Part shown: piece by piece, positions 1 through 64,000 of the stretch
Numbering within the stretch: position 1 is the stretch's first letter
Layout of the letters: the number at the start of each line of letters is the position of its first letter
From: Eremomyces bilateralis CBS 781.70
Lineage: Eukaryota
DNA length: 64,000 bases
Assembly (NCBI GenBank): GCA_010015585.1
Contig: ML975167.1
Reading direction: 5' to 3' (one strand)
The notes under the pieces: model-generated
The model's input: only the letters and a program-made list of their open reading frames with translations
Databases searched by the model: none
What the model was told of the DNA's origin: nothing
Position numbers and translations under genes: made by a program

Positions 1-392
1 AGGCCGTAGCCTTCTCGCCGGACGGCAAGACGCTGGCGTTGACATCGCGCGACAAGACGGTCAAGCTGTGGGACGCCTGGTCGGTCGCGCTGCAGCGGAC
101 GCTCGAGGGCCATGGTACGCTCTACACTCTTTCTTTCTCCGACGATGGTACCCACCTCCAGACGAATAGAGGATCCTTACCTATCTTATCTCTTTCCTCT
201 ACCGGTTCAGACGGCCCCGACCCACTGGTTTCCCCCTCTATATTTGTCAGGGACCAATGGGTGTGCAGTCAAGCCGGGCCGATCCTTTGGCTTCCTCCCG
301 AGCATCGGACAAACTGCATCGCGGTTCATAAAAGCGTTGTTGGCTTTGGGTATACATCTGGAAGAGTAATAGTTATGGAACTAGCTCTGTGA
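1..392 (+). CDS. 3' end of HET-E-like WD40-repeat (probable NACHT-WD NLR) protein, truncated by window edge
   Basis: Frame from nt 3 reads AVAFSPDGKTLALTSRDKTVKLWDAWSVALQRTLEGH (HET-E-type WD repeat), then the typical C-terminus LSFSDDGTHLQTNRG...DQWV...ILWLPPEHR...GYTSGRV; stop at 390-392. The NACHT domain is not visible and is inferred. Confidence 0.8.
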   Translation, partial: AVAFSPDGKTLALTSRDKTVKLWDAWSVALQRTLEGHGTLYTLSFSDDGTHLQTNRGSLPILSLSSTGSDGPDPLVSPSIFVRDQWVCSQAGPILWLPPEHRTNCIAVHKSVVGFGYTSGRVIVMELAL

Positions 393-698
393 GCTTTCTT
401 CAAACCCCTCCCCGCCCACCTCCAATACTAGGCCATCTCTCTTTAGAATCAACCCCTGTAGGTTTATTGATCAGGGTATTCGTAATCATTGGGAGGAAAC
501 GCGTAAATAGCTGAATCGCTCAAAAACAACATCTTCGCAACGGATGGTCCTGCGCGTACAGTGGGCGATAATAGTGAGTGACATTTCGGCAGGGACAAGA
601 ACCAATGAGAAGACGCCACGTATTCAGGGGCGCATCAAATTAATTGCAGCGATGGATGGGCAGGAGACACGAAGACTATCTCCCCATATCCCTCGTTG

Positions 699-886
699 TG
701 TTACGGCACGGTAGCTGGATGCACACAACATACACGTAGCCAAAGATATTCTAGATTAAGCTAAAGAAGAGAACAAGAAGGGGAAGCTCTCTTGTTTACA
801 TCGGAGAGGTTGGACTCTGATTCACCCTTGGCCTAATCAGGCTTAGGCTCTCAGCCTTAGCCAACCAAGGGTTTCAACCCATAACA
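699..886. mobile_element. Solo LTR (188 bp)
   Basis: Begins TGTTACGG and ends CCCATAACA (TG...CA, imperfect terminal inverted repeat). Flanked by a 5-bp direct repeat CGTTG at 694-698 and 887-891. Confidence 0.85.
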
Positions 887-954
887 CGTTGACTAAGTAT
901 GTATGGTACCAAGTCCAGCCAATGGCAGGCGAGCCGAGTAGTACTACGGTGAGA

Positions 955-1044
955 GAGTTCCCACGTGGTCACCCACCGTAGTACTATTCCATCTCTAACC
1001 TGCTTGAGTACGGCAGAGCGGACGGGATGCCCTATTCAGGTTGA
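955..1044 (-). pseudogene. 5S rRNA gene fragment (5S nt ~14-105) of an interrupted copy
   Basis: Matches the intact copy from 1640 onward except one substitution and a 2-nt deletion; lacks the last 14 nt of 5S. Confidence 0.92.
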
Positions 1045-1505
1045 CGGGGCTCACTCCGCTCCGGATATACTTCGGATAGTTAGGAGGTACGTACAGGAAC
1101 TTGCACTTGGCTGTCGGTCTCCTTTCCATCTGCCGTCTGCATTTCAGTGGATGGGAATGCCTACTATTCCTCTTCGCCATCTTCCTGCCTTCGATCCATT
1201 CCTTATAGCCTATAGTACTGCGATATCATGCGGTCTTGCTACGTATTTCTCGTTTCCCCCGTATAGAATCAATCTTATAGTTATGAGATTCTTGAAGACG
1301 AAACTAAGTAGTCAAGGGTATGAAGCGTCGAAAGCATGCAACATTATCATCCATCCTTGATTCATTCACCCCTGCAACCCATTCACACCCATTCTCGAGC
1401 CTATCGCTTGCGAGCAAAAGCAGCCGATTTTGTAGGGGCAAAAGCAGTTTTCGTAGGGTCTTTCCCTCAGAAAATGGAGGGATTTGCTCCGTCGTCCTCG
1501 TTTTG
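1045..1505. mobile_element. 461-bp non-coding insertion inside a 5S rRNA gene
   Basis: Lies between two collinear parts of one 5S gene; TTCAGGTTGA is duplicated at 1035-1044 and 1506-1515. Subterminal tandem repeat GCAAAAGCAG...GTAGGG at 1414-1437 and 1438-1458. Confidence 0.75.
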
Positions 1506-1528
1506 TTCAGGTTGATGTGGCCGTATGT
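1506..1528 (-). pseudogene. 5' fragment (nt 1-23) of the interrupted 5S rRNA gene
   Basis: Minus strand ACATACGGCCACATCAACCTGAA is identical to the 5' end of the intact copy; its upstream flank diverges after 4 nt. Confidence 0.88.
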
Positions 1529-1625
1529 ACTAACAATGGAAGCTTTTCACACCATAAACGACCATTGATCCATTTTGCCCACTAAAAACTTGGCACAATG
1601 GCCATAAAAATATAAAAATATAAAA

Positions 1626-1744
1626 ACATACAGCAATAGGAGTTCCCACGTGGTCACCCACCGTAGTACTATTCTATCTCTAACCTGCTTGAGTACGGCA
1701 GAGCGGACGGGATGCCCTATATTCAGGTTGATGTGGCCGTATGT
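1626..1744 (-). rRNA. 5S rRNA, intact (119 nt)
   Basis: ACATACGGCC...CATCCCGTCCGCTCTGCCGTACTCAAGC...TAGTACTACGGTGGGTGACCACGTGGGAACTCC...GCTGTATGT. Helix I (ACAUACGGC/GCUGUAUGU) and helix II (AACCUG/CAGGUU) pair. Followed by T-runs (Pol III terminator). Confidence 0.96.
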
Positions 1745-2138
1745 ACTAGAAAACGCAAGTTTAGGCATGATATACTAAAAAAGTCCAATCATACATGCAA
1801 CTTGTCAGAGATAGTGTGGCCTGAGTGGGGGATCCATATCTGAATCGAGCCAAGCACCCCTGTGCGCAAGAGAATAGAAAAGATCTCGACTGACCGCGTG
1901 GAATTCCCTAGACATCAGGAACCACAACCAATGCCTCACACGGTGGGCTACCTAAACCCTTCCTTCCATCGAGCAGAGTTGAGCCTCGTTTTCCATCCTT
2001 CGCCAGGCTGCGGTTGACGTGCTCATAAGGCAATCACAAAGACTCTGTTCTTATCTCTGGCTTGGGCTGTCGAGTATGCGTAGAGAGGTAATAGGATGTA
2101 TGGGTATAATGCAGAAGTCCAAACTTCATACCTTCAAT

Positions 2139-2385
2139 TCATGTCACAGCTGTGGTCATGAAATGCTCTTGGCATAACTCTAGCGGCCGAACAACCTGCT
2201 TGATGATTTCGCCTCGCCAGGATCGATTCCCATCATTCGCGCCCGTGAAGCACCACTTCACAGCGGAAGCGTAATCATCACCACCTTCATCACCCACACT
2301 TAAACTCTATTTCAGCGCAGCCATTAGATCGAAAGCGTGCTTTGCATCTCCGGTCCCGGTTGGATGCTTTTTACGAAGAGGGTGG
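2139..2385 (-). pseudogene. C-terminal relic of a fungal protein, truncated at the MITE terminus
   Basis: Reads HPLRKKHPTGTGDAKHAFDLMAALK*SLSVGDEGGDDYASAVKWCFTGANDGNRSWRGEIIKQVVRPLELCQEHFMTTAVT*. The internal TAG is at 2307-2309. The G..YA.AV.WC...VV.PL pattern resembles C-termini of fungal kinase-like/HeLo-associated proteins (family call tentative). Confidence 0.55.
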
Positions 2386-2858
2386 TAGGGCTGGACACGA
2401 ATAAGGAATTTGGCTATTCGTATTCGACTTTTCCTCTTGAACGATTATTCGTATTCGACTAAGTTTTGAGACGTTTTATTCGTATTATTCGCGAATATTC
2501 GTAAATAATGCCAAGACTTATTCGGCAAAAGCCGAGCCAATGAATGAATGCCCAGCAGTCGCGACTTTTGTTTACCCGAACACGATCTGGAGGATTTGAG
2601 CTCTAAGAGATACAAAGCATATCAATAGCGTCGAATTGATCACTCCTGACGATTCAGCAAGCCAAGTGACCCCAGCGCAAAGCTCTCTGTCGACCATCTC
2701 TCCGATGCGAGATACATGGAAATAGCTTCAGAGATAGACGAATAATTACGAATAATTACGAATAATGCGAATATTATTCGTACGAATATTAGTAAGCGGA
2801 AATTCTAAATTTTATTCGTATTCGACTACGAATTGTCGAATATTCGTGTCCAGCCCTA
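2386..2858. mobile_element. hAT-like MITE (473 bp)
   Basis: Perfect 18-bp TIR TAGGGCTGGACACGAATA (2386-2403 and 2841-2858). Many subterminal TATTCG/CGAATA repeats at both ends; no ORF; no TSD. Confidence 0.85.
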
Positions 2859-3000
2859 AAGCAGATGATCAATAGTCAATACAACAAATAATAATAATAA
2901 TAATTCAATTTAACGTGCTATCCGGTTCCCGTTAGGGTCTATGAACACGGTCATTTGACTATTTAGTATGTCGCGGGTAAAAGTTTCCCCATAGCCAGGG

Positions 3001-3960
3001 CTATAGGTACCTAAAACCCCGCCTCCTCCTTCGTGGTGGTAATTGTCCTTCCGTTTTTGCCTTCGATACAACAAATACAGGAAGAACCTTGCCTCTTCGA
3101 AACAGCGCGTCAAATTCGAGCATAGGATAGAATCTATACCATTCCTGCTTCCTGAAATTCATGACGTCCTCACGCCATCGGCAATTGAATGCGTTAGACA
3201 ACAGGATCTACAGCACTAAAAGGAGTAAGACAACGTCGCGACGGACATCCTTGCTCTAGCGTATTTGAGAAGATAAATGGTCTTCCATTTCGTCATACTC
3301 TACAAGATATAAGGAATTCTGGGTCGATATTACTACTAAGTTGCCTTGACGACGATCATTGGCGCTATCGACGTGAGCAAGGACAGTCAATACGCCACTC
3401 CAAGGCCATACCAGTCCATCCTCGAGCCGCTTCCTGCTCAAACAAGAGGTACGCCAAGGAGGAACGTGGCTTCAACTCGTAGAGATCCACCGGCTTTTGA
3501 ACGACGTGTACCACCTTCTGTCCCTCGATTTCAGCCTCCTCCTCCACCCAGTGTCAATCACTTGCTGACCTCCTACGGCACCTAGGCACCTCTGTTTCCG
3601 TGTCAGATCCCCCATCTGCTCCAGATACGACTGTTGTGACTACTTCTATCTCTCTCTCAGTCCCTGCGCTTGTTCCTATGACAATTCCTACATCTACACC
3701 AATTTCGAATCCTGTAGCCACTTCTGTATTTTTGTCAGTCCCTGCACCTACTCCTGCATCTTCTCCTACTCCATGCCATTTGTCTCCACCCGTCTCTATT
3801 ACTGTGCCTATCATTACGGCTCGATCCCTTCCACAGTCTGCCGGGCAACCTCCGTGGTTGGAAGAGTTCTTTGCTGACATCGAGCGTCGACGGCTTCGGC
3901 CCACTCTGCATGACTGCAGTGACTTTAACAGAGTGACCAGTTTTTTGGCAGAGACAGGGC
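3001..3960 (-). pseudogene. Gene relic with a Gln-rich coiled-coil segment inactivated by C-to-T changes (RIP-like)
   Basis: From 3774 downward: ME*EKMQE*VQGLTKIQKWLQDSKLV*M*ELS*EQAQGLRER*K*SQQSYLEQ; all 7 stops are TAG in Gln-like contexts. More TAG/TAA/TGA stops lie up- and downstream. Boundaries approximate. Confidence 0.55.
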
Positions 3961-4637
3961 AGGAAAAGGGCCCGACAGAATTGATTGAAGCACGGAATAT
4001 GGCTCTCACTACAAGCAGAGTGTATGCTTCCTGCAAGAGCAGGGTGCCTTAGACATTGAATAGGAATCTGGGGAGTACACTAGATGTGAAGACGTAGAGT
4101 TTTGCCGACCTTCGCGCTCGCTTACCTTTTACGTCAAATTGCCTATTGCAGCGATACGCTGCCGCAATTCGGTGCACTAGGAAAAGAATTAGTGAGATCC
4201 ACGCGAATAATCAAGTCTTCGCCAGGTTCAGTAATTACGCAGTTGGGATGTCGGACATGACACTCAAGACCGTGTGACACGCTAACCACCACGCTAATAA
4301 AAGGAGACCAACACGACTAGTTAAAACAAAGTCAATAACTATTGATTGTAGCAATTCAGTATATAAAGGTCTTCTACACAGGTAGTTTACGAGTGCCGCA
4401 GCCAACTCGTGACAGACCGAAGTTGTTTTCATCACATTTCGTAATGGGAGGTTTTGTTATTGCGCGTGGCCAGGGGGCCAGCTGGGCGCAAATGAGAATC
4501 GTGACGCATTCCGTGCGCCCACCATGGGCCCAGCTGGATAGAAATGTTTGAACACGTCGCGATCTGGGGGATGATCCTAGAGTAGTAGTAGGCTAATAGA
4601 CTTGATTCGATGGATGGTGCGGTCATGCTCCCCTAGA

Positions 4638-4647
4638 ATGGCGCAAT
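4638..4647. promoter_or_regulatory. Possible CYS3/MetR sulfur-regulon site
   Basis: ATGGCGCAAT is a 9/10 match to ATGRYRYCAT, ~280 bp upstream of a sulfonate dioxygenase; could be chance. Confidence 0.3.
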
Positions 4648-4923
4648 AGGGTGAGTAGCATACGTGATTGTCTGGGATCATCTGTCAAAGACGGAGCTTA
4701 TCCACTGCGATATCTGATACCAGTAACGATGGATAGACAATAGATAGACAATGGTAAAGTTGCGTGATCTATAAGCTATATTCAACAATACGCGGGGAGT
4801 TTTAAAAATGTGCCGAATATCCGGAAGGATAGATAAAATCAGGACTCAACGACACGCGGAAGGAAAGCAGAGACTCTTAAATTATACTTTGAACTCATTC
4901 AACAAGAGAACACGTTAGCAAAT

Positions 4924-6190
4924 ATGGCACCCTCAGCAATTGTGGCACCCGCAGTGACGGAACAGGATGTTCCAATCGTTACCAAAGGCAGACCGCAGCC
5001 GTTGGCATCGTCGGGCCTCCTCGATCAATTCGAGCAATTCGATGTAACCCCAGTCATCGGCACGGAGTTCTCAAGTGCCAACCTGGTCGAGTGGATTAAT
5101 GCTCCGAATGCAGATGAACTTTTAAAGGAATTGGCCATCAAAAGAAAGCACCCCATACTAATATAGGTGTGCTCTAGACTAACAGACTCGTAGTCTCCCA
5201 GCGCGGTGTGGTTTTCTTCCGTGCCCAAGACGACCTCACGAACGATATTCAGAAGGTATTGGTTCAGCGACTCGGCGAACTGACAGGAAAGCCAATAACC
5301 TCGGGCCTGCACATTCACCCGGTATTGAACCCTAGCCAAGAATTTGGAGGAACCGATCCGGAGATCAGCACAATCAGCTCTGCCCAGCACAAGAAGCGTT
5401 ACAGCGTCGCTCCAGGTGAAAAACTCACCGCAAAGCCTCCGAGCGCTGAATACTGGCATTCGGATATCGCCTTCGAGCCAGTCCCCGCTGATTATTCCTC
5501 GCTTCGACTTATTGAACTACCCAGGACGGGAGGAGGTGGGTAGAACTCAGATCGTCGCCAGAGGTGGCGCTAACAGCCATTATAGACACCCTCTGGGCAT
5601 CCGGATACGAGCTCTACGACCGTATTAGTGAGCCATATCAGAAGTTCCTTGATGGTCTCACGGGCACCTTCGCCCAACCGGGATTAACCGCCGCTGCAGC
5701 TCGCGGTGACGTCAAGGTCTATGACAAGCTCCGCGGTGCACCCGAAAACGATGGTAGCTCGTTCAAAGCAGTGCATCCCGTTGTGAGGACCAACCCTGTG
5801 ACTGGTTGGAAGAGCCTTTTCCCCGTTGGTGACCATATCCACCATATCAATGGAGTGACGGAAGAAGAGTCCAAGTCCCTCCTGAGCTGGTTCTTAGACT
5901 TGGTATACAAGAACCACGACCTGCAGGTCCGCTTCCAATGGAAGAACCCGAATGATATCGGTAAGCATCCCGTCATCCCAAGGGAGTTAAGGCTCAGAGC
6001 TGACATATGACTAGCGATCTGGGACAACAGAAGCACCTTCCACCGCGCAACCTTCGATTATGACGGCCAGGGTGAGCGCTTCGGTAATCGAGCGGTAGGA
6101 GTGGGTGAGCGACCGTATTTTGATCCCAATAGCAAATCACGCAGGGAAGCTCTGCGCGAGCATGCTCCTGGAGAGAAGATTCAGGTATGA
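4924..6190 (+). CDS. TauD/TfdA-family alpha-ketoglutarate-dependent (sulfonate) dioxygenase, JLP1-like; 3 introns
   Basis: Motifs DVTPVIGTEF, SQRGVVFFRAQD, WHSDIAFE (HxD), TGGDTLWAS, HPVVRTNPVTGWKS, AIWDNRSTFH. First intron 5144-5193 has a GA donor. Confidence 0.92.
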
Positions 6191-8236
6191 TTGAGTCCGT
6201 GAAAATCTCCGGAGCCCATTCGCGGCTCTACAGTCCGCAGCCATTCATTCATGTTAAACCAATTAGGGAGATAGATTGAACTTTTGATGAATGAAGTAAT
6301 AGCTTCTGAACTAGGTCCCGTGCGTGGTTGAAAAAACTAGAATAGCGACCCTGTAGAGATCTTGAGGTTTGGTGGTTCACGAATGCGGATAGCCCATTGG
6401 AGTACTCCGTATTTCAGGGTGCATTAAAGAAAAGTATGAGGAGCCATTCAAGACGGGTATTGGCAGGAAACGAATGAGGATAAGAGAGAGAGATTCATAG
6501 GCCCGTCAGGCCTCTCTGCAATTGATTAAGTTGAGTTGAGTTGAGTTACTCCGTAATACATATGTACAGATTTATCTCAGCTGGGGTGTTCATTTAAGGT
6601 TGCAAGTCTAATAGTAACCTAGGGAGAAAAGAGCGATTTCAGAGAAAAATATCTCATTCACAAAAAGTGGGTAAACAGAGGAGACCCCGCCTTCTCCTAC
6701 TAGCAGACGCGTCTCAATCCCGTCGCAAGTATCCTCGAGGCTCGAGCAGGATGGAACTCCCAAGTGGACGTCAATCTATCCGCCAGTGTCACAGTGCGTA
6801 GAAGGGGAGCCGTTTAGAACATGGCTATTATATTCTAGCTAACTAGTATCGGACCTAACGAAAGATAAAGAAGCGGGAAAGGAAGAAGAGAAAGAGAAGA
6901 GAAATTACTCCCTAAGTGCTCGACTCCCCTGTGTAACCTCGGTGTGTTGTCAACGGTCGCACGATGCCTGACTTCACTTATCGTCAAGCCACAAGTTATC
7001 CATCCATCAACGTCAGAAAGCAACATAAGGTGGAACCGTGACAGCCTCATCATTGTGGTCAATACTAGAAATTGCACAGGTGGAATACCGCAAGCGGCGA
7101 TGCCATCGCCTCTAAGTAACTGTTAAACTCCGCTCTTTCCCTCTTACGGCCTGCTTGGACTAAGAGGCCACGATCGAAAATCATTGCCACGGCATTCAAA
7201 AAGCCGCACAAAGAATCCTGCTACATCAATGCCGGCAGCAATATTAGCATTGATATGGACCGTGGGAACACTATCTCAATCGCAAAGTACGACTCTGTAG
7301 AGAGGACATGACGGGCTAGAGCAACAAGAATTGCTGAGCTTCATATACGGTACGGTAGGCAAAATTTGTAGGAGAAAAAGACCTTAAATTACCATCGCGA
7401 CAAGAGACCATAGCTCATTTATATAGCTTACCGTAACTATTAAAATGTTACCAATATAACTAGTTCAGTCGAATCCTGTCGCACGTGATGTGCTAAAATG
7501 GTTGGGAGTGAGGTGCTGTTGTTACAGCAGCGAAGTTGTTTGTATTGTGTGTTGTGTGTAAGTTGTGTGTAAGTTGTGTGTTCTAGCTGAATGCCTGGTC
7601 CCCCGGCCCTACAGATATACGAGAGTCACGGCAAGACTATTAATGCAGTTTGTAGCCTTGGACTCCTAGAGCTCATGCCTTGGCCTGCGACAAATCCTTT
7701 TAGACTACTCCGTACCATACCTCAACTGTTGCAGCTTTGGTACAACCGCCACCCCGTTTCGGATGGGTCATCCGCCCCAATCTGATGCATTGCCATTGAC
7801 GCCAAACCACCACGGAAATTCTGCACATCCATCTTCTGGACTTATTCCGGTCTCACCATATGACCTTATACTACGAGCACAGTAGGGGTTGGTGTGGAGC
7901 CTTCACTTAATGATTTCAAATTCCTCGTTGCTTGACTCAGAAGGGAAAGAAGACGTGATTTGCTTCGTCAACAGCCCGCTATAATTGCAGAGCCTAGGAT
8001 ACGCGAGATCTCACCACCTCGTCGACTCGTCTCTAGTCCGTACGTAGGGGCCAGCACGACACATCGGACGATACTGACAACAGCATACATGGCATGATTC
8101 CGTTGTCTGCCTCTCATCCACATACAAAGCCATCTTTTCGAAATCATGTACTTATACCGTCTTCCATTTCCTAACGCCAATTCTATCACAGTCATAACGT
8201 TCAAGCATCCATCTTAACTGAAGCTACTAAATCACA

Positions 8237-8758
8237 ATGTCTGTCCTCATCGCGTACGCCACCTCCAGAGGATCAACAGGCGAGATCGCCAACCGCATCG
8301 CGTCCCGCCTAGAGACCTTCATCAAACCCGTCACCTGCCTCCCCGTCAGTGAAGTGCAGCCCGGCTCCCTCCCCAGCTACTCCGTCATCGTCGTCGCCAG
8401 CGCCATCCACGCCGGCTCCTGGATCAACCCCGGCCACTGCTTCGTCCGCACCAACAAAGCCGTCCTCCAGAGCAAGCCGGTCTGGGCGTTTAGCGTGGGC
8501 ATGCCGCCGACCGACGAAGAGCACGCGGCGGAGGAGAAGGCGGTGGCGGCGAGTCTGCGCAAAGATCTGCCGGATCTGAGGGGACATACGCTGTTCCAGG
8601 GGGCGTTCTTCAAGGAGGATATGCCGTGGTGGATGGGGATGTTCATCCGCTTCATCCCGAAGGAGAGGCAGAAGTGGGGGGATGCGCGGAATTGGGAGGA
8701 GATTGAGGGATGGGCGGATAAATTAAGGAACGAAGTCAAGGCGCTGAACAAGTCCTAG
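8237..8758 (+). CDS. Flavodoxin-domain protein (Flavodoxin_5/HemG-like), intronless
   Basis: N-terminal FMN loop VLIAYATSRGSTGEIANRIA, VVASAIHAGSW, KPVWAFSVG, C-terminal GDARNWEEIEGWA. Confidence 0.85.
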   Translation: MSVLIAYATSRGSTGEIANRIASRLETFIKPVTCLPVSEVQPGSLPSYSVIVVASAIHAGSWINPGHCFVRTNKAVLQSKPVWAFSVGMPPTDEEHAAEEKAVAASLRKDLPDLRGHTLFQGAFFKEDMPWWMGMFIRFIPKERQKWGDARNWEEIEGWADKLRNEVKALNKS

Positions 8759-9109
8759 GGGTACTCGGTTTTGATCTGTTCGAGCTTGTAAGCGATCTGA
8801 TTTGGATATCATCTGTTGTTGTTGGCTTGGAGCGATTGGAGTAACCGGGGACGGGGTTTGCTTTGGAATTTGGCTCATTCCTTCATTAGGACATAATTAT
8901 AAATGGATTATTAATGTGTCTGCCTGACACAAGACTCGTACAAAGGGCTAGATATGCAACCGGATAAATCGCTCTGTACAACATAATTCGAATTTGCATT
9001 CCCATCTCCACAAAATCCCCCCGTTATACGCTGTGCAGTGCACAGCAACCTTCAGAATGCTCCATTGAGCTACGGATCGAACTCCGTGCCCAATTGGAAG
9101 TCCCATTAC

Positions 9110-10960
9110 TGCCTAGGACCATCCTGTAGATGTCTAACCTTTTTATTATAACCTACCCAGGCCTTGCAGCCGTCCGTAAACCCGCTCAGATCTCCGATGG
9201 TATCCTCAACCTCCCCCAGTCATTCCAAGAACTGGTGCCCAAGATCGGTCGCAATGTGGAAAGGAATAAGGAAATGCATGAGCCACGCACCCGGGTTATC
9301 CGCGGGGAACGTGAGGACGATCCAACTGAGCGCTGGAAGCGAGGTGGTGTTCCGTCGAATTGGGTTGTCAAAGTTCAGCAGCGAAGAAGCGTCGAAAGTT
9401 TCGTTGATACCGGAGCCGAGGATCCGGAAGCCGTGGCCGTGGAGATGGACGGGGTAAGGAATGGGGGGTGGGTCTCGTCGGCTTGGATGACCCAGTAGGC
9501 CCACTAGATTCTATATCAGCATGATTCTATTATTAGTTAGCATGAACATCCTTACCTCATCGGCTTTATCGACCGTGTACACGTTGTCGTTTGAGGGGCA
9601 ATCAGTGTTCCAGTCAAGGACGTATTGAAGCGTGGGGAAGTCCCGGTTGATGTTGACGGCAGAAACTTTGACGAGCCAACGGACAAGATTGTTGTCGGCC
9701 TCCGTCCGACTGAAACTCAAAGTGAGTTGTTCGGGAACTCCTGTTGGGACTTTGGTTTCGACCAGGGGTACGAGATCTGGCTCATCGTAGCAGCTAGAGG
9801 GACTGTCATAGGGGAGAGGGCGTAGGATACCTCTGAGGGGCTCCGTTGTAACTGAAGATGTTTTTAATATTAGCAGCATTCCGGTTCCGCCCATCGTATG
9901 GGTCATCCGCAGTCCCTCCAAATTTGGTTCGGAACCAATAGTTGCCAACCGCTTGGTTTGCGTCAATGATCACGTCGTAGCGTTGACCACCACCAAGCAC
10001 CAACGATGTCGTAGTAAATGGCTTGATGGGAATGAAGTCAGCGGCGACCACTGTGAAGGGATGGTTGTCCAACGAGACGTGGAAGTAATTGTTGAAGCCG
10101 ACGTTGACGATGCGCAGTAGATGTTTCTTGCTTGGTTCAAGGCCCATTTTTCGCATATTTCCCAGCGGTGCCATCAAGTGACAGCATAGTCCCGTTCACC
10201 AACACATTGTCTGCAATCGGTGGTCTTGCGGAATGCATGGGCTTGCTGGTTGACCTGAAACACAGGTTTATGGAACCAGTCGGTAAGAAGATATGTCCCC
10301 CAAGTCGACGGCGTAGTTTGCGGAGGTAGGCCCGTGGATGACAATCGCCCCAACAATCCCATCGGCGTATTGTACGCTGTAATGGGAGTGATACCATTAT
10401 GTTCCATACTGCGTCACTTCCGATGTGTACGTCTTGCTCTCTCCCGGCACAATTGGACATTTGATGAGCTCATTCGCACCGTCCATTCGGCTCGTGCGGA
10501 ATTGTCGCATCCCATGCCAGTGCATGCCAGTATCGTTCAATAGAAGGCTGCTCTTGTCGGTGGCTTCGATTGTATCGCCCCAATTTGGTTCAATGGCAGG
10601 ACTTTGGAACTGTCCATTGACGACCTGGACCATTCTACTCACTCCAACGAGTGCCATGGCCATCTCCATGATGTCGAAAAAATACTGAAATATATTAGCT
10701 TCAGTTACGGTGCAACTGCCGAAACGTTGAGGATACCGAGACAGTTTCCCTGGTACGAGGCCAACTGATGTTTGTGCCAGTTGCCACTGTGAATCCATCT
10801 TTCAACCATCCCCTGGTCTCTGGTTTGTTCGTGCACATTAAGCCCACGCATAGAGCTAAGCCATTGACGAGAGCATTATTGATGCTGGCATCAGCTGGCT
10901 GTGGGACTGCGGCACCGTAGCAAGGCAATGCTTTGTGGTGCATGGAAAAGAAATGAATGC
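9110..10960 (-). pseudogene. Laccase/multicopper oxidase pseudogene
   Basis: HWHG, YHSH, PVHLHGH and DNPGAWLMH motifs are spread over several frames with frameshifts and stops; HCH is altered to HFL and a stop follows QFLE. Ends approximate. Confidence 0.88.
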
Positions 10961-12011
10961 CCTGAATGGGGTGCATAACGTCGTTCTACAATTACCTAAA
11001 ACGGCAGCAATTCGAGAACCAGGCCGACCATATGGCTTCAACGCTGAGACAGCAGCATAGATGGGCATCAGTTCAGCCGGGCTCGGCTCGAGTGAAGAAA
11101 GCAAACAGTCATATTCCAGTCAGGTACTGCGTAAACTATGGCATTGAGACAACTCCATTGCCCAAATTAGCTCCCAAGGGAATAGGGAAGGACTTGACCC
11201 TTTCACCCATTCATCCGCAAATGTACCAGAATGAATGCCAACATAGAGGAGTATGGACAATGAAGAATAAATAGACAATGATCAATGGACAAGAGAGATA
11301 AGATTGCAGCAGTCAGCACTCAGAAGGATGGAATTATTGAACCCCTGGAAGCGGAAAGCACGTGTATAACTTATTAACGGAGGCCATTAGAATCTTCTTA
11401 CCGTGTAACCATAATAATTGTTATTCTTAGCATCAAGAATGAATGTATAACGCCCGTGCCGATAGAAGGGGAGTTGGGGAGCAAATGGAGCATGTCCCAT
11501 GGGTGGTGGTGCTGCACATCACCTTCGATTGAGTAGACTCAAACGACTTGTTATCAATTGCTTTCTGTGCATAGGACAGTTAGGTATGAAGTAGACGCCA
11601 AATCTCGAATGGGAGATATTAGACAATAAGGTAGATAGGACCTCGAAAGTGAAGGAGAAGTGACTTGATCAGGAATGCTGTGAGGTGTGACGGCTGAAGA
11701 CGGACGATGACAGTAGAATTCCGCTGCCAGCAGAACTTCATCTCACCTTACAGCTCTATAATCAGCGCGTCGATTGACGGAACGGAGCTTGAACGAAGGG
11801 GATGGGGATCCGAGTAAACAGTACATTGTTAGATTAGCATCATCAATCCCAGATACGTGTAGTACTGTACAGCTGAATACAGCCGAGGTATTGCTATGCA
11901 AGGGGTCGCATATGGCAAGCATGATGAAGCATTTGTCCAACTGTTTTTCTTGATCGTCTCAAACCATGAAATCGAATCATAGAAACCCTAGAACCCAATT
12001 GCGTCCGACGT

Positions 12012-12446
12012 TCACAAGAGCTTCTTCCCAGTCCTCACCGCCATCGCCAACAACACAAACGAGCTCGCCAGGAACGTGAGGAACCGCGGCATGATCTTAT
12101 TCTTCGTGCTCTGAATCAAGCTGTGAATGACCCTCAGCCCAACATATCCCCACGCCAGCCCCAGATCCGTCCGGCTCTCCACCCTCAGCAACGACATGGT
12201 GATGGCGATCGCGTAGAACTGCACCGGCTGTTCGAACAGGTGCGAGTAGTTCTCTGCCGGATAGTGCACCTCGCGCGGCGTCTTTGCGTATATCTCTTCC
12301 TTCGTGATACCGTCGACGGGCGTGACGCCGTACTTTTGGAGGGCCGGCAGGCGCTTCGCGTAGAGCCAGCCTTCCATGACGAAGGTCCACATGTTGAGGC
12401 CGAGGACCGGGCCGAGCATGGCGGGGGAAGCGATGAGAGGGGGCAT
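12012..12446 (-). CDS. MAPEG-family membrane protein
   Basis: 144 aa with hydrophobic helices; NYSHLFEQPVQFY and AWGYVGLRVIHSLIQ motifs. Confidence 0.88.
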   Translation of the reverse strand: MPPLIASPAMLGPVLGLNMWTFVMEGWLYAKRLPALQKYGVTPVDGITKEEIYAKTPREVHYPAENYSHLFEQPVQFYAIAITMSLLRVESRTDLGLAWGYVGLRVIHSLIQSTKNKIMPRFLTFLASSFVLLAMAVRTGKKLL

Positions 12447-13141
12447 CGTGGTGGAGATTGAAGTGTCGAGTGTTGAAGCTGTGCAAGCTGGGTCGTATGA
12501 ATTATAATCGAGTAGGCAGGCCTAATTAAAGAATTGGAAAGATTCGGCGATGAACCGGCAATTCTCGAACTCATAGAAGTAGGAGGACTGAGGTTCAGAA
12601 CTTCGGATATGAATACGATGCTGCGGTCTCCACCTCTTACTCATTATGGCTTCGCCCTTCGGCCACATGTATTACCCCGACCTGAAGTATGTACGTACCC
12701 GACTGCAGCTAACCGGCAACTACCATGGTTTCGGGAGCGAATTCCCCCGCCCCTTCCGGCGTCCCTTTGCTCCGTTGTCATCAGATATTAGTCTACGGCA
12801 AAGGGGAAAGTTTGATCGGGTCACGCTATTCTCTGCATGTTTCCTGCTAGAAGAGCTTGTCCTGGACGTTTGCAGTAGCGTTGATTTTCCTTCTCTACTT
12901 CCGAGCCCCTGAAAGCTGACGGCAGCACCAGGGGGCAGTGCCAAAATTCCGGTGGCAGGGAGCCAAGGATGGGCGTCTGGCATGGCTACACAGCTTTGGG
13001 TTGACCCCTGTTGCATCAACCTGAGGGAGCGGACCGAAAAGCACCAATAGATATACAAATTGATTGTGTATGGTCAGATCTACAAGTACGTAACGAGTAC
13101 AGAGCTGTCCATCCAGCCCAACTCTCACGAAGAGCCTCCCC

Positions 13142-15034
13142 TCACGCCCCAAACTCCCTCTCAACCTCCTCCCACTTCTTCTGCCTCTCCCTCATCTCCC
13201 GCTCCTCTTTCTCCCGCTCCTCCCTCCGCAACTCGCTCTCGGCCGCCCCCTTTACCCCCTTCTTCCGCTGCCGCTCCTCAAACATTGCCCGGCTGTCGAA
13301 GATCCGCTGCACGATCGTCCCCGCGTTCAGGGCCTGGAACTTATGCGGCGGGATCTCGCGGAACAGCTGGAGGTGGCGCGCCGCGCGGTACGGGTCGATG
13401 CTCGTCGGCATGAAGGAGGTGGGGCCGTGGTAGACGGCGGAGGGGTAGGGGTGGTGGTGGGTTTGGGAGGCGACGAAGGGGAGGGAGCGGAGGAACGAGG
13501 GGGAGGGGGTGTACGGAGCGGAGAGGAGGATGAGGTGGGTGTACTAAATGCGTTAGCCAACTTAATTATACCACGGTATTTGGGCCTAGTGTTAGGACGT
13601 ACCTTGCATTGCAACACGCATAATCCACGCTCAAAAATGTTCATGATCGGGTAATTCAATCCTTTCCAATGATTGATGACTTCATCATCATGGACACCCA
13701 CAATCACGAAGTACGGGAGATAGTCCTCCCCGACATCCTCCAATCTCTTCTTCCTTGCCTCCACGTCATACCACCCCCGTTCTGCCGCGTGCTTCTCTTC
13801 CTGCTCTGCCACCAGTCGGAGGAACTCAATGTGCCCCGGTGTGAAGAGATCGAACCCCCCATCAACATACACGATTCGCTGGCCCGGTCGAGGTTTCTTG
13901 CCCTCCACGAACTGTGTGAACGTCCCCCGCTCATCGGGAATATCTTTGCTCGTCGAGCTCCTTCGAATGGCCTGCGGGGGAGTCTGGACATCGCCTGCAT
14001 CCGCTCCCGACACAGTCGACAATGGGACGTCGGAGTACGCGGGGCTCGAGCTGCCAGCCCCGTTAAGAGATCCGCTGGTCATTCGACTCACTCCTCCGTC
14101 CGGCTTTGATGAAGTGCGGCGTTTGAGCTTCGCGGGAGAAACACCCAGGGCGGCATCCGCGGGACCTTTCCAAATCCAGACATCGCAGCCGGGGTTCAGA
14201 CCGGACGCGTCCGTCGCATAGGCCTTGAACCTCGCCGTCAAGTCCTCTCCGCTCTTCTTGCGCTCCTCTTCCGAGCCATCGCCAGCCGTCCCGTGCAGCA
14301 CGCCTTCCACGTTCCGCACGAAATGCGTCTTCGTGCACAGCAGCATGCGTCCCACTAGGTCCGTTGTGCTGATGCCCGGCGTACGCTTGACGACCCTGAA
14401 GCGCTCGGCGGCCTTCACGAATCGGTAGCAGTCTTGTCCGGAGGCATCGGAGGTGATGTCGTCGCCGTGGACGACGTATTGGCAGCCGTAATGGGTGATC
14501 CAGGGTAGGGACGTGATGTAGGGCGCGTAGGGAATCACGGCAGTGGTCCAGCGGTTGGCGAGGATGGCGATCTGGCTGGAGTATGCATTAGTCGGGGTTT
14601 GGAGCGTCGAATGGTACCGTATGTCCTCACCGTTCCTCGAGGTTCATCACCGTCGGGCCTTTGTTCGCGAGAATCTCTTCATCTGAATGCAGGCCGACGA
14701 TGAGCTCGTTCCCCAGTTGACGAGCTTGGAGCAGTGCTCCGGCGTGACCTGTGTAGAATCATCTTTTAGCCTCCTGACCAAAGCGAACAATTGATGCAGA
14801 GCAAGCTTGCGAAACGAGTAAGGTAGCTATTGCATGTATTCAGCGGACATACCGTGATGGGTGAAATCGAAACATCCATCAACCCAGACACGGTCATCAC
14901 TAAGCGGAACATCTTCCTGCGGATCAACGGGCCACTCCCCGGATTTCGGAATGCGCTCGGTCTGCCAACGGAGATCAGTTGTCTATGCGAGGTCGGAGTG
15001 CTGATAGAATGGATGAGAGTACCACGGAGCTCAT
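13142..15034 (-). CDS. ECT1: Ethanolamine-phosphate cytidylyltransferase (multi-exon)
   Basis: Two cytidylyltransferase domains: RVWVDGCFDFTHH, VVHGDD, KRTPGISTTDLVGRML, YVDGGFDLFTPGH, KGLNYPIMNIFERGLCVLQCK. Start inferred from a short first exon. Confidence 0.9.
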
Positions 15035-15787
15035 CTTGGCTTTGACACAAATCCCGTCTTCGAAGCGCGGCTTGAAAATTGACGATGACGAAACCACACT
15101 GAGACTTACTCACTTCGCTTCCAGTGGGGTGAGGGATCTGGGTGGTGTCACGAGAACTAATATGTACGGTAGTTATTACACGGAAGGTATTACAGACGAG
15201 AGCATGGAGATGATCGGATCATCGGCGGTTGGATGATTTGGCGACTCCGACGGTGTGGTTGGATCGATCTATTCCGAAACGACGCACGGCATGAAACGCT
15301 TCTCGGTCCGCGGATGCACGGTAATCCAGTAGTTATCGAATAAATATCAATTGTCCATGTCTATTATGGTTGAATGTATTAATACAACCGGGCAGCGCAG
15401 CAGTCGTGTCACGGAGTAAAGGCTGAACCAGATCCTCCTTCAATATGCGGCCGCGTCGTGCCTACTTACAGACACCTTTTTAGCTATACATCTCATCTCT
15501 ACCTCTTCCATCTATTGTCATTTGTGCATCTCATGTCTTCAAGTCTTCTATAATTCCATTCATCGTCTGATTGTGGGTGGAGTGTATGACATACTTCGCT
15601 ACGTCAACCCCCCGCCATAGATACACTGAAATCTCCCCCCACCTCCCTAAAGACGGAATTCCTTACCCCTGAATTCGCCGATTCGGTGGCAGCCACTGGC
15701 AGCAAAAGCCAAACCGTCGACGGAGAAACATCCCTGGTCCCGTCCGAGGCAGCAGATGCCCCGGATGGTCCATGATCCAACGTCTGG

Positions 15788-17642
15788 ATGCAACTCATCA
15801 GCAACCATGGCTCGTCGACATCCAATATCAAGAAGAGCCTCCACTCCTCCACACGTCCCTCTCCTCCGACCGACCTCCGCATCACCGTCGCGTCTCCAGT
15901 GATCTCCGATCCATGTGATCCTGGACCAAGTCCACCCGTCAAATATTCCCCTTCCATCCACTACAAACCCATCCGACGCTCCTCTCAGCGTCTCGGTATC
16001 CCCTCCGGCGTCGCAGGACTAGGGAACAGCATCCGCCGCTCTGCATCATTTCATTCGGGATCTCCTTATTCTCAACGCACCAAAAGTGCTCGTTCCCCAT
16101 TATCCGCGACATTTCCCCGCGAGAACAGCGACTCCGTGCCGCAACAGGCCCCTCCCAGTCCTCGATGGAGCATCTCCCGCCCCGACATTAGCACCCGCAA
16201 TCTCAGCGCCTCCAGCTCTTCCAGCAGCAAGAAGAGCACCACCGACACCCTTTTTGGCACTCTTGCCCACCTCGCCTCCACATCCGTCACGGGTCTCCGC
16301 GCACGGCAATCCTCCAGCAGTGCATCCAGCTCCGCAACACCTACACCCCCGGAAAGCTTTCATCCCCACCGCAGCACGTCAAACGCGTCGACAATGGCGT
16401 CGGTGCAGATGCGGGCGCCATCGGTGTCGACCCGTCCTCCGGGGACGGCACACTCGAATATGAACTTTGCCATGGGTGCGATGCCAACCGCCTCAGGGCA
16501 GGCCGGGACGACGGCGAGTCCACTAACGGTGGCACAACATATCCATGATCTGGCGTCGAAGCGGATATCGACGTTGGATTATTTGCGAAAGGCGTAAGTA
16601 GACCATCTGTCGCTCCTCATTCGATCTAGAGCCACGCGATGTATGAATACGGAAAACAGGAATGCTAACTTGAATGGCAACTAGTCATGAAGGCCGGATA
16701 TACTGGTTTAACACCATCCTATTCACCACCCTCGATCTCTCCAAACTCTCTTACTTTGCCCCCGCCAAACTCGCCCGCCGCGCCACCGCCTACGTCCTCC
16801 TCGGCTTCTCCCTCCCCGCCCTCCTCGACCTCAACGGCTCCTCCGCCCCCGAATACCTCCGCGCCCTCAACTCCCTCCTCTCCGAATTCGACTCATTCCT
16901 CGAGAAACATGGCGGCAGCGACACCGGCGGCAGCAGCTCCGGCTTCGGCGGCAGCCTCAGCAAAGGCCGCGTCCAGCAGATGTTCAAGCGCGGCATGCAG
17001 GGCGTCTCGAAAGGCCGTCGCGCCAGCGCCGCCACGGATACCGTGTGGGCGGGCATCGAGGGCGCGGCGATGGGCGGTGCGAACAGCGCGACCAGCCCGC
17101 AGGACGAGACAGCTTCGAATTCCACCACGCCGCTTGATCCGCATCCGCATCCCGAGGCGTACACCATCCAGCCGGCGACGTCGACGACGGAGAAGTCGAC
17201 CACTCAGCCCGCCGGGCCGTTCCACCCGCACGCGTCCCCGTTCGACCCGTCCTACGCCCCGAGCCTCACCGGCGCCGAGCACCATTCGCATCTGCTGGTC
17301 ATACCGCTGCCATTCCCGCCCGACTACTATCAGGCGTTCAGCACGCTGTGCGATTGTCTGATCGACGTGTATACGCGGATCATGGACCTGGTGCCGTCGC
17401 CAGAGGCGTTGATGTCGAGGGAGCGGGAAGGCTCGATTTCGGGGGGCGTGGGAGGGCAGGGTGCGGCAATGGATTGGAGGGAGAATGCGGGGATGATCGG
17501 GGAGTTGTTCGCAAAGACGGATACGAAGGTTAAGAAGCTGTTAGTCGCGGGAGTGGTGAGGGAGTTCGAGGAGGCGAGTCGGTCGGGTGTGAGGGGGGAG
17601 TTGAGGGGTGTGGGGAGAGTGGTGTTGGGGGGGTTGATGTAG
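15788..17642 (+). CDS. Conserved fungal hypothetical protein (Ser-rich N-terminus)
   Basis: Two long ORFs joined by a GT-AG intron (~16594-16684), giving ASKRISTLDYLRKA-(S)HEGRIYWFNT; LPFPPDYYQAFSTLCDCLIDVY block. Start uncertain. Confidence 0.75.
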
Positions 17643-18253
17643 AAACGACATCGAGAGATGGGACATATGAAGGGGTATTTACGACTTGTGGCATGATCAG
17701 GATAGGTTATTTTTCGGTGGGATGGGCTTCTGATGGCGCTGCATTGGGCTGGACGTTGTGCTTGAATGAAGCATAGATCGGCGTATATCATAAATGAACC
17801 TTTGAGAATCCTCCACAATTTCGACGCCATGAGTTTGGTTTTCGATGAAGGATTGCACTCGGTATGACCTACTTTCAGAGTCATGCACCAGACCTCGCGC
17901 TCTCAGCACACTCAAATAACTGGAATTCTGAACCAAGGCCATCATTAAATTAACCCGCAGGTCTGTTTACCTGCCTCTATTAACATGGAGGTGCCACCCG
18001 ATGCAGCTTTCATCGTGCCATGACAAGGTATCCCGCATTCTAATTCCGTCGCTATTCCGAGGGCGCGAAACCAATCCCCGATCCATCCAGATCAAACGCC
18101 TTGCTTGACCCCCATATGCATTCCATTGCACCCATCAACAGTTATCCAAGTCTCAGCTTCGTGTCTCCCACATTACATACCCATTCGCTCGTCCATTTAC
18201 ACGACCACGCGATATCGGACGGTATCATAGCCCTAGAAGTTCTAGGTGGTGTG

Positions 18254-21200
18254 CTAAATATCGTCGGCAACAACTCCTTTCGCCGGCTTCTTCCCACCAC
18301 ATGCATACACATTAATGTGATGGTCGCCTTCGGCCGCCCCCGCGATCATCATGCGATGCGGATGGAAGGCGATCGTCGCGACGGGCGTTGCGCGGTGGCC
18401 CAAGAAGGAGGAATACGGCTCGAACGAGGAGAGCGGGGTGAGAGTTTGCGTGTTGAAGAGGTTGACTTGATGGCGAGTGGTGCCACTAGAACAGGAGATA
18501 AATGTTAGCTCAGCGACCATGTCACGACGGAAGGAAGAAATGCGAAACACAAGGGAGATCGAGGACTTACACAGCAAATACCGGAGCATGCTCATGCACG
18601 GTGAGACACTTGATCCCCTCCGGTCGATACGCTGCCACCGTACCTCCTGCACCTGTCGCACCCGCCGTCGACAAACCCATATTCGCCATCCCGGCCGCCC
18701 GCACCGTCTTAATGCTCCGATCCCACCGCATATCCCACAACTTGACCTCCCCATCCCTACATGCCGATACCAACTCCCGTTGCCCACCCCTCTGCAAATG
18801 CACCCCGCTGATCCACTGCTTATGTTCCTTCCACACCCGCACCATCGCCGTCGCAGGCCGCAACCGCTGGTCATACACGCGCACCGCCCCGTCGCCGAAC
18901 GCCGCCACGAACATGTGGCCTTCCACCTGGTCGGAAGTGAGGCTGGTGATGCACGATCCCGACCGTGCAGGGATATCCGCCGTGCAGATCTCCGTGCCGG
19001 CGTTCCAGACACGAATAACTTTGACGTCGCCGGCGACGAGAACTTGGCCGCGCGACTGCTGCCAGTCGAAGACGAGGCCGGCATTCTTGTTGGAGGGGAC
19101 GAGGTCGGTGAGGGCGCGGAAGGCGGTGACGAGCTCGGTGGACGAGGAGGTCTCGTAGTTGCGGAACACTTTGAGGGAGCCGTCGGAGGAGCCGGTCATG
19201 AGGAGGGCATGGTCGTCTTCGTTAATCAAGCGCAGCTCGGTGATTTTGCTTCCGAGCGGGTTGCCGTTGTTGAAGCGGGAGAGGACGACGGATTTCTTCC
19301 AGTCCCAGACGCTGATGCCAGACTTGGCATCGGCCACGATGAGTTGGTCTTCGAATTGATGGAAGCACATCTTGATGGGTTGCGTTGCATTGTTCCAGAA
19401 CCCTTTGGGTCGATCCCAACGGTTCGAGCTGGCCTCTTCCTTAAGGATTTGGGTTTTTTCGATGATGCGGTCATTCCGGGTACGGCGCCAGAGGCGCTCG
19501 TTGTAATCGGTGGAGCCTGGCTCGTCGGCTTCGGAGGGCTTCATCTGCGGCTCACGGAAGTATTCAACGCACCAGTCGAAGAAGTTGCTCTTCAGTGGGA
19601 TCTGAGGGGCCTCATTCCTTCGAACCGAGAAACGCTTCGGAGGCGGAGACATGGGAGACCGACCTTGGGCAGAAGGAGATGGCTGGTGTTGAAGGCCATC
19701 GAGAGCACGCCATTCGTTGGGCAATTTGCCTCGCGGAGTTGTTCGTTCAGAATTAAAGGGCTTGGAAGGCGTCTTTGGCAAAGGGGTTTGCTCGTTCCCA
19801 GAGCTATATCCACCAACCGCAAGGTTCCTCAACGAAGCGGCAATGCTAGCTGTCCGCTTCAGACCAAGCGTGATATAGCTATCCTGCTTCGTCGGTGTTG
19901 ATGGCGTAAGGGTTCCAGGAGCCGATGCCGGTGCTTTGGAGACTTCGCCAAAGAACTTTGCTTGCGGGTCCTTTGATCGACTGCGCCCCAGGATTGACTG
20001 GATTGCATCCGAAACGAACGGTTCCAGTGGCGATTCCAACAGTGCAGCTAGGATATAGTCCACGATCACACAAGCATTCTGTGAGACCTCAGGGTGTGGG
20101 TCGACAGAGAGTATCAGCACCTCCTTCCATACAGCTGCGAACACCGTATTGTCCGCCACCGAGCTGCTTTGGGGAGGCTCCTCGCCGTTTTGTTTCCCCT
20201 TGCGCTTACCTATTGTGCCGTTCGCAAAAGATGCCTGCTCTGACAACATTTGTTCGTACGCAGCCACCAAGAACCGACTCTGATACCTTGCAACGAATGT
20301 TGAGAAGAACACTATAAGCTCCTTCCTGACCATACTATTGCCGTCGGCCGCCATGACCAAGACCATGCTTGCAATGCTCTCTTCAATCTGGGCTACCTGC
20401 TGCGTTAGGTCCGTGATGCCCAGGAACGTCGTTAGTGCATGCAACATAGCGGATCGCACTTCGGCGACAGGGTCAACGACGAGCTCACAGAGTCGTTGAT
20501 GAGCGCCGCACCGAATGCCTGCCCATTTGGCGTCGGAGTAGTCGACCCATAGCATGCTGAGGCAAAGACAGGCCCATTGGCGGAGAAGCGGGTTCTCGAG
20601 ATCGGACATGTGGTTGAGGCAGATTTCGATGAGTTCTTGGCTGAGGGAGACGACTTGGCCTTGGTGAAAGTCTTTACAGAATATGGCCACGATGAAGGCG
20701 CACATGGCGCGGTGCTCGCTGGCATTGTTGGTCGGAAAGGCTAAGGTAGCGGATGAGTAAACTAGGGAAACAGACGAACGAGAAGGCCGGACAACTTACC
20801 CATATCCGGTCGGAGGATCTGTGTAAAATAACGGTATCCGTTATCTTTGACCAGATCCGACTGGCAGTTCTGGTCCACCGCCAAAATCCGCGCCCAAATG
20901 AACACCATCACTGGTTTTAACTCTGGTGCTTGGGATTGCAGCAATTTCAGCACGTATGGAAAGATGCCAATGCTCAACGCCAAATTCACCGCCCAAGGCC
21001 CCAAATCGAGGAACTTGCTCAGCAAAATGAGGGCCCGTAGCCGATGACTTTGGCTCAACAAGACTTGCAGCACGATCGGCAACTGCTCGGGACATTTCTT
21101 GTCAACGGCACCTTGGTTCAAGTATACTTCGAAGGCACTCAACTGTTCAGCGAAGAAATCCGATGGGTGGTATTCGTATTCTTTCTCCTCCCGCTGTGCA

Positions 21201-22980
21201 GCCATGAGATCTGGCATTTGTGCCATAATGTTCTCAAGGGCCAAGTCCCAAGAGTGCCACAACGGATCATTATGTGTGTCTGGTATTTCGGGATAGCATT
21301 GTGGATGACAGTGATAGGTTTGCATGATGCGTTGAGCGAGCAGGAAGTTTCGGAAGAGGGCCGCGACCATCAGGTCCTGACGGAACAGTTTCTTGAAGAC
21401 CGGAGTCTCAAGCGAGTTCCAGGCAATCGTGTCGGTGATGGCGGTAAAGATCCAGTTGAGTTCGCCGATTGGAGTTCGCCTCTCACTGACCTTTCCTGGT
21501 ATACGCGCAGCATCCTCGACTGAGAGACCCTGAGGGAGAGGGTTGTGTAGAACAAAAAAGCGGACCGCCATGTCGATAGGGGTGGTAAGACAGGAGGTGA
21601 AGATGTCGGCAGGCAATTCAGGGTTGGTAGGGAGGGTTTCCTTCTCTCGACACGCAGCAAGTTGAATGCAGTCGGAGAAGTCCATGTACTCGACGTGCGG
21701 ATCTCGTTCGCGGTTTTCGGCAATCTCTTGAATGTGCTTCTCTGCGAACTTGTTGAAATTGTTTATGATCAAACCAGCCTCTGAGCAGTCATATACGAAG
21801 ATGCTCGGAGCGCCAAGCCAGGCCTGCAAGTCGAAAAGTGAGATAGGGATGTACTGTGTGTAGTTGCGGTTGAACACCCAGATCTCCCCGGATGGTGTAG
21901 GCTTGGGAACGCCATGTCCATTGTAGTGAAGTAGAATTCTCTCTTGCCTTGCGTTACGCCGGATCTGCTGAGAAAACTTCTTGGTCTCGTCCACTGTCGG
22001 GTCTAGGCAGAGCTTGAATCGTGTCCGCATGCTCAATTGCTCGTATTGCCACTGTAGCTGCTTCCCAATTGTATTCATCGCTGTTTGTCCAGAGGTTCCT
22101 GTGGAGCCGGTAGGATCAATCCAGCACTCAAGCTTGGCGCAGGGATTCGTCTTGAACGCATCTGGAGGATCCACGCCAATGTTCAGGCACAGAAGGATAA
22201 CCGCTGAAATGGTCTTCAATCGATCGCGCATTCGCCATTCTGCCAGTCGGAATGTTTCCTCACGCGGATTGCCTCCGGTCTCATGGCGCTTGTCGGTGAA
22301 GTACATGAAGAAGTTCTGGGTAGGAATTGAGTTAGTCCATAGCGACTCCAACGATTTTGTTTGCGCGGAGTGGTGATAATGGGGTAAACACAGTGGTATA
22401 GGGTGGTATAGGGAGATGAGATATCAACGAGGGTTCTTGCGCCTTCCACCATCGCAACCCCTCGTTCGGTCGCACTTACCGAATTCAACACATTGTTATA
22501 CTCCTCCGAGTTCAGCTGCGTATCGAATCCGTGTCGGATCCCCCATTCGACTTCGGTGCTCGCTTTGCTTTCCACCTCGTCATCTCTCGCAGGTACACTT
22601 CCTCTTGGTCCAAAATCCGTCTTTGCTCGGAGCAATCCCGGTCTCGGCGACGATGCACCTCTTGCCCCTGTCCCATTTACCCTCCTCGCTGCAATTCCTG
22701 GAGCTCGTGCATCCGTCCCGTCCACCAGCATTGGTGGGTTCTGATGGCCGTTACTGGTGTTGCCGGTTGAGTCTGGGGATCGCATGCGAGTAGAACCATC
22801 GAGGTTTCGGAGATTCGGGTTACTAGTCCAGCCGACCAGGTCAGGGCGCGAATCCCTCTGGTAGGGAGCCGTTCGAGGTCGTAGATGCTGGCTCGCAGGT
22901 GGATTGTCGGACTGTTCGGCCGACTCAGACGACTCGACATTATCGAGGAGGGGTTTCGGTCCATTAGTTGTTAACGCCAT
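18254..22980 (-). CDS. KOG1: TORC1 subunit Raptor/Kog1/Mip1
   Basis: RNC domain (WRMRDRLKT..LCLNIGVDPPD, HYNGHGVP), HEAT region (PEQLPIVLQVLLSQ) and C-terminal WD40s (AFHPHRMM); several introns. Confidence 0.97.
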
Positions 22981-23899
22981 CTTTGGCGGAGAGTGCGGTA
23001 GTGTATTGTGAATGGGTCGCGTTCCCGTTGCCAAGCCGATTGCTTCTATATCGCATAAGTTGCAGAAGGTGACGTGGGTAGGGCGAAGGCCGTAATCATC
23101 GTGAAGGGAAGCTCCAGAAGGCTATGGTACCGGTATGATTAAATGACGATAGAAGGGCGGATTTAACGAAGGTGTAATGGTGAAAAGATTCCCCCCGCCT
23201 CCTCGCACGACATATACAAAAGCGTCCGGGTGATCAAAAGGGCGTCAGACCGGAGTAAAGACCGATGCGATGAGTCTCGACAGTACGACATGGAAGTTCT
23301 GGAGACTGAAGAGAGATGTTGCCGAGCCAGTTAAGGCCGCATCATCGGTGTTATTATTAATTACGGAGTACCTAGTCTCCTTATGGAATTGCAGCGGCTT
23401 CTTCCGTACCTTATTGGTATTGTACACGATTTGTCTTATCGATAACAGTCTCCTTCGTTTAGATCTTCGGGACAAGGGGCAGACGACCGCGACAGGTCAT
23501 TCCTCTCGTTCCATTTGATGCATTAATTAATATTATCATTCGAAATGTTCTCTTCGATAATTCTATTCATCGAACAGAAAGGAGGAAGAGGACTCAGCTC
23601 CATACCGGTAGGCTGGGTTATGGAGTACCTCAGCTATTCTCCTATATTCCATTTCATCAACCATGATGAAAGGGGAAACTTGTGCAGTTTCAAGCTACCA
23701 TCGTATTGGAGAGCTACTCGATCTAGACCATAGGGTGATAATAAAACTAAGTTTGAGGAGTAGCAGTCTATCTTCACGAACTACGGTATCATGCTACAGG
23801 TATCCCGATATACAATATGAAGTCGCTTTCCAATGCTGCACTTGCGTTTTGAGAAGAATCGACTGACTCCTCAGCGAAAGGTTCGGATGAGTCCACCAA

Positions 23900-24500
23900 T
23901 TATATCCGAATCCGTACGGTACAGCTTACGGCCGTGTCCAGCCTGTAACGTTGTGTTTCAAGCGATATCAGCGGGACTTCAATTACGTCCGAGTCACGCA
24001 CGCTTGAGTACTATGTGCACTGAAGGCATCTTCCCGCAGCTGAGAAAGAAAATAGGTATATTTTGCTGACCGGGATAGGATCTGGACATTCGCAACTAAG
24101 ACAAGTTCAGGAGAGGACTGACCTTGATCCCGATCCGCTAGCGGACACGACGCTCGACTTCATCAAGGGATGTATCGGCCAGTGCTTGTGTTTCAAACCC
24201 ATTCAAAGTGCTGCTTGTGAGGACATCAGAAGCTTCCGAAGCGTGTGATTAACTTCGGCAACAGCGATTTGTACCAACCTCGTCTCTACGAAAGTATATT
24301 AGAGCCGAGATGATATATTTCCCTCAGTTACAGATGAGGTCATGGGGAGATACAGTCATCCCGCTACTCAAGGGCAGCAATATCCTCAATATGAAGGAAG
24401 GTATAGACATCTCAATGCTTCCCAAAGCATTCAGGGACGTTATCTTCGTTGCCCGCCATTTGGGCGTCCAGGATGTCTGGATCGATTCGCTTTGCGCACA
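23900..24500 (+). pseudogene. HET-domain (heterokaryon incompatibility) gene relic
   Basis: LPKRVINFG...PRLYE, ISLSYR, LPKAFRDVIFVARHLGVQDVWIDSLC occur in different frames, then truncate. Confidence 0.8.
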
Positions 24501-24914
24501 AACCATGTCAGATGCAACCTACTACCATTAATGCTCTGCTACTATTGAAATGTATCTCCTGATACTCTCTATTGGGACCAAGAGTGGCGCATTCCTCGGG
24601 TGCATCAATGACTCTGTTTGATGAGATTGAAGGTTGTACAGATGGATTGAAGTGATGTCGGAACGCAGCGACAGCTTGGTCAGAAAGACAAACGTCAATG
24701 TCAGATCTGGCTTATACGAGCAGACTCACTTTCCTTCCACCCTCGAGTCCCCGACAGAGGCCTCGGTCCTACTACCTGTACAATAATGATCGTGATGACT
24801 AATCATGAGTGAATTGAATAACATGTTATATGATAAAAAGGCGCAAGGTAGAATTGTGTCCGTCGAATCCCCATTCAAAACAAAAAACTCGAACTGAGCT
24901 TCAGAACAGCAGCC

Positions 24915-26075
24915 ATGCAAGGACTCGTTTTGGACACGGAGCAGAAGACAGCATTTGTCAAAGATATTCCAATACCCGAACCAGGAGCTGGAGAGGTCTT
25001 GATACAAGTATACACAGTCGCTCTGAATCCAATCGATCCACTTTACGTACACAATCCCCTTGGCGCAACCGGACGGACAGTTGGCAGCGATTTTGCGGGC
25101 ATCATCAACAAACTTGGAGAGGCTGTACCCTCAACGAGTGGCCTAAAAGAGGGACAGAGAGTCGCGGGGTTTCTGCAAGGAGCATGCAGTGTTAACGAAA
25201 GGCCAGGCTCCTTTGCGGAGTATGCAGTTGCCCCATGGGATCTTGTGTGGAGAGTACCCAGTACATTGAGCTTTGAAGAAGCGGCTACTAAAAACTTGTG
25301 CGGCCTTACTGCTGCTCAAGCAGTATTTTTTCGACTCGGCCTTCCGGCGCCATTCACCTGGAAAGGGAAAGAGGAGGAGGACCGGATCAGAAAGTGGGCC
25401 AAAAAGGAGGTCTATTTCTTCATTGCTGGAGCATCAACGTCAGTGGGCATGTACGCTGCACAGTTGGTTCGTCGGTCAGCCGAAGTCAATGGCGCAACAA
25501 TCAGACTCCTAGGTGCAGCGAGCAAACAGAGATTCAGCTTACTGAAAAGTGAACCATATGGCTACGATGACCTGGTGGACTACCGAAATAACGATTGGGT
25601 TGAACACATCCGAGCACTGACTGGTGGGAAAGGGGTGGACTTTGCTTACGACTGCATCTCCGAAGGCAACACCGTTAAAACAGTGAGCGAAACACTCAAC
25701 AATAGCGGGAACATGGCAATTGTGCGCAGTAGAGAAGGTAATGCCTGGAACGCAGAGGATCTCCCTGTCGAACCCATCTACGGAGCTGTCTGGGAGGGCT
25801 TGGGCATCGAGATTCAGTACCAGGGGTTCACGGTTCCTACTTCACCTGAAGCGAGAGCCTTTGCAGTTGCTTTCTTCAAATGGCTCTCAGAAGGAGGCGA
25901 ACTGAGCGCAAACCCCGTGCGATTGATGCCAGGAGGTCTAGATAGCATTGTCAAGGATGGATTCTTGTTGCTAGGCCCCGGCTCAATGGAAGATCGGGAG
26001 CACACTCGGACCGAGTCATGGATGAGACCTATAAGCGCAGAGAAATTGGTGTATCGAGTTGGCGAATGGAATTAG
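24915..26075 (+). CDS. MDR-superfamily NADPH oxidoreductase / trans-enoyl reductase-like
   Basis: PEPGAGEVLIQVYTVALNPID, GSDFAG, GSFAEYAV, AGASTSVGMYAAQL, SAEKLVY; 386 aa, intronless. Confidence 0.9.
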   Translation: MQGLVLDTEQKTAFVKDIPIPEPGAGEVLIQVYTVALNPIDPLYVHNPLGATGRTVGSDFAGIINKLGEAVPSTSGLKEGQRVAGFLQGACSVNERPGSFAEYAVAPWDLVWRVPSTLSFEEAATKNLCGLTAAQAVFFRLGLPAPFTWKGKEEEDRIRKWAKKEVYFFIAGASTSVGMYAAQLVRRSAEVNGATIRLLGAASKQRFSLLKSEPYGYDDLVDYRNNDWVEHIRALTGGKGVDFAYDCISEGNTVKTVSETLNNSGNMAIVRSREGNAWNAEDLPVEPIYGAVWEGLGIEIQYQGFTVPTSPEARAFAVAFFKWLSEGGELSANPVRLMPGGLDSIVKDGFLLLGPGSMEDREHTRTESWMRPISAEKLVYRVGEWN

Positions 26076-26103
26076 ATCTCCTTTTCAAACCAATCGTTAA
26101 ACC

Positions 26104-26930
26104 CTAAAGTAACAGCTGCCCACCATTGGTGCTAATGACAGACCCAGAAAGATTGCGATCTTTCATAGCATACAAATAAGCTTCCACCACATCCTCTACC
26201 TGTCCCATTTGGCCCGTGGTCATCCTAGTTGTGAATGAAGCTAGCAATGCTTTGCGCTGTCCCTCATCCCACCGTTCCGTATCAACAGCGCCTGGAACGA
26301 TAAGATTGATCCTGATGGGTTTGAGATCAAGGGCCAGATTACGTGTCAACGCTGATAAACCGCCTGAAAAGCCGACAACAGGTGACCAGCCAGGAAGTGG
26401 CCTATCGATAACAGATCCAGAAGTAAGAGTGATTGAAGAGCTTGGACCTGGAGTGAGATGTTTCGGGGCATGTTTTGCGAGGAGAATAGGCGCAAAGAGT
26501 CTGACCATGCCTGATATTTTAGTTAGCACTAGTATAGTTCTAAGAAAAACGTTCAAGACCCACCGGCTTTTTTCAATGTGTCCAACGTAATATTGCCTAA
26601 ACCGAATGTATTGCGAAGCTTGTCCGCAGCCGTGTAAACGATATGATCAACAATTCCCACTTGATCTAACAACTGAACGATATTCTCCTCGACACCCTCA
26701 GACCCTAGATCACACACATAACCGACCACACTGTCTTTCTTTGAAGGGTACAATTTCTGCAGTCTTGCAACCGTATCTTTGATCCGTGATTCATTCGATG
26801 AGGAAATAATGACTTCGGCACCAAGCTCGAGACTGGCTTCTGCGACGCCAAAGCCAATGCCGGAGGTACCTCCAAGCACAAGAATGCGAGCCTTGTTCAG
26901 CCTTTGAGCATATTTTTGTTGATCCGCCAT
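26104..26930 (-). CDS. Short-chain dehydrogenase/reductase
   Basis: ILVLGGTSGIGFGVA Rossmann motif, LALDLKPIRINLIVPGAVDT; one intron at ~26512-26564. Confidence 0.9.
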
Positions 26931-27924
26931 TGTGATATGGAAAAGGACCGATGGTTCCTTAGCAATGAAAGCGATTCCACGTTTTTGTTTCGAGACCAGC
27001 AATATATATATACTGGCATAGACTTGCTCGGTCTCGGAGTCGGCATTATGAGTTCAGCCTCGGAGAGACTCAAAACGGAAGTGACCGGACTTTAACGGAC
27101 TTTATGGGTCAGCGTGGTGGATGCCGGAAGATCAGATACCTCTTCAAGAGAACCCTGTGAAAGGATTAGTACTGTTATTTGATAAGTATACTGTCCTCTA
27201 ATTGCACCATGGAGAGTAACTACTGTTATGAGGAAAGTAGGTGACCAGAGTACCGCGAGGTGATGCCTTGTCGTGTGTGAGATATAGCCATGTGAGAGAC
27301 TCGGGGGTGTATTACCGCAGTATTGCGGTCGAATGGGCCAAGTCCACGAATATTTAGCGCCGCATCAATCGATGTCGCCAAACCTGTATTGGTAGGTTAG
27401 GCGAACAGCTCTCCTGTGACGATCTATACTCCATTTCACGAGTTTTGACACTACTCTTGTTATTCTGAAGGCAGCAAGCTGGAGTAATTTGTAGAAGCTC
27501 CCAGTGAGCCCCTATCATCTGGAAGTGATGACTTCAAGAGCTCGGTAATGATGAGATGATTGCCTCTCGAGGAAGAGGTAGGACACCCAGGCTTGAGAGT
27601 AAAGCTGTAGCACAACCAATTCTCTGAGACAACGGAAGCAATGGGCCTTGCAATGTCGATTCCTCTGTGGGCCGCTTGATGAAAACCGTTCCCTGAAACC
27701 GAATCAAGGAGGTACCAAAAGTGATTCGCAATAGAGCTGAAGATGCCTCTATTAAAGAGAAGCGCATGGTTTCGAAGTAAAGGGGTATTTTGAAATTAGA
27801 AGTGAGCTCTGTCCTCTAATTTCTAGTCTCCTTTCTCCATTAGTCTATCATACAGCTGAGGACTTACACGTTCGTAATCACTATACATTGGGCTATCCTC
27901 TGGCCGAAGCCCAGATTTTCCTCA

Positions 27925-29963
27925 CTACCAAAGGGTTCTCCCTGCCTTCACCTCCTTCAGGAGCTCGTCATCAGCAAGCGCCTTGGCCAGATCCAACAAC
28001 ATCAAATCACAGTTGCGATGCGCGAGCAGATCGATCGCCACCGGCAGCTTCTCCTCCACGCCCGAGATGGTGCTCTGGTACGGCACCTCTCCGATTGGGA
28101 AGACAACTTCGGGGCCCTGCGACTGCACGCTGTAATAGTACGGCGTGAACGACGCCCACGAGCTGACGTCCGGCGGGGAGTACACGTTGTTGCGGTATGA
28201 CGTGTCGCCCGTCGCCATGGGGATGAGGAACAGACTCTCCGAGCAGGACTGCGGGTCCGACTTGACGACGTTCTGGCCGAACCATTCCTTGAAGAACTGG
28301 AACCGCTCGTAGGACGTGTCGAAGTCCTCCTGGGTCGTGTTGAGCGCGGTGAGGTAGCGTGCGGCCGGGAAGGGGTTGATGAACGGTGTGCGGCCGCCGT
28401 TGGCGGCTGCGTAGTCCTCGCGGAATGGGGTGATGACTTTTTCGAGCTGGTTCTTCCAGATGAGGTGAAATCCTACCATCTGCATGTAGCTCGCGAACTC
28501 GGTGTCGGGTTTTTGGGCCGTGGCGTTCCAGTAGTCGCCGATGGGGGCCGTCTCGACCGTGGCGTTGAGGAAAGTGGAGAGCTTGGCGATCCAGTTGGTG
28601 AACAGCTCCTGGCTGGCATTGTTGGCGACGGGCCACAGGTTGCCCGGAACGATCAGCTTGCGCGGGAAGCTGGTGTAGTTGTTCGTCATCTGCTCCGAGT
28701 CGCTCAGCCACGCTTTCCCGAAGTCCCGAAGCGTGTACGGTGAACGGGAATGATAGCCGACGGAATCGAAATATGACCCCTCAATCAGGACGCCTTCGTT
28801 GGAGACGGCGCCGAAGGAGGGCCGCAGGCCGAATACGCCGTTCTTCCCCGCTGGGATACGGATCGATCCTCCGGTATCCGTAGCGATCGAGACATCGACC
28901 CAGTCGTACGCACCGGTGGATGCGCCAGCACCGGCGCTCGAGACCCCTGGATCCTGGTATCCATCTCCTCGTGGGTTGAAGGCGTCGCTGTAACATGGCG
29001 ATCAGTCACTGGCACATGAATTTGAAAAGGAGGACTCACTGGTAGTCGACCCAATCCGCAGTGGGTCGGTCAGAATTGGCGAATTGGGCCGTCTTCGTCT
29101 TGCCGATGATGTCCGCGCCAAGGTCGATGAGCTTCTGCAATCCAGGAGCGGACGCATCCTTGGCATCATACAGTTTGAACCACGCCCTATTCCCCTGACT
29201 GGTCTTGACGCCCTTGATATCAATGATATCCTTCACAGTGACTCGTAGTCCCTTGAGGGGTTGGTCCTTGGATTGCTGGTTCTTGGTGTATAGGCGAGAT
29301 GGGACGGGAATTCCGACGGTAGAATCGCTGATGGTATTGGCGGTCGCGTATCGGAACGCACCGTCTGTACCGTTGGGCAAGAGTCCGCTCATGAAGGCCA
29401 TGTGGTCATCCTGGTAAATCCGATAGACTGGACCGAGAGTCGCAGTGTTTTTGCCGAAAGAGGCAAGGTATGGTCCATTTGGAGCATCGCCATCTGTTTT
29501 GACGGAGAGCGTGCTCTCGGAATCCCTCTCTCCAAAAATAACTTCGGTTCCATATGCTTCTTTCAGACACTTGGAGAGTCCTCGCTCGTACGAAGTGGCT
29601 TTCTTCAAGTATACAGCTACGACCAACCCATGTCAGTGACCAGGCTCCGAATATGAGAACGATGATAATCTTACCATAGAGAAACAGCTCCTCGAAGATA
29701 TCATCTTGGTGGTATGCCTCGACCTGCTCCTTGACCCAGGCGCAAGTCACCGTCTTGCCAGATGGAGTGAAGACAGTTAAAGGGAGTATCGAAGGGAGAT
29801 CGGCGTCCTTGCTGTTGACATCGAATCTTGACGTCCATCCAGAGAAATAGCCGATGAGCTGCTCGCCAGTCGTCGGGCTAGTGATCGACACCGAATCCGG
29901 CGTTGGGGATGACAGGGAGTTCAGAGCGAACGAAGTCTTGATCAGACTCCAAAGCGAAGGCAT
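27925..29963 (-). CDS. Amidase signature-family protein (probably secreted)
   Basis: PLKGLRVTVKDIIDIKG, GKTKTAQFA, NPRGDGYQDPGVSSAGAG, TDTGGSIR; introns at ~29627-29672 and ~28988-29040. Confidence 0.88.
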
Positions 29964-32900
29964 CTTGACTATGTTGACGTGATCTGCAGCGCGCAACGCC
30001 GGGTGAGGGAACGGGCTCACGGTTCTTTATGCAGGTTTTGAATTGGAACATCTTATCTCCCCACGAGCGGACCCTCCGCCACGAGGGCAATGAGGAATGC
30101 ATCTGCGTTAGGGACCTGGATACCATGAGGGCATCGTGGGGGGAAGGCCATGCCTATCAAGAGGCCTTCCGGCGAGCCAATTGACTCGAGCGATTTGAGC
30201 GATTTTGGTTGCTATATCGCCTAGAACGATCCTTTGTATGGAGGATGAGGAGAATTTGGGATGTTGTCCGTAGATTCTACGGGACCCAATGTCAAGAGCG
30301 TTGCCGACGGCCGTCAAGATATCGCGAACTTATGATAAAGCCAGTACGAAATAGTCCACCAAACCTTAGGATGGATCCTAGAAGAGTTAGTACGGCTCTT
30401 AAACTGGCGAATTGGCGACATATTTTACCATTTATGACAAACATATGACTGATGCGCAGTATGTAGTAGTGAGTTCCACATCGTCCCTGGCCTCAGATCC
30501 CGGACTCCTGGTGCGAAATCCGCGAGATCTTATCTGGCCGCAGTCGGAGACGGTCAAGATCGGCACATTTGAAGGAATACCAACGCTCCCGACATTCAGT
30601 GATCGGTTATGAGACGGTGCCGTTCGGGTCCCAGTGAGTCCCGGTGGGATGGCGGATGGTTCGCGCAGGTTAGCATGAGACAGAGCCCACAAAAAGGAGG
30701 GGTTGGGTTAGGAGAACGATATTGTACGCGATAACAATGATCTTCTTAGCAATTCAATATTGTAGGTTCTTTTCGGGTAAATGAAGGGTAAGAGATCAAA
30801 TATCAATATCACCAACATCGACTCCTTGTGTTGGTTGCGCTGCTCATACCTCTGTCGAATACTCGATACCTGTGCCTCGATCACGTCTCAGCACCGCCAC
30901 CCACCGAGTTGGCGACGAACTGGGCAGTCTTCGATGGCGACACGACTTATAGAAATGTGGCAACAACATGATACCTATAGATTTTCTCCCTGAGCGGTTA
31001 AGAATGATAAAATAGGGGCTGCCCGATTTAAAGGAGTTTCGGTTTCGGTTGCAGTGAAGGCGCTATCAGCCCTAGTGCCTTGGTGCCTCAGAATCTCACG
31101 TGCAGGTCCATATCATCCACAATCTATAAGTTATGTGATGAAAGTTAGCAAGCTCTCTACCCGCCCGCAGTATGGTTCAATGATCTAATCCCAATCCCAG
31201 TGCAGCGTTTATGGCGTTCATTGGTTCGGAAGGACACCCATTGGCTCAACCCGAGGGATGGTCGATAGATGGGATTGCTAAAAATGGGAATTTAGGGCAC
31301 ACTCTCCAGTTCTGCAGGCACTTCTGCTGCAAGGGTCCAACGAATTCAGGGGTCGTCGGATCAATGGCGAAAAGCAAGATTGATGAATTCCGAATTTCTG
31401 ATGATGGTCACCTTTCCCCGCGTCCTGGGAATAAAATTCGGTGGGAACGGGAAAGTACGGGTCTGATGAACCGGCGAACGGACCAGGAGGAGAAAATATT
31501 CCGACTGGCGATCTGATATTGCCAGTAATTGGTATATGTATTACGGAATCCTTCTACTAGCATTTTCCGATCCTCTAAATTGAGAACCGTTGGTTCTGGA
31601 AATTCGAGATGGTATATATGCAGGGTTACATGACCGGAGCAAGCCCCTTGGGTCGGATGGCATCGACTGGATCTAGTGACTCGCTATGCTAGCAGACGAC
31701 GACAATGCGATTCGCGGAGCGGATGCAGGAGATGGTTAGATGGCACAGCCGCTTGGGGGAAGGGTTTGCGGCCAATTGGTTAAGGCCCAGGGAGAGCTGT
31801 GTTAAGGTTGGCGAGTTGAAGGAGGGGGTTCTGGGAAGCCATCGTGGAACCCCTCCATGATGATCCAGCGAGGTCGTACAACGATACGAGGGAGGATCGA
31901 GGCACTTTCTTACATAGTAGGGATAAAGAGAAGCAGAGCAAACATATGGTGGATTGTGCGAGCCTTGCGGGTCTTACGGCTAGATGCTTAGAGTCGAAAA
32001 TGATACAGTTCCAAGTTCCAACACTGAACACCGTCCGCTTATGCAAGCCGTGAGCCGCAAGGCAGATCGCCAGGAAGCCAGGAGGTCAACATGTGATATT
32101 ATGCCAGTCTGTAATCTGTATCCAAGTGTCCACGGCCAAAATATGGTGGCCAGTGAACACCAAGCGAGTGGACACTTCCACGCTTACGGAGTATTAGTAC
32201 TCCGTACCGACACTGCTGATGTCGATCCTGCAAGAGAATAATCCGCCGTCCTGTGACCCCCTGGAGAAAAGTTGGTGGGAGAGCCGAGTTGAAGAAGTCA
32301 GAGGACATGCGGTCGGGAAGTCTGGGGTAATAAGGAGGTTCGCTGAGTTGGCTGGTGTTTCAGACTTTTTTTTGGTGGCAGCAAATGAAGTCAGTCGATC
32401 GTCGGAGGAAGTGTCAGTCAGCTGTCTGTGCCGCTCCCTTTGTGCCCAATTACTGTCTCTCTAGCCTCACGACTCCCTCTCGCTCTCCTCTTCCTCGCTA
32501 TCAAGTGTCACCCACGCTGTGTCTCGGTCCCGGTCTCACGGAGCCTTTCTGCTGTTCTAACTTCTGTCGTCTGTGCTGACTACTGTCGCCTCGCAGCTCG
32601 CAGGCTGTTGTGCTTTGGTTCACTGCTCCCTTAGCCACCCAACTTATCCTACATCTTCTATCAACTTGTCCATCAACTTGTCCATTCGGGTCAATTCAGC
32701 CATCCCTTACTCTCCTTTTCACCATACATTCACGATCTTTTCCATGAATCCTGTTGACTCCCGACTTCGATTTTATCCGTGAGGACCGGTCGAAGCGATG
32801 CGTTCATGACACCGCCAGCGCTGTCCCCTTTTTCCTCCTCCAACCTCCCGCCTCATAGGGGGGGCTACCAGTAATCCAAGATTCCAGGGAGATCACCTTC

Positions 32901-33543
32901 GTTGCTCACGATTCCGATCCTCGTATCCTTCCGTGCCTGGATTTCCCTCGAAATTCGGCCCGACGCCTCGTTTCCGTGCAAAAGTGCGAGCGAGTTTCGA
33001 TTCCAACCTCCGGACTTTTTTTTAGGCGAGGCGGAAAAGCGATAGTGCACGTCGCATTCCTCGTCGAGCAGTCCGCCCACACCACACGTCCGATTGAAAG
33101 AAGACGAGTCGACGCGGTTCGGGTCGACGTCGCCAAATCGGACTCACGATCCTTCTGCGTTCACCGCATGACGCCGAGCGAGTACCGGTATAAGGCTGAT
33201 ACTTGATCGCGCGTTGACTGGGTCCGGTCGTCCTCCGACCCGTGAAACTTGCACGATTCCTCCGGCCTGGTTGAGCTGAATGCGTGAGAACGCGGGCATA
33301 GGACTGACTCTCCACATCATACCTTCTAACGACCGTTGACGTTGAAAGACGACGTTCCTTTCTACGTACAATTCGCGAATTGGCCGAATCTGCATCCTTC
33401 ACAAGCGAGCGTCCTTCATTTCCCCGACCGTTCGACATCCGTCCGCATCGCAATCGATCGCGACCTATCCCCTCGACTAGGCCAGGTCTCCGAATCCACC
33501 AGCCGAGGGCACGCCGCACCGTCGCCCGACGTCGTCGCTCACC

Positions 33544-36500
33544 ATGGCCTTCCTTTTCAAGTCCCGGAAATCGCAAGCGGCCCCGTCGGGTCTGCCGCAA
33601 GCAACGCGGGCCACATCCTCCTCTCACGGCCCGTCTACGAACACGTCCTCGATGATACCCACGGCGAATGGCGAGAAGAGAGAGAACTCAACGCCCGGGA
33701 GTAGCGTCAATAATTCGCTGAACAGCTTGCAAAACGAGCCGACAGGAATGACGGCAGTGGTGGGTAGACAAAGAGCGGAGAGTGACCTCTCAGTAAGTTG
33801 CGACTCTTCGACTGCAGAGGAATATGTCATGAACATGTTCCTGGCAATGGAGCTGAACGGAGATTCCATTATTTCCCAATTGCCATTGTTGCGCCTGTAT
33901 GCATCTTACACACCCGGAAACTAACAACCGCAATCATGTAGTCATCCCGACCCAGTACTCGCACTCCAACAGCCGCGCCCTCAGCCGCCTTCACACAACT
34001 GCCCCCGGGTATGTCTCCCGAATCACCCTATCCCTGGTCGCAACGCCGCTTAAACTTCACCGCGGCGAACCCATTCCCGCGATATGGCGCGGCTGTGAAC
34101 GCGATGGCGTCGAAAGAAGGCTACATCTACCTCATGGGCGGACTAATCAACGGCACGACCGTCAAAGGGGATCTATGGATGGTAGAAAGTGGGATCCTGA
34201 ACCCAAATAACCCGCCCACGAGCACGGAAAAGTTCGGCGTGATGGATTGCTATCCCGTCCCGACGAGAATGGAGGGTCCCGGTCCTAGGGTCGGCCATGC
34301 AAGTCTGCTTGTTGGGAACGCGTTCATTGTGTTTGGCGGTGACACTAAAATGGAAGAGGGAGATGTGTTAGATGACACGCTCTATCTGTTAAACACGGGT
34401 GAGACCAGGCCAACGTTTATTGTTTGATCCGCACACTAAACGGAATCCAGCAACGAAGCAATGGTCACGCGCCATTCCCGCTGGCTCGCGTCCGTCCGGA
34501 CGATATGGACACACGCTGAATCTTCTAGGATCGAAAATCTACATTTTTGGTGGCCAGGTGGAGGGGTTCTTCTTCAACGATCTAATCGCATTCGACCTGA
34601 ATCAGCTTCAGAATGCAGGAAACCGATGGGAAATCTTGGTCCCTAATGGAGAACATGACAAAAATGGGCAGCGCATTCCTCCGCCGCGCACAAATCACTC
34701 CATTGTTGCATGGAACGATCGCCTGTATCTGTGAGTGGAACCATATCTTTTGCGGAGAACGATGTTGATTTGGATTTAGATTCGGTGGTACAGACGGCAC
34801 CATTTGGTTCAACGATGTCTGGACATACCATCCGGGAACCAACGCTTGGACCGAACTGGACTGCATCGGATACATTCCTGCTGCTCGTGAAGGGCACTCC
34901 GCAGCGCTCGTCAACGACACCATGTATATCTTCGGCGGTCGCGTCCAAGAGGGCTCCGACCTGGGCGATCTAGCGGCTTTCCGAATCTCTTCCCGGCGAT
35001 GGTACATGTTCCAGAACATGGGCATGTCGCCATCACCACGATCGGGCCACAGCATGACCAGCTACGGCAAGAACATTGTCGTCGTCGGCGGCGAGCCGAG
35101 CTCGGCGCCGCGAGACGTGGCCGAACTGAGCGTCGCATACATCCTCGACACGAGCAAAATCCGCTATCCGACCACCGAGCCACCCTCCGGAACCCCAGTA
35201 CCCGGAGGAATGATTGTGCAGCAGCAGGACCGTGCAACACCGCAGAGAAAATTTTCAGGAGGCGAGGGACCGCCGGGCCCGCATGCGATGCGAGCAATTG
35301 GACCACCGCCGAGTTCGGGAATCCCGCAACCGCAGCAGAAATCGCCACCCCAACTTCATGTCCAACCCGTCAACGGTACCTCTCCCTCACCAGCTCTTGG
35401 ATCGAGACTACCCCAGCCAGCTCCGAGAGGGGCTGGACCACCACAACAACAGCCACCCCGTTTGAACGGCGTGGTAGCGACGACGTCCCCCGCAGCCGCG
35501 GCGATGGCAGGGGCAGGCGCTGGTGGTCGAAAAACACCGACACGATCCGACCGCCCACCACACGGCGTCGAGCAGGACCGGAAACAATCGCAGGAGCTTT
35601 CCCGATCCACGAGCGGTGCCACTTCGCAACTCCAGATGAGCAGGCAAGGCAGTCGTTCGGACAGCCGCTTGCAGCGTGGACAGGGCAGTGTCGATAGCAT
35701 TGAGGCGATCGAGCGGGGGATGGGGCGACCCAATGTAGATGGCCCTTCAACAGGCAGGTCAGGGAGTCGCATGGACAACGCGCCCGCCCAGCAACCGCAA
35801 GATACAGACGATGGGCCACCCGCTGCAACTGCTCTCGCGGCCATCGACTCCGGCATTGGTTCCTACGGCTCCTCTCCCGCTCTCTCCCAAGATCAGACCA
35901 CAATGGACAACGTGCAGCGCGAACTGGAGAAACTCCGCTCGCAAAACGCATGGTACGCCAGCGAGATTGCCCTGGCCCGCAAATCCGGCTACGCGCCGAC
36001 CTCCACGCCATCCTCCTCCACCAACCCATTCCTGTCCACCCCCACCGCCCCCAACCCTCCCCTATCCGACCGTGCCTCCATCTCGAACCCCGACTCCCTC
36101 CTCCCCAACATCGCCGAAGAGGACCGCCCCCTCGTCGAGGCCCTCCTGCGCATGCGCGCCGAGCTGTCCCGCGTGCAGCAGAACATCGAGACGCAGGCGC
36201 AGCGCGCCGCGGCGCGCATCGCAGAGGTCGAGAAACAGCGCGACGGCGCCGTCGGCGAGGCGATGTACGCGCAGGCGAAGCTCGCGAGCATGGGCGCGGC
36301 GTCCACAAGCGGGACGCCGGTCGGCGAGCGCGATCGGTCGATGAGCGTGGCGAGCGTGGGGCGGCGGGCCGGGTCAGCGACGCCGACGACGATGTTGGCG
36401 GAGGAGAACGACCGGGTGCAGGAGATGGGAAGGCGGTTGGCGGCGGCATTGGCGGGGCAGAAGGAGGCAGGGAAGCGGGCGGATGGTCTGCTGGCAGAGT

Positions 36501-38662
36501 TGGAGGCGGAGAGAAGGGCGAGGCAGTCGGCAGAGGATACAGCGGATACGGCGCAAGCGAGGGTGACGGAGTTGGATGCGTATCGGCAGCGGACGGTGGG
36601 TGAGGTGGAGGGTTTGAGGGCGGAGTTGCATGAGGCAATGAGGGTCGCGAGGGAGGAAGGGGCGAGGGCGGCGGAGGCGGTTGGGAAGGAGCGGTTGGCG
36701 GAGGTGGAGCTGGAGGAGCTGAGTGACCGAATGAGGGGCCTTATTGGGGATGAGAAAGGCGGTGAAGAGGGGGGACTCGGTGGGTTCGTCAAGAGTTTGC
36801 GCGAGGCGGTCAAAGAGAGCGCGGAACGAGTGGAGCTGATCGAGACCCGACTGCACGAGGAGCGGGCCCTGCGGGAGGAAAGCGAATCGAAGATCGTCCG
36901 ACTCAAAGGGGAGCTTGAGGAGCGCGCTATGGAGCTCGAAAGCCTGTCCCGGAAAACGCGAGACGCCGAGGACATCGCGGAACGACACGCGGGCGAGGCC
37001 GAGAAGCACCGACGCGCCGTGTCCGAAGGACTCGATCGGTGGGTGGCATCAGCCGGAGGCGGCGGGGGCAACGACTCGCGACTGGCCGCGCTGCAAACGC
37101 AAATCGAGACGGCGAACGCGCTGGTCAAGCAAAATATCGAGGCCGCGGATACCGCGTCGGAGAAGTTGCGCCGCGCCGAAGAGCGCATTGCGGGCCTAGA
37201 ATCCTACCAGGAACAGGCTAGTCGCGAGAGCTTGAATGCCCGGAAACAATTGCAATCGGCTATGCGTGAGGTCCAAGCGCTACAGGCCGAGAAAAACGAG
37301 TTCAACGCCACCGTGGAGAAGCATATGCTCGAGAGCAACGCTCTTGAAGTGCAGCTCCGCACGCTGAAGTCGCTGCTAGAAGACCGTGGTGTCAATTCCG
37401 CCGAGATGCGCCGCTCCCGAATCCTTGACCGCGAGTCCCCGCTTGGTCAGCGGTACGGCACGCCGGATGTGGGTCGAATGCGCGAACTCGAGCAGCAACT
37501 GGATCATTCGGCGAAGGCGCACGAGGAGCTGCGCATGACCTTCGAGCAACGGGAACAAGAAGTCCAACGCGAATGGGAAGAGAAGATCGCAGCGTTGGAC
37601 AACGACCATCAAGCGGCCGCCCGTTACGTCCGCGGCATCGAGAAGATGCTCGCGAAGATGAAAACCGAGCTCACGCGCGCCAAAGATCGCAATGTCGAGC
37701 TCGAGAAGGAGCTCAGCACGAACATCAACGGCGATTCGCCCCGGGACGGCGAGGCCGACAAATTGGCTGAGAGCCTTGCGGAGAGCCAAAAGGCATGGGA
37801 AACCGAACGGAAGGAAATGCGCAAGGAGTTCGGCGCCCTCCAATCGGAGACGCAAACCACCATCGCCACGCTCGAAGTCAAAATCACCTCCCTCCAATCC
37901 TCGCTTTCCTCCGCCGAAGAAGAACGTCAAACCCTCGCCAAATCTGCGAAAGACGCCACCGAGGCCCAGGAAGCGCGCCTGCAGGACCTCACCACCAAGT
38001 CGGCGGCAGACCTAGATCATCTGCAGAACGAGAACGCCCTTCTCGAAGAACGCGCCCGCGACGCCGAGCGCCGGGTCCAGATGTTCCTCGACCAGTTTGA
38101 ATCGTCCGTGGATAACTATCGTCGCCAGAGCCGCCTCGAAGGGACCCCTGGCATGCCTGGCGCTGCGTTAGCGGCCCTAGACCACAATCCTCACGACTCA
38201 ATCAGCGGCGAGAGCGTATACAGCACCGATAGCGCTCTACCTACCGGTGAAGACGATGATGACGATAGCGGCGACGTGACTCCCTCCGCCGCGCAGTTCC
38301 CGATCATCTCCCCCCTCGGCACCACACCTGGCACCACTAGCATCGGCCACGCGCGCGACCGCAGCAGCACCGCGCTCGACAGCCTAGCCTCCGAGCTCGA
38401 CGCGCTGCGCACGCAGTGGGAGACGACGAACCAGGCGTATCGGCTGAGCGACCGGTTCGATTTCGACGGGCGCACCCCAACGTTCGAAACGCAGGGGTTC
38501 ACCTGGGGACAGCGGCTCGAGCAGCAACGGTCGAAAGATGAGGGCGCCGCGGGCGGGGAGGTGAAGGGGGATGGGGCGGAGACGACAGAGGAGACGAAGA
38601 ATGCGGTGGTCACGGCGGCGAGTATGGGCCCGAATGGCGTGGGCATCGTGACGGGCGTTTAG
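33544..38662 (+). CDS. Kelch-repeat cell-polarity protein (Kel1/Tea1/TeaA-like)
   Basis: YPWSQRRL, PFPRYG, PGPRVGHASLLVGNAFIVFGGD, GRYGHT, REGHSA, PRSGHS kelch repeats followed by a long coiled coil; 3 introns. Confidence 0.93.
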
Positions 38663-39610
38663 GGGGAGGTGGGGGTTCCTTCGTGATGAAAATACCTTCG
38701 ATGCATGCAGGCTTTCTCCTCGGCATAGACTCGTGTTGGCATCGACTGTCCGGTTTACCTTGTCCTTTCGCATCTGGTTGGGCGGAACCGTGTCGCTGGC
38801 ATCCAGCGTCACTCCCACATCATTTTGCTTCATTTGGTTTTCGTGATGTGGGAGGGTTGGAACGGAAATCTTGTTTCATTTGTTTTCAGCCATTCTCTCT
38901 TTTCTTCTTTCCATCGGGGGCGTTGGTGGCCTTCCGGGTACATGGGACTGTATGTAACTCCAGCCTGCCCGAACTACCTCATGAGGGACTTTCCGTCCGA
39001 CCCATGTACGTCTGTCACGATTCAGGGATACGAGAAGGCTTGAAAGGCTACGGCTAGATCAAGCGGTACATGTAAAAGATACCTATGTTTAAATTCTAAG
39101 GAGGGACAATACATCCATTTTGATGATTTCAGATTGGTGTTCCAACCAGCGATTCATTCCTGCGTGTATCGAATATCTCATATGGCAGGCTTAACATAGG
39201 ATTACTCCGACTTGTACCAATTGTACCTACATCAATGAAAGCAGGCATTAGGTTGTCGATCTTCGTATTTTTCTGGAAGGATTGATAATAATTATTATTA
39301 TTACGTACGCAGTCCACATCCTCCACCACCACGTGAGGATCCCCATTTTACTGGGTGATTTCAGGGACAGGGGAAACTTTGGAAACATTGACCGCATTCG
39401 ACCAAAGAATAACTTTCGTCAACACCTCAACTCGTCAACTCTTCAACAATATCCTACCGCTATTGATTTCTACCACGCCACCCTTTCCACACGATCTTCT
39501 CGGACTCACAGCTTGGCGGACACATCCTTCGTTTCCCCGAACCGCCCCCCCGATCTTCCCCAAGTTCTCTATCCCACCCTCTCCCGCACTACACACAATG
39601 CGATGATTCC

Positions 39611-41620
39611 ATGGCCCGCGACGACCCCCGCGCGCTCCGCAAAGCCGAGCACCTCACCCCTTCCTCGCCCGACGATGAAGAAGCTCGCTCCCTGCTCTCC
39701 GCCTCCGACGACGAGGACGGCCCCGTGATCCACCGCGGCGACACCCCCAGCCCCACCCCCAGCGGCACCGTGAGCCCGCCCACCCTCGATCATCACCTGC
39801 GCCAATCCGCCCTCGCCCAGCCGCGACCGTCGGGCACGCCGCGGACGCCGAACCGCGTGCGGTTCGAGTTGCAGATGCAGGACGCGATGAATGGGGAGGC
39901 AACATCGGGGGGGGCGAACGGGCATGTGGAGGAGGCGTGGATGGATGAGGAGGATTATTTGAGTAGTATGGGGGAGGGGAGGAGGAATAGTCAGGGGCAG
40001 CGGCTGCCGTTGCTGACGGACATCGAGGCGCCGAGCGTGACGGTGGCAACGCAGGTCGAGGGAGAGCCGGAGAACTATCTGGAGAGTGCACGGCCGAAGA
40101 GTGGGATTCTCAGCGCGTTCACGAACATGGCGAATAGTATAATGTAAGGATCTGGCGGCGGATATCTGATGGGCGAATGCTGACCGCGATGCAGTGGTGC
40201 TGGGATCATTGGACAGCCATATGCGTTTCGTCAAGCGGGCATGTTCACGGGCGTGTTTCTGCTCGTCGCGCTGACCATCACCGTCGATTGGACCATTAAT
40301 TTGATTGTCGTCAACTCGAAATTAAGCGGTGCGAACTCGTTCCAAGCGACTGTGCAGCATTGCTTTGGCAGGAATGGACTCATCGCAATATCAATTGCGC
40401 AATGGGCATTGTAAGTACCTACCCGTCCCCTCATGGATAAGGCCGGGGCGTAGAAGGCTAACCTTATCCAAGCGCCTTTGGCGGCATGCTTGCTTTCTGT
40501 ATCATTGTCGGGGACACGATTCCCCATGTCATGATGGCACTCTTTCCTGATCTCCCCAACATGACCTTTTTCTGGCTCCTAACGAATAGGCGGGCCGTCA
40601 TTGTAATTTTCATCATGGGGCTGTCTTATCCCCTTTCTTTGTATAGAGATATTGCAAAGGTTCGCACCCCGTTCGCTATGGGCTTCTGATGTATACTGAC
40701 GGTCACAGCTTGCGAAAGCGAGCACGCTCGCGCTTATCAGCATGTTGGTCATCATACTCACGGTAATAACACAGGGTTTCCGGGTCCCCAGCGAATCTAA
40801 GGGAAAATTGAGCGGGAATTTGTTTGTGAATAGCGGGATCTTCCAGGCAATAGGCGTCATCTCATTTGGTATGTTCCCGTTTACTACCTCAAGGGTGCTA
40901 TCGCTAACATGTCAAAGCTTTTGTTTGCCGTAAGGACCCATCTCCGTACCATACGAAAGTCTATCATTAACTCTCCGCAGATCACAACAGTCTTTTGATT
41001 TACGGCTCTCTGAAGAAGCCGACGCTCGATAGATTTGCGCGGGTTACTCATTACTCCGCTGGCATATCCATGGTCGCATGTATAGTTTTGGGGTTGGTTG
41101 GATTTCTTACTTTTGGCGACAAGACGCAGGCCAATGTCCTGAACAATTTCCCTTCCGACAACCTCATGGTCAATATTGCTAGATTGTATGTCTTATTCCC
41201 CCCTCAACTATGTATCAGCAACTAACCTATCCCAGCTGTTTCGGTCTTAATATGCTCACGACCCTTCCGCTGGAAACCTTCGTTTGCCGCGAAGTCATGA
41301 CCACCTACTATTTCCCCGACGAACCTTTTAACGCAAGCCGCCACCTCATCTTCACCACTGCCCTCGTCTTTGCTGCGATGGCGTTATCCCTGTTTACCTG
41401 CGATCTCGGAGCGGTTTTCGAGCTGATCGGGGCGACAAGCGCGTGCGCTCTGGCTTACATTCTTCCGCCGCTTTGCTATATCAAGCTTAGCACCCGCAGC
41501 TGGAGGACAGGTGCGGCCGTGATCTGCGTGGCATTTGGCAGCTGCGTGCTAGTCATGAGCATTGTCCTAGCATTGGTGGACATAGCGAAGGGAGGAGGTT
41601 CTGCGCAGACATGCAGTTGA
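39611..41620 (+). CDS. Aa_trans-family amino acid transporter (AVT2/SLC38A11-like)
   Basis: AFTNMANSI-GAGIIGQPYA, FGGMLAFCIIVGDTIP, YPLSLYRDIAK, FVCHHNS, LTTLPLETFVCREV; multiple introns including a 12-nt exon. Confidence 0.9.
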
Positions 41621-41690
41621 GCAATAAAAGCCAAGTCTAAATGTACCAGGTATTGATGTGTGATGCAATAGATTGGGACAACGTATAGAC

Positions 41691-42969
41691 CTATTCAACC
41701 TTTCCAACTATCTGGAACTGGCCCGGTTCGTGGCCACCCGTGAGCATTTCAAGATCAGCTAGGTCCTTTCCAACGTATTCGTAGACTCGGCTCCAATCAG
41801 ATATCTCGTGGAGCCTTTGACCGAGATAGTTCTCGAATCCTTCGACTACTTCCTTATGTTGGTTCAAAACTGCCGCCTCCTCAACGAGGCCATGCCTAAC
41901 CCGCAACTGGAAGAAATTTCCCTCCCCTTTGGAGTCAGGAACGTCCACACGTACAGTAAATTGCGGAGTCTGTAGATACTTCCACTCTAAGGACTGCCTG
42001 ACGTCAGCTAATGAATCGCACGCTGCAAATGAGTCCACTGACCTGAAGTTCGGTATATCCCTTCCTCAACCCCTCGATTTCCAATAATTCATCTCCAACT
42101 GTCTGTAATTCCGCCACCCCGCCACTTGCGCCATACATTTCCTCAAATTCCCCCCTTACGGCCTCTCGAAATCTGTCGAAGCTCACCCTCACGTTCGCCA
42201 CCTCCGAACTCACGCTCTCCACCCCCTTGGCGTCGATCGACTCTTTGGACGGACTATGCAAGTACCTCGGAATGTCCTCCAGGTACTCCGAGTTCAGCAA
42301 GCACGTCGCGTGATGCAACGCCCTCGTCCGCGTGATCTTATACGCTGACCCGGACACCTTGGCGGACTTGTATCCTCGATTCTCGTTTCGCACGTCAATG
42401 ACAATGTCATGCCGCTGATTCACCCGCGCCGTGCTCACTCTGCTTCCGCCGAGCGAGCGCAGCGCTTGCGCCACCATGTCCGCGTGCTTATCGCGAGTGA
42501 ACAGAGCAGGCGGGCAGGTTACGGACCAGTTCACGTTGCCCAGGTCGTGGAAAACGGCACCGCCGCCGGAACGACGGCGGACGAGGTCGATTAGTTGGCC
42601 TTCTTCTGCGGGTTGACAGTTCGTTTCGGCATCGGTATTGCCGGCTTCAATCGGGTTATTTATATGCCCTTGGTGCCGCTCATGCTCCTGGCGGAGAAGC
42701 GGCAGGTTCACTTCCAGCCATGGATTCTGGTTGCGGCCGATGACTATGCAGGGCCGGTTGACGTAGAGAAAGAGGATGGTAGAGTCTGGAGGGGTGTGGG
42801 TGAGGAGATAATGCTCAATCGACAAGTTGAGATAGGGGTCATTGGAACGGGAGATGTAGGATTGGACCGGAGCGTTGATACCCGTAAGGAAGCTTGAAGT
42901 GGTGATCTTGCGACGACCAATATGCTTGATCGGGTTGACACGAAGGAGATCGCGTCGAAAGAGGAGCAT
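41691..42969 (-). CDS. AIM22: Lipoate-protein ligase A
   Basis: PYLNLSIEHYL, IGRNQNPW, RRRSGGGAVFHDLGN, KVSGSAYK, HHATCL, WKYLQTPQF; one intron. Confidence 0.9.
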
Positions 42970-43499
42970 TGAAAAGCACTATCCCCTATAAATTTTCTCA
43001 TCACACATATTGTCTGCTCAATGTGTCTCAATAAAGAAGTTGCTATTATTTGTTTCCATAAGATTTGAGGTTTGGTGATTTGCAACTTATTTATTCCAAT
43101 TCAAGTCTGATGTAAAGGAGGAAATACAGATATATCTGCAAGGCTTCAAGGCCCTAAGGCATAAAGTATCAAGCAGGCCCAAGCTTTCCTTGCCATTCAA
43201 TGGCGACTTTCATGAGCTTGAACGTCACCATCCAACAGCCTATTCACTCCAAACACAACACTCGACACACACGTTTACTTGTATTTAATTTTTGAGACGT
43301 GTATTCGAAGAGTTACGAAGGCCTCACAAAATCCAATCCTCTTTCTTTCCCCAGACACCATCCGAGAAGTTCCATCACTCCCATCAATACGCCAAACCGC
43401 CTTGGAACCTACTTCCACAGGAGAGCCGCTTGCTCCATTTCCTTGAATATCAAGACCACCGAACACTTATAGCATACCCCCCATCTCAGATTGCCCGTC

Positions 43500-45129
43500 A
43501 TGTCTAGCGGGCAGCTGTTGAAGGCCGAAAAGGACTTTACAAAGGAGGCCGACCAGCTGATTCCCGAAGCAGAGCAGCTTGCAAAGGTACATATCCAAAC
43601 GTCCGCTTACAGCCAATGGTCTCACGTTTCCTAGTCCGATATCAATGGAGCGATCGAGAAACTCCTTGTGCTGGAGAAGAAGGCTCGACAGGCCTCCGAT
43701 CTGGCCTCGACGAGTAAAGTCCTTCTCTCGATTGTCAACATGTGCAAGGCTGCCGGAGACTGGTCATTGCTAAATGAGCAGGTGCAACTCCTATCGAAAA
43801 AGCATGGTCAGCTCAAACAGGCGGTCACCAAGATGGTGCAGACGGTCCTCGGATTCTTAGACGATACTCCGAACACGGACGTCAAGCTATCTGTCATTGA
43901 TACCCTGCGGACGGTGACGGAAGGGAAGGTATTGCTTCCCTCGTATCTATAATGGGAGGAACAGTTTGCTAAATATATGCCAGATCTTCGTCGAAGTCGA
44001 GCGAGCCCGAGTTACCAAAATCCTCAGTAACATCAAGAAGGAACAGGGAGACATCAAGGCGGCCACGGAGATTCTATGTGAGCTGCAAGTCGAGACGTTC
44101 GGGTCGATGACTCGCCGCGAAAAAACCGAGTTCATCCTGGAGCAAGTGGAGCTATGCGTCGAGAACGGCGACTGGACACAGGCCGGGATTTTGAGCCGGA
44201 AAATCAGCACGAGGTACTTCGGCCGTAAACCGAAGAAAAGCCCGGAACAACTGGAGAAGGAGAAGAAGGAACGGGAAGAAAAAGAGAAGACGAGGAGTGC
44301 CGACGAGCCACCGCCAGAGCCGGAAGATGATGTGACGGATCTGAAGCTGCGGTACTACGAGCTCCAAGTCACTCTGGCAAAGCATGATGACAAATATCTA
44401 GACACCTGCAAATACTATCGACAGGTGTTGGACACGGAGGCGGTGGAAGAAAACGCACAACAGCTCACCGCGGTATGTTAATCACTCTCCATCTCTCCAA
44501 TACGAAACTAACAGCAACAGGTCCTACAGAGAATCATCTACTTCATCATCCTCGCCCCCTACGATAACGAACAATCCGACCTCCTCCACCGCATCTTCCG
44601 TGACTCCCGCAACGAGCAACTCGTCAAAACCGACTACAAGCTCCTCGAGAAGTTCACCAAACCCGAAATCATGCGATGGCCCGAAGTCGCCGAAGTCTGG
44701 GGCGCCCACCTCTGCTCAACCGACATCTTCTCTGCCAACGACGATCCGAAGGACCCCAAAGCCTTCCAGCGGTGGCAAGACCTCCGCAAGCGCGTCATCG
44801 AGCATAACGTGCGGGTGATCGCGAAGTACTACACGCGGATCGGCATGTCGCGGCTCCAGCAGCTGCTCGACCTCGAGGGCGACGAGACGGAGAAGTACAT
44901 CAGCGACCTAGTGACGGCGAAGACCATCTATGCTAAGATCGATCGGCCCGCCCGAGTCATCAGTTTCGCCAAGCCACGCGATGCGGACGATGTGCTGAAC
45001 GAGTGGAGTGGAAACATGAAGAGTTTGCTGGGGTTGCTGGAGCGGATCGATCATTTGATCACGAAGGAGGAGATGATGGCCAGGATCAAGCCGGTGGGGT
45101 CAAAGAGTAAGGGGGAGACGGCAAGCTAA
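43500..45129 (+). CDS. RPN5: 26S proteasome lid subunit Rpn5
   Basis: LEKKARQASD, SKKHGQLKQA, TEGKIFVEVERAR, ELQVETFGSM, PCI domain EHNVRVIAKYYTRI; 3 introns. Confidence 0.96.
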
Positions 45130-45677
45130 GCGGGTGACGGGCTCATGCTTAAGGATGCGGATGGCAAACGCAAAGGGGTGTGCATGCGGACTGGCGCAAT
45201 GGTATCCAAGCGGCTTTTGTGTTGATACATTAGATTGCGATTCAAATGGATTGGTCGGGCGTAGAAACTGGAGTATCCTTCAGCTAGTCTCCCTCCGCAT
45301 CCTTCAATATTGTACTCGAAGCACACGAGGTCCGATTGAAATGAAGATTATCCTGCTTCGTTCAATTCCAATTTGTATCTACTCTTCAAATATCGATGCT
45401 ATTGAGATCCTTCGCTTAGTGTATCAAACAATTATATTGGTCCCATTCAGCCCCTGACACAACGGCGGATCTGATTGATCTGCTAAAGCAAGAAATTTGC
45501 GGCCTCAGGCAGGAAATGGTGATAAACATCCCTTGATGATCAATCAAGATCCGACGGCGGCATATCAAAGTCACCGTCCGATTGAATCTTTAGAGCACAA
45601 TTGGAAGGGTGCGGCATAAAATCAAACCATGATACGATAAAGGAGCCAGTATCTCATATCCTCCATCCATCCTCACC

Positions 45678-46529
45678 ATGGCGGCCCCAACCCCCACCTC
45701 GCCCATCAAAATCCTCATGCTCCACGGCTTTACCCAATCTGGCCCCCTCTTCCGCGCCAAAACCCGCGCCCTCGAGAAGAACCTCCAGAAAGCCTTTCCC
45801 GCCGGCGTCACCCTCTCCTATCCGACCGGGCCAATCCGCCTCGCGCGCGCCGAGATCCCGAGCTTCGACAATCCCTCCGCCACCTCCGAAGCGCCGAAAG
45901 ACAATGCCGGACAACTCGAGGATGACCTAGATGCCTGGGGTTGGTGGAAGCGAAAGGCGAATACGGATCCGTTTGTGTGTGAGGGGTTGGAGCTGGGGAT
46001 GGGGAGGGTGGCGGAGGTCCTGGAGGCAGAGGGGCCGTTTGATGGGGTAATTGGGTTCTCGCAGGGTGGCGCGATGGCGGCGATGGTGGCGGCGCTGTTA
46101 GAAGAGGGAAGGGGAGAGGCGGTCAGGAAGCATGAGAAGGATGGCGGGATTCGCTTTCCGGAAATGTTGGAGAAACGAGACGGTGATGTGAGCCGCACGA
46201 TCCACCCGCCTTTCAAGTTCGCGGCGTGCTATAGCGGATTCAAGCTGCTGCATCCGATGTATAAGGGATACTACGAGCCATCGATCAAGACCCCCGTGCT
46301 TCATTTCCTGGGGAGCCTGGATACGGTGGTCGATGAGAAGAGGTCGTTGGCGTTAGTGGACGTCTGCGAAGGGGGACGACAGAAGTTGGTGTATCATCCA
46401 GGCGGCCACTTCCTACCGAGCAGCCAGCGACAGTTCGTTGGGGCTCTGATTGCATTCATGAAGGAGGCACTGGCGACTCCTGGCGACGACGAGGAGGAGA
46501 AGGCGGAAGATATGGATCTCCCATTCTGA
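45678..46529 (+). CDS. FSH1-family serine hydrolase
   Basis: KILMLHGFTQSG, GPFDGVIGFSQG (GxSxG), GSLDTVV, HPGGHFLP. Confidence 0.92.
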   Translation: MAAPTPTSPIKILMLHGFTQSGPLFRAKTRALEKNLQKAFPAGVTLSYPTGPIRLARAEIPSFDNPSATSEAPKDNAGQLEDDLDAWGWWKRKANTDPFVCEGLELGMGRVAEVLEAEGPFDGVIGFSQGGAMAAMVAALLEEGRGEAVRKHEKDGGIRFPEMLEKRDGDVSRTIHPPFKFAACYSGFKLLHPMYKGYYEPSIKTPVLHFLGSLDTVVDEKRSLALVDVCEGGRQKLVYHPGGHFLPSSQRQFVGALIAFMKEALATPGDDEEEKAEDMDLPF

Positions 46530-47867
46530 AGATGCTTGTGAACATCTCTACCTCGGAGCATTAGAGAATGGTGCAGTCAGATCACCGAGTTGCCTTCCCG
46601 CGTAAAACAAGATACCTGAAGATTACCAATCAGACCCATCCCGACTGAGTGGCAGGATTAACAAGCTGAAGGGCTTGTGGGCATGGACGTCTTTCAAGTA
46701 AAGCCAGTACAGGTAGTAGACTGGGATATATGAGAACTGGAATAGATGAAGATCGCCTACAGGACGTCCCATATGGTAATTGTACGATGCCTCACACTTC
46801 CACTTACGGCTTGCTGGTTCTCCTCAACGATGTGATAGATATTAGCCAGAACGCGATGGCTATTTAGGCAAGACACATAGAAACTTGCTCTTGTAAGAAT
46901 AGGGCACGCTTATATTTATCTTGGATACATATGATCTATCATGCTTCTTGCCACGCAGAGACCTAATGCCTACTAAGCGGATGTCGTATTCTACGCGATT
47001 TCTACATCGGATTGGAGATCTGCAGACTGCAGACTTGCAGTCATATTTACTAAGCGTTTTAGCGGAACGATTCGATGGTTACATCAACCCGCCATCCTCT
47101 CTCCATCCCCGGCCGGCTCTTTGGAGAAATCCCCGAGGTCATTGGCCGAGATCGACGACATGGTACTGAAAAGGCTGAACATACTAAGCTACTTTGTGCA
47201 GTTTGAACAAGCATTGTGGCACTCGTCCCGCTGCAGAACCCTGAATTCCTGGAGTCGCCGACAATGGGGGTGGAATCCGTGTTTAAGATTCGCCACTTTC
47301 TGGGTTAGTGTCACTTAGTGTGAGCCTCAAGCCTTCTCAGATCCATATTCATATAACTATCCATTCTAGATCAGATGGTGATCTATCCGCACTCCCCAAG
47401 ACCCTAATGCGAATAAGACGGCTAAGACCCCGCTCTCGGCTCGTCTAACGGCATTACGGCGCAAGTGCAAGAAATGAGGTTTTCCTGGAGTTACACCGTA
47501 CACGATACCCGAACAGTCAATATCCTAGGACATCTTGCTCTGCCCAGATCGATATGTTGTACCGATAGTCCGATGCGGTCGGTCCCATCCGACAAGTTGC
47601 TATTAGGGCAGCTTAGTCGTTCACGTCGAAGCTTTCCACTATGGCAAGGACATCCGCAGTTAGCGAGAAGCCGTGAAGGCGAATTAGACACTAAAATGGA
47701 TTTGATCGTCCCATGAACTAAGCTTGTTTCCGCCATTCCTTTAAATTAGCCTATTCCTCCCCGCGCATGTGTTACTTGACTATGATTTTCGTCATTTGTT
47801 TTCAGATGCTTGTTTGCGTTCCTTGATCTGACCTGGATCTTTTGGAGTCCTGGTTCGTTGTACCAAT

Positions 47868-49628
47868 ATGTTCTGGAGTTCAGAAAGTATGCAATCGGCT
47901 GTCCTGTTCAGGGTCTGAGCCGAGGAGGCTGATATCGAGTCCTTTATAGAGAAGCCTTCGTCGATCGGCGATGTCGATAATCAAGATGCGGTTCCTGAAT
48001 ATCATGGACCAGATCCGGACGATGTCGAAGTCTCATGTCCGACACATACCACCGAACGGAAACTCGTGAATAAGATCGACTTTCACGTCATCCCGTTTCT
48101 CTGCATCATGTACCTCTTGGCTTTCCTAGACAGGTCAGTGTTTCCGAGAAGGGAAGATCCTCGACAAAGCTGAAGCGGTCCATAGAGTTAATATCGGGAA
48201 CGCCAATGTCTTTGGCCTGTCTAAAGAGCTCCAGATCGATGATGGCAATAAATACAATACAGCGCTGACAATCTTCTTCGTCCCATACATCATATTTGAG
48301 ATACCTTCAAACATAATGCTCAAGAAGTTCAAACCAAACTATTGGCGTGAGTAGATCGGCTCTTTCCAACAGAATCGATCCTCTAACCGTTTCAGTTGGG
48401 GGCAACATGTTTATGTTTGGCGTCATCACCATGGCTCAAGGATTTGTAAAAAACTACAGCGGGCTGCTGGCCACGCGGTTCTTTTTGGGAGTCTTCGAAA
48501 CAGGCATGTTCCCGGGAGCCTTCTATCTCATCGGGATGTGGTACAAACGTACCGAAGCCCAGAGACGGTACTCGTTCTTCTTCAGTAGCACGACCCTCGC
48601 CGGTGCATTCGGAGGTCTTCTCGCGTCTGCGATAGGGAAGATGGACGGAATCAGGGGATACAGTTCTTGGCGTTGGGTGTTTATCATCGAGGGACTGCTG
48701 ACCGTCTTCGTGTCCGTATTCTTCATCTTCTGGTTGCCGACCTTCCCGGAAGAGTCGAAGTGGCTTAAAAACGATGAACTTGCGTTTGTCAAGGCGCGAT
48801 TGCGGGCCGATCAGGGCAAATCCGGCGCCGAGCGCACCATCACATGGAAAGGTGTCGTGCGCGTCTTCAAAGATCCCAAGATCTTTGTGGGAGGCTTCAT
48901 GTACTTGGTAAGTATTGGTCCGCTCCATACCATGCTTGAAGCGACTCTGACCTTTCTCAGGGATTGATCGTTCCGGCCTATGGCTACGCTTACTTCAGCC
49001 CGACCATCATCAGTGGATACAAGTATTCGCCTATCCAGACTCAGCTACACTCGGTCCCTCCGTACGCTGCTGCCTTCGCCCTGGCGATGATCATTGCCTA
49101 CATCAGTGACAAGACTCAACATCGCTTCGCATTTACGATATTTCCAATATGTGTAGCAATTGCCGGATTTGGAATCCTTATGGGTAACCCTCCAGACACC
49201 AAAGCAAAGTACGCTGGACTGGTCCTGGTAGCGATGGGGTGTTATGCGTAGGTCCGACCCCAAACCGAACTTCGAACAGTCGCTGACACATGTGTAGTGC
49301 AATGCCCGTGATCGTCTGTTGGTTCAACATGAACCTCGGAGGCCATCACCGTCGCTCCGTCGGCAGCGCGTGGCAGGTCGCATTCGGCAATATCGGCGGT
49401 TTCATCGCCACGTATTCATTCGTGACGAAAGAAGCTCCACGGTATATCACGGGATATTCCATTAGCATCGCGTTCGTCTGCCTTAGCGGCCTCAGCTGCA
49501 CCATATATTACATTATGTGCTTAATAGCGAACCGGAAGAGGGACAAACAGCCAGTTGACCTGGGGCTCTCCGAGTATGAGAAGACGGAGCTTGGAGATCT
49601 AAGTCCCGAGTATCGCTACCTCTTGTAA
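47868..49628 (+). CDS. MFS transporter, Dal5/Tna1 (anion:cation symporter) family
   Basis: ERKLVNKIDFHVIPFLCIMYLLAFLDR-VNIGNA, FEIPSN, RFFLGVFETGMFPG, WRWVFIIEG, GDLSPEYRYLL; start inferred via an intron. Confidence 0.9.
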
Positions 49629-50369
49629 ATCACTCCATAGTTAGAACTCAAAAAGACAAGTGGAATGCAACAAGCGGGAATTAATCCTGAAGCCTGAAAG
49701 TCAGTCAGTAGGGTTCCAGATCAGTCCTCTGATCATCCCCCTGAGACTCAATAGGGCACTAATGGTCCACATTGGGAGAATTGACTTGAATGAAATCATA
49801 TCCTTCATTCTGCTTGTTTACTGCATTATACAGGTATATAACAATAGGAAGTGATACCGGTATCACGTTTCCAATGCGTTATAGTGGAGGTCCGCCACCG
49901 ATCTAGAGCAGCCCATGAATACCAACACCTATATTCATAAGGGGGGAGGTAACTGACTTCTCATCACCCTAAGCACCCCCCAGCGATATCTGAAGAGCGA
50001 GGGGGGCCTAATGAATCCCTGGTCTTCCTCAACCCCCGAGTCTCCAGATTGTGAAGCCGACTAGCGGATGGTATCCCCCTACCGGAGGTAGAAGAACGGA
50101 TGGTGCGACCATATAGAAGCATCAGCCACCCATAATCTTGAAAACTTCTAAACGAGAACATTGATACGGTCTCAAGATGGGTTGAGACCGTAGGATCTCG
50201 CCGACCTCTCTTTTGTTTTCAACTTGCCCATGCCGCTCTGACCATGGCCCAATATTCCAGGAAATATGTGCCGTTCGTTCACAGTTTCGCTCCTAAATCA
50301 CCGGATAGGAGGAGGCGATTAAGGAGAGCACCCGTAGCACAGGAGAGTTGCTACTGTCTTGGAAGTGGC

Positions 50370-51162
50370 TCAGCCTTGTTTCAATACTTTCTGCGCAAGC
50401 GCTTCCTGCTCTTGAACTACCAAGCCCTGCTCATCGACTTCTGTAATGGCTCTTCCAACAGCCATTGTCCTTTGAATATCATTCGCGTCCACCCACAGAT
50501 ATCCATTCCTACCGACCGCAACTTCAAATCCCCACTTCTCTCCCAACCGATCCAGGATTATAATCTTTGCATCTTCCTTAGCCCTCTTACTGGTCATGAG
50601 CAATCGCCTCGCCATGCCAAGACTAATCTTGAATAACATGCCGCCTTTCAACGGTCCTAACCCTTCCGATTTTCCGGTCGAGGGATCGATACATGTCAGT
50701 TCCGGGTCGATATGGAGTAAGTGAGCGGCGGGGGTCGCAATGCGCGCATAAACCAGAGCTCCATTGGCAAGTTGGGGGCGCGTCTTTTTCGTTGCATCCT
50801 GGAATGAGAGGTGCGGTAGAGCAGCATAGGACGTATACGGTGTGATCTGGCAGTTGAATGCTTCGCCCGACGAACCAGTAACACGAACTATTATGGGATC
50901 GTTGGTTGACGGGAGATACTAATAGCTGCGTTAGATTGCTGTCGGGATACTCTCAGGAGTTACATACACGTCCACCATTGACATCCATCCATGCTGCATT
51001 CCGTCTCCAGTCGACATTGAGCGCTCCCACTGAGGTGGCCGAAATGGTAGAGGGAGGAATATGTCGAAGGCCAGGGCCAATTGAGAGGGCTTTCTTAGGA
51101 TTCGAAGGGAGCTGCTCTTGGGGGACCTCATCCCCAGGAAGAAGGACGTCGGAATATGCCAT
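50370..51162 (-). CDS. RRP40: Exosome complex component Rrp40
   Basis: VLLPGD..IGPGL, YIPTTNDPIIVR, KRRAPNL, GLGPLKGGM, FEVAVGRNGYLWV; one intron. Confidence 0.9.
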
Positions 51163-51448
51163 TGGATCAGGGTATCGCCTTCAAGTCGCTGCAAAATCGT
51201 CGGACGTCGTCAGAAATACTGGTGCTCTGGTAGGCATGAATGATGAAGCAGACCCAGAGCGCTTTAGGCGTCTGGCGCATCAGGAATTGGAAATGAGTCA
51301 TGCTTGAACAACACTTTCCTGCCCCACTACCCTGCATGACTCAATCTCTTACATTCGGCATCAAACAGTCACTCGCCCATCAACGATACTCAACTTCGTT
51401 TTGAATTGTCAATCAAAGAATCTAGAAGAATTCAATATATAATCCAAC

Positions 51449-53152
51449 ATGGCTGACGAGGCGGACAAAGGCCCCTCCAAGAACGCCCTTAAAAAGGCCG
51501 CCAAGGAAGCGGAAAAGGTATGATTTGGCTCTCCCACACCTTTCAACCAAAACTGACCTGTTGATACAGGCGGCCAAAAAAGCTGCCAAAGCCGCAACTG
51601 CCCAACAGCAACAGGCTGCGGAACCTGAAATCCCCGTCGAGCAATTAGCGGAGTACTTTGGTGAACTTGCCCTCGCCGGACCGCTGAATGTCCCCGCGCC
51701 GACGACGACGCTGGAGAAGTTGCCGGCTTCGGGTGAAGTCATCCTTCGGGCCGCTGTCTACAATGCGCGGAAGCAGAGCGCAAAGCTCGTGTTCCTGAAT
51801 CTACGACAGGGGCTGTCAAGCATACAAGCAGTTTTGTTTGCGAATACCCCGGAGACCAAGGCGATGGTGAAATGGGCTGCGAATATTCCTGTAGCTTCGA
51901 TCGTGCTTGTGCATGGCGAAGTCAAAGCCTCCCCCGAGAAGATCGCGAGCGCTACCATCGATGACCGCGAGCTCCATATTACGAATATCCACGTGGTCTC
52001 GAGAGCTGTGGAAAGGCTACCGATCCAGGTTGAAGACGCGGAAAGACCGATCCCGGCCGACGATGCGCCAGTGCAAGAAACCAAGGAGGGTGAACGCCCT
52101 ATCCTGTCACTTCCCGCACGTCTAAACAATCGTGTGATCGACCTGAAGGCCATTCCGAATAAAGCCATTTTCCGCATTCGACATGGCATTGTTTCGCTCT
52201 TCCAAGAGCACTTGACGTCGAAGGGTTTCGTTGGAATCCAGACGCCGAAACTGATCCCAACCGCTTCAGAGGGTGGCAGCAATGTCTTCGAAGTCACATA
52301 CTTTGACAGGAAGGCATACCTTGCGCAGTCACCTCAACTCTACAAGCAAATGGTGATTGCTTCCGGTTTCGAGCGTGTCTTCGAGGTTGGCCCGGTGTTC
52401 CGAGCAGAGAACTCCAACACAAGCAGACATTTGACTGAATTCACCGGACTTGACATGGAAATGGAATTCGATGAAGATTATCACGACGTTATCACCACGC
52501 TTGAGAATTTGATGTTGTTCATCTTCAAAGGACTCAACACAACCTACAAGCGCGAAACGGAATTGCTCCAGGGTATGTACGGCGTGGAGCCGTTCAAGCT
52601 GCCGGAAGAAGGGCAAGTGCCTCGCCTGAAGTATCCTGAGGCTATCGCGATGTTGCGCGAAGCCGGCGAAGAACTTGGTGACTACGATGATCTCACGTAA
52701 TCTTGCTCCAAATCTACTATCCTGAAAATTACTGACCTTGCCACAGCACTCCACAGGAGAAACACCTTGGTCGTCTCGTCCTTGCGAAATACAATACCGA
52801 CTTCTACGTGCTCGACAAATTCCCTACCTCCGTCAGACCATTCTACACCATGCCTGATCCGGAAAATCCAAAATACTCCAACAGCTACGATTTCTTCATG
52901 CGCGGTCAAGAAATCCTGTCCGGAGCGCAGCGTATTCACGACGCGCCTTTCCTGAGGAAGCGGATGGCAGCAATGGACCCTCCCGTGCCGGAGAAGGGTG
53001 CGGAAGCCTACATCGAGGCGTTCGAGTATGGATGCTCAAGGCACGGTGGTGGCGGGATTGGTCTGGAGCGGATTGTCACGTTTTGGTTGGGCCTTCCCAA
53101 TATCAGGATGGCAACGCTTTTCCCCCGCGATCCTCAGAGGATTGCTCCCTAA
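51449..53152 (+). CDS. DPS1: Cytosolic aspartyl-tRNA synthetase
   Basis: OB-fold (LVFLNLRQ), [62 protein letters not shown]; 2 introns. Confidence 0.95.
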
Positions 53153-53293
53153 GGTGGTCAACATGGTAGCTTGTAAGACTGGTTGAAGTGGTATGAGGCC
53201 AGATGGGCTAAATGGGTATTACGCGATCTCGAGCGCTGATTGGCAGTAATCACCCTGCAAAGTGCAAATAGCCTTCCCAAAGAATGAACAATA

Positions 53294-55105
53294 AGTTCAA
53301 CCCCCTGTCAAGTAGCCAACCACTCGAGTAGCCAGTATCACCATCTCAACCTCCATCGGTCAGACAGCAATATCTCTACTAAAACATATTATATTTGGAA
53401 ATCTATACAGCATGATTCAAAAGATACAGCTTGGAGAGACTCTGATGTAGATTTGGCCTCCGAAATTGGATGTCTTCGTTGGTAATCTTCCTCTACCGCT
53501 CGTACAGCTTCTTGTGCCAATTTGATCTCCCGAACTTGCGCAAACCTCTGATTAAGATCTATCTGAACTTTCTTTTTACGTTTTGGTGCTGTAGCAGCAT
53601 CAAGGCGTGCCTGTAAGCCCGCGATTTTCAGATCTGATGAGGCCTGACGCGCCTGTAGCACTCCGATCGCCTTGGCTGCCTTCTCTATATACGACTTCGT
53701 CGTCTTTGCCACGCGTGTATTCTTGCTAAGAACGCGTAATGCACTCTGTACCTGTTTTGGCTTGTAGGGCGTCGTCTGGAGAACGGAGGGGACTGGTATG
53801 GGGGTGCGTGGAGGCGTGTTTGGTGGTGGAATTGGTGGTGCGGTTACGGTAGGCGGTGACGGTACAACGAAGCGGTTACTGAGGCCCTTTGACCGGTCAA
53901 ACGGCACAAGTCCTGCAGCCTTCCACCCAGATCTGATTGTACGGTCGGTTAGGCGTGCCTGACGTGCCTCTGCATAGAGGACAATGAATCTCCGTCGTTT
54001 AATCGGTAGGGCCTCGTCGATATACGCGCTTTGGCGGAGGAGGGTCTTATAAAAGCGTTTTAGAGGCGAAAAACAGGCGAGATCCAGAGGTTGAAGGATA
54101 TGGGAGGTATGTGCAGGTAGGAAGACCACGATTACGTTGTTTATCTTGCATTCGTACAAGAAATCGATGGTTGCGTGGCTACCGTGCCCGTCCATTAGCA
54201 GAATCCGGTACTGCCGCTGTGTAGCGGTTTCAGGCAGGAAAACCGTACGGAGCCAAACCAACGCGTGTTGATTTGAAGTCCAGCCGTTCTCTGATACCGT
54301 ATAATGGAAGTCTGGAGGTTGTTCAGGGAACCAAGAAGACTGTAACGTGGCGCCTTTCTGTATAATCGCTGGTCTGATGTACTGGCCGGTCGCGGAGACA
54401 GTTTCAACGATACTAATCCATTCGCGGCCCATAGGACTAGTGATATAGGCCGTTGACTTCTGCGAGTCTGCGATAACCGTAGAATTAGCGCAAATCCCTA
54501 GTCCTATACCAACCTCATCCATATTCCAGGTATCAGAGGGGTGGACATCGTACTGAGTTTGAACTTGGTGAAAATACGTGTAGAACGCGTCGATTGTATC
54601 CTTAGTTGCAGCCTGACGTCGGGCAACATCAAGACTACGCCCGATACAGGTCGCAACGCGTGGATTACGGTGTAGGAAACGCGTTACCCAGTTCTTCCCG
54701 AGGGGCGTTGAGTCTCCTTGGAGGCGTAGAACTCGAGATGCCATTTCGCGAAGCCGTGCGTGAGTAGGGGGGAATCCTTGAGCGTCATTTTCAAGTATCC
54801 AGTCGACTAAAAAGGATTCTTGGTCCGGTGTAAGGCGTTGGCGAGATTGTTGAGCTACTACGCGTGGTAGGCGGCCTTTTAAGCGGGTTTGAAGGGTGCG
54901 TCGGTTGACCTTGAATAGCGCCGCAGCTTCGTTTTGTGATTTGCATTGACCGGTCTGTAAGGCATCAATAGCCTGTTGGACCGGGTCTTCCGAGTTTGGT
55001 ATCATGATATTGTACGGTGGTGGAGATATCGCGGTTAGAGAGATGGTGATAGAGGTGGTGATACTGGCTACTCGAGTGGTTGGCTACTTGACAGGGGGTT
55101 GAACT
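53294..55105 (-). mobile_element. Intact Fot1/pogo-type (Tc1-mariner superfamily) DNA transposon, 1812 bp
   Basis: Perfect 50-bp TIRs (53294-53343 and 55056-55105) with an internal AGTAGCCA direct repeat; TA TSD at 53292-53293 and 55106-55107. Confidence 0.96.
53389..55005 (-). CDS. Pogo/Fot1 transposase (HTH_psq/CENP-B HTH + DDE_1)
   Basis: 538-aa open frame; WNMDEVG, LMDGHGSH, PAHTSHILQPLD catalytic motifs; GKNWVTRFLHR. Confidence 0.95.
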   Translation of the reverse strand: MIPNSEDPVQQAIDALQTGQCKSQNEAAALFKVNRRTLQTRLKGRLPRVVAQQSRQRLTPDQESFLVDWILENDAQGFPPTHARLREMASRVLRLQGDSTPLGKNWVTRFLHRNPRVATCIGRSLDVARRQAATKDTIDAFYTYFHQVQTQYDVHPSDTWNMDEVGIGLGICANSTVIADSQKSTAYITSPMGREWISIVETVSATGQYIRPAIIQKGATLQSSWFPEQPPDFHYTVSENGWTSNQHALVWLRTVFLPETATQRQYRILLMDGHGSHATIDFLYECKINNVIVVFLPAHTSHILQPLDLACFSPLKRFYKTLLRQSAYIDEALPIKRRRFIVLYAEARQARLTDRTIRSGWKAAGLVPFDRSKGLSNRFVVPSPPTVTAPPIPPPNTPPRTPIPVPSVLQTTPYKPKQVQSALRVLSKNTRVAKTTKSYIEKAAKAIGVLQARQASSDLKIAGLQARLDAATAPKRKKKVQIDLNQRFAQVREIKLAQEAVRAVEEDYQRRHPISEAKSTSESLQAVSFESCCIDFQI

Positions 55106-55413
55106 TAGAACAAAAATCAAGTTCCACTCCTCTGTCTGCCAATCCAAGCCACATGCGGAGAAGCTTTTGGAATGATGCTCTGATTGGAACATTTCACCTA
55201 ACAATGAAGGCGTCATCGCACGTGCTTAAACTTGTTCATATCTATCATTCTCCTCGCCCACATTAAGCAGATGCCGTATAAGGATGAGAGTCCCCGATTG
55301 GGGCCTCGAGTTAATTTATATTCTAGATTCGGAATATTCGAGTATCCGGACAAGGCATTGAGATTTTAACTCTTGGATTTTCGGTCATACAGCACGATAC
55401 AAGTAAGGCAAAC

Positions 55414-55990
55414 ATGGCATCCAAGATTCAGGAGAACCTCGAGCAAAGCAACAATGTATATATCACCACCTTCACCGAAGGTCACCTTGCGCTTCCGCCA
55501 GCGAAAAAATACGCCGTCTGTAAGTTGCCCATCACCTCCCCGGGGCATTGTATCCACGCTCGACTGTGCTCGACTGACCCAGAGAGTGACATGCATGGAC
55601 GCCCGCATCGACCCAGCAAGAGCATTTGGAATCAATCTCGGGGACGCTCACGTCATTCGCAACGCTGGTGCATCTGCGAAAGATGCTCTTCGATCACTCG
55701 TCATCTCCGAGCAGTTGCTCGGAACCCAAGAGATCCTGTTGATCAAACATACCGGTTGCGGCATGTTGACCTTCAAGAACGAGGACGCTCACGCGGCTGT
55801 CCGAACCAATTTGGGAGAGGCGGCCGCGGCGGAGATTGGTGGGCTGGATTTCCTCCCTTTCCCAGAGCTGGAGGAGGCGGTTCGTGAGGATGTGCGCTTT
55901 TTGAAGGGGAGTAAGGTAATTCCGGAGGCTGTGACGATCAGTGGATGGGTCTATGAGGTCGAGACTGGAAAGGCAAGAAGGGTTGTCTAG
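55414..55990 (+). CDS. Beta-class carbonic anhydrase
   Basis: TCMDARIDP, HVIRNAG, KHTGCGM zinc ligands, SGWVYEVETG; one intron. Confidence 0.93.
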
Positions 55991-56706
55991 AGTTGTCGTT
56001 TTTCAGGCGCGGATTGGAAATCGGGTTGAATTGAGCTATCATACGGTTATGAACACTTAATGAGCCCCTGGCGCCTTTCTCGAGTTAAGGGAGTCTTTGG
56101 ACTTACTGCTGTTAAATATACGATACCCCATTCATGGCAACATTTCCAAGACCGGGCAAGGGTATGGTGCAGTAAATGTATATAAGATTTAATATCTATG
56201 TATTTCCGGATTCGACTCCTGCCTGGGTGACTATGGAGATTTTCTTTCGGTGCGTGTCAGTACCTCGTTGCAAACATCAGACACTCTGATTTTGGCCAAT
56301 ATTTGAGCGCATGGAGATATCGCACACATTGCTGGACATCAGACAGTTTGGTGTCCTTCTTTACACCAGGTGTGACTAGTATTAAGGGATTAAGGTTGCA
56401 TTAGTTGATACAGGCATAACTAACTACAGCAACTTGCTTAGTAGTCCGCATCACTTGACTCTCACACAATCCTATCCACAATGGTCTAGAAGCCAGTCCA
56501 TAATCAAAACTACCATGCATAATGGCATTATTCTCGCGCTGTCAAATCTCTATCAGCTTTCAAATTTTGTTCTGCATGCAATCTACATTCTACACGATGA
56601 GCCGTATGTGCACTGCTGCTAGGGTTCATACTTCATGGTTCATAAATGAGATAAAGTTTCGAAGAGCTACAGTAGACGCTCTGATGTTGACCCCCATATT
56701 ATGCTA

Positions 56707-57477
56707 TCACTGCGGAGGTAACTGACACGTCTCCCAGTCGAGAGCAAGAATCTGAGTGAAATTTGTGTCAATCGCACCGCCTTGGATGAGTCCTCTCGAC
56801 TGGAATGTAGTATCCTTTGAGATGAGTCCAATGTCCAAAACAACATTGAAAAATGTTAGTTGGTCAGGTTCTGCACATGGCGACCACTTGGGAGTGTCTT
56901 CGAAGAGATTAAGACTGAAGTCTTCTGCCATCGGGCCGTACATGGACTTCGAAAGCGTACTCTGTGATAGGTGTAAGCGCATTACCATGCGTGTAGTGGT
57001 CAAGAACGGATATACCTCATCGAGACGATCCTGGAAGCCATAACTTGTAGATATCTTCCCAGTCACCATTGGCTCGAGATAGCAGTATCCCCAGAATCGG
57101 CAATTCTCCACCTTGAAGGTATATCCGGCCGGCACTTCCAACCGAGCCTGGACAATGCACTTCTTCGAGTCGCTTGACCGTGGAGTGGAAGGGTCGAGTG
57201 ATGCCATCATATTGTCCGTGTCGAAAATCCAATTTAGCTGGCGGTTGTCCTGTGAGATGGCGATAGAGTAATCATCATCGTTGCAGATGTCTGCCGCTCC
57301 TATCATCTGGCCGTCGGGGAGGAGAGACGCCACATCACCAGAAGAAATATATCGTGAAAGACCAGGAGACGATGCTGTAGATAATGTGACGGAGCCCGGT
57401 GGTGGAACATTGCCTTGGCCATATGCGAGATAGGATAACCCACAGGCGGCGAGGAAGAAATGAGAACTGGGACGCAT
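56707..57477 (-). CDS. Secreted DUF4360-like protein
   Basis: Signal-peptide-like MRPSSHFFLAACGLSYLAYG; ISQDNRQLNWIFD..KKC..VPAGYTF..GYCYL..STSYGF..KWSPC pattern; probable in-frame intron 56962-57015. Confidence 0.7.
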   Translation of the reverse strand: MRPSSHFFLAACGLSYLAYGQGNVPPPGSVTLSTASSPGLSRYISSGDVASLLPDGQMIGAADICNDDDYSIAISQDNRQLNWIFDTDNMMASLDPSTPRSSDSKKCIVQARLEVPAGYTFKVENCRFWGYCYLEPMVTGKISTSYGFQDRLDEVYPFLTTTRMVMRLHLSQSTLSKSMYGPMAEDFSLNLFEDTPKWSPCAEPDQLTFFNVVLDIGLISKDTTFQSRGLIQGGAIDTNFTQILALDWETCQLPPQ

Positions 57478-58396
57478 GGCTTCTGGGCGCAGTATAAGAT
57501 GTTCCGGGAAAGGACAAACAAGCAGGTGAGAGCTTAAACGGAACACTTGCAGATACAAATCTGAGCAGGATGCATGCGAAATAGCGGACTGAAGAGGAAC
57601 TGGAACACTGACAAGACACACGAGCGACCTTACCCTCTCTGATATTTATATGGGACGGAACCGCGGAAATCCAGATTAGAGAACACTGCCACCGCATAAG
57701 CGGTAATTTCTCAAACAGCCCAAGACGCCACGGTAGGGTGAGGGCCTTGCAGAATGTACGATACATGAATTGAGACAATACCCAAAGGGTGTGGTATATT
57801 GAGGTAAGCAGAAGGCTTCGTGATGTTGGGTATAGAACCGTAGTCCATCCACATTATCCGGAACTTTGACAAGAGAACCGAACCATAGGAAGGCGGAGGA
57901 ATATCTGACAGGTACAATAGGGCATGAGAGGCTGAGTATCATTCCTTCAGTCATCCATTAATTTCCGGCGTTCAGGTTATCCCAAAGAACGCCATACAAT
58001 AATTGCAGTAATCATGAAAAGGTCGGGTTACCATAGCCAGCTGTCTAAATTGGGCCAGAGGATTGATTGAGGAATTTAAAATAGTGAGAGGCTGTGGCCG
58101 TTCCATGCGGGATGATTTTGGTGCAATATATTCCAAACATTGCCCTTTCTAAAACCCTTGCAAAATTCGCATCCTGCAAAGACAAAACCAATATTCTAGA
58201 ACGTCGGAAGACTCCATAGGTCGTGGGAGCCGGCCTGTGCAGTGTTTCGTTCGTGATGAATCATTGGCTCGTTGTTGCCTTGGTCGACAGGACAGAGATG
58301 CAGCTGGCACTTCACTCCCTGATTCATATAGGGATGACAATGAATTCAAGGATGGCTGTTCCTGCAGACGTACCCCGTAACGGAGTTGGTCTAATT

Positions 58397-60271
58397 TTAC
58401 CACATGAACCTTTGCAGATTCCCTGGCTCCTGCGGCCAGATGAAGCCCTTATAGAGAAACAAGTAGCCTGTCACAGAATTGACGACTGCAAACCAGAGGG
58501 TCTCCAGGATCAGGACGATTCGCTGATCCATGATAGCTGCTTCGACCTTGCGGAGAAAAGATTGCTCCGCCACTGCACTCGTTGCCGCTGCTCTTGAGGA
58601 CTTGGCCGCAATTCCACCAATAGAGGGCAGATGGTATCTCCATAGCACCCAAGGAATAATGAAATATCGAGGCTCCACCAAGGGGACCGTTACCAAACAA
58701 AGCGTGCATGCAATGAGCCAAGCCAGGACGAAGCTCACGGTGCAAGGAGGCGAGGAATTGTCCTTGGTACGCCGAACTCGGACCGTCTTTTCCGACAAGT
58801 GTTTCGGATCCAGCGGCGCGTCGATTATTTCAGAGGAGCGGTTGCCCAGGGCTCGTAAAGCAAGCCAGCCGCAAAAGACGTAAATAGGCGTCACAATATA
58901 CTTGATGGCAACGTGCCGCCGAAGGATCCGAAACACATAGAAGACATAATGGCGATTGTCCGCCAATATGAAAGGGTGAATAACCGTGTTGTAATGGACG
59001 GCAACGAGAGCTAAGTTCAAAACTAGTGACATAGCCCAGATGTTTGGAAAGGACTTCCTTGTAAGGCTAGTATAGAGCGCAGGGATGCATATTGGCCATG
59101 AGAAGAACACGATATAAGGCCAAATATAAAGCATCTGGGGAAAGTGAAGGGTAATAACATGGTTCGTCTTGTCCCCTGTAAAGATCTTAGTACAATTATT
59201 TTCTTAACGCGGATAGCACGACGTACCGAGAACGACACCGCCATTTAGATAGACAGATGTGCAGAAGATCAAAAGCAAAGCCACGTAAGGGATGACAGCG
59301 GACAATAAGATGCGGAATCTCCGGATAGCAACAATGCAGACTGAGAGGGTGGCTTTGGGGTAGTCTAGACACATTCAGAAACGTCCACCAGGGCCAGCAA
59401 GGCGGTCTCACCGACTATCTCAGCAAACTCCACAGGGGGATCATAAACTATCAGCGACTCCCAGCTGCAGCGGATAACATCTCCAACACTTCGGACACAG
59501 CGATCCGTCTCTCGGCCGCCATAGTCCTCACTCTTAAGGAATTCAAAAGCTGTGCTGATCGCTGGAAATATTCCAACCCAGATGATGTTCGTTTGTCTGC
59601 AAAGCAATGCAAATAATCCCAGTGTAATGAGCAGGGACACACGGAGTAGATTGCCTTGCGGCGTTCCGTCTTTTGAGGTCAATGCTGTCAAGCGAGCATA
59701 ATGAATCTTCAAGAACAGCAGCACGGCGAGAGTGGATATAATATCAGTGTAGAACAAGCCCGAGAAGAAGAACAGTGGAGGAAATAGAGCGATGTTGAGT
59801 GCGGTCTGAGTCGCAACGCCAGTCCTTGAACTCCGAGACCGTATTTTGACTTGCGGTTCGAATCCAGTATGACTTAAAACAATGAACATAAGAACAAGGC
59901 AGATAATATTTAGTGCCCTTAGTGTTGGGATAGAGCAGCCTCCAAGAAGATGAGCGTAAGGGAGCGCAGCTAAATACCTGAGGCAGGTTAGCGATGTCCT
60001 TGGAAAACTAGTGGTCACGCACAAGCCCGGAGGTGTAGTGATTTTGGGATCCCATTGCTTGAAGTTCCCGTCGCAATACGCTTTAGCCTGACGAACATGG
60101 AAGACCTCGTCCTTGAAGCAACATTAGCAGATCCAATCATGAGCATCCGCTCGCAAAGATACCAACACTTACCAAGTATGGCGCGGGAACAATGTCGTTC
60201 ACATAAGCACACCAGATCGAGCAGGCGCCCACAAGGGCAATGCCAGGCCAGAATGTTGTTGAAGTTATCAT
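58397..60271 (-). CDS. ALG10: Alpha-1,2-glucosyltransferase Alg10/Die2
   Basis: VPAPYL-DEVFHVRQ, WDPKITTPPGL, FYTD, RQTNIIW, NGGVVL, HPFILADNRHYVFY, PLVEPRYFIIP, QRFMW. Confidence 0.93.
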
Positions 60272-60427
60272 GGGATATGCATACCAGTATTATATTGAGA
60301 TGATTGTCCGAGAATTTTAGGAGCAAATAGACTCGGATGGTTATAGTAGTATTTAATGTTGACGTTGTGGTTCTTTGGTGGCTCACTTGACGTTGATCTC
60401 CCGACATACCCCTGTCCCCTCTCACCA

Positions 60428-60460
60428 ACGCGTTGAAGCTTAAACCTTTCGAAAACGCGT
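60428..60460. promoter_or_regulatory. Two MCB (ACGCGT) cell-cycle boxes in the ALG10/PSF2 divergent promoter
   Basis: ACGCGT at 60428-60433 and 60455-60460, 50-80 bp upstream of the replication gene PSF2. Confidence 0.55.
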
Positions 60461-60507
60461 GTCATGTAACTTCCCGTTCCTCTTCAAAGCTCGCGCTGAG
60501 AGTTAAA

Positions 60508-61410
60508 ATGGCATTACCTCTACCGCCCGGTCTAACGCCGGCAGAAGTCGCATTTCTGTGCGAGATGGAAATGGTGACAATAGTCCCGCGACAGCGACTG
60601 GACGGACTAGAGTTACTCGGAGTGAGTGGACCCTATCACTAGAGGTGCACAAGGTGGGAGGGTTCCCGTATGTCTCCTCTACCAGTTACCGTCAATTGCT
60701 TCAACTTCTATGCGTTCGGTCCGGCTAAATCTCAATGTAGGGATCGATCCCGCCGCTACAACCGCCCCGTCGAACGGACATCCCACTGTGGCTTGCATTG
60801 CTTCTGAAGCGGCAGAACCGCGCCAATATCGTCCCTCCACCATGGCTACTCCCGGCCTCCCTCGCGAACATCCTCGACGTCGAGACTGAGATGACGGAAG
60901 CCTTCTCAAGTCCTCCCCCGTTACCTCCATCCGCGAAAGGTTCCGAGCCGATCAGCCCGCCCTTTCAACCCTCATGTACGGCCGATGCTTCCGCACATGC
61001 CCTGCCATATCACTGGCTAGAAGTCGGAGAAGTACTACTCGATGCTGCTTCGGATGACTTTGAAGAACCGGATTTGGTGAGGCGACTCATCAGAGACATC
61101 CGGGAAGTGCGGTTGTCTAAGCTACGGGCAGGCGTGGAAGTGCTGGACGCTGGTGGCGGAGTACAGATGAATGGTGTCGGTGGATTGGAGGTGGCAGAGG
61201 GAAGAGCCTTCATAGGCGGAGTTATAGACAACTTACGGTAAGTGGAATGATTCTTGGACCTGCTACATCTCACCATCTGGGTTACTAATCGACAATAGGA
61301 AGCTGGGAGCTTCCAAGGAACAGACTCGGAAGGAAAGAGAGGCGGAAGAAGAAAGAAACGGATATTCTGGTGCTGGCGCCGACGATTATGATGACGACAT
61401 GGAGCTGTAG
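60508..61410 (+). CDS. PSF2: GINS complex subunit Psf2
   Basis: [57 protein letters not shown]; 2 introns. Confidence 0.95.
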
Positions 61411-64000
61411 ATGCTGTACATCCAAGGCCAACTATGAACTAAGGTCATTCTAGACTTCATGTGGTACAGATCCAAGGTTCGAGAATGAGACTTCCTAAGG
61501 GCAAAGGAGACACCTCGATCTTGAACCGATGCTGTGTTTGACGACGGCAATGCTGACGAAACCCCTTTCTCGAGTAGCCGCGGAGCAGCTGAACGGTGTC
61601 TCAAATACGGTATTCAGAAATTAGATATGAGAGAATCACCACTCGAAAGGTCAATTGTGCATCTTAATGACTCTGATATAGCGTACAGACCACACTGACT
61701 TGGTATGTCTGCCGTCTGGGCATGCCGAATGCTCTTGAGAATCGTCGACTCGAAGCCATTGCATTGCAAAAGTACAGCGATTGCTCTATTCCTGGGTACT
61801 CCTTAAAATCTTCAATATTGCATTGCCATTCTGCGTATCGCGTATAAGCGTATCCATGCTCCTTCGCCTTGGCATCACCATCTCTCAACGGGGTGAAGCT
61901 TACGTCCCTGAATCATCAGTCCTATCGTTCCAATTTGCCCAATATCGAACGGTAAACCAGCCTTGCCTAAGACGGTTGAACCAGGACCGTTGTGACCTTG
62001 CCTGTTGCGGCTGTTGCCAATTCATTGCCATCCATATTCAATAGTGATCGACACTTGCCTCACACATGAATAATAATGCTAGTGATGTTATTCCGCATTT
62101 GTTACACAGTGCATGCCGTTAACGCCGTTGCGCTAAACTCCCAGCTGACTCGTCGTATTTACATGGTAGATGCCGCACGACGGTAAGACCATGAGACATG
62201 AAAATAATAAGTGCCGCTTCCTTGAATTTACATGACCACTGATCAAGTGAAGCTCTGCTGGGCTGGACTTCGATTCTTGGGGATAGACAGCATCAAGGAA
62301 GTACTTGACATTTAGCGCGTGGAAACTTTCAACGGATCATATGATATTGTATCCATCGTCGACCACGAGAGCCGTTGACGTGGAACCGGAGATGAATTTG
62401 CCTTTGTTTGGCTAGTGTCCGCTCTTCAATTTACCGATAGAAATATAACGCAACCTAGGATCGTCAATAGTAGGGATAAGAGATGGGTGTTCGATACAAG
62501 TTACAAACGCAGCGAAGATAGATTGAGAGGGAGCCCGGGAGAGTGGGAAACGATTCATTCAACAAAGGACCTCAACTATGAGGCAATAAAAATGCATTTG
62601 GTAATCGGAACAAGGAAAAGTATTGGAGATGGGCTGAGGCTTGAAGGGAAGAGATTTTGCTGGCATATTCAAACAACTACCAGTATGATGCCGAAGACTT
62701 CGCTTTCCGACCCGCTATGGAGAAGCATTGCGAGATTACGACGGGTACTAGACATACGAATGAGCCCTGATATGTTGCCGTGATCCAGTTCCAATTTCAG
62801 ACCGAATTTCGAGATCCGCTGGAGGATGGATATTTAACCGTATCTTCTCCATCCTAAGGACATCTTCCGGGTTGAATATTAATGTTGATAGATTGATGTC
62901 ACGCGATGGTCTTCCCAGCGGACATGGGATAGACCCAGGACCCTTTCACGATTCGTGAATCGTGGAGCTATGGAGGCTCTTCGGTGCATACTAATGCAAG
63001 GTCCACCGTCCAACTGCCACCGTCGGTCCACGGGCCATCGAGCCATTTTGCGGCAAGGTTCATAGTTCATAAATCATGCACTGTTTATGAAGATCGTCAT
63101 ACTGCACCGATAGTGGAATATTTGACTACCTAACAGATGCACGCAGCATGACAGCATGATTCGGTAATGATCGTCCCTATTGTAGACATTAAGGTGCGCA
63201 ACCTTGAGGTTGGAACCTGCTTGTTGGAAACTTGGAACTGATCCTTACTTTCACGCATTGCGTCAACATTCAAAAAAGATGATAATATGTGGAATAATGT
63301 GGCCCTCTCAGGATCCTGAAAATACGCAATGATGGAGAACTGCAGAACGAGAGCGAGATGCTGAGATCTGAAAGTGACTGGAGTTTGCATTGGGACTCGG
63401 ATGGACCTTCCAGTGGCACATGCTGACGTGCATTGCGAGACAAAGAAGTATAACCATTCCTGTGGGAATTGGGACGATGGGATCCCACGGGCTGTTTATC
63501 GGTTTATCATGAACGAGGCCCAATTCCCTCTCCCACTCAGTGGGATTGAAGATAAAATGCCACCAAGTTTAAAGTTGGTAGAACGCTTGCCGATCGAGGA
63601 GGCTGTCGAAGGCTCGACCGCCTTAATATTCGATTAGCCGTTTCCCAGTTCCCCTCTTCCTATCTGTTATCTTGTGGTGTGAATACCACCTTTCATGATG
63701 ATACGGGGAAATATTTCCATGTATTGTTCGACAGCGGTGTTCAGTAATACCAAGCTCTTACGAATATCGAGCGAGGGCTCATAATGCGGCCTAAGCCGCA
63801 TTCCATCTGAGAGAACGAAAACGATGAGAACGGCCAGGCTTGAGACTGCAAACCCGTGCTCCACTAGTCAATGCCGATTCCGAACCGGGGAATTTTAGCG
63901 TTCGATACGAGTCTGAATATCTCACTAACCTAAGCTAGGTTGGGACGCTCTCGGCTTCAAGGTCTAACCTCTACCCACTACCCAGTAGTCAATACCCAGT

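Follow-up and report, generated by a model that had tools for sequence, protein, structure and literature searches.

A 5S rRNA pseudogene truncated at both ends, with an inverted filler at its 3' break, beside an intact 5S gene of Eremomyces bilateralis

Results

5S rRNA sequences in the window

We analyzed a 64,000-nucleotide stretch of Eremomyces bilateralis CBS 781.70 DNA (GenBank assembly GCA_010015585.1, contig ML975167.1), referred to here as the window; coordinates are window positions, and nt numbers refer to the 5S gene. Rfam recognizes two 5S rRNA matches in the window, both on the minus strand: a full gene at 1625-1744 and a partial match at 951-1044. The full gene is intact, scoring 85.2 bits over model positions 1-120, and is followed on its own strand by T-runs from 1624 down to about 1600. 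The partial match scores 47.2 bits against a gathering score of 38 and covers model positions 14-109 only. When the complete 5S gene with 40 nt of flank is used as a BLAST query against the 64-kb window, this second copy is delimited to 955-1050 on the minus strand, where it corresponds to nt 8-105 of the intact gene (93 of 98 alignment columns identical, with one 2-bp gap) and where the ungapped stretch 955-1035 differs at a single position (80/81 identical). The same search returns a head fragment, nt -4 to 23, at 1506-1532 on the minus strand, identical to the intact gene at all 27 positions, and a short inverted piece at the 3' break of the partial copy. Besides these four, BLAST finds no other 5S-like DNA in the 64 kb; no further repeats of 1-3000 occur within the window, and no tRNA or weak Rfam match lies in 1-4000 beyond the two 5S sequences.

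The intact gene, the head fragment, and the partial copy share one strand and all lie within 800 bp. Read along that strand, the order is the intact gene, 92 nt containing T-runs, the head fragment, 455 bp of other DNA, and the partial copy. A metagenome scan with a 23-nt piece of the window 5S returns four loci, each on a short contig and each an intact 5S gene from another fungus. The window was also compared with contigs from three sequencing runs: X1 and X2, which come from one sample that is possibly the window's own source, and X3, an unrelated run. At 1675 the intact gene carries T (A in the RNA, at about nt 70), where the X2 and X3 contigs and the neighboring partial copy carry C; judged by this comparison, the intact gene in the window may be a minority variant at that position.

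The initial annotation of this DNA had described an interrupted 5S copy that stops at 955 without its last 14 nt, and the Rfam and BLAST alignments agree. The copy ends as ...GGGAACTC at 955, after nt 105, and the last 14 nt of the gene (nt 106-119; plus strand ACATACAGCAATAG) are missing. That description had overlooked the loss of nt 1-7 at the 5' end, a 2-bp TA deletion at about nt 25-26, the head fragment and intact gene nearby, the inverted copy of 5S sequence at the break, and the absence of a direct repeat there. Substitutions at nt 11 and nt 13 are further changes. Significant similarity to 5S rRNA combined with the loss of both strands of helix I identifies the copy as a 5S rRNA pseudogene, unable to make 5S rRNA because nt 1-7 and 106-119, which form those strands, are gone. 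The copy retains an undamaged internal promoter region (about nt 50-97). From its sequence, the pseudogene would be expected to have no function, except that this region might possibly retain some binding of pol III factors.

The 455 bp between the pseudogene and the head fragment (1051-1505) are not 5S sequence and have no terminal inverted repeats, no Pfam match, and no Rfam match. Their derivation from a decayed 5S flank or head is rejected, as the best local alignments score 42 and 24, below the best shuffled scores of 69 and 34. The spacer includes, at 1417-1463, a short sequence duplicated imperfectly in tandem (GCAAAAGCAG...TTTTGTAGGG, twice). The head fragment on one side of the spacer is collinear with the pseudogene on the other, and the two overlap by 16 nt (nt 8-23) with 14 of 16 positions identical; they may therefore represent one former gene split by an insertion or rearrangement. 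An X1 contig joins 5S-like sequence at 1736 to position 1055 with 5 other letters between, so that the junction of the 455-bp body with the 5' end of the pseudogene exists in a second, diverged copy in the same sample. Its recurrence in diverged form implies that the pseudogene is old enough to have been duplicated. In this paralogous junction contig, the overlap nt 8-23 is present in an unmutated version.

The junction at 954/955

An inverted, foldback copy of 5S nt 71-91 adjoins the 3' break, at 936-956 on the plus strand, with 18 of 21 positions matching. Its core, 939-951, is an exact inverted 13-mer of nt 74-86, found by BLAST on the opposite strand. The initial annotation had listed its feature as 939-1044; the break that it gave at 955 stands, but 939-951 is inverted 5S sequence and not sequence in the orientation of the gene. 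The arms of the resulting inverted repeat (I2; 936-956 and 969-989) are complementary at 18 of 21 positions and lie 12 nt apart, and as a single strand the junction DNA forms a hairpin of -12.1 kcal/mol (z = -2.58). Of 2,000,000 random trials, 34 produced an exact inverted match of at least 13 nt no more than 25 nt from the break (p ~1.7e-5).

No direct repeat of the 5S tail is present at this junction, and the direct repeats matching a 5S motif that would be looked for at element ends are absent from the one junction visible. Across the whole window, the 15-nt tail motif has two matches at up to three mismatches, one in the intact gene and the other, with three mismatches, at 44507. Chance alone would give about 1.0 match, which is the level of the second.

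Templated filler is usually recognized by just such a short piece, copied from nearby sequence in inverted orientation and set precisely at the breakpoint; it is made by the DNA synthesis that accompanies end-joining repair. A tyrosine recombinase exchanges DNA conservatively, without synthesis, and is expected to leave no filler. As it is repair synthesis that makes filler, the sequence at 954/955 points to end-joining repair rather than to tyrosine recombinase exchange.

The left flank

The window opens inside a plus-strand reading frame (3-392), in which Pfam recognizes WD40 at 3.6e-11 and which holds the last 129 codons and the stop codon of a NACHT-WD40-type NLR gene. Comparison of the nonrepeat part of this tail (residues 30-129) with longer proteins leaves 8 of 182 scored candidates that pass, at 56-63% identity, and the named sources of these eight are Dothideomycetes. 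NACHT (PF05729) is present in four of them (P0002, P0004, P0005, and P0008), one of which, P0004, also carries PNP_UDP (PF01048). The initial annotation had taken this reading frame for the end of a HET-E-like WD40 gene, an assignment that the WD40 match and the NACHT-bearing relatives bear out; on sequence grounds, "HET-E-like NLR" appears to be a fair description of the family. None of the 182 scored candidates matches the tail at 100%, and the gene is therefore apparently not annotated.

Over the WD40 repeats at 1-113, contig depth reaches about 28,000-38,000, and contigs rejoin the sequence 105-112 nt further back, across 13-15 variable letters. Near-identical 42-codon repeats that vary at certain positions, as known for HET-E/NWD-type genes, give such a pattern. 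The multicopy WD40 repeats are probably the reason that the scaffold ends here.

Between the NLR gene and the pseudogene lies a 188-bp element with TG...CA ends at 699-886, flanked by a 5-bp target duplication (CGTTG) at 694-698 and 887-891. An X2 contig joins 693 to 887, skipping 193 letters with 5 shared, and thus preserves the precise empty site; in X1, the summed contig depth of 601-1000 is about 60-200 times that of bins covered by a single contig. The ends, the duplication, the very high depth, and the empty site together identify a solo LTR, as had been proposed for the DNA to the left of the broken 5S.

Copy number in the read contigs

Depth was taken in 30 bins of 200 nt, with contigs at least 85% alike summed, and the values are hence coarse. 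X1 and X2 each cover all 30 bins. X3 covers 7 of 30, and its listed pieces are WD40 and 5S sequences only, each 6-13 letters different from the window. Bins 1801-2200 are represented by a single contig with a depth of 169.5 in X1 and 183.6 in X2. To the left of about 1600, the summed depth is roughly 2-5 times that of these bins: it is 850-997 (X1) and 472-496 (X2) in bins 201-600, and 648 (X1) and 308 (X2) in bin 1201-1400, or about 1.7-3.8 times single copy. From the raised depth it follows that the sample contains a few versions, at least 85% alike, of the NLR gene tail, of the 3' flank of that gene, and of the 455-bp body. Unique DNA starts just right of the 5S cluster. This pattern fits equally well a low-copy mobile element that ends at the cluster and a segmental duplication bounded by dispersed 5S genes.

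Among the contigs listed for X1, X2, and X3, none independently bridges 954/955 and none represents an empty site for the 5S break. Two further contig joints connect 1528 to 1127 and 1529 to 1167.

The right flank and the position of the window on its scaffold

To the right of the 5S cluster, Pfam matches identify housekeeping genes, including those for Raptor, Rpn5, RRP40, aspartyl-tRNA synthetase, ALG10, and PSF2. An exon of the aspartyl-tRNA synthetase gene is 100% identical to KAF1810175, and the reading frame of a TauD/TfdA dioxygenase is 99% identical to KAF1810157, both of which belong to a scaffold of 430,866 bp. The two accessions are 18 apart and about 18-19 genes lie between them by Pfam matches, an agreement which indicates that the numbering follows the plus direction of the window. 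KAF1810146, a paralog of the TauD protein, is on another scaffold (398,772 bp), and at most 10 annotated proteins can therefore lie to the left of TauD on the scaffold of the window. The accession order thus suggests that the window is at or near a scaffold end with little or no upstream DNA assembled. The scaffold may begin inside the WD40 repeats, which would explain why the NLR gene was not annotated.

The TauD/TfdA gene itself (4900-6010), part of a TauD-flavodoxin-laccase block, has at least five further relatives in the same genome, on five other scaffolds, whose proteins are 80-86% identical, and the family appears from these identities to have expanded recently. The paralogs account for the higher depth further right in the binned region. 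Within this gene, at 5164-5254, one contig each in X1 and X2 skips 89 nt with GT..AG ends, which reflects either a copy that lacks the intron or the presence of some cDNA among the reads of a run labeled "DNA?".

Two DNA transposon-like elements lie in the same flank. A 473-bp MITE-like element at 2386-2858 has perfect 18-nt terminal inverted repeats (TAGGGCTGGACACGAATA) and subterminal TATTCGTATTCGACT repeats; the summed depth of 2401-2800 is about 70,000-88,000 in X1 against about 170 in single-copy bins, and it therefore belongs to a family of hundreds of copies. A pogo/Tc5-type transposon at 53292-55107, between the aspartyl-tRNA synthetase and carbonic anhydrase genes, contains an intact minus-strand reading frame of 564 amino acids (53392-55083) with DDE_1 and HTH_Tnp_Tc5 domains and is bounded by inverted repeats of 88 nt, 87.5% alike.

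Starship insertion sites and recombinases

The initial annotation had interpreted the broken 5S as the boundary of a large 5S-targeting element of the Starship kind with an NLR gene as cargo. Its two premises agree with the available parts of the literature: Starships insert into and fragment 5S genes (PMC11162782; bioRxiv 2021.12.13.472469; bioRxiv 2024.06.28.601215), and NLRs often accompany Starship captains (bioRxiv 2021.12.13.472469; bioRxiv 2024.06.28.601215). As far as the accessible text and tables of PMC11162782 go, at least five insertion sites within 5S are reported, and the repeats of 5S-targeting Starships are 6-16 bp long and match 5S motifs. Table S1 of that source, in its accessible portion, gives the 15-nt repeat ACATACAACAGAAGG for an Aspergillus niger element marked "targets 5S". 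This repeat aligns at 12 of 15 positions with window 1626-1640, which is exactly the tail absent from the pseudogene, and the pseudogene break falls 1 nt inside the inner edge of this A. niger/Aspergillus welwitschiae repeat. With at least five sites reported, a break would coincide with a known 5S site by chance roughly one time in ten.

Voyager is described, in the sections available, as inserting 20 bp from the 5S start (bioRxiv 2021.12.13.472469; bioRxiv 2024.06.28.601215). Its repeats map to nt 20-31 of the window 5S, at 1714-1725, with 10/12 and 9/10 positions matching. The head fragment ends at nt 23, 4 nt into this site, and the TA deletion of the pseudogene also falls in it. Arwing, according to the same portion of PMC11162782, is one of three families tied to 5S and has the core motif CCCG/GGGC, which is found at nt 28-37 of the window 5S, away from all three breaks. 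Strand conventions vary in Table S1, where the manual and starfish repeats of Aten_Starship2 are reverse complements, and hence we draw no captain-proximal or captain-distal inference from the repeats.

For the genome listed as erebil1, the available supplementary tables of PMC11162782 give 15 Starship recombinases and 0 delimited elements, starfish having been run on one genome of the species (Table S8). The recombinases are distributed as one of fam01, two of fam02, four of fam03, three of fam05, three of fam09 (Arwing), and two n.d. (Table S4), and among the 15 as tabulated there is none of fam06 (Enterprise) or fam10 (Voyager). One, erebil1_461251 of the Prometheus family, is placed as the first gene at the very start of scaffold23 (706-3133, plus strand) in the same material. 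In the window itself, none of the 149 reading frames of at least 110 amino acids matches DUF3435 (PF11917) at E <= 1e-5.

Discussion

The reading we favor, at a probability of roughly 55%, is that of an ordinary 5S pseudogene, neighbor to an intact gene and broken at both ends, whose 3' break was closed by foldback-templated end joining. We infer both the mechanism and the order of events as follows. In a small 5S rRNA cluster of a Dothideomycete genome, one copy would have stayed intact and a second decayed to a nonfunctional pseudogene. A break after nt 105 would have been sealed by error-prone double-strand-break repair, in which the end folded onto itself and templated about 20 nt of inverted 5S filler before it was ligated to unrelated DNA from the intergenic region downstream of an NLR gene. 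That region may later have received a retrotransposon, which collapsed to the solo LTR. The 455 bp with the 16-nt overlap (nt 8-23) would most simply reflect a second and older event in the same gene, either an insertion or a rearrangement.

Truncation at two ends together with an internal deletion, the filler, the lack of a tail repeat, the recurring 5' junction, the lack of a DUF3435 match among the window reading frames, and the housekeeping character of the right flank all support this explanation. Against it stand the position of the break at the edge of the A. niger repeat and the end of the head fragment within the Voyager site, the presence in a few copies of the DNA on the left side of the intact gene, which a mobile element or segmental duplication would give, and the 15 recombinases listed for the genome. 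Repair by end joining also leaves the joints from 1528 to 1127 and from 1529 to 1167 unaccounted for, and it lacks, among the pieces listed, a contig that independently bridges 954/955.

The interpretation given first, in which positions 1-954 form the captain-distal end of a Starship that carries the NLR gene as cargo and entered a 5S gene at its 3' end, with the 14-nt tail upstream at the captain end, is distinctly unlikely. It draws on the break falling at the inner boundary of the repeat of A. niger Starship1, on the documented existence of Starships that fragment 5S, on the recombinases of the genome, three of them Arwing, and on a flanking gene of a type that recurs with Starships. The left flank occurs in more than one copy, as depth and the empty-LTR contig indicate, a recombinase sits at the plus-strand start of scaffold23, and the window, too, lies at a scaffold end, a geometry that would suit this interpretation were the two scaffolds one. 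The rough rank of the scaffold of the window, about 17-21 or 17-23 by accession spacing, does not particularly favor scaffold23, and at most 10 annotated genes lie upstream. A fresh insertion leaves the repeat on both sides, so that the distal 5S should look complete, yet the tail is absent here and an inverted filler stands in place of the tail repeat. The pseudogene is moreover cut at nt 8 as well, at a junction that recurs in a diverged second copy; the Arwing motif is not at the break; and neither an Enterprise or Voyager recombinase among the 15 listed nor a DUF3435 match among the 149 window reading frames has been found. If the end of a 5S-targeting element is instead placed at 1505/1506, near nt 20-23 of a second 5S gene, the head fragment becomes a target remnant and the pseudogene and NLR gene lie inside the element; in a variant, the 455 bp are a small insertion of their own with a 16-nt repeat of nt 8-23. 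Here the collinear head fragment, spacer, and pseudogene, with their 14/16 overlap, and the paralogous junction contig with its unmutated overlap are consistent with an element end, the more so as the repeats reported for 5S-targeting Starships in the available sources are 6-16 bp long and the reported Voyager insertion point, 20 bp from the 5S start with a repeat mapping to nt 20-31, is close by. Immediately to the right of the 5S cluster the depth drops to that of one contig, but this evidence is coarse (200-nt bins, contigs at least 85% alike summed), and ectopic recombination between dispersed 5S copies also sets duplication boundaries at 5S. The sequence adjoining the head fragment matches a Voyager-type repeat at only 6-7 of 12 positions, the recombinases tabulated in the available part of the source include none of the Voyager family, and the 455 bp lack terminal inverted repeats as well as any coding or RNA match; we consider this placement unlikely. 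Taken more broadly, the 5S cluster could be the captain-distal end of an undelimited, low-copy, NLR-carrying Starship, with its junction at nt 20-23 or at a new nt 8-23 site and with the break at nt 105 as an earlier recombinase cut that was end-joined. This broader possibility is tentative, and we regard it as unlikely.

Two explanations that involve no Starship fare worse. An origin of the partial copy as the head of a 5S-derived SINE (SINE3-like), or as another retro-copy of 5S RNA, would agree with its intact internal promoter region and with the occurrence of the adjoining sequences more than once in the sample. A 5S-headed SINE3 had been offered initially as an alternative to the Starship, but the head begins at nt 8, nt 1-7, where a pol III transcript would begin, being missing; the repeated body lies upstream and not downstream of the copy; neither an A-rich or simple-repeat tail nor a target duplication accompanies the copy; no second 5S head with the same downstream body occurs in the 64 kb; and the copy number by the coarse depth values is low and not in the hundreds. 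Such an origin is extremely improbable. An artefact of short-read assembly at 954/955 could be suspected from the multicopy nature of 5S and the WD40 repeats, visible as depth peaks, from the assembly of this genome from Illumina reads with AllPaths-LG (paper supplement), and from the lack of a listed contig that bridges 955. Yet the window contains no N, the inverted piece of 13-21 nt is below assembler k-mers and so does not form a typical hairpin contig, the pseudogene's own differences make its k-mers unique, and with 30/30 bins covered in X1 and X2 no loose end at 954/955 appears among the pieces listed. We hold an artefact to be very unlikely.

If a link to Starships were nevertheless shown, and some truncated 5S copies were scars left by recombinase cuts at defined positions in the gene, such copies could serve as cheap markers of past Starship activity in species with a single sequenced genome, where insertion polymorphism cannot be used. 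The cluster would then be the first element boundary in a genome with 15 captains and 0 elements delimited by starfish, and aborted Starship events would become a source of truncated 5S copies. As it stands, the window pseudogene is of an ordinary, already-known kind and matters little; the foldback filler at its break is a clean natural example of templated repair.

Comparison with known systems

Truncated 5S copies are common in filamentous fungi and are dispersed in Pezizomycotina genomes. Aspergillus nidulans reportedly has 3'-truncated 5S pseudogenes, and Rooney and Ward in 2005 are said to have described birth-and-death evolution of fungal 5S genes. The pseudogene described here resembles the truncated pseudogenes of Pezizomycotina in that most of the gene body is kept, the 3' end is lost, functional copies are near, and the sequence is diverging. 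It differs from them in that nt 1-7 are lost as well, an inverted filler occupies the 3' junction, and a head fragment lies 455 bp away.

The locus also shares features with Voyager of Macrophomina phaseolina, Osiris of Aspergillus fumigatus, and Anig_Starship1 of A. niger: a 5S gene is fragmented, and an NLR gene lies on the side of the putative element. The cut lies at the edge of the A. niger repeat, which may be coincidence, and the host is a Dothideomycete with Starship recombinases. Unlike at all three elements, the junction in the window has no direct repeat and carries a repair-type filler, and no captain is found among the window reading frames; the recombinase families of 5S-targeting Starships (fam06 and fam10) are not listed for erebil1. 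The closest likeness of the junction itself is to the templated foldback insertions described at end-joining junctions in many eukaryotes, with which it shares a short inverted copy, a source within about 20 nt, and a position exactly at the breakpoint.

Follow-up and report, generated by a model that had tools for sequence, protein, structure and literature searches.

A captainless 461-bp insert in a 5S rRNA gene of Eremomyces bilateralis, probably a relic of a 5S-targeting Starship

A 5S rRNA gene of Eremomyces bilateralis CBS 781.70 is split by 461 bp of foreign DNA. We propose that this insert is an internally deleted relic of a 5S-targeting Starship related to the Arwing family (family 9), and we put the probability of this explanation at about 0.62. 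The insert and its 10-bp direct repeat are confirmed as a real feature of the window, by which we mean the whole stretch of 64,000 nucleotides of contig ML975167.1 that we analyzed. Judging by alignments, the insert is two ends of an element family joined to each other, with 85 bp of filler between them. Starships are moved by a recombinase known as the captain (PMC10104507), and by the captain and cargo criteria, the insert is not a Starship.

The split 5S gene

On the minus strand of the window, an intact 5S gene (1744-1625) is followed by a 96-bp spacer, 5S nt 1-23 (1528-1506), the 461 bp of foreign DNA (1505-1045), 5S nt 14-105 (1044-955), and further foreign DNA. The features are:

592-954, minus strand: tail of a second 5S-targeting Starship family (cut at nt 105), which mirrors the 5S gene (arms 936-956 and 969-989); 97% and 95% identical to C46:30264-30435, with six other copies
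955-1044, minus strand: 3' half of the split gene, 5S nt 14-105, from Rfam and alignment; 1035-1044 is the second core repeat and 955-962 is the core of the second family
1045-1279, plus strand: captain-side end of the element ("head"), 235 bp retained, with the element antisense to the 5S gene; 74-87% matches at four places
1055-1061, plus strand: 7-bp mirror of 5S nt 38-44, with its partner at 1016-1022; 7 bp or more is reached in 1,272 of 20,000 shuffles of the C5 head
1280-1364, no strand: filler of 85 bp between tail and head; it matches only itself in the genome and has no match in the related regions compared
1365-1505, minus strand: end of the element far from the captain ("tail"), 141 bp retained; at least 10 other genomic copies (82-88%), and 11 of 11 begin at 5S nt 23
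1414-1458, no strand: subterminal tandem repeat, conserved in other tail copies
1506-1528, minus strand: 5' half of the split gene, 5S nt 1-23, with no mismatches to the intact gene; 1506-1515 is the 10-bp core repeat
1529-1624, minus strand: 96-bp spacer that separates the tandem 5S genes; similar spacers at C5 (88%) and C13 (82%)
1625-1744, minus strand: intact 5S rRNA gene, the tandem neighbor of the split gene (Rfam RF00001, 85.2 bits, model 1-120)

A check of the sequence found the 10-bp core repeat, TTCAGGTTGA, at both edges of the insert (1035-1044 and 1506-1515) with 461 bp in between. Thus, 5S nt 14-23 are present at both edges. Rfam places the 3' piece at 1044-951 on the minus strand (model 14-109). 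Positions 1044-955 are identical to 5S nt 14-105 except for two differences: 2 bp are deleted right behind the repeat, and nt 69 carries a variant that is also found in intact 5S copies. An initial annotation, made from the sequence alone, had described collinear 5S halves around a 461-bp insert with a 10-bp direct repeat, and the sequence and Rfam bear this description out in every point checked.

The initial annotation was also right that the insert has no credible open reading frame and no terminal inverted repeat. The insert is non-coding: across six frames, its longest ATG-led reading frame is 69 amino acids. The best exact inverted match between its two terminal 40-mers is 4 bp.

MITEs are short non-coding derivatives made of two ends, as is the insert. 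But the insert has neither terminal inverted repeats nor the amplification and high copy number of a MITE, and where a MITE has a short target duplication, the insert has a site-specific core repeat. We rejected MITE, solo LTR, and SINE as classifications because the insert has no terminal inverted repeats or tail features and is single-copy among the matches listed. Elsewhere in the window (2386-2858), a 473-bp element with perfect 18-bp terminal inverted repeats, internal repeats, and very high depth in run contigs is MITE-like.

The two ends of the insert and their captain

A genome search with the insert gave at least 15 matches: the insert itself, at least 10 matches to its first 51-141 bases (82-88% identity), and at least 4 to its other end. 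The tail junction motif occurs 11 times in the genome, versus once for a reversed control, so this junction is not due to chance. All 11 occurrences lie behind 5S nt 1-23. The initial annotation had named copies that are always at 5S nt 14-23 as support for its proposal, which is what the tails show, and a lack of 5S-associated homologs as evidence against it, whereas both ends have homologs at 5S. Among the 11 upstream flanks, six are unlike any of the others, though one consists mostly of N, which indicates that the insertions are independent. The remaining five have tandem-5S, spacer, or head-like sequence in common.

Judging by pairwise extents, the other tail copies break off after about 50-330 bp. 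Since the tail reaches ~330 bp in other copies, the 141 bp at 1365-1505 are a truncation. Among the matches listed, the closest relative of this tail has 88% identity. The tandem repeat at 1414-1458, which had been noticed earlier, is a candidate for a recombinase-binding array, and this role is possible. The filler is presumably a scrap of the lost interior of the element.

The relatives of the head are at C5:504.6-504.8k, C1:2386.3-2386.5k, C2:1626.0-1626.2k, and C5:486.9-487.1k, the last of which is a cut copy. Three of them have further inward sequence in common that is missing from the head at 1045-1279. Alignment to the longer relatives shows both ends of the insert to be truncated.

On contig C5, a head block joins 5S at nt 9-14, and this is 9.2 kb beyond a tail and 5S nt 1-23. 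Thus, at the same 5S site, these two ends also enclose a longer stretch. The order (spacer, tail, head, 5S) is the same as at the insert. As would be expected of a relic, both termini of the insert have homologs among the ends of larger elements that occupy this target. A ~350-bp repeat, of which there are at least 11 further copies, interrupts the C5 tail at nt 51.

The C5 head mirrors 5S nt 33-44 exactly over 12 bp, which was reached in 1 of 20,000 shuffles of that head. The 7-bp mirror that is kept at the insert is, alone, near what chance would give. The mirror arms and the tandem repeat are likely candidates for recombinase binding sites.

At C1:2386.2-2386.7k and C2:1625.9-1626.3k, a head-like block runs into an ordinary 5S upstream region, then 5S nt 1-23, and then a tail. 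This arrangement looks like a circle junction or a tandem insertion. The heads at these two loci mirror 5S nt 48-60, not nt 33-44.

Which captain might have moved this element? The initial annotation had suggested looking for the two ends around a large DUF3435-bearing element. C5 apparently provides one, with a DUF3435 gene, apparently a whole captain, 1 kb inside the head. But this is misleading. The 5' end that belongs to the C5 captain itself lies ~480 bp in from the junction and aligns in 9 copies with unrelated flanks. Also, its gene model belongs to family 5 (Prometheus), which has been linked to AT-rich sites (PMC11162782). These observations imply that it belongs to a separate, nested Starship, and we rejected the 9.2-kb C5 element as the parent. 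We found no link between a Prometheus captain and the ends of the insert. The nested captain (C5:501.3-504.35k) has an in-frame duplication of 15 residues, and its 5' end has many orphan copies.

On C1, there is a broken recombinase relic behind the head homolog. It is frameshifted and truncated, and it points inward, antisense to 5S, a few hundred bases from the head. On its own, it hits the DUF3435 profile with E = 0.26. An exhaustive protein search gave 114 matches at E ≤ 0.001, and all of the longer matches that we scanned (19/19) contained DUF3435 above the cut-off. Four relatives were looked up by identifier; two are present in Table S4 of PMC11162782, and both are in family 9 (Arwing). 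The relic is 36-37% identical to its relatives over about 90 amino acids. It is just 27-30% identical to the captains of the second 5S-targeting family (see below), which suggests a separate sub-lineage. Because the relic lies behind the C1 head, points inward, and has DUF3435-bearing relatives, it supports a Starship origin for the insert.

DNA and protein searches found no further copy of the C1 relic in the genome, and no candidate (0/71) passed in a word-indexed homolog search. We found neither an intact captain of this lineage nor a full-length parent element in the genome. A captain on C3 (37%) was rejected as a candidate, as its 1.5 kb of upstream sequence has no likeness to 5S or the head. 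The C1 relic appears to be a better candidate for the captain than the C5 gene, with the link drawn from one locus (C1), where the head ends differently.

A second Starship family at the same gene

The tail of the second family, next to the 3' half of the split gene, has a 21-bp arm that mirrors the neighboring 5S DNA, forming an inverted repeat. Heads of this family meet 5S at nt 98, and their captains are of family 9. In the window, the tail is interrupted at 698-887 by a small MITE-like repeat of about 189 bp, with short inverted ends and an apparent 3-bp duplication. This repeat is missing from the C46 copy of the tail and has dozens of copies in all, at up to 97% identity. The 3' end of a WD40-repeat gene (3-389), which likely encodes NLR-type cargo, faces the second-family tail.

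In the nt 14-23 family, two head junctions are known, and each is followed by the second-family tail. Also, 6 of the 11 nt 14-23 tails are followed by a second-family (nt 98-105) head 8-26 kb on (at C13, two loci on C1, C2, C34, and C46). We rejected a replicated hybrid of one family's tail and the other's head because the interiors of these six loci are not collinear. Double insertion and then deletion explains the pairs of tails and foreign heads, though the rate is high and the frequency is unexplained. Another three of the 11 tails have no assigned partner head; at two of these, the contig ends.

The same short spacer and an extra 5S copy recur behind nt-98 heads, and also between tandem 5S genes, where the outer flanks differ (C1:2371.7k, C9:801.9k, C9:16.8k, C2:788.5k, C20:162.5k, C6:1504.1k, and C46:30.1k). 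This pattern would be consistent with elements bringing a 5S gene of their own as a replacement, so that tandem copies stay behind, in the way that certain bacterial integrative elements rebuild their target.

We noticed other features of the 5S genes in this genome. At C1:1007.2k, downstream of an intact 5S gene, a further 5S start breaks off at about nt 14 into different sequence, which is possibly a third insertion site or family. The 5S genes at C13:226.8k and C1:484.9k, which lie on different contigs, are 76% identical to each other over about 1.1 kb upstream. A second type of 5S, about 80% identical, is found at C5:444.4k and C1:1125.1k. It differs inside the nt 14-23 core, and none of the 11 tails is joined to it. 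It recalls the two 5S variants reported for the host of the Starship Voyager (10.1101/2021.12.13.472469).

Origin of the insert and its place among Starships

We propose that this 5S gene was entered, in antisense orientation, by a Starship from a sub-lineage related to Arwing (family 9). A tyrosine-recombinase crossover within the 10-bp core TCAACCTGAA (nt 14-23) would have left the core at both edges. The captain gene and the cargo would then have been deleted in place, so that 141 bp of the tail, 85 bp of the interior, and 235 bp of the head remain. Later, the second Starship family would have cut the remaining 5S piece at nt 105. The outcome would be a captainless, single-copy relic with both junctions intact, which a captain acting in trans could in principle excise. 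Decayed interiors are usual in this genome, given that the other tails end after about 50-330 bp, and this supports the relic explanation. Against it, tails at nt 14-23 outnumber heads joined at nt 9-14 by 11 to 2.

The insertion looks recent, judging from the two parts of the 5S gene. Allowing for variants seen in intact copies, the split halves have no substitutions in 113 nt, besides the 2-bp deletion. For comparison, the 3' half at C5 has 4 substitutions in 92, and the eleven 5' halves have 9 in 253. In contrast to the clean 5S halves, the ends are ~10% diverged: the tail at 1365-1505 differs from the majority of eight other tails (two short copies were left out) at 14 of 142 positions and is 80-86% identical to each. 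This implies that most of the divergence of the ends predates the insertion, or else that the 5S halves were converted. If the insertion is young, the element has had little opportunity to decay where it stands.

The evidence of recent insertion is our strongest result against slow decay, and it fits another possibility that we consider unlikely: a true non-autonomous mini-Starship. An ends-only form would have arisen elsewhere, been excised as a small circle by a captain acting in trans, and entered this gene already at its length of 461 bp. In favor of this, neither the junctions nor the 10-bp core have any flaw, and the element-side bases that resemble nt 8-13 differ while those from nt 14 onward do not. 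Starships do move as circles, which form at direct repeats (10.64898/2026.09.21.753150), and in an engineered mini-element, wild-type protein rescued a frameshifted captain (PMC10104507). However, gene conversion could also give clean 5S halves. The genome search gave one full-length match among the at least 15 matches listed, so we see no second 461-bp copy and not the several near-identical short copies at different sites that would mark a non-autonomous mobile family. The nearest tail among these matches is just 88% identical, and the genome search for an intact captain of the lineage was negative. No empty-site or circle joint for 1045-1505 is listed in four runs; all four are in the form of contigs, from which rare variants are lost, so the negative does not show that such joints are absent. 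Neither junction motif has an exact match in metagenome contigs (0 and 0). Of the initial proposal, a derivative of a site-specific 5S-integrating element, the family dispersed at nt 14-23, the same ends around 9.2 kb on C5, and the DUF3435 relic behind the C1 head are in favor; a mobile non-autonomous family is not supported, given the single 461-bp form, tail relatives at no more than 88%, and no listed empty site or circle.

Could the split gene instead be a chimera? A large deletion might have joined a tail in one 5S gene to a head in a different 5S gene. Joins of a tail to a foreign head are common here (6/11, with non-collinear interiors), tandem 5S genes occur here, and rearrangements between Starships have been reported. 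But for this fusion, a single chromosome would have to carry two copies that face the same way, we found few heads at nt 9-14 (2), and C5 has the same order of spacer, tail, head, and 5S. We regard it as rather improbable.

It is more doubtful still that 1045-1279 is not a Starship head but captured 5S upstream flank, or the end of another 5S-targeting element, with the C1 relic as a chance neighbor. The motif GAAGTATATCCGGA in the head agrees at 13 of 14 bases with a box that occurs naturally upstream of 5S at C2:770.5k, the C1 and C2 heads run into ordinary 5S upstream region and 5S nt 1-23, and the nearby captain on C5 did turn out to be a chance neighbor. But the position and the inward, antisense orientation of the C1 relic are like those of second-family captains, and none of the 21 other 5S upstream flanks that we compared is similar to the head.

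An assembly artefact or a local duplication of 5S nt 1-23 is very improbable: the assembly is from short reads, there are tandem 5S copies nearby, and no listed run contig spans the whole stretch, but identical junctions are found at 10 other loci and the run contigs hold most of the sampled words and cover the insert. Specifically, contigs from two runs of one sample contain 0.89 and 0.59 of the sampled words over 900-1760, with depth across the insert. As that sample may be the source of the assembly, these contigs argue against a misjoin, but not independently. The listed joints in read contigs reproduce the arrangements at C1, C2, and C5. Run X10, which has the same species label, covers 6 of 30 bins and none of the unique flanks. 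The locus is missing from run X3 as well, and runs X4-X9 have small shares; we draw no conclusion from any of these runs.

Returning to the relic of an Arwing-related Starship, much of what it implies has precedents. The Arwing, Enterprise, and Voyager families target 5S, which is hit at five or more sites with repeats of 6-16 bp (PMC11162782), and there are 5S hotspots with several Starships (10.1101/2024.06.28.601215). The insert resembles these elements in its site inside 5S, the length of its repeat, its fixed orientation, and the family-9-related captain relic behind a homologous end, but it is 461 bp without captain or cargo instead of tens of kb. Voyager of Macrophomina phaseolina also inserts about 20 bp from the 5S start (10.1101/2021.12.13.472469). 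In contrast to the insert, Voyager is 74-124 kb, active, and has terminal inverted repeats, and it belongs to family 10, while the two classifiable relatives of the C1 relic are in family 9.

Reduced Starships have been described as well. Captainless "Derelict" regions and other degraded Starships (10.1101/2021.12.13.472469; PMC11162782) have, like the insert, lost the captain and left a remnant in place, but they keep cargo, whereas the insert lost its cargo and keeps both termini and the core repeat. Smaller haplotypes that bear captains (PMC12506042) and large indels that mark Arwing "Cloud" elements (10.64898/2026.01.28.702382) are also on record. The engineered mini-Hephaestus and starmids (PMC10104507; 10.64898/2026.09.21.753150) are similarly reduced towards two ends, and their circle mechanism would apply here. 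But they are artificial, they keep 3,820 and 1,902 bp of ends and the captain gene, and their target is TTAC, not 5S.

Thus, 5S targeting and captainless relics have already been published. In contrast, we did not find a natural sub-kilobase, ends-only Starship in the literature searched, which included the accessible parts of PMC13004909 and 10.1101/2025.01.08.631984; subscription papers and preprint supplements were mostly outside its scope. The core repeat is not among the repeat rows that we compared from the starfish supplement, and nt 14-23 may still be in Table S13 or Fig 5C of PMC11162782.

As a relic, the insert is a modest finding, since 5S targeting and Starship decay were already known. 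The locus is also an example of a single 5S gene that two Starship lineages have cut, each at a site of its own. If the insert were instead a true mini-Starship, then less than 0.5 kb of ends would be enough for a 5S-targeting captain to excise and reinsert an element in trans. This would put a ceiling on how much cis sequence site-specific integration requires, and it would imply a MITE-like tier of Starships that captain-anchored annotation has missed. Pipelines anchored on the recombinase gene cannot see captainless forms like this insert. With both junctions kept in 461 bp, far below the 5.7 kb of ends in the engineered mini-element, the insert is a ready substrate for questions about minimal DNA and captainless mobility.
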